This document shows positions 1 through 64,000 of a stretch of 64,000 bases of DNA, piece by piece (within the stretch, counting starts at the first letter, position 1; the number at the start of each line of letters is the position of its first letter). Under the pieces are notes generated by a model. That model had not been told where the DNA came from. It made no database searches and saw nothing but the letters and a program-made list of their open reading frames with translations. The stretch spans positions 372,001-436,000 of the forward strand of contig NIVC01000364.1 in the NCBI GenBank assembly GCA_002269645.1, written 5' to 3'. This DNA comes from Macrostomum lignano. Lineage: Eukaryota. The translations under genes and the position numbers were made by a program.

Positions 1-200
1 GGGGTCACTGACAGAGATAAGGGTAATGGGTCACTGACAGAGATAAGGGTAATGGGGTCACTGACAGAGATAAGAGTAATGGGTCACTGACTGAGATATG
101 GGTAATGGGGTCCCTGATTGAGATAAGGGTAGTAATGGGTCACTGATTGAGATAAGGGTAATGGGGTCACTGACAGAGATAAGGGTAATGGGGTACCTGG
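1..200. repeat. about 27-bp minisatellite (ggggtcactgacagagataagggtaat), in WDR49 intron
   Basis: Direct tandem copies visible from position 1. Confidence 0.9.
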
Positions 201-309
201 GGGATAAGAGGTAAATGGAAAGCTACGGTGTGAATTCATCAGGTTTAAAAAAGCTTCCAGCTCTAAGCCTAGCAATGCAAGCAAGAGCAATGTTGCATCA
301 GTGACAAAC

Positions 310-2862
310 CAGTAGTCTAGGCAGAGCGGGGCCGCCTCGAGTCCCTGAACTCGGTACTGACAGGAGAAGTCGCTCTTTGAGCTGATGTCGTAAAAGGCTG
401 CAAATGTTTTTAAATCATACAATAGTGTGGTATGACCCCACGGTCTTACAATAGAATATCATGTTAATAGTCAAAATACAAAGGTTGACGAATATCTATG
501 ACCGACAGGAGTAGCTACTGCCTATGACCGAATAGTTAGCTATCTACTCTCTATGACCGACAGGAGTAGCTACTGCCTATGACCGAATAGTTAGCTACCT
601 ACTCTCTGTGACCGACAGGAGTAGCTACTGCCTATGACCGAATAGTTAGCTACCTACTCTCTGTGACCGACAGGAGTAGCTACTGCCTATGACCGAATAG
701 TTAGCTACCTACTCTCTGTGACCGACAGGAGTAGCTACTCTCTATGACCGACAGGAGTAGCTACTCTCTATGACCGACAGGAGTAGCTACTGCCTATGAC
801 TGAATAGTTAGCTACCTACTCTCTATGACCGACAGGAGTAGCTACTGCCTATGACCGAATAGTTAGCTACCTACTCTCTATGACCGACAGGAGTAGCTAC
901 TCTCTATGACCGACAGGAGTAGCTACTCTCTATGACCGACAGGAGTAGCTACTCTCTATGACCGACAGGAGTAGCTACTCTCTGTGACTGACAGGAGTAG
1001 CTACTGCCTATGACTGAATAGTTAGCTACCTACTCTCTATGACCGACAGGAGTAGCTACTCTCTATGACCGACAGGAGTAGCTACTCTCTATGACCGACA
1101 GGAGTAGCTACTGCCTATGACTGAATAGTTAGCTACCTACTCTCTATGACCGACAGGAGTAGCTACTCTCTGTGACTGACAGGAGTAGCTACTCTCTATG
1201 ACCGACAGGAGTAGCTACTGCCTATGACCGAATAGTTAGCTACCTACTCTCTGTGACCGACAGGAGTAGCTACTCTCTATGACCGACAGGAGTAGCTACA
1301 CTCTATGACCGACAGGGGTACCTACTCTCTATGACCGACAGGAGTAGCTACTGTCTATGACCGAATAGTTAGCTACCCTATGAGCCTTTTCAGTTTTTAT
1401 AAGTGTCAAACATCCCGATCGAATTCCCCAGTTGTCAATCCTCACCAATCTCTTTGCTAGTGAAGCCGATGGCAATCTTGCTGACATTCTGCAGCACAGC
1501 GAACCCGGTGACCCAGAGGTCGCGCTGCCTGCAGGCCTCGGTGCCAACCCGGACGCATTTGCTGGCCTGCAGATCCGAATTAGTCAGAGCCAGAGTGCCC
1601 TCCTGCAGCCAGTAATGATTGATAAATTTAGACGTTTGACATTCTGCTAACTTTAGCAACGATCAAAATAGTATAAAATAATGATTCGAATCAAAGTCTC
1701 ACCCTAGATACGCTGACATACTTGTGCGAGCTTCTTAAAAAGTCGATGCCAATGATTGTATCGTTGTGAGGCACGGAGAGCTGTTTTGGATTCCTCCATT
1801 GGGGCACCTGGTTGTTCCTCACTTTGTCGTCTTTTTCGTAGAGCTGCATCATAAGATGCTGGGATAGCTGGTCCCATGACACCGTGCCCTCCTTGCATAT
1901 GTCGATTTTGTCAAACAGCTCCTCGTACTGCGGTCGAAATGTGGCAAAGAAAAATCCGTATGAACTATCATTAAATGACTGTGCTTAGAAAAAACTTCAG
2001 CTAAACTTGCATCTTACCTCTTCATCTGTGCCCTTGTTTAGAATGATTGACAAGGCCTCCACAAATTGTTCTCGATTCAGCTTCAGTCGCTCGAATGTGT
2101 CACCTTTTAACTAGAATTTGTGTCAATAGTTATTATTTATTTGCCTTACTGTATCCAGATATTTGTTTGAAAAGACAGCTTACTCACTTCGAAAGCTTCT
2201 TGAAGAGACTCCAAATCTTTCAGTGTCAATCGTGCTTCCAATTTGCTGTCTTCCAGTGATGCTTTTCTGCAAGGTGGTAAAAAAAGAATAAAAAACATTC
2301 ATTTTTTGCTATTAAAAGTAAATTTTAAAATGATTCAATAATCAAACTAAAAAAGTTTTAAACTAGCTATGCAATTTGTAAGCCCAATACTGTAATGATA
2401 ATTTACCTTCATTCCTACATATCTGATTTGCTAAGATAAAATATTATATAGTGTCTCTGTAATTTTATAATAGAATAGTCAAGCAGAAAATGATAAATCA
2501 GTCACCATAAACTATTTTTAATCTATGAAGTTATTCATGCTTTACAATATATAATACTTCAGAGTGAAAAATTGTGTATATAAAAATGCAATGGTTTTTA
2601 ACTCCAAATGTTATATATATACAATATAGTTATTGAGAGAAATTTCCTCTTATCGTTTTCAGTTTGTTTGTACAACATTTTCTCTTGCTTTTCATTGCAC
2701 TCTATAGATTACTGAATTGAAAGACATATTTTTTTATTTCGAAACCAAAGTTTGTTATTGACTATTGTTATCAGTAAAGGCAAAGTTAATTTGCAATTGG
2801 CATGCATACAAGAGAATAATTTACTTGCCAACTTACATCGACTCCTGAGCTTGCTTCGACAT
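310..2862 (-). CDS. WDR49: WDR49/CFAP337-like EF-hand + WD40 protein, 5' portion only (gene continues beyond position 1)
   Basis: Exons with GT-AG boundaries and consistent phases: 2862-2837 (MSKQAQES, tentative start), 2266-2188, 2110-2018, 1927-1703, 1602-1446, 397-310. The joined peptide includes LTLKDLESLQEAFE...YEELFDKIDICKEGTVSWDQL...LYEKDDK...VPQW...[44 protein letters not shown]...PLCLDYW, which closely matches my recollection of the N-terminal EF-hand-like and first WD region of long-form WDR49. No database search was run. Confidence 0.8.
496..1380. repeat. Two-variant 26-29 bp minisatellite (atgaccgacaggagtagctact / atgaccgaatagttagctacct), in WDR49 intron
   Basis: Tandem copies of two alternating unit types. 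Confidence 0.95.
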
Positions 2863-3984
2863 TTGAGCACTTTTGATTAAATAATTTAATTTCACAGATT
2901 ATTAATTAGAATTAATTTGCAATAAATAAGCAATGAGCTATTTATTTAATTGTACTTCGTACTAATCTGTACAATAAGAGTTTCTATCTATATTGACTCT
3001 AATTCGATATTAAAATTGCAAATAGCTTGGGTAGATTCGCGCGTTGTACTAAAAGATTGTGTACTCAATTTTTCTTGATATAACACAAAATCTAAATTGT
3101 TTGCTTTTCTGAACATCTTTAACTAATATAAAATGCAAAGAGGAAATTTATTTATATAATTTCTTATAATGTAACGCTGCGGATTCAATTTTAACGTTAA
3201 CTAAAAGACTCGAAAAATTCACTTGCTAGTAGACTGCGGTTTTGGGTACAAATAGTTAAAACTAAATAAAATAGTATGCTCCATTAAGTTAATAGTTAGT
3301 ATAAAGTAGCCTTTGGTAAGGTAAAATTTAATAAGTCAGATATAACTGATCAATTCATGCAATATTATAAGCCACTAACATACATGTAATGATTGTCTAT
3401 GATGTAATGGACGCTGCCCTAAGTAGTAAAGTACTTGCATAAAGTAGTAAATACAGTTATTTGCTGTACGGAGCAATAAAAAAACTACATATCAGTTGAC
3501 GAGACCTTAAATTAGGCACAAATTATTGGCGCAAGGAAACTTACTGAAGACATTTTTGTTAGATTTTCAACAAAAACCTGAGAGTCATGCGATGTTAAAT
3601 TTATATGGAAATTAAATTTAGAACGAAACAAAAATATCCCTGTTTGGTGAGATATTTTGACTTTAGTCTATAAAAACCATATGAAGATTAGCCTGATTTG
3701 TCTCATTTTAGATGAATCGCTTGAGAGAGGTTCAAGCACTACAAAAAAGAAGTTAAGCTTATGTTCAAAGAATATATTTGAAAATCTAGTAATTTACTGA
3801 CTCGTCTGGTACAATTATTTAATTTTTATTTTTTGATTAAATGAACTGTGACAATGATTAACAGACTACAGGCCAGACGTACAGATTATAGGGCAACGTC
3901 CATGTTACAAGAATGATTGCTCAAAACAGATAAGGGCATCGGGCATATTCGCATTTTTGTTCGTTCTTCAAAATTACAGTACAG

Positions 3985-4488
3985 CAGGGGCGTAGCCAGA
4001 GGGGGGCAAGGGGGGCCGCGGCCCCCACCCCCAATCACCAACTCTGGCCTTGGCGCCTCCCCCCCCCCAGAACTGCGCTTTGCCGCCCCTTTGAAAATGC
4101 TGCCGCTTTCCTGGCGCCCCCCCCATAAATAAACTGCTCCCCCCTATAAAAACTGCCCCCCCCCTAAAAGAAACTGGCGCCCCCCTAAAAGAAACTGGCG
4201 CCCCCCCCCCTAAAAGAAACTGGCGCCCCCCCCCCCCCCTATAAGAAACTGGCGCCCCCTAAAAGAAACTGGCGCCCCCCCCCTAAAAGAAACTGCATGG
4301 CGCCCCCCCCCTATAAGAAACTGGCGCCCCCTAAAAGAAACTGGCGCCCCCCCCCTATAAGAAACTGGCGCCCCCCCTAAAAGAAACTGGCGCCCCCCCC
4401 TCTATAAGAAACTGGCGCCCCCCCCTAAAAGAAACTGGCGCCCCCTAACTCACGCCCCCCCCAATCAATATTCCTGGCTACGCCCCTG
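3985..4488. mobile_element. Non-autonomous hAT-type MITE carrying an internal tandem array
   Basis: Terminal inverted repeats CAGGGGCGTAGCCAG / CTGGCTACGCCCCTG and a perfect 8-bp target site duplication CAGTACAG (3977-3984 and 4489-4496). Internal about 20-25 bp repeats aaagaaactggcgcc(c)n-ta. An 8-bp TSD is typical of hAT. Confidence 0.85.
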
Positions 4489-6422
4489 CAGTACAGTATT
4501 CTATGCGCATGGTGAGTAAGTAAACGAATGTATTAAATAAAATCCCTAAGGCGTCCATATGCAGCCCGGCCACAGAACGCGCCCCGGCTATCAAAATACA
4601 GTATAGAGCCAATGATTTTTGCGCAGACCCTGCCGCTATTCGTCTTCGTTGCGCCAGCTAGTGCGTCCACACTCGAGCACCGCACAGCTGCCACCGCTGC
4701 TGTATGGCAGATATATTAGCAGACCTTAATGCCGAGGCCGTTTCTTCGTAAAGCCAATTACTACCAGCCCCTCCCCAACCCCACCCTGCGCGCGACCATC
4801 GGTCAAAGAAGCTATAGGCAGGGGGGCCTGCATCCTTATGCAGACCATCCGATTTCTTTGGCGCGAGAATGAAGGGGAGGCGGCATCGGGAGGGTTGGGC
4901 TTTGCGGAGAGTTGCGCTTCCCCTCAGCCAGGCAGCCACTGGCGTCCGCTGCCAATTTCTTGACGAGCGCTGCCGGTATCTGCGGCAGCTGTCGTACAGC
5001 AAGCAGCGGCGGCGGCAGCGTTACGGAGAGCGCCATTTTGCAGTCAGAAAAACAAGCGGCGCAACCCCCGCACTATCGAGCCAGGGGTGGGAGGGGGTTG
5101 TGGTGAATTATTTTCGCGGCCTCCTGCGCTCGCTCGCTTTCTCGGTGGGGCGGACATAATGCAGTCGCTGTGGCGTCGGGCTTCTGAGCCAGATCTGGGC
5201 CACTCTGGGGGCTTTTAGCGACTTCGTGCACTTTCCCCTGCGCCCCCCCCCCTTAGCAGTGAGTGTCTAATTGACAAGATTTCCCACACACATTTTACAC
5301 AGACAGTGCCAGTCGTACCGTGTTTTCAATGCTACACTCGCTACCAAATTTCCTTCATTCGGTGGGGTGAGGAACACTTGGTAAACAATCGGCTGCAGCT
5401 AGACCCCCGCAGTGGGGCACTTCGGGCGAGATTTTGAACTGCGCGGAATCTCAGTCACTCTTGGGAGATTTCTGAGGAGATTTTCGAAACCGACACACTT
5501 GCCTCTGCGATCCTCGGGGACCACCCGGCCCGCCACCAGCCCCCCTCCCGTCTGCAGAGTGCAAGCAGCATCAGTAGCAAAGTGTGATTTCAGCGCTACT
5601 CTCCCTTGCTGTTTCTCTCCCTAAAGCAAGTTTTCCAGCGTTATCCTTCTGCCTCTCGGACTAGCGAGGCGCGAGAGACAGTTTAGAGTCAGGGGGAGAG
5701 GGGAAGAGGAGAGACAGCCGGGCGACCAGTGGCTGAGAAATCTTTTCATTAAAATAATTAATTCCAGTTGGGGCAATACCGTCAGCGCCTGCATTGGGGA
5801 TAAGGGTTCTCGGCCTGACAGTTGGGACTCCAATAACTTCTTGGAATTGTCGCCCCACCCCCACCCCCTATCCCGCAGCGCTAAGGCGACCCTCGCCAGC
5901 AGTTTAAGTTGCTCCCATTTCTCTTCTCCCTTTCTTTCCCTTCTATTTCATTCTCAGCCGGCATACTTACTCTGTTCCGTACGAGTCGCACTAGAAATCG
6001 CGCTCTCTAGATAGATCTTCCTGCCTGTCGTCTCCCCCACCAACTCCCTCGCTCCCCTTTCATGCCCAGCTCGCACGGACCAAACGCCACTTACGCTGCG
6101 CGAATGCTTGCCCAGCCCACACGCCCTGTCCCCCTGCCACAGCCAACCGCCGGCCGCAACTGCAGTACCTTCGCCTTCCACCACGACCACCACCACGACC
6201 ACCACCACCACCACCTCCCTCCATTTCAAACGGCCACGCGGTCCCACTGCGCTTTCTTGACGCGCGCTTGCAGCTCGTAGCAAGGTCTTCCTAAAGCGAC
6301 GAAAATCAACAACAACAACAGAAATAGAGAGCAGCAGATAGAAGCCAAGCTTCAGCAGACAGAAAAGGCAGAGGAGTTGCCTAGCAATTTTTTTTTAGTT
6401 GAGCCGCAGTCGATCGGACGCG

Positions 6423-23475
<17,053 letters not shown>

Positions 23476-23804
23476 CTTACCCCGCTCACACACGCACTGC
23501 AATTTTTATTTCCCTAATGATTAGCTTTAATAATAGTTTTTACCTATAGCTGGTGCAGTGGCCACTGGTAGTTAGAAGGTCTGATTTGATTGAAAGTTTT
23601 TTATTGACACTAAAGGTGGCTATTTCTCGTCTTTTGAGCCAGAGAAGAAGAGAGCGGGGCAAAAAATACGGGAAAATTTTTATTTTTTTGGAAAAAATCA
23701 GTTGTTCTGAGGTTTGCAGACTTTTTATCTCTATTTAAGTTTTGGTACAGGGGAAAAGGTATAGGGGCTGTGGTCGCGCGATTGACTCTATTGGCTACGC
23801 TGGT

Positions 23805-24258
23805 GTCTGACCGTGTCTGACCGTGTCTGACCGCGTCTGACCGTGTCTGGCCGTGTCTGACCGTGTCTGACCGTGTGTCTGACCGTGTGTCTGACCGTGT
23901 CTGACTGTGTCTGGCCGTGTCTGACCGTGTCTGACTGTGTCTGACCATGTATGACCGTGTCTGACCGTTTCTGGCCGTGTCTGACCGCGTCTGACCGTGT
24001 CTGACCGTGTCTGACCGTGTCTGACCGCGTCTGACCGTGTCTGGCGTGTCTGACCGTGTCTGACCGTGTGTCTGACCGTGTGTCTGACCGTGTCTGACTG
24101 TGTCTGGCCGTGTCTGACCGTGTCTGACTGTGTCTGACCATGTCTGACCGTGTCTGACTGTGTCTGGCCGTGTCTGACCGTGTCTGACTGTGTCTGACCA
24201 TGTCTGACCGTGTCTGACCGTGTCTGACTGTGTCTGACCATTTCTGACCTTGTCTGGC
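23805..24258. repeat. 10-bp tandem repeat (tctgaccgtg)n
   Basis: Tandem copies with minor variants. Confidence 0.95.
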
Positions 24259-24519
24259 CATTCTTAGAAAGTCTGGAAACTTCAGAACAAAGATCTTTCT
24301 CAGAAGTTAATACGACTCAATAGAACAATCATGGCCCTGTTAACTACGGGTGGTCATTGAGTTGGTGATGGCCTGTTTATTACAAATTATTTACTAAACA
24401 AACCATTCTTTTTCTTTGTGCAATAGTCTGGTCCCTCAGTTAACCATCTGCATGCTTGCATAGCATTAGGGGTTGACGATTAACTAAACAATAAAAAAAT
24501 CGTTTGATGGTACTAACAG

Positions 24520-24677
24520 TAGAAGTACAAGTGCATGGAATTTTTGATGACACGGGCATCGTTCTGAATTTACCGGAGCTCCGTAAACAAGCTGATGATG
24601 AAGGCGGTGTGTCCACCAGCAGCTGTGAAGTGTTTGACATCTTAGGCACCTTAGAAGGGTCGCTCAGCAGCCAATGA
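24520..24677 (+). CDS. Candidate alternative terminal exon of the Shaw gene
   Basis: Acceptor tactaacag, then a phase-1 open frame (xEVQVHGIFDDTGIVLNLPELRKQADDEGG...SSQ*) that is compatible with the phase-1 donors at 18497, 20890, 21860 and 23152. Confidence 0.4.
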
Positions 24678-25105
24678 GGATGGAAAATGACGCAAAACTC
24701 TGTGCCTTATTGTTGAAAGACATATTGTTGCAAAATACGAAGCTTAATCTGCATGCGTTTTTCAATTCCGACGCATATAGAAAACATATTACTACAATAA
24801 ACTTACGTATTAACATTGTTATAATTCCCTCTGTTTAACATTGCTCCGTGCATGTTTTAACAGCCATTTTAACCTCCTGAGTAACCGTACTAACGGCACA
24901 ATAACCATAACTACAATTTATCAGCTACATGAACTACCCGTTGCTAGCATATCTTCACACCAAGCCCATTGTGAATGCAAACTAACACGTTTAAACTTGT
25001 CGTGAAATATATCCATTAGCAGTGTCATAAAGCAATGCCAGTAGAGTTCCCAGGTGAGAAACTTCTAATTGCCCTCCGCATTACCCAAACCGCTCCGATC
25101 CACAG

Positions 25106-25222
25106 AAGAGAACCACGCGGAGGTCGGCGAAGTCGCCGTGTCCGCCGCACCAATAGCCGCCAGCGAGGTGGAATCCAGCGAGTCAGGGGTGACCGCAGCA
25201 CACAACTCCAATTATAGCGGCG
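25106..25222 (+). CDS. Candidate symmetric phase-1 cassette exon of the Shaw gene
   Basis: ccacag acceptor and G|gtgaga donor, 117 nt (39 codons), open (xENHAEVGEVAVSAAPIAASEVESSESGVTAAHNSNYSG), GC-rich relative to its flanks. Confidence 0.45.
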
Positions 25223-25715
25223 GTGAGATCTCACTGGCTGGCGTTTGCATATTATGCTACTGATAGTAGATTTCGGTAGATTTTCTCAAAATTTGGGCAG
25301 GCTAAATTGCTATCAATTATAGAAATTAATTAGTTAGCGGTTGGCCTCGTTGAGTGGTATGCAGTATTTATTGGTCTTTTTTGTTGTGTGACGAAGTTGT
25401 CATACATGGAGTTGCATTACAATAGAATGAATTACTGTATGGGACGTAGCTTAGTGCATTCTGATGGGGTGGCTTTGGCTAGTGCACTGAATTGATTGTG
25501 TCTGACTAATTATCGCTCTCGGGACAATTCTGACGGCGCTTAAGTAAATATTTTATTGACGAAAAACAACTATAGGTGTAAAACCGAAATTGGGCCGAAA
25601 CAAAATATTGAGACTGCATTTAGTCAAGAGCTCTGTGAAAATTTTCACAGCCTTCTTATAGTAAGTAGTTCTTGCTTCTTGGTTCACAATCAGCCTTCAT
25701 TTTATTCGTTAAGTT

Positions 25716-26690
25716 GAGAGAGAGAGAAAGAGGAGAGAGAGAGAGAGAGATAGAGAGAGAGAGAGTCAGTCAAGAGAGAAGAGAGAGAGAGAAGAGAAGG
25801 GAGGGCCAAGAGAGAATCATGTGTGCTTTGTCCAGGGCCAAGAGAGAGAGAGAGAGAGGGTCAGTCATGTGCGCTTTGTCCAGGACCGAGAGAGAATCAT
25901 GTGTGCTTTGTCCAGGGCCAAGAGAGAATCATGTGTGCTTTGTCCAGGGCCAAGAGAGAATCATGTGTGCTTTGTCCAGGGCCAAGAGAGAGAGAGAGAG
26001 GGTCAGTCATGTGCGCTTTGTCCAGGACCGAGAGAGAATCATGTGTGCTTTGTCCAGGGCCAAGAGAGAATCATGTGTGCTTTGTCCAGGGCCGGGAGAG
26101 AATCATGTGTGCTTTGTCCAGGGCCGAGAGAGAATCATGTGTGCTTTGTCCAGGGCCGAGAGAGAATCATGTGCGCTTTGTCCAGGACCGAGAGAGAATC
26201 ATGTGTGCTTTGTCCAGGGCCGAGAGAGAATCATGTGTGCTTTGTCCAGGGCCGAGAGAGAATCATGTGTGCTTTGTCCAGGGCCGCGAGAGAATCATGC
26301 GTGCTTTGTCCAGGGCCAAGAGAGAGAGAGAGAGAGAGAGAGGGTCAGTCATGTGCGCTTTGTCCAGGACCGAGAGAGAATCATGTGTGCTTTGTCCAGG
26401 GCCAAGAGAGAATCATGTGTGCTTTGTCCAGGGCCGGGAGAGAATCATGTGTGCTTTGTCCAGGGCCGAGAGAGAATCATGTGTGCTTTGTCCAGGGCCG
26501 AGAGAGAATCATGTGCGCTTTGTCCAGGACCGAGAGAGAATCATGTGTGCTTTGTCCAGGGCCGAGAGAGAGTCATGTGTGCTTTGTCCAGGGCCGAGAG
26601 AGAATCATGTGCGCTTTGTCCAGGACCGAGAGAGAATCATGTGTGCTTTGTCCAGGGCCGAGAGAGAATCATGTGTGCTTTGTCCAGGGT
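25716..26690. repeat. (GA)n plus about 32-36 bp minisatellite (gagagagaatcatgtgtgctttgtccagggcc)
   Basis: Tandem copies with higher-order duplication. Explains ORFs 25672-26953. Confidence 0.95.
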
Positions 26691-27520
26691 CAAGTTGGAG
26701 TAATGTATCTTTAAAAGTGTTTCATTGCCAAATGGTTTCGTGTCTCGGTGCCAAGCCGCTGTCTGCACCCCCGACACCCGGCATTCGCAGGAGCGGCGGG
26801 CAGCCCAACACCAAAATTGGCGAACGCGTGACGGCAATTCCTTCGAAGTTTCACCACTTCGAATTTGTAGCAACGCTTCTACGAACCAAGAGGCATGCCG
26901 AAACTCTGCGTGCTTTCATAACTTGCTCTACAATTTTTGTACCTGAAGATTGACTGCTACTCCAAAGCATGGGTTATCGATTTTTATAATAAATCTAGGC
27001 AAAGATGCTCTATTGTTGGGTCCACAGGTTATCCGAGTCAGCGCCGTCGGCTTTCGTATTCTAAGAAAGGCAATTCTGCTTTAAAAGAACGTCCGTAGAT
27101 TCACCAATCGGAACTCGCAATGTACTATGTGAGCACCGCAAAATTGTACATTTTTTGCTTTCCTTCTCTGTATGGTAATTTTTAATTGTAATTTTTGCTT
27201 TAGTCAGTTGGCTCCTGTATTTGTTTTAATTCTTATTGCGAAACCAATTCAAGTTACGCAGCCAAGCATTTAGCCCCCGCTCTGTGAACAGTTGCTGAAA
27301 TTCAGTGGAATAAATGCCGCAACCTACTTGATTCATGACACAGTAAAAATCTGACGAGTTAATTATTACCGTGAAATTGAGCGACAGATAATCGGCTCCG
27401 AATGTGAAAGATTGATGAGTGTTTATGCTGTGGCTGCATTTTCTTGCCTTCTGCTTGTAATTTATGATAGTTGGTTCCCGCTTAGCGAAGAAACTGCAGC
27501 AGCAGAATAGGGGAAATAAT

Positions 27521-27945
27521 CTACAGAAACAGTAAACTACAGAAACAGTAATCTACAGAAACAGTAAACTACAGAAACAGTAAGCTACAGAATTGGAATC
27601 TACAGAAACAGTAAGCTACAGAATTGGAATCTACAGAAACAGTAAGCTACAGAATTGGAATCTACAGAAACAGTAAGCTACAGAACTGGAATCTACAGAA
27701 ACAGTAGACTACAGAAACAGTAATCTACAGAAACAGTAATATACAGAAACAGTAAACTACAGAAACAGTAATCTACAGAAACAGTAAGCTACAGAAACAG
27801 AATCTACAAAAACAGTAAACTACAGAAACAGAATCTACAAAAACAGTAAGCTACAGAATTGGAATCTACAGAAACAATAAACTACAGAAATGCAATCTAC
27901 AGAAACAGTAAGCTACAGAAATGCTATCTACAGAAAGCTACAAAA
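27521..27945. repeat. 16-bp tandem repeat (ctacagaaacagtaaa)
   Basis: Tandem copies with variants. Confidence 0.9.
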
Positions 27946-28241
27946 GCAGAAATTGCGGAAGCCAGTTTCAGTTCCAATAAAGCAGTCGCAATAATTCCCC
28001 TGCCCTTCATCAATTTAGCGCCACAATTATGAAGTCAGCCCGATTTCAAGCTCATTCCGGAGCAGCCGCTGCAATCGGGCGCTGAGCCCAAGCAGAAGTC
28101 CAAACTACACAGCTTGAAACAACATCGCCAACAAAATCAGTTCAATTCTTCCCGCCGCGTATCAAAGGCAATCAAAAGTAGCAACTGACTGAAATACGCT
28201 CGCATCGTTTCCGAAGGAGGCCGTCATCAAAAGCGCAACAG

Positions 28242-28354
28242 GTCCAGCCTCCCCCCCAATGATGGAGAGTGGCAGCAACTGTGAGCAGCCACCACCCAGC
28301 ACTAAGTCAGCTGCCGACTCTGTTGACACAGAAAACATGCAATCCGCCAGATGA
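28242..28354 (+). CDS. Candidate distal terminal exon of the Shaw gene
   Basis: aacag acceptor, then phase-1 frame GPASPPMMESGSNCEQPPPSTKSAADSVDTENMQSAR*. The acceptor is weak. Confidence 0.25.
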
Positions 28355-29296
28355 GAAAATGGCCGGGAAAACACCCATGAGTTGGAGAGGCGAAAATAAA
28401 ATAGCTGGGCGGAGAGCCAGCTGCTGTTTGTCGTCATGGCGACCGCAATCACAAGGCGGAGAGAAAGGATTGGAAACTTGAGCTGCAAGTCGCGTAATGG
28501 ATGCAGTAAACTGATGAATGAAAGCCTGAGACTCTCGCGCTCACTAATTCCAGACTCTTAGCTCCTCTCATCTCTACTTCTCTCGCTCCCTTTTTTACCC
28601 ACTCTATCTTCATGCCCTCCGTTTCTCACGTCCTCCTCTTCTCTCCCTCTGTCTTCCTTCTTTTTCCCTCTTCATCTTGACCCTTCCTTCCCACCAGCTC
28701 TTCCTCTCTATCCTGTCTATTCTATCTATTCTATTCTATTCTACCTATTCTATCTATTCTTTTTTCCTTTTATATCCCTCACTTACAACCCACTCTCAAC
28801 CCTCACCTCCTTATAATCTCCATCTCCCCATCCTTTCTCTCCCTCTCTCCCTCCCTCCCTCCCTGCCCCCTCCCTCTCAACGTCACTCTAAGATTTTTCA
28901 CAGCTCCTGTCTTTTCTCACCCTACTCGGAATTCGAGTAGTTTCTCCCCAACCGCCTGGCTATCTCTGTTTATTTTCTATCTTCTTTATCCGGTTGGCAA
29001 ACTTATCCAAGCGTTTCGACTTGAACAAAATACACCTGAGCTCCATATATGCATTTTACCAAGCTTTCGGGTAGATTTCCCATATTTCCCAGTAAGTTTC
29101 TGGCTCTCGGTCAGTCGCCTCCGGCCATTGGAGCATTGGCATCGGAGTCCTCCCCTGCCCTCTCCGACACCCAAACTGCTCCCACCATTCCCTGCTCAGG
29201 GCGCACTGGTGTTAGAGTAGAGACCATAAAAGCCTAGACTGCACAAGGCCTCTTGAACACTGGGAGAGACTGTTCAAGCGCGAGCTCAACCCAGCC

Positions 29297-30654
29297 ATGG
29301 AAATCGGTGTCCAGTCCATCAACGAGTTCGTCCGGTCCACCACGGCCCACGGATTCAACCGGGCCTACGAGAGCAAGTCGGTGCCGATCCGGTGCATGTG
29401 GCTGCTGTTCCTGCTGGCTGCCATGGGCGGCTTCGCCTACAACCTGGCCCTGCTCATCACCAACTACCTATCGACGCCGATCTCGGCAACCATCACGCCT
29501 GGCGCAATCCAGTTCCAGACGCCCGACATCACTGTCTGCTCCGTGGCGCCCGTTTCGTCAACCAATTTCTACGAAACTGTCACTAGGCGCCCGGATGTTT
29601 TTGCCCAGTTGTACGCCCAGGCCTCAGGTGTGCAGACCACCGTCTACAGCAAAGGACTGGCCTTGTCCTCCGACATTCTGCTGCAGGTAATACATATTCT
29701 TGTTACTGGTTAGATCTTCAGTGAGTTAACACCTCCATCAAACAGCAAATCCATTCAAGTCAGTCCTCAATCTACAATAAACGATTATTAGCTAATCATT
29801 ATTTATTCTAAACGCAGGTGTCACGCGACGTATTCGACCCCAACTTACTACTAAAGTACCTTGGTCACAAGCGGGAGTACTTTATTGTACGCTGCCGATA
29901 CAAGGGCGTCACGTGCAGTTATTCGGACTTTAGCGGCTTCTGGGACAGCAAGTACGGCAACTGTTTTAGATTTCAGCCGTCAGATCAGCTGTTGGATGCC
30001 ACAAAAGATATTGTCGAGTTTCAACTTGAGTTGGTGAGTAGTTTTTTTAGTGAGTAGTTCCTTTAGCTGAAGATGTGTTGAACCGCGTCTAGTGCATATA
30101 CTTCTCACGGTTCCGATTTTTGTATATCGGACTAGCACATGCGCCCCCTTTGGGGTTACAGTAAAGAGGACTATTTTCGGAAGAAAGGACAGCTCTCCGT
30201 TGATAATTAAGCACAGTGCGAGTAGTTTTTAACTATTACTTAATCGAACACTCGGCCTCCAGATCCTGTTCACGGACACGGCCCCAGTAGTGACCAACAT
30301 AAACAGCAACACAATCTACGGGATGCTAACTGCCGGCATCACATTCGAAGGCGAGTACGACGCGTCGAAATCCGGCGGAGCGATTCTGTTCTACGGCGAC
30401 AAAGACCACTATCCCAGGGACTTCATCAACCTGTCTCCCGGGGTGCAGTCCTACGTAGATTTCCAGATGGTGGAGCATCGGTGAGAAATTCCGGCTAGAT
30501 TTATTGATTGATGGGTCAATTGATTGATTGATTGATTGATTAATTGGTTGGTTGATTTATTGATTGATTGATTGACTTATTGATTAGTTGACTGGTTGAT
30601 TTGTTGATTGCTTGATCGATCGATTAATTGATTGGTTGATTGGTTGGTTGGTTA

Positions 30655-30694
<40 letters not shown>

Positions 30695-33587
30695 ATTGAT
30701 TAATTGATGGGTCGATGGGTCGATTGACGGATTGATTGATTTAAAAAAGTGATTGCTTATTTAAAGTGGACCGATTCCTTTTATGCACAGCTGAAACAAA
30801 AGAACGTTACACTCAATTTTCTTACGTAGAATCAAGAGACTGAATTTGTCTATGGGGAAAACCCATTTAGCGTTTTGAGTTTCCCCTCCAGCGTTTCCCC
30901 TCCGGACATTGCTCCTCTAAATGAAAATGGACATGAAAGTGAAACTGGCTGCTGTGTATTGAAAAAACTTGCTAGGGAGGGGGGCAGCGGAAGATGTGGC
31001 GACTGACACATTAGACACTTAATGACGCCACGAAGGCGGCCCATTTTATTCTTGTTTTCACAGACGCAGGGGAAACGCCGGAGGCAAACGCCGGAGGGGA
31101 AACGCCAGAGGGGGAAACGCTGGAGGGAAACGCCAGAGGAGAAACGCCGGGGGGAAACGCCGGAGGGGAAACGCCAGAGGGGAAACGCCGGAGGGGGAAA
31201 CGCTGGAGGGGAAACGCCGGAGGGGAAACGCCGGAGGAGGAAACGCTGGAGGGGAAACGCCGGAGGGGAAACGCCGGAGGGGAAACGCCGGAGGGGAAAC
31301 GCCGGAGGGGAAACGCCGGAGGGGAAACGCCGGAGGGGGAAGCGCTGGAGGGGAAACGCCGGGGGAAACGCCGGAGGGGGAAACGCCGGAGGGGAAACGC
31401 CGGAGGGGAAACGCCGGAGGGGAAACGCCGGAGGGGAAACGCCGGAGGGGAAAAACCAGAGGGGAAATGTCCGGTAGAATCCTTGCAGACTTTCACCTGA
31501 ACTTGACCGCTTCTGCATGATCTAGAAATAAAAAGCAAAAAAGCCTGAGGCCTGTGCGAAGTAAAAACAGAAGGCAGGTGAAAGTTGAGCCAAATTGCAG
31601 CGGGAGGGTTCTGAGCAGAACTGAATCGCTCAAGTCGGCATGCAGTTTGAGCAAATGCTATTATCGATCGATTAGCGCTAATTGGTTTCGTAGAAAAAGT
31701 CTTCCAACGAGATTTCTTCTTTGGTAACCAAAACAAATACTGCATTCCGCTAGTGTCTTCAAGCATCTTTGCAGTCGCTGTTCTCAGTGGTGAGCGGTAG
31801 AACACTGGATCTCTGTGTCTCTGTGTGGATCAAATTGATTATATTTCTCGTTGTCAAAGCGACGTCTGATTCAACTCTGAAAAAAAAGCGGAGCGGACAT
31901 AATTGACCCAGACTAATGAGCCAATTAGACAATTATTTTTTTTCTGTGGTGTCTTTTTGGCCAATTGTAAACAACGTTTTATCGACATTCAATGGAAAAT
32001 CAAACTTTTCTGCGCTTTTGCATAGAACGTTGTGGCAGGCGTTTTCATCCTGTCATGGGTTGAAATACGAGTATGCACTCCTCAATATTGAGCTGGGGAG
32101 AAACGTGTAAAGGCCGCGTGGACAACTGATGCAAAAGGACGATAGACTCGGTTTTCTTAGAAGTGAGCTGGAGGCTGGTAGAGAATGTTCATGTATTTTT
32201 CTCGAATCGCTAGTGAATTTAGTGTGCAGTTGTGTCGAGAACTCATAGCGCTGAATGGGGTTTTGCCATAGACAAAATCGGTCGAGAAAAATTCGATTTT
32301 ACTACAGTTGTCCAATGAGATCAAGGACTTCAATAAGTAATTACGATTTTAAAAATCAACCAACCAACCAATCAGACAATCAATCAGACAATCAATCAAT
32401 CAGACAATCAATCAGACAATCAATCAATCAGACAATCAATCAATCAGACAATCAATCAATCAGACAATCAATCAATCAGACAATCAATCAGACAATCAAT
32501 CAATCAGACAATCAATCAATCAGACAATCAATCAATCAGACAATCAATCAATCAGACAATCAATCAGACAATCAATCAATCAGACAATCAATCAGACAAT
32601 CAATCAGACAATCAATCAGACAATCAATCAGACAATCAATCAGACAATTAATCAATCAGACAATCAACCAACCAATCAATCAGACAATCAATCAGACAAT
32701 CAATCAGACAATCAATCAGACAATTAATCAGACAATCAATCAGACAATCAACCAACCAATCAATCAGACAATCAATCAATCAATTAATCAATCAATCAAT
32801 CAATTAATCAATCAATCAGACAATCAATTAATCAATTAATCAATCAGACAATCAATCAGACAATCAATCAGACAATCAATCAGACAATCAATCAGACAAT
32901 CAATCAGACAATCAATCAGACAATCAATCAGACAATCAATCAATCAATTAATCAATCAATCAATCAATTAATCAATCAATCAGACAATCAATTAATCAAT
33001 TAATCAATCAGACAATCAATCAGACAATCAATCAGACAATCAATCAGACAATCAATCAGACAATCAATCAGACAATCAATCAGACAATCAATCAGACAAT
33101 CAATCAGACAATCAATCAGACAATCAATCAGACAATCAATCAGACAATCAATCAATCAGACAATCAATCAATCAGACAATCAATCAGACAATCAATCAGA
33201 CAATCAATCAGACAATCAATCAGACAATCAATCAGACAATCAATCAGACAATCAATCAATCAGACAATCAATCAATCAGACAATCAATCAGACAATCAAT
33301 CAATCAGACAATCAACCAACCAATCAATCAGACAATCAATCAGACAATTAATCAGACAATCAATCAGACAATCAACCAACCAATCAATCAGACAATCAAT
33401 CAATCAATTAATCAATCAATCAATCAATTAATCAATCAATCAGACAATCAATTAATCAATCAATTAATCAATCAATTAATCAATCAATTAATCAATCAAT
33501 TAATCAATCAATTAATCAATCAATTAATCAATCAATTAATCAATCAATCAGACAATCAATCAATCAATCAACCAATCGATCGATCAG

Positions 33588-33622
<35 letters not shown>

Positions 33623-35111
33623 GACAATCAATCAACCAACCAACCAATCGAAAATCCTCCCAACCCACCAAAGCTACGTGAACCGGAACTCGAAGCCCTG
33701 CAGCAGCGCTAATGGCCACGTGTTCTACGAGGACTCCAGCGGCAGCCGAATCAGATTCAAGCGGAACCGCATCGACTGCCAATACCGGATGCTGCTTGAC
33801 AAGATTTTCGCCGACTGCAGCTGCTTCTCAACCCGCATGGCGCCACCGTATTTCACTGTCGCCGAGCAGTTTAACGTTAGCCGCTGCCAGTACCTGGACA
33901 GCGCCACGAACAGTTCCATCTTCATCGCCAAGCGGAACTGCGAGAAGCAACGAATCGAGACTAAGAGCACCTACTTCAACGACATCGTGTCCAGCTGCCT
34001 GCCGAACTGCATCGAACGAATCTACACTCCCATCATCTCCATGACCTCCTGGCCATTGAACAGCCTAGCAGTGAAATGCAAGGATACGGTGATGAACGAA
34101 ACCATCGACCGGCTGGTGGCCAACAATGTCACCGTGCCGGACACGTTCTACTACTTCCTGCGCAACCTCACCACAATTGCCGATGTGCAGCGCGAATTTT
34201 CAAGCAACTTTGCCCAAGTCAGCCTCGGCGCCTACACGGCCTTCAGCGAGCTGGTGAAGGAGACCGAGTCCTTCCAGATATTCGACCTGTTCTCCAGCAT
34301 CGGCGGCATTCTCGGCCTCTATCTGGGCATGTCGCTGCTCACCGTGTGCGAGCTGTGCGAGCTGTTCTTCGTAGTCATCTCCGAGCTGCAGACGGCCGCC
34401 AAAGGCTACAAGGACCGCAAAGAGTGGAAGGAGCAGCTGCGGCACAAACGCCAGGTGGCCATCCGAGCGCTGAGCCGCGTGCTGGCCGTCCAGGACCTCG
34501 GAGACGACGACCCGGAGAAGGTCAGCGGCTCGGACACCAGCAGCCTGGACACGGGGCGCTCCAGCCTGGACACCAGCCTGGCCGAGGAGATCCGGGCACC
34601 ACCGGCGAAGAAGAATCCTCCGGCGATGACGGCGACAGTGACGGCTGTGACAGCGCCGGCGTCGAAGCCGCAGTCTCAGGCCAGGTTCCCGTCAGTCAGC
34701 AGGCTGCAGATGTTCAGCAGGCAGCAGGCTGGAAGGAAACAGCAGCCGCCGCCGCCACCACCGCCGCCACCGCCAAAGGCGAAGCCGCCGCCGCCACCAC
34801 CGCCGCCACCGCCAAAGGCGAAGCCGCCGTCGCAGCAGCAGCAGCAGGCGACGAAGCCACGCGTCACCCGCGTGACCCCGCCATGCCCGGGCAGCCGGTG
34901 TACAAGGAGTGACGGGTGCACCGCGGGAGCAACTGTTGGAGTGAAGACGTGTAACGTCAAACTGGAACATGCTAGGGCCTTCAACTTTTTTGGGGAAATT
35001 CTGGGGAAATCCAGTTATCCATTTTTGCATCAGGCCTTCAAGTTCGAGTCCTTTTTCAATATCTACACAATCTCTCCACACATCTTTCTCTCGTCCTCTC
35101 ACTATCCCTGA
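29297..35111 (+). CDS. DEG/ENaC (amiloride-sensitive sodium channel superfamily) subunit
   Basis: Exons 29297-29686, 29818-30033, 30263-30480, 33674-35111, with consistent phases 0/0/2. Pre-TM1 HG motif (STTAHG), TM1, PDITVC, YGNCF, Cys-rich thumb and TM2 FSSIGGILGLYLGMSLLTVCELCE. The 3' end beyond about 34900 is uncertain (read-through to the ORF stop versus a further splice). Confidence 0.9.
30500..30742. repeat. (TTGA)n-type tetranucleotide array at the 5' end of DEG/ENaC intron 3
   Basis: Degenerate ttga/ttgg/gatc repeats starting about 20 nt after the donor at 30481. Confidence 0.9.
31065..31465. repeat. 14-bp GC-rich tandem repeat (cggaggggaaacgc)
   Basis: Tandem copies. Explains ORFs 30850-31805. 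Confidence 0.9.
32355..33650. repeat. (TCAA)n/(ATCAGACA) array at the 3' end of DEG/ENaC intron 3
   Basis: About 1.3 kb of atca-type repeats ending about 23 nt before the acceptor at 33673. Confidence 0.95.
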
Positions 35112-35412
35112 CCATCTCTTCCTCCGTCTCCATCCCTCCTTGTGCCATTCAATTTCGCAGTGATTCAATATTTTATTTTTGAAAGCAAAAACTTTAAACA
35201 ATTTTTTTCTCAAATTAGAAAATGAAAACAAAAATGCACCAAACACAGTCCACTTGTTATTCAACGTTACACCTGTACGCATCCTTGATTCGCACAATCA
35301 GGAAGTCTAATATTGTCAGGTAGAATTTATCAGCGTGTTTTATGAAAACGACCATGTAGATAGACTGATGGTTGAGTGATTATTTTTCTACTACAGGTAC
35401 TAGTATGCACTA

Positions 35413-35600
35413 CTTGTAAAAGTACATTCACGTTCTTATAATGAGCCTGAGTCTGAGCGTCATGCTGTGGACAGCTTGTAAAAGTACATTCACGTTCTTA
35501 TAATGAGTCCCGTGTCTGAACGTCATGCTGTGGACAGCTTGTAAAAGTACATTCACGTTCTTATAATGAGCCTGAGTCTGAACGTCATGCTGTGGACAGT
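35413..35600. repeat. 62-63 bp tandem repeat, 3 copies
   Basis: cttgtaaaagtacattcacgttcttataatgag... at 35413, 35475 and 35538. Confidence 0.85.
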
Positions 35601-36481
35601 TCTTTAGTCCGACACGGGTCTCTATTTTTTAAACTGTTTTGACAAACTTTCCTATTTTAAAATTCATGTACATTTTAGAATTTGATACCTACTCGATTTC
35701 GAACTGTAATTTTGCACTACCCTCTGCTAACTCTGATTACACAAGCAACCAATGGCAGCACGGTGAGCACAAAGCTTTGAGAACACAGACACAAATACCA
35801 CATGCAAAAGCATCTATAAACGCGAATATTTAAACCACAACGATTTTTAAAAAAATGCAAACTCTGAATGAATGTGACAGTACCGTATTTCTTACTACGC
35901 AAGCAGACAGATTTTAGCAAGTTGTTCCATTCTCAAAATAAACAACAGATTTTACAATTGGTTTGCCATTGGTGCATTCTGAAAACATGCATTGGCTACT
36001 TTTCGCCAAACGGGGGACAAGGGGGGGGGCATGTCCTACCCAAATACAGTTACGGGTAACATGCTACAAAGTGCCCCAACCAAGACAATTGAGGTAGCAG
36101 GAAGACTCATTTTTCTTAGAAATGAGCGGGAGGCTAGTGAGGAACATGCGCATGCATTTGTCTAATCGCTAGTGCCCATAGCTCTGAATAGGGGGTTTTG
36201 CCATAGACAGATTCAGACAAGAAAAATCCAATTCATTACCGAGATCCAGTTCATTTCGAAGAAATTCGATCGAGTGTAGCGCACCTTTACTTCAGGTGAT
36301 CACGCAAAAAATTACCAACGCGCCTCTATCAAAAAAGTTATTTACACCTACCTGAATCTCTGGAATCTTACAGTGCTATAAGAGCAATTTGATGGTCAGA
36401 GAGTGCAATTGTGTTTGATGGCGGTAAAGCACTGTTATCATGTTTTAATTCACCGTGTTTGCAAAATATTCTGCTGAGCAT

Positions 36482-36535
36482 GGAGGGTTGTAGCCTAGTG
36501 GTTAGAGCTTCAGACTCACGACTTGAAGGTCGCAG
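36482..36535 (+). mobile_element. 5' head fragment of the CORE-like SINE
   Basis: ggagggttgtagcctagtggttagagcttcagactcacgacttgaaggtcg matches the 5' end of the copies at 37570-37895 and 61841-62156, then breaks off before the B box. Confidence 0.6.
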
Positions 36536-36629
36536 ACTCACGCAGACGGTGCAAGAGATGCTGACGGTCCAGGCACTCTACCGGCGGGGACAGACATGCG
36601 CTCGGTGTTTCGTCGACTGCCTGTCTGGC

Positions 36630-36750
36630 TGACGCCAACGCCCTGGATTCGGTCGGTAGCGTGGCCTATGCTCGCGCCCTGAGACGCGATGACGCCAGCG
36701 CCCCGGATTCGGTCGGTAGCGTGGCTTATGTTCGCGCTCTATGATGCGAT
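36630..36750. repeat. 60-bp direct duplication
   Basis: gacgcca(a/g)cgccc(t/c)ggattcggtcggtagcgtggc... occurs twice, 60 bp apart. Confidence 0.8.
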
Positions 36751-37012
36751 GCTGTTTTTAAAAGACCTGACAGCGTATTTTGTTTTTTGTTTTTGTTGTC
36801 GACGAAGCATTCACTGTTCGTTCTCGGCTTTATGATATTAACTATTTTGACGAGAATTAGCCCCATCTCAACTCGTAGTTAAACACACGATTTTTCTAAG
36901 TGTTTTAACGCGGCATTCCTTTGAATTTATAACTACCTTTAGGGTACTTGACTCTACAATGAAAAGTTTATGCAACAACGTGTTTAGAGTCAAAGGCCAA
37001 ACACCAAAGTAG

Positions 37013-38493
37013 CTACTGCTGGTTAAGCGGATCAGCCCAGGTATCGTAGGCTGGCGCAGTGGAGCCGCTGGGCGCGGGGAACAGGCAGCAGGTGAGCAGA
37101 TTAGCCAGCAATCCCACGGCTAGCAGACAGCCGGGCAGCAGGAACACCAAAGCCAGCTGAGTGTACAACACGCTACCGTCAATCAGCAGCAGTAGCAGAA
37201 GCAGCAAGCTGGCCGCGGCAGCAACGCAGTAAATTGGCGTGAAGAACAGCGTGTAGAACTCCTGCCAGGGCCGGTCGTCCAGCAGGAACAGGTGCTGGTC
37301 GATGACGCCCTCGCCTGGCGCCCAGTGACGCTTGCCGCCTCTGGCGCTGCCTGCGGAGCTCAGCAGAATTTGATGCTGCGCCAGCTGCTGGTGCTGCTGA
37401 GCCTGCTGCTGCCCGGACCGAGCCAGGCCGCTGCTCCACTCGTCCGGCCCGACCGAGGTCTCGCTGCCGTCTGCGGTAGGCCGGTTCGGGTCTGCCCGTC
37501 TGGATGCTTTCTTGCCTGTCTTAACATCTGTTTGTCTTAGTGCTTGTCTATTCTAGTGCCTGTTCATCTTATTAATAATACAGTTTATTATAACGATTAA
37601 TTAAATCTGACCCAATTGGATCAGATATGAAACCGACAGCTCAGCCGCAGCTATTGCGCGACGCATCTGAAGGCTGCGTACGGCTGTTCAGTCCAAGGAC
37701 TGGGGGGGGGGGAGGTCGCCACACACACCCTCAATTACCCCAGCTAATGCTGACAACCATTTTACAGCTGGGTGAACTGAAGCAATGCAGAGTGTCATGC
37801 TCAAGGACACAAACTGTTCCGAGTGAGTCGAGAATCGAGCCTCCGACCTTTCAGTCGTGAGTCCGAAGCTCTGACCATTAGGCTACAACCCCTCCTGTCC
37901 GTCTAAGAGTACGTCTATCTTATTGTCTTAGTATCTGTCTGTCAATCTCTGTCAGTCTCACTGCCGAGTCTTGCCCAGACCCCCTATCACAGTTCCGGCC
38001 GTCGCCGCTCACCCAGCCTAGCAGTATTTCCCATATAATTGAGATCCTCGGCCTCCCAGTCCTCATCCGTGGTGGACACCGGCGAGTCAGACGGATAGCC
38101 GGCTATGAGCTTCTGATTGGCCCGCCGGAACATCCTGGGATGCATGCCGCTCTGCCGAGTCGTGCTGCTCCCTCTGCCATAGGCGCCGCCGCCGCCGCCA
38201 CCGCCACCGCCGCTGCCACCGCCGCCACCGCCGCCGCCACCACCGCCGCCACTGATGCCGCCGACACCACCGCCGCCACCGCCCTCTCCGCCTCCGGCAC
38301 CTCCAGCCGTGCCACCAGCCCCGGCGCCATTGTTAGCACCTGGGCTGGCAGAGTTCGGGTTTGCAACGCCTGCAGCGCCACCGCTGACGCCGCCAGCCCC
38401 TGCGGATCCTCCGGCCGCCGCCGCTGCTGATGCTGTGTTTCCCGCCTGTTTGTAACGCCGCAAAGCTTCGCTAGGTTTAGTTGCCGGTCGCAT
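37013..38493 (-). CDS. Uncharacterised Gly-rich protein with two C-terminal hydrophobic segments (about 312 aa)
   Basis: Exon 38493-38013 (ATG, poly-Gly, STTDEDWEAED, donor G|gtgagc) joins in phase 1 to exon 37470-37013 (ccgcag acceptor; Q-rich, then FYTLFFTPIYCVAAAASLLLLLLLLIDGSVLYTQLALVFLLPGCLLAVGLLANLLTCCLF). GC-rich coding-like composition. No family recognised. Confidence 0.65.
37570..37895 (-). mobile_element. tRNA-derived SINE with CORE-like central domain, in the intron of the Gly-rich gene
   Basis: The reverse complement aligns along its length with 61841-62156: A/B boxes, gtgtccttgagca...cttcagttcacccagctgtaaaatg and the shared 3' body. Confidence 0.8.
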
Positions 38494-38729
38494 GCTTGTT
38501 TATATGTAGTTTTTTTATGCTTCTAAATGAACGTACACAGTATCAGTAAGAGTTATGAATGAGTCCTTTTTAGATTTGCGGCAATAACGTTTAAAGGAAA
38601 GTTTTGATGCGCTAGCTGTTTTAGCCATAAACTATTGAATTCAACTAAAGGGCAAGTAATCAACAAATTAAAAGCCGCGAAAATTAATCTATGTACTCTT
38701 AAAGTATTCTATTCATTCATCCATGACTC

Positions 38730-39220
38730 TTAACCCACCCCTGTGCTTGGGGGCTGGGTGCGCACGCCGCTGCTGTGGCTCAGCTTGTCCCTCTTACCCC
38801 ACCCCTCTGTGCTTGGGGGGGGGGGTGCGCACGCCGCTGCTGTGGCTCAGCTTGTCCCTCTTACCCCACCCCTCTGTGCTTGGGGGGGGGGGGTGCGCAC
38901 GCCGCTGCTGTGGCTCAGCTTGTCCCTCTTACCCCACCCCTCTGTGCTTGGGGGGGGGTGCGCACGCCGCTGCTGTGGCTCAGCTTGTCCCTCTTACCCC
39001 ACTCCTCTGTGCTTGGGGGGGGGGTGCGCACGCCGCTGCTGTGGCTCAGCTTGTCCCTCTTACCCCACCCCTCTGTGCTTGGGGGGGGGGGTGCGCACGC
39101 CGCTGCTGTGGCTCAGCTTGTCCCTCTTACCCCACCCCTCTGTGCTTGGGGGGGGGGGGGGTGCGCACGCCGCTTCTGTGGCTCAGCCTGTCCCTCTTAC
39201 CCCATCCCTCTGTGCTTGGG
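38730..39220. repeat. about 63-bp minisatellite with variable poly-G tract
   Basis: Tandem gtgcgcacgccgctgctgtggctcagcttgtccctcttaccccacccctctgtgctt(g)n. Confidence 0.9.
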
Positions 39221-40194
39221 TGTTTGTGACTCAGTTATCAATAATTTGATGCATACTCTCGTAGACGAAACACAATACTGTACAGTAGTTTAAAAATGTG
39301 TTCATTTAAAAGTCTACAGATTTTTATTTTAAAGATTGGTCAAAGAGAAGACATTAATTCGACACTGAAACTGCTGCGTTTATTTGCAAAAATTACACCG
39401 AATTTATTGATTTTCAGGCTATAGAGAACCAAATCCGTTTGATAATACACTCACTCTGCATCTCCTCTTCACCTTCCACCGGTCATTTGTATCTTTCCCT
39501 CCAATCTCCCTTCTCTCTCCTCTCTTGTGGTTCTCTAGTCAGGCATGCATCCACACGGTGATATGAAAGTTCAAGACAACAGTTCAGTTAAATGTCGGGT
39601 TGAATCAAATCGACGGAGAGAAACTACGAGCAGCTTTAAAACAACTCACATAACTCGTATTGATAATATAGTGAAACGTATCTCTGGGGCGCAAAAAATA
39701 CACGGATCAATCAGAGTGCATTGGCAAGCATGCAAAAAATTCATTTGCGCTGAGTGCATAATAAATTAGTGTTAGCTAATCTATCTATATATATATAGTC
39801 AAAACATTTATATGCAAAATCTTATATTATTCTCTTGAAATAAAAACAACTATTGAAAATAAAGTGACACACTGTTCGCATTGTTGGACATTGCACCAAG
39901 TGACTACTGGCTGACTACTGGCTGACGGTATGAACTATGGAGCTCTACAGAAGACAAAAAATTCTATGCTGCTGTCAGATTAAAACAAAAAATTATTCGA
40001 AAAGCAAAAAAGCAGGAAAAGGGAAGGAGAAAAAAAAAACAGAAAAAGACAACAATTAGTAACACAATAAAAGCGAGTGAAAGTTTCTATAAGTCAAAGC
40101 GGGCTCAACTACCCAGAGCTCGCGATGCGTCACTGACTCGTGTAGCTTGCGCAACATATCGCCAGTTCTGTGATGCAGCTGGTTTTTCAGCGTG

Positions 40195-40900
40195 GCGCCG
40201 AGTTGTTTTGGGTTTGGGCGCCCAGTTGTTTTGGATTGGGCGCCGATTTGTTTTGGATTGGGCGCCGATTTGTTTTGGGTTTGGGCGCCGATTTGTTTTG
40301 GATTGGGCGCCGATTTGTTTTGGATTGGGCGCTTATTTGTTTTGGGTTTGGGCGCCGGGTTGTTTTGGGATTGGGCGCCCAGTTGTTTTGGGTTTTGGCG
40401 CCCAGTTGTTTTGGATTGGGCGCCCAGTTGTTTTGGGTTTGAGCGCCCAGTTGTTTTGGGTTTTGGCGCCCAGTTGTTTTGGATTGGGCGCCCAGTTGTT
40501 TTGGGTTTGAGCGCCCAGTTGTTTTGGGTTTTGGCGCCCAGTTGTTTTGGGTTTGGGCGCCCAGTTGTTTTGGATTGGGCGCCCAGTTGTTTTGGATTGG
40601 GCGCCCAGTTGTTTTGGATTGGGCGCCCAGTTGTTTTGGATTGGGCGCCGAGTTGTTTTGGATTGGGCGCCCAGTTGTTTTGGGTTTGGGCGCCGATTTG
40701 TTTTGGATTGGGCGCCCAGTTGTTTTGGATTGGGCGCCGATTTGTTTTGGATTGGGCGCCCAGTTGTTTTGGATTGGGCGCCCAGTTGTTTTGGATTGGG
40801 CGCCCAGTTGTTTTGGATTGGGCGCCCAGTTGTTTTGGATTGGGCGCCCAGTTGTTTTGGATTGGGCGCCCAGTTTTTTTGGGTTTGGGCGTCGAGTTAT
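40195..40900. repeat. 22-bp minisatellite (ttttggattgggcgcccagttg)
   Basis: Tandem copies. Explains ORFs 40056-40991. Confidence 0.95.
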
Positions 40901-41454
40901 TTTGAAGTTGGCGCCAATATTTCTGGTTACGTCTTGAAAGGAACCATTTGCTAATTATAGAAGCTGTATAGATTTTAAAAATACGAAACACCTGATCTCA
41001 ACGAATATTTCAAATTTTCATGCTTGATGAAGAAAAAGAGAGAAAGCAAAGCGACTAATGTGGGAAAAAAGACGGAAAAGAAACTGATTGAATAGCACAG
41101 CATGCTGCTGGTAGCTGCATCGACGGACGAGCCAAAAGTCGATAAAAAATAAGAATCGTAAAACAGCAGAAAAATGTCATGGGTCGCATTGTTGTCAAAT
41201 TATCTGAATAAATAATGCTGGCAAAAAACTTTAACTTCAATTAAGGGGAAGTCCAGGTGTGAAACATAAAAATTCTCAAAATGAAATTTGTTAGTTTGTT
41301 TTGAAAATAACGTTTTTTTGAATAAATTTACGGACTTTATGGCGAAAAAAATAGGGTTACATAAAATATTGTATTTTGCATGGCAAACTTCTGTCTCTTC
41401 CCTCAATTAATTCTGTCTCATTGCATTGCATGCACTTTCTCGCCTGTGGTGCTC

Positions 41455-53610
<12,156 letters not shown>

Positions 53611-56600
53611 GAATTCTTTTTAATCAAAGAAACAGTTTTGTAAAAAGCAGGATTTTTTCAATTCTTTATAACCTTTAGACTATAAAATAATTAAATAAAA
53701 TAAGATACGCGTGAAAATCTTAAATCAGTTCAAGTCTGTCGAACATTAATTAGGTCCGAGCTATATATCTATATATATATATATAAATATCGATAATAAT
53801 CACGTGAATATCCACGATGTTTAAAATGTTTTTGTTGTATTCATCGCCCTGTCATTTGTTTATTAATGGACATCCCTAGCAAATAAAAAAACAATTTTTC
53901 TTTTTAAGCTTTAGAAAGATACAGTACGAAATCTGCAGATATAAATTTTGCAGATAAATTTGATATAATTTTTGTTCGTTAGCTTGTCCGTAATATAAAA
54001 TATATTACCTTTAAAGAACTAAAGTATTGAGTGACGATTGACTATTCTGTTCTGTCGTGAAATTAAATTATGTTTTATCTATATCTTGTTGTTCTTTGAC
54101 TTGTAAATGAGTACAGGTACACAGTGTGTACTATATATACAAGTATATATTCGAGAATATACTAGTATATTATTAATATACAAAGTAATGTATTTTTATG
54201 TCCACGTATTTGCCATTTATCATTTCAATTACACATTCCAATCAATCCAATGCAGACTTCAAAATACACCTTAATTATTCTAATTAGAATAAAGCGTACA
54301 ACTCGTACTGACAACGACAAAAATATATGCAAAATATATATTTCATGCATATTTAAATTCACTTATTATTTACACTTGTTTTCTAAATAGTCCTCTATTA
54401 TTATTTCACAAGAATATACATGTATAGCTCCTTCAAGCTCCTTCAAGCTCCTTCAAATTTTAAATTTATGCGAATTATACATGAGCATATCGATTCCAGG
54501 AAGTACATGTACATTAAGATATACACATACCTACGCTTGTACTCATGCAAAGCATGCAATTAAGTGTATATGTATGTTTGTCGCTACAGAGATATTGCAT
54601 TTTAACCATATCTCGGAGTCGGGTTCCGTCCGACCTTGCGTCGTTCCATATCCCTATCCGACACGTGGACAAAAGTTATGCCCAGCACTCACTTGCAGGA
54701 AAAATCTGTTTGGCACTGTAAGTCACTTTTGTCTACTTCCCCTAACATTTATTCAGTAAAGTAAATTTTTGGTAAAAACACATCCATGCTTGTACATGCG
54801 GCAGGAAGAGTTCATCTGATCTGATGGAACATTTCTCTGCTGTCAAAAGTACACCGTGACCCGGAAAATTAATTGATGTTTTAAATATTAATCAACATTA
54901 AAATGTAAATCATGCTCTAAACTAATCGTGAACTCATGCAACCTTTTTGCCAAGAATATTAATAAAATCAAAGTCGTTTAAAGGAATGCTACGCTTTATT
55001 CATGTAGTGAGACAGCAAAAATATGATTTTATTCATCAGCAACGACCCAAACGGCGCCGGAACAACACAATTCAATTAGCATTGAAATTGAAATTAAAAA
55101 CAAAAAGTAAAACTGTCAAAATCTTCAATCATATTAATATAGTTTTGGGTAACCATATTTAACATATCGCGCACATGACGTGAACACGAAGGGAGCGATG
55201 GATTTATAATGAATACACAATTGCCACACTGAGAAGCAGCGAGACGAAAGGGTGAGTAAAATTAACAAAAACAGAAGCTGACGTTATGATCAAGCAGGAA
55301 ACCGAGCTAACGAAGAACTAATAGAGGTAAAAGAATTTGAGATGTAAGTTCATAAAGCATATGCCGAAATGTTAGTCAGAAAAAATGTTGAAAAAAGAAA
55401 AAAAATTTACACTTTATACTATTGCAGAACAACATTTATATTTGAAAAAAGTATCAATTCGCAGATCGCAGTCGACAATTTTAACTGCAGGTAATAATTA
55501 TCACACAAAACTGTGTTGTGTATGCACAAAAGGATAACAAAAACAAACAGATTGGTTATTCGTGACAACAATGCACTCTGCCCAGCATAAGCCGGCCATT
55601 TCAGACTAAATCGCACATTTTAAATAATAATAAGTTTATAAAGCAGCATTAATTGTGACTTTAATCATCCGTGTCATAAATCCATATCTGCAGGATTAAA
55701 ACAATGAAAAGTGTTATCATAATAATAAAAGCACTGGATTGTGTGTCAACTGAGGTGAGAACAGTGAAATAGGAATTCGGATTATCTGTAATCGCGTCTT
55801 AATCAAAGATTTCACACGTTTTATTAGCTAAACATTGGACGAAAACAAAATGGAGAACAATTTAAATATGAAGCACAAGAATGACAATGGATGGATAAGC
55901 GTATACCTCCGACTGCTGGCTTATTTAAAGGCCCGATATTGCTTCGAATTGGTTAAGAGACAGCAAGTTTTTATTTTTATCACTACCCAGCTAAATTGAT
56001 GTCTTAATTACTTCCCTTTTCTTAAAAAGTTATTTAAAACTAGCCATGGTGTTTTGCTTCTATTAAAAATACTCTTGGAAGCTGGAAAATGTGCAAAATT
56101 CAAGCAAAACTGCGGCATTGCCTTCTTTACCGGAATAGTTTTTCAAACCAATTTTCTCTTTCGAAATTTTTCTATGGCAAAACCTACTCAATCCAACTGC
56201 TTCTGCAACATATATTTATGTAGCGTTTCTAATAATTTCGAGTTGGGGTGCGGGCACCATGGCGCAACACCTTTCGGCGACATCGGGCCCACAACCTGCG
56301 CGGACGGCAATTCTGGCCAATGCTGACTCCTGTCCTGAGCGCATACAACTTCTTGGATCTTGTTTCTAGATTAGAAACAACCAGAAATTGCAGTCGCTTT
56401 GCTAAAGACACCACGTTTAGAATAACTTTTAAAATAACTTAAGTCTAAGTCTCGTTTCTGGGCAAAATTTTATTTAAAATCCCTAGCGAGGACGCTGACA
56501 ACTTAAACCTGTGACGGGTCAGTGAAGTTAAGAAACAATCGATTAATTGAGAATGAAAATTTAAGCTGACTAAAATTGAACTTTGTTACAATCAGTGCTA

Positions 56601-57228
56601 ATTCCTTAAACGACGAAAGATTAAACGGCTTCGTAAAACTCAGCGTCCAGTTTCTCAGAAAACTGTAAAAACATTCTTTAAAAACTGAAATCCCATTTTC
56701 TAATAGTGCCAAGTCAGTTTCTAGGAATGCTAAACTTTAAATTCCATAAATACCAAAATTTTCCAAGAAATTTGCTTTGAAAAACACCGGAATCGGTTTT
56801 ATAATATTTTCTCTACTTTGCTTTACTATCTACTCAATATAGTTTCTCTACTCTTGGAAATTAAAATAACTATATTCTAACAAACCCTGCATAACCTACT
56901 TTTTTACAAGCAAGGTAAAAGCAAGGACTACTCAAGTAGAAGGACGGAAGACGATACGTTTCTTGGTAAATTTTAGGTTTTATCTCAAAAATACATTACG
57001 GAGATAGGAGGTTTTCATTTTTCAGCACAAAAATTGTTATTGCTTTTGCTAGAAGGGACGTAGAAACGTAGTTTCCTAGAATCTTACTTGACTAGTCCTT
57101 GGGTTGAAGCTCAAAATCCTAATTATTACCTATTTCTGCCTCTGAAAGCAGACGGAGGCTCCTTCTATTATCGAACTACTGAAACCTGCAACATTAATTA
57201 TTATAAACCATTGGAACACGGCAGTGGT

Positions 57229-60200
57229 TCAGAGCCCCCGAGCCTGCAACAGCCGGTCGAGTTTCTCCTCGATGCGCTGCAAGTGAGCGTCAGTCTCCTT
57301 GGCCTTGGCCTGCACGGACGCCAGGCCAGTCAGCATGAAGCCCTGGTTGCGGTACATCTCCGTCAGGCTCACCGAACTGTCCGCCAGCCGTTTCTGATCG
57401 TTGCGTAGCTCCCGGATGCGGTGGATGGAGTGCAGCAGCCGACGCTGGTGCTTCAGCGTCTTAGTCGCATTGCCAGCCCGCTTGTACTTGTAGGACAGCC
57501 AGCCCTCCTTCAGGATGTTCGCGGCCGCGTGTTTCACCTGCTTGTCCAGCTCGATATCAATCACAAAATTGTGCACGTACTTCTCGGCTCTGGACAGTTC
57601 CAGCTTTCTGGCCAGTACGGCCACTACAAGAGCCGTCACACCTGTGCCGAACAGTCCTGGGAGGCGGGCAAGGGGGGTTTTATAATTAATGAGCTGCTGG
57701 ACGCTGAGGGGTGCTTCACGTCTTAAATTACTTCTCTATTGTTTCGATTTGCTTGCCTTACTCCGGTAACTCCTGATTCATCTATTCTATACTCTCCCTC
57801 TCCTACCTCCCTCTCCTACCCTCCCTCTCCTACCCTCCCTCTCCTACCCTCCCTCTCCTACCCTCCGTCTCCTTCCCTCTCTCTCCTACCCTCTCTCTCC
57901 TACCCTCTCTCTCCTACCCTCTCTCTCCTACCCTCTCTCTCCTACCCTCTCTCTCCTACCCTCTCTCTCCTACCCTCTCTCTCCTACCCTCCTTCCCTCC
58001 CCTACCTTCCCTCCCCTACCTTCCCTCCCCTACCTTCCCTCCCCTACCTTCCCTCCCCTACCTTCAACCCCCTACCCTCCCTCTCCTACCCTCCCTCTTT
58101 CCTCTCTCTCCTCTCTCCTCTTTCTCCATACGTACAGCATAAAAATAACATACAAAAAGAGAGGCTTAAGCAGTTGAGCAACCATGCAGAGAGTCAGTCC
58201 TTAGTTACCATTCTCTCCATTCGAACACTTAGCTTACTACTGAGCAAAGTGCAGACTCAGAGATGCGGCTTAACAGCGAAATCCACGTAATTATTTTATA
58301 AAAAGAGAGATTGCCCCAAAGCAACAGTTACTTATAGATTAACACCAACCAAGGATTAGTAGAGTTAATCCTGCTCGAAGACTACAGTTGCACTGCCAAA
58401 GCCCATCATAGGCAAAGCCAATAGTCGTGCAGATGGACTTTGAAGCTTTAAAGCTTTGAAGGAATTGACTGAATATATTTATTTATTCAGTATATCTATC
58501 TCTTTAGCCGGTCTGGGACCTTCTGTCGGGCCGGCCCAAACCTGCCCTACAGCAAGAATAAAAATACGGATGAAAAATAGCACAAAATAGACAGAGAGAC
58601 AGATGGCACCCACCTCCAGTGCAGTGTAGCTACAGTATGCGGTTAGAAAATTGAGACGGCCAAACTAAATTGATGAGTAATTGAAGTCGGGGCCCTTAAT
58701 CCGCATCTAACTACTCATAATCCGCAGAACTAACTGACTGACTGACTGACCGCGGCAGGGCCTCTCAGTTCTGGTATTCACCTTTAGCCAGTGAGAGAGT
58801 GGGAAAACTCATAATGGTAACTGGTCTCCAGAGACAGCCCGCTCACCCAGACGGGCAAGCCCTCAGCAAACGCCAAAAATCGATTTTCATGTCTTGCATA
58901 GATAAATAAATTTCTGTCAGACGTATCATTGAGTTGGGATTCGACCCACACAACCCCACAGGCTAGGGAAATATGAGAATTCTGGGAAGATGTGTGCCGG
59001 GTTTCTTCTAAATTAAGAATACACACACTGAAGCTAGAAGCTAGAATGCCATATAAGTTCGCTTTGGCCTCCCTCCTTCAAAGCGATCGAAGCCATTTTA
59101 TCGATTCGAATTCCGAAATTTGATACTTAACGATTTAAAAGTGCAAGAACGCTTTGGTTAATTTACGATGCAAGACTTAGCGCTGGCTTGTCGCAACTTT
59201 CTTAGTTATCTATTCAGTTTCTCTGCCCACATCTCTGTTTACTCTGTTTTCTCTCCCTCTGTCTACTTCAGTCTTTTCATGCTTTCCCCTCTCCCTCAGT
59301 GCCTTGTGATTGGCTCTTCAATCTCGCCTCTTTCCTCAGGCGCGCACTCCACGCCCTCATCTGTTTTCTCTGTTTACTCTGTCTTCTCCCCCTTTCAGTC
59401 TAGTTCAGTCTTGTTATCTCTCACCCTCGCTGCTTTCTGATTGGCTCTTTAATCTCGCCTCTTCCCTCAGTCGTGCATTCCACCAGCCCATTTGCATTCC
59501 ACCCCCAGCATTCCTTTTCTTATCTGCACTCAACCACCCAACGGCGGAGGACTAGTCAGGCATTCCACTACAGGAAAAATACGCGACTTGACCATGGGTC
59601 CACGTTAATATCTAATAATCTTTAATATTCTCTATTTTCTATAAATTAGATTTCTTGAGTCCACTAGTCGAGTCCACGGGAGCCATGACTAGTCGAGTCC
59701 ATGCCACCGTGGACCCATGGTCTAGTCGTGTATTTTTCCTGTAGTGGAATGCCCGCGCAAATGGGCTGACTCAACCCCCACTAATTGAATGTCTTGAAAA
59801 TAGACTCGTTCTAATTGCTTGAAAAACGCACCCAAATACAATGATCAAACGCCCCACTTACTGTTCTCAGTTTCAAGTAATTCACGGTAATCGTAAAATT
59901 CAATTTATTATCTTCTTTTTCTCTAGGGCATACAAAATCTCGAGTTTTGCCAATCCCGGGATTCTCGTTCCCATAATTAAAATGGTTTCTTATTTTTGGT
60001 GGAGTTTTGGTTTACGAAGCCATCTAAAATAGAACAGAATAAAAGATTTTGCAAACAAGAAACGGACAGTGAGCTCCGAATTGGAGTGTGATGTACGGGC
60101 TGGCGTAATGATAGTAGACGTGCTTTTTTACATGCCAGTATCAGCTCAGGAAAATCACACTTGATTGTGATGTAACATGGGGAATGATAGCTTACTGAGC

Positions 60201-61640
60201 TATGACCCGAGGTACTAATACCTGGGTATAAGGGGATCAGACCTCACCCTCCCAGGGGCACCCGCCCTAGATGGAGAATTGGTAGCTTGGGTTGTGGTCC
60301 GATAGCAAGGTCCCACTATTCTAATCCCAACTATACAGCCAAGGAGTTTTGAAGGTAGAGACTGCTTAAAGTAGTTCTACATTTTTACAGCTTAAATACC
60401 TTTACGACCTGCTAGCAGCTTCTGTTTTGTATCCCTGCAGCCCTATAGCCTTCTACTCATTAGCGTACATGCTTAAAGGATTAAGAAATCAAAGTAGGAC
60501 AACTGGGTTATGAGTTTCACCTGACAAGTATCTCAGCTGCAGATATTACTACTCGATAATGAATGATTGAATTATTGCAAAGCCGGATAGGGATCCCGAT
60601 GGTCAATCCCGGGATTTTCGAATCCCGGACAATTGTGATCCCAGGATTTATAGTTCTGGGATTTAGACCAAACGGATTAGACAGCTCAAGTCACCTGTCA
60701 GTACGGCGATGCCGCGGCCGCAGTAGGAGGCCGGCACGATGTCGCCGTAGCCGACCGTCAGGAAAGTGATGGCCGTCATCCACATGCTGTTGAGGAAGTT
60801 CCTGTGCTCAGGCCCGTGGTACATCTCGCAAGCGCGCACAGCCCAAGACGCCCAGATGAACAGGAACAGGGCCATCACGGTGAGCACGTACTCGGGATAC
60901 AGATTCATCAACGATTTGAATATGAACCGGAAGTTGAAGTGGATCCGGTTCAGAGCGCCCAGACTCTGCGAGGAGGCATCCTGGTACAGGCGGCTGTGCA
61001 GCATCATGACCCGGCAGACCAGGTAGAAGCGCAGGAACATCGGCAGGCTGAAGATCACATCTATTGGGATGGCCTGCATCAGCCTGACGCTGTTGGTGTT
61101 GTCGTACGCCAGCATCTGCACCATGTGCTGGCCGGGGATTGGGTGAATGGCGCAGACCAGCAGCTCCATGGCCAAATGGAAGCCCCTTGACAGGGTGATA
61201 GCCAAGCGCCAATCGTCCATCGAGTTGTCAATCATGAACACCTTGATGTCCAAGTAGTGATACCAGCTGATGAAGCCCAGTAATATGGCCGTGCTGACGC
61301 TGATGAGGCTCTTCATGACGATGGACCCGGCGCCAGCCTTGTTGAAGATCCCGGCGATGCAGAGCTCGGTCTCGATGATCATCATCACGATGCCCAGCAT
61401 CGCGAAGAACAAGCTCAAATCTGCGATCAGCTTCCGGCGAACAAAGAGCTCCTTGCGTCTGGCCAGCCTAGCGCCAACGTTCTCGTATTTGAAGGTCTTT
61501 GTTGGGCCAGACGAAGAGCCGTAGTTGCTGCCGCAACTGCCACCGACGCCGCCGCCGCCGCCGCCATTGGCTCGGCCGACGCCAACCAGCGGGATGGCCG
61601 GGTCTTCAATCATGGTGCTGCCGCTGCCCCGTCCGCTCAT
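57229..61640 (-). CDS. SK: Small-conductance Ca2+-activated K+ channel (SK/KCNN family), 457 aa
   Basis: Exons 61640-60695 and 57656-57229, phase 1, 1374 nt. Motifs: ENVGARLARRKELF, ELLVCAIHPIPG, PMFLRFYLVCRVMMLHS, pore TFLTVGYGDIVP, CaM-binding domain AEKYVHNF...KHAAANILKEGWL...HQRRLLHSIH and a C-terminal coiled coil. Confidence 0.95.
57790..58125. repeat. Pyrimidine-rich repeat (ctctctctcctacc / ttccctcccctacc) in the SK intron
   Basis: Tandem 14-bp-type units. Confidence 0.9.
59559..59753. mobile_element. 195-bp fold-back element (about 46-bp inverted arms) in the SK intron
   Basis: ggcattccactacaggaaaaatacgcgacttgaccatgggtccacg versus cgtggacccatggtctagtcgtgtatttttcctgtagtggaatgcc (2 mismatches). 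Internal ctagtcgagtcca direct repeats. No TSD seen. Confidence 0.7.
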
Positions 61641-61840
61641 TTCTTGAGTAGCGACTGCTCTGCCTTCTCAGTGCTTTCTGAATTGCTGCTGCCTGCAAAG
61701 GATGCGAATTTGAGCATAGAGGTTTATTGACAAGATAAAAAAGTACTTTAACGGCGGAAATTTACTGTTAAATGGCTTGCTTCTTAGTGCCGCTAGCGAG
61801 CGGGACTGAGCGATACAAACTGGGCGTTTGACTCTTCGAC

Positions 61841-62156
61841 TCTAGTTGGGGTTTGCAGCGTAGTGGTCAGAGCGTCAGACTCACGACTTTAAGGTCGGGG
61901 GTTCGATTCCTGATCCCACTGGAACAATTTGTGTCCTTGAGCAAAGACACAACCCTGCATTGCCTCAGTTCACCCAGCTGTAAAATGAGTGCCAGCATTG
62001 GCTAGGGTAATTGAGGGTGTGTGTGGCAACCCCCCCCCCCAGTGCTTGGACTGAACAGCCGTATGCAGCCTTCAGATGCGCCGTACAATAGCGGCGGCTG
62101 AGCTGTCGGTTGCACATCTGGCTATTAGGGCAGGTGTAATCAATTATTATTATTAC
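61841..62156 (+). mobile_element. tRNA-derived SINE with CORE-like central domain, full length with TSD
   Basis: A box (tagtggtcagagc region), B box GGTTCGATTCC, CORE-like gtgtccttgagcaaagacac...gcctcagttcacccagctgtaaaatg, (ATT)n tail and a 12-bp TSD TGACTCTTCGAC (61829-61840 and 62157-62168). Confidence 0.85.
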
Positions 62157-62559
62157 TGACTCTTCGACAAAGGACTGCCCTTGTCAGTTTTTAACCACAG
62201 CTTCACAGTTCACCCAATCACGGCAAAGTGGCAATGGATAGCTTTATACTCGTAGTTTATAAAATCAGAGCAGGTGGCAATCAATTAAGCAGCCAAATCC
62301 CAGCTCGGAGACATTTAAGGGAGGAAATCCTGGATGGAAATCCAATCGGAATGGCTTTAAAAGCTGAACCTGATTATGGAAGACTAAATATCAGCAACGG
62401 CTGGAAAGGCTGGAAGGTTTTTTCATACTTTCACCTATTTGGGCTCCAGATTCCCAGTCATTTCAATAACTTCTTTATCTTCCCATCTATCTCTAGCTCT
62501 GCAATCTCTCTCCCTCTCTATCCTCGTTTCTCGAATCCATTTTGCTTGTACTGCTGGCT

Positions 62560-62840
62560 CTTAAGTTGCCATCTCTCTGTCCCTCCACCTCTCTCGTCTC
62601 CCTCCACCTCTCTCATCTTCCTCCACCTCTCTCATCTCCCTCCACCTCTCTCGTCTCCCTCCACCTCTCTCGTCTCCCTCCACCTCTCTCTGTCCCTCCA
62701 CCTCTCTCGTCTCCGTTCCCCTCTCTCGTGCCGCCCTCTCTCATCTCCCTCCACCTCTCTTGCCTCCCTCCACCCTCTCTCGTGTCCGCCTCTCGCTTCC
62801 CCACTTCTCTCGTGTCTCCCTATCTCGCCTCCCTCCTCTT
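62560..62840. repeat. Pyrimidine-rich repeat (cctccacctctctcgtctc)
   Basis: Degenerate tandem copies upstream of SK. Confidence 0.85.
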
Positions 62841-63596
62841 CTCTCGTCACCCTCTGCTTTTTCATTATGGTCAATATGCCAGTTTCTCATCTCTCAACTT
62901 TACTTACACTATCTGTTCCTCTCCAGGTTTCAAATCGTCCAGCTTCCCAATGCTCTCATTCTCTCCCGCGAATAAAATTCATTTCCTATATCTACGAGTC
63001 TTTTTTATATTTTTCCTCATGCCAGTATCGTTTTTTATTCTCCGATCTGTCTCGTTTTCTGACGGCCTCATTCCATTATGATTGCCCTTCAGCGATGCAT
63101 GCCGAGCACAGCGGGGGGTCCACGCTTTTGTGTCTTCCTCTCCTTCTCTTCCCTTCTCGCTTTCTATTTCTCTCAGGGGGGAGACTCATGGGAATCGAGC
63201 CCGCGCAGAAAATGTCTCCTGCAGCCGAGCCGGGGGCAGCGCACAGACCAAACACACAACTGCAAACACACACAAACACATGCACACACACACATGCTTA
63301 GGCAAAGTCTAAATTATAAATGCAATATGCCTCTCATGCGCCTTGCTGGGGTGGGCAAGGCGCAAGACTAAAACCAGCGTTCCACTTCCCCCGTTTCTGC
63401 CAGACACCGGTCGCGGACACGACAGCTCCGCGGCAGTCTCCATCTGGATTTGGCCTTCTGTGTACTTAAACTGCCGACATGGGGCTGTAAACACTGCGTC
63501 TCCGTCTGCCTCCTTCTGGGTTGAATTCTGAGAAGCTCAAAACGAAAAATAGAAAGCTGTGCATGGAGCTTTGTGAAACAGATTTGTGATCCACCC

Positions 63597-64000
63597 TGTG
63601 TCAGCAGCTGAGCAGCTGAGCAGATCATTCAATAGTCTACTGTGTCAGCAGCTGAGCAGCTGAGCAGATCATTCAATAGTCTACTGTGTCAGCAGCTGAG
63701 CAGCTCAGCAGATCATTCAATAGTCTACTGTGTCAGCAGCTGAGCAGCTGAGCAGATCATTCAATAGTCTACTGTGTCAGCAGCTGAGCAGATCAGCAGA
63801 TCATTCAATAGTCTACTGTGTCAGCAGCTGAGCAGATCAGCAGATCATTCAATAGTCTACTGTGTCAGCAGCTGAGCAGATCAGCAGATCATTCAATAGT
63901 CTACTGTGTCAGCAGCTCAGCAGATCATTCAATAGTCTACTGTGTCAGCAGCTCAGCAGATCAGCAGATCATTCAATAGTCTACTGTGTCAGCAGCTGAG
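63597..64000. repeat. about 44-bp minisatellite (tgtgtcagcagctgagcagctgagcagatcattcaatagtctac)
   Basis: Tandem copies running to the window edge. Confidence 0.95.

Follow-up and report, generated by a model that had tools for sequence, protein, structure and literature searches.

The DEG/ENaC gene and its two genomic copies

The window, a stretch of 64,000 nt of Macrostomum lignano DNA, contains a DEG/ENaC gene with repeat arrays close to both ends of its third intron. The spliced protein was matched by Pfam ASC (PF00858) with E=1.4e-50 over profile positions 1-455 of 455, and this single uninterrupted match (residues 11-505) crosses the predicted splice junction. Intron 3 extends from 30481 to 33673 (3193 nt, GT..AG), the reading frame being kept by the GT at 30481 and the AG at 33672-73. 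In the BLASTP alignment to a homologue (P0002) the junction is free of gaps, and the cysteine following it lies opposite the homologue's cysteine. Small gaps near the exon 3/exon 4 junction were seen in the alignment to FaNaC; the closest solved structure to the DEG/ENaC protein is FaNaC1. The gene was not found in the annotated protein sets searched. The following features were assigned, with their basis in brackets.

30263..30480, + strand: DEG/ENaC exon 3, ending in phase 2, ...VEH + CG (translation and splice model)
30481..30497, + strand: 5' splice site GTGAGA and 17-nt non-array flank (sequence; exact match in the second genomic copy, L003)
30498..30741, + strand: left arm, degenerate (GATT)n microsatellite (TRF; unit census)
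30742..30882, + strand: left subterminal unique inverted-repeat part, including GTCTATGGGGAAAACCC at 30848 (inverted homology to 32239-32353)
30879..30918, - strand: about 2.5 14-mer units, inverted relative to the internal minisatellite (blastn of the intron against the window)
31068..31467, + strand: internal minisatellite (AGGGGAAACGCCGG)n, 28.6 copies (TRF)
31468..32238, + strand: unique non-coding interior (no Pfam match for any of its ORFs)
32239..32353, + strand: right subterminal unique inverted-repeat part, including GGGTTTTGCCATAGAC ending at 32273 (inverted homology)
32354..33656, + strand: right arm, (AATC)n-derived array, mostly the 12-mer AATCAATCAGAC (TRF 32354-33634; unit census)
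33624..33673, + strand: 48-nt AG-free zone and acceptor AG (the last upstream AG ends at 33623)
33674..35111, + strand: DEG/ENaC exon 4, large, up to the end of the open frame (ORF list; homologue alignments cross the junction)
36084..36233, + strand: third, diverged partial copy of 32121-32298 (sensitive blastn, intron masked)

The second genomic copy, L003, was 97.5-100% identical across the DEG/ENaC gene. Exon 3 was identical (218/218 nt), exon 4 was identical at 1023/1027 nt with no amino-acid change, and the 8 exon differences were synonymous without exception; both gene copies are intact. The length of intron 3 in L003 is 2429 nt, compared to 3193 nt in the window. The right arm measures only ~720 nt there against 1281 nt in the window, a difference of ~560 nt, and a deletion of ~140-155 nt, from ~30753-30756 to ~30897, comprises most of the left unique inverted-repeat segment. 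The left arm was 243/244 identical with an additional 24-nt insertion, the interior (31468..32238) was 97.5% identical, the right unique segment (32239..32353) was present at 96.5% identity and the acceptor flank (33635-33673) was identical at 39/39 positions. In the first 590 nt at the 5' end of the intron, which contain the left arm, 2/431 positions differed, compared to 31/1230 in other intronic sequence (p=0.008), and this low divergence could hint at constraint.

The terminal arrays and the inverted homology of intron 3

A (TTGA)n-type array near the donor and a reverse-complementary array near the acceptor were put forward in the original prediction, and both were confirmed. The left array starts at +18 and consists of 244 nt with a period of 4 (61 units, 75% matches and no indels by TRF); 31/61 units were perfect in the unit census. 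The right array had been described as (TCAA)n; by TRF it is not a plain tetranucleotide array but chiefly a 12-mer higher-order repeat (best period 12, 104 copies and 1281 nt at 32354-33634). Degenerate CCAA units extend it to ~33656 and to a total of ~1300 nt; the gap to the acceptor is 39 nt by TRF and ~18 nt with these units counted in. CAG was counted 71 times in the right arm. The arms are very unequal in length, 244 nt and ~1300 nt, with an interior of 1.6 kb that belongs to neither arm.

Tandem repeat makes up 27% of the window, and orientation alone is a 1-in-2 event. Both points favor two unrelated microsatellites having ended up oppositely oriented in the same intron by chance. This explanation is nevertheless extremely improbable. 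GATT/AATC arrays were not found elsewhere in the 64-kb window or in the 46 kb surveyed at two other loci, and the explanation is effectively refuted by the inverted homology beyond the arrays: on the two sides, the junctions of array and unique sequence, with the next 115-140 nt, are inverted copies of each other.

The segment 30742-30882 was identical to the reverse complement of 32239-32353 at 89/111 aligned positions (80%), and this inverted alignment scored 32 compared to -5.6 +/- 4.0 for shuffles, ~9 sd above. A nested inverted pair had been predicted with one half at 30848 and the other ending at 32273. These positions were exact, but rather than standing alone the pair forms the best-kept core of an inverted homology that continues the arrays. 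In the minimum-energy fold, the 14-mer units at 30879..30918 are paired with the 14-mer array; they make up a third nested inverted pair. Judged by alignment, the arrays and the adjacent unique 115-140 nt form one long, ~20%-diverged inverted repeat, which fills nearly the whole intron. A single origin of both arms is suggested because the flanking inverted homology is shared, and the three nested inverted pairs (arrays, unique sequence and 14-mer block) indicate one mutational origin. The unique inverted-repeat parts are ~20% diverged from each other, compared to ~2.3-2.5% between the two genomic copies.

Intron-derived sequence was searched for in ~110 kb of non-redundant Macrostomum sequence (the 64-kb window and 46 kb from two other loci). 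One diverged partial copy was found, together with marginal short matches. The partial copy (36084..36233) is 66% identical over 182 nt, is direct relative to the right side of the intron and lies 2.4 kb away.

The arms could also be kept by selection as an RNA bridge, in which the duplex joins donor and acceptor and replaces a weak polypyrimidine tract; intron 3 would then be the flatworm analogue of the (AC)m-(GT)n introns of teleosts. We regard this as unlikely, although several observations favor it. The left arm begins at +18 and the right one stops 18-39 nt short of the acceptor; each genomic copy retains both arms together with identical splice-site flanks, and the divergence of the left arm and the 5' part of the intron is low. 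The rare variants claimed for both arms were indeed present, GGTT/CCAA in 8 units of the left arm and 15 of the right arm and GATC in 2 units of each. Their sharing is, however, not above chance and does not exceed what unit composition predicts, since the real left arm was equalled or surpassed by 496/500 unit-shuffled left arms in its match to the right arm. The arms were 76-79% complementary in every in-phase register; no register was preferred, and no positional or compensatory correspondence between left and right arms was found. Furthermore, the main right-arm variant, GTCT in the reverse-complement reading, makes up 22% of the units and is without a partner in the left arm. The approximately twofold difference in arm length between the genomic copies also argues against a selected bridge, as does the loss in L003 of the inner inverted-repeat segment, and with it the left half of the nested pair, from a gene that is still intact.

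Predicted RNA pairing, the acceptor and other introns

RNA folding, which had been suggested as a check, predicted that the arms pair. Cofolding of the arms gave -244.7 kcal/mol compared to -100.2 kcal/mol for both arms alone (-90.0 and -10.2), a net of ~-145 kcal/mol. In the minimum-energy fold of the whole intron, 225/244 left-arm bases were paired with the right arm and 75 pairs were formed between the two unique segments. Inversion of the left arm, used as a folding control, cost 234 kcal/mol. The AG-free zone before the acceptor, 48 nt in intron 3 compared to 18-35 nt in four other introns, may hold the branch point, which would then be located within 33624..33673, among the final units of the array and the C-rich flank; the predicted helix keeps this zone unpaired. 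Such a very stable duplex with a free branch-point zone supports the selected bridge, and in the model a free zone just outside the helix is also the geometry expected of one. The predicted closeness of the intron ends was, however, independent of the arms. The distance between the 5' and 3' ends was 41 steps with the real arms and 10-14 steps in the left-arm-inverted control; other introns of at least 229 nt gave 10-14 steps and the 131-nt intron 1 gave 79. By these folds, predicted end closeness is generic and no better than in controls, and the arms would not be needed for it. We read the pairing of the arms in the RNA as a by-product that would make the insertion tolerable.

The acceptor was correctly described as lacking a U-rich tract, having only 2 U in positions -23 to -4, which in itself favors the bridge. 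The argument built on a weak tract appears to fail in this small sample of introns, however, because U-poor acceptors are also present in introns without arms. Among the confirmed introns (n=7), U per 20 nt at the acceptor was 3 in the SK-channel and TM-gene introns, both of which are without arms, and 5-11 in others. The TM-gene intron has only 5 pyrimidines of 20 in addition to its 3 U, and the 12/20 pyrimidines of intron 3 were also found in introns 1 and 2 of the DEG/ENaC gene.

Arrays equally close to donors were seen in two Kv introns, A and B, where they begin 17 and 39 nt after the donor and make up 89% and 78% of the intron. These arrays have no complementary partner, which is a further argument against the bridge. 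The non-array sequence in the two introns is 94 and 149 nt, about the size of the array-free introns (131 and 229 nt). The paired arrangement is a single case, present in 1/7 confirmed introns, and no other inverted array pair was found in the window. It is very unlikely that Macrostomum, with a genome unusually rich in simple and tandem repeats, generally splices repeat-bloated introns by means of complementary microsatellite arms, with intron 3 as one member of the class. If this were true, an invertebrate would possess a tetranucleotide version of the (AC)m-(GT)n structured introns known from teleosts. The proposed structured, RNA-bridge intron is physically plausible as far as the predicted pairing of the arms is concerned. 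The arguments for a replacement of U2AF fail with regard to the variants, the acceptors and the Kv arrays.

Origin of the repeat and comparison with known systems

The intron probably holds one old fold-back-type inverted repeat of single mutational origin, the pairing of its arms being a by-product and not a selected replacement of U2AF and the polypyrimidine tract; we hold this reading with moderate confidence. The data fit a fold-back element as well as a local inverted duplication. The proposed layout of the repeat begins with a (GATT)n array, next to which lie a unique stretch of ~140 nt, a few 14-mer units in inverted orientation, a spacer and the 14-mer minisatellite; 0.8 kb of unique DNA then leads to the mirror image of the first unique segment and to the (AATC)n array. 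The repeat would have been inserted into an otherwise short intron, whose remaining flanks add up to ~56 nt by the limits of the TRF-defined arrays and to 69 nt by those of the predicted helix. The ends of the repeat would abut both splice sites because only the stretch from the donor region to the branch-point zone can accept an insertion. The arrays would later have drifted by slippage, the left arm decaying and the right arm being re-amplified as a 12-mer. In the pre-mRNA the arms may zip into a long imperfect duplex, leaving free 17 nt at the donor and ~52 nt of branch-point zone and acceptor. This duplex probably renders the 3.1-kb insertion harmless, rather than serving as a selected substitute for the polypyrimidine tract and U2AF. 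An ancestral intron of ~56-69 nt, as inferred here, would fall below the size of every confirmed intron of the window, the minimum being 131 nt, and this counts against our explanation.

A fold-back transposon had also been proposed, and the structural half of that proposal, the three nested inverted pairs, was borne out. Mobility as a transposon and a present role of the arms in splicing would be putative; only one nearby diverged partial copy was found in the ~110 kb, and no target-site duplication. The outer array borders showed no direct repeat and no clean termini; the ends are degenerate, and a decayed duplication is possible. No coding capacity was found inside the repeat.

Introners are typically numerous and similar to one another. 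An introner-like origin, in which a fold-back element became an intron by insertion into an exon and supplied or co-opted the splice sites, is very unlikely. The repeat fills the intron except for ~56 nt and its inverted ends adjoin both splice sites, and mobile introns with near-terminal inverted repeats are described in fungi. However, no direct repeat or target-site duplication was present at the exon borders, and flanks of 17 nt and ~20-39 nt lie outside the repeat; the termini of the element do not coincide with the intron borders. The inverted repeat is also old and decayed, and no similar element was seen in any other intron in the 110 kb examined.

On the reading as one old fold-back repeat, the locus looks like one ordinary repeat among the very many of this genome and is not in itself a new mechanism. 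The present evidence supports a more modest conclusion, that of a clear example of a large fold-back repeat housed in a small intron of a constrained gene, the coding exons varying only synonymously while the repeat changes length and loses parts. Since M. lignano can be made transgenic (PMC5730564), the DEG/ENaC locus is useful as a natural test substrate.

The (AC)m-(GT)n structured introns of teleosts and lamprey have a predicted intron-bridging hairpin and an acceptor with few U (Lin et al. 2016, Genome Res 26:12, PMC4691745). They were defined by complementary simple-repeat hexamers within 40 nt of both splice sites, and an exemplar from fish is 170 nt long with >75% of its positions paired (PMC4691745). 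Intron 3 resembles them in its complementary repeats within 40 nt, its U-poor acceptor and, in the minimum-energy fold, a stable bridging hairpin; its motif is GATT/AATC and not AC/GT, which makes the likeness an analogy and not an identity. The repeat unit is a tetranucleotide, or in the right arm a 12-mer. The teleost introns are short, fall in a narrow length range and are double-stranded over most of their length. Intron 3 is not compact, neither at 3193 nt in the window nor at 2429 nt in L003, and this 3.2-kb intron with arms of 244 and ~1300 nt is a single case, known here from sequence; its length and unequal arms also argue against a selected bridge. Its arms would stem from one inverted duplication, whereas those of teleosts stem from independent repeat expansions. 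Should the arms prove to have been selected for splicing, structure-assisted splicing by complementary simple repeats would be known from a flatworm as well as from fish, and for tetranucleotide as well as dinucleotide units; repeat-rich genomes would then seem to evolve this solution repeatedly.

In Hypoxylaceae fungi, introner elements and internally symmetrical introns are reported (PMC8469720). The likeness is an intron nearly co-extensive with an inverted-end repeat able to join donor and acceptor; the fungal introns belong to families of many similar copies at new positions, whereas intron 3 is one old copy.

Inverted repeat pairs in long introns, such as the inverted Alu pairs of human genes, give rise to intronic double-stranded RNA as a by-product, with a usually neutral or incidental effect on splicing. 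Intron 3 is similar in having two inverted repeat copies in one transcript that are predicted to pair, but its copies share one intron, border the splice sites of that intron and consist of microsatellite. Foldback (FB-type) transposable elements have long inverted terminal repeats built of short tandem repeats. The repeat of intron 3 differs from them in having no target-site duplication or defined termini and only one additional diverged fragment, 2.4 kb away. It shares with them the long terminal inverted repeats of short tandem repeats, in the form of degenerate and unequal arms, as well as a non-coding inside and further nested inverted repeats.

The DEG/ENaC gene and its second copy

The gene consisted of four exons on the forward strand:

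29297-29686, +, exon 1
29818-30033, +, exon 2
30263-30480, +, exon 3
33674 onward, +, exon 4

Its introns 1, 2 and 3 measured 131, 229 and 3193 nt and carried GT..AG borders in 3/3 cases. The spliced product matched the whole Pfam ASC (DEG/ENaC) profile in one stretch (E=1.4e-50), and its nearest solved relatives were the FMRFamide-gated channels, ENaC and ASICs. BLASTP aligned the product with P0002, a distant homologue, and no gap fell at the junction of exons 3 and 4 (VEHR followed by YVNRNSKPC); the FaNaC alignment showed small gaps near it. Because the profile and P0002 alignments cross this junction, the borders of the original prediction, 30481 and 33673, appear well supported by homology. 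No close orthologues were found in the protein collection, M. lignano proteins included, where two distant proteins (21-24% identity) were the matches, and the gene was absent from the annotated M. lignano protein sets searched. It appears to be a genuine gene under constraint that annotation has missed.

A small membrane-protein gene, 38493-37013 (-), adjoins the DEG/ENaC gene and led to the M. lignano protein P0123 on contig L003. This contig was syntenic with 30.9-47.5 kb of the window, in coding and non-coding DNA alike, at 89-98% nucleotide identity. The DEG/ENaC gene was there as well, on the minus strand (29297-35111 (+) in the window, 19439-14700 (-) in L003). L003 is either a near-identical second copy or a haplotype; the published M. 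lignano assembly is redundant (PMC5730564).

Identity of the DEG/ENaC gene between the window and L003
Exons: 99.2-100%; 8 differences, all synonymous
Introns 1 and 2: about 97.7%
Unique interior of intron 3: 97.5%

With exons at 99.2-100% and 0 amino-acid changes, and introns at about 97.5-97.7%, the gene is under purifying selection in both copies, which split recently. The stretch 30481-31067 differed from L003 by 0.46%, an exon-like similarity, compared with 2.5% for other intronic sequence. Two tRNA-like SINE heads, 36485-36539 and 37837-37891, were inverted relative to each other, with 1.3 kb between them. L003 had about 560 nt (12505-13063), among them a SINE-like stretch that matches window 37596-37892, where the window has only a few bases (~36533-36540); this is an insertion/deletion difference between the copies.

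One old inverted repeat fills intron 3

The left arm, 30498-30741, was a period-4 (GATT)n array of 61 units with 0 indels, of which just 31 were perfect. The right array, 32354-33634, had a best period of 12 (AATCAATCAGAC, ~104 copies), and a few CCAA units continued it to ~33656. Complementarity between the arms was 76-79% in each in-phase register. Coordinates, rare variants and the U-poor acceptor were all as originally described. The inverted homology ran past the arrays, across the array/unique junction and through a further 115-140 nt on either side; between 30742-30882 and the reverse complement of 32239-32353, 89/111 aligned positions were identical, a score ~9 sd above shuffles. The second pair that had been described as nested inside the arms (30848, and ending 32273) was correctly located, but it was merely the best-preserved 17 nt of this longer stretch and not a separate pair. 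About 2.5 units of an internal 14-mer at 30879-30918 were oriented opposite to the 400-nt minisatellite 31068-31467. Intron 3 thus held three nested inverted pairs, formed by the arrays, the adjoining unique segments and the 14-mer units.

Across the window and 46 kb of two other loci, the two arms were the only GATT/AATC arrays. The SK-channel loci L001 and L002 served only as additional sequence for the array scan; they matched the window in exons only, at 76-85% identity, and were therefore regarded as paralogous. Since the inverted homology extends beyond the arrays and no other such arrays were found, both arms are taken to derive from one event, a fold-back element or a local inverted duplication. 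Independent recruitment of the arms was rejected on these grounds, and chance pairing is extremely improbable given that the junctions and the unique sequence next to them are inverted copies.

A fold-back transposon had been proposed as one origin of the arms. The inverted-repeat structure agreed with this proposal, but inspection of the array borders by eye revealed neither a target-site duplication nor terminal motifs, and the only further copy of the repeat was one diverged fragment, 36084-36233, 2.4 kb away. No coding capacity was found inside the repeat. A first blastn search had hinted at four copies, but masking the intron and tightening the E-value left 36084-36233 alone, and no dispersed repeat family is claimed. 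Blastn matches at 14237-14307 and 56152-56184 were marginal. The motif GTCTATG(G/A) was shared by the units of three tandem arrays that otherwise differ (495-1364, 14371-14667 and 17581-18114) and by the core of the intron 3 inverted repeat (30848/32273). The 78-mer unit of the array at 14371-14667 was palindromic (GTCTATGGTCAAAACCCC joined to GGGGTTAGGGCCACAGAC), resembling a head-to-head fusion of the two intron cores.

The splice-site flanks of intron 3 were identical in L003. The left arm was nearly identical and 24 nt longer there, the right arm was ~720 nt long compared with 1281 nt in the window, and ~140-155 nt were missing, corresponding to most of the left unique segment including GTCTATGGGGAAAACCC. 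Between the two halves of the inverted repeat, the unique sequence had diverged by ~20%, eight to nine times the window/L003 divergence. As the divergence between the halves far exceeds that between the copies, the repeat is old and the L003 deletion is the derived state. The arrays evolve by slippage, and the structure of the repeat differs widely between two copies that both keep the DEG/ENaC gene intact. The inner pair is dispensable and arm length is free to vary.

These differences argue against the proposal that the arms are maintained by selection as an RNA bridge for splicing, which is considered unlikely. The 5' 590 nt of intron 3, left arm included, showed 2/431 differences from L003 compared with 31/1230 in other intronic sequence (p=0.008; left arm alone 1/244, p=0.05). 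Such low divergence fits a selected bridge, but it also fits alignment bias in the repeat or a gene-conversion tract, which this part of the intron possibly is.

Arm pairing and recognition of the acceptor

The variant units shared by the arms, GGTT, AATT and GATC, were each one transition from GATT. Of 500 shuffles of the left arm's unit order, 496 equalled or exceeded the real arm in their match to the right arm, and no register stood out; the shared rare variants were therefore rejected as evidence of co-evolution. Among right-arm units the most frequent variant was AGAC (22%), for which the left arm had no complementary unit; nor did the right arm have one for the left-arm variants TATT, GATG, GGTC and GACT. 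The unit-shuffle test and variant census gave no sign of compensatory evolution between the arms, a further point against a selected bridge.

The argument from a weak polypyrimidine tract is doubtful. At positions -23 to -4 the intron 3 acceptor had 12 pyrimidines, a count shared with introns 1 and 2, and U was low at 2/20. U-poor acceptors also occurred without arms. The SK intron acceptor had 3 U and a C-rich tract, and the membrane-protein gene intron (37516-38012, -) had a purine-rich acceptor, CTAAGACAAACAGATGTTAAGACAG, with 3 U and 5/20 pyrimidines. M. lignano may have generally weak polypyrimidine tracts. The SK-channel exon 60663-61640 (-) encoded protein 90-94% identical to M. lignano entries.

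In the whole-intron fold, 225/244 left-arm bases were paired with the right arm. Cofolding of the arms gave -244.7 kcal/mol compared with -100.2 separately, and inversion of the left arm cost 234 kcal/mol. Arm pairing therefore dominated the predicted fold as anticipated, but the donor and acceptor were not closer than in controls. The predicted path between them was 41 steps with the real arms and 10-14 steps in the inverted-left-arm control and in other introns of at least 229 nt. Closeness of the ends, as modelled, is generic and does not single out intron 3, and it was rejected as evidence for a bridge.

At its outer end (30498:33621) the predicted helix left 17 nt unpaired on the donor side and 52 nt on the acceptor side. 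The latter nearly coincide with an AG-free zone of 48 nt before the acceptor (18-35 nt in other introns), in which the branch point must lie because every upstream 12-mer unit carries CAG (71 in total). A branch-point zone left outside the modelled helix fits a selected bridge; it also fits the simple rule that an intron tolerates insertions nowhere but from the 5' splice-site region to the branch point.

Array-filled introns and structured introns

More than half of the M. lignano genome is repetitive, with simple and tandem repeats at 15% and a mean intron length of 1.1-1.4 kb (PMC5730564). Tandem repeat made up 27% of the window bases. Two consecutive Kv-channel introns, 16455-17302 and 17542-18224 (+), were 89% and 78% tandem array, consisting of different 40-mer minisatellites (16472-17225 and 17581-18114). 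The arrays started 17 nt and 39 nt past the donor and lacked a complementary partner, a point against reading such closeness as a sign of a bridge. The non-array remainder of the three array-filled introns was 56, 94 and 149 nt, roughly comparable to the array-free introns at 131 and 229 nt. The general pattern in the window is a small intron plus repeat. An introner-like origin of intron 3 is given very little credence.

Other repeats and signals were noted in the window. A match to the Rfam potassium-channel RNA editing signal K_chan_RES at 18185-18301 (+) scored 66.4 bits (gathering score 51). It overlies the Kv S6 exon, with its first 40 nt in the preceding intron (exon start 18225), and folded no better than shuffles (z=-0.63); it may mostly reflect conserved S6 coding sequence. 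A (CTAA)92 microsatellite with 99% matches, 42094-42462, lay inside the range matching an SLC6 (SNF family) transporter gene on L003. The same 23-mer array occurred twice in direct orientation (45214-45864 and 48941-49535), flanking a 1.4-kb 47-mer array (46620-48050), with all three parts within the SLC6 transporter gene region and no complementarity. Palindromic units at 21995-22356 (65-nt arms, 91% complementary, 232 nt apart) and, inside an SK-channel intron, at 59559-59753 (46-nt arms, 96% complementary, 103 nt apart) look like miniature inverted-repeat elements.

An explanation for intron 3 could be a neutral, tolerated fold-back repeat, which is judged rather probable. The repeat would have entered or arisen in a short intron, and its arms would anneal in the transcript. 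To the spliceosome the intron would then effectively be short and carry a large closed hairpin, which would render the insertion harmless.

In the teleost (AC)m-(GT)n introns, repeats lie within 40 nt of both splice sites and co-occur genome-wide across introns, the polypyrimidine tract is often absent, and the introns are compact and mostly double-stranded; splicing was shown to depend on pairing and not on U2AF2 (PMC4691745). The literature search returned nothing relevant on tetranucleotide or invertebrate versions. By analogy, intron 3 resembles this class in the proximity of its repeats to the splice sites, but differs from it in size (3193 nt), and its reading as a structured intron is offered as a hypothesis. 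Intronic fold-back repeats are of a known kind; what is new is a clean example in a flatworm ion-channel gene.
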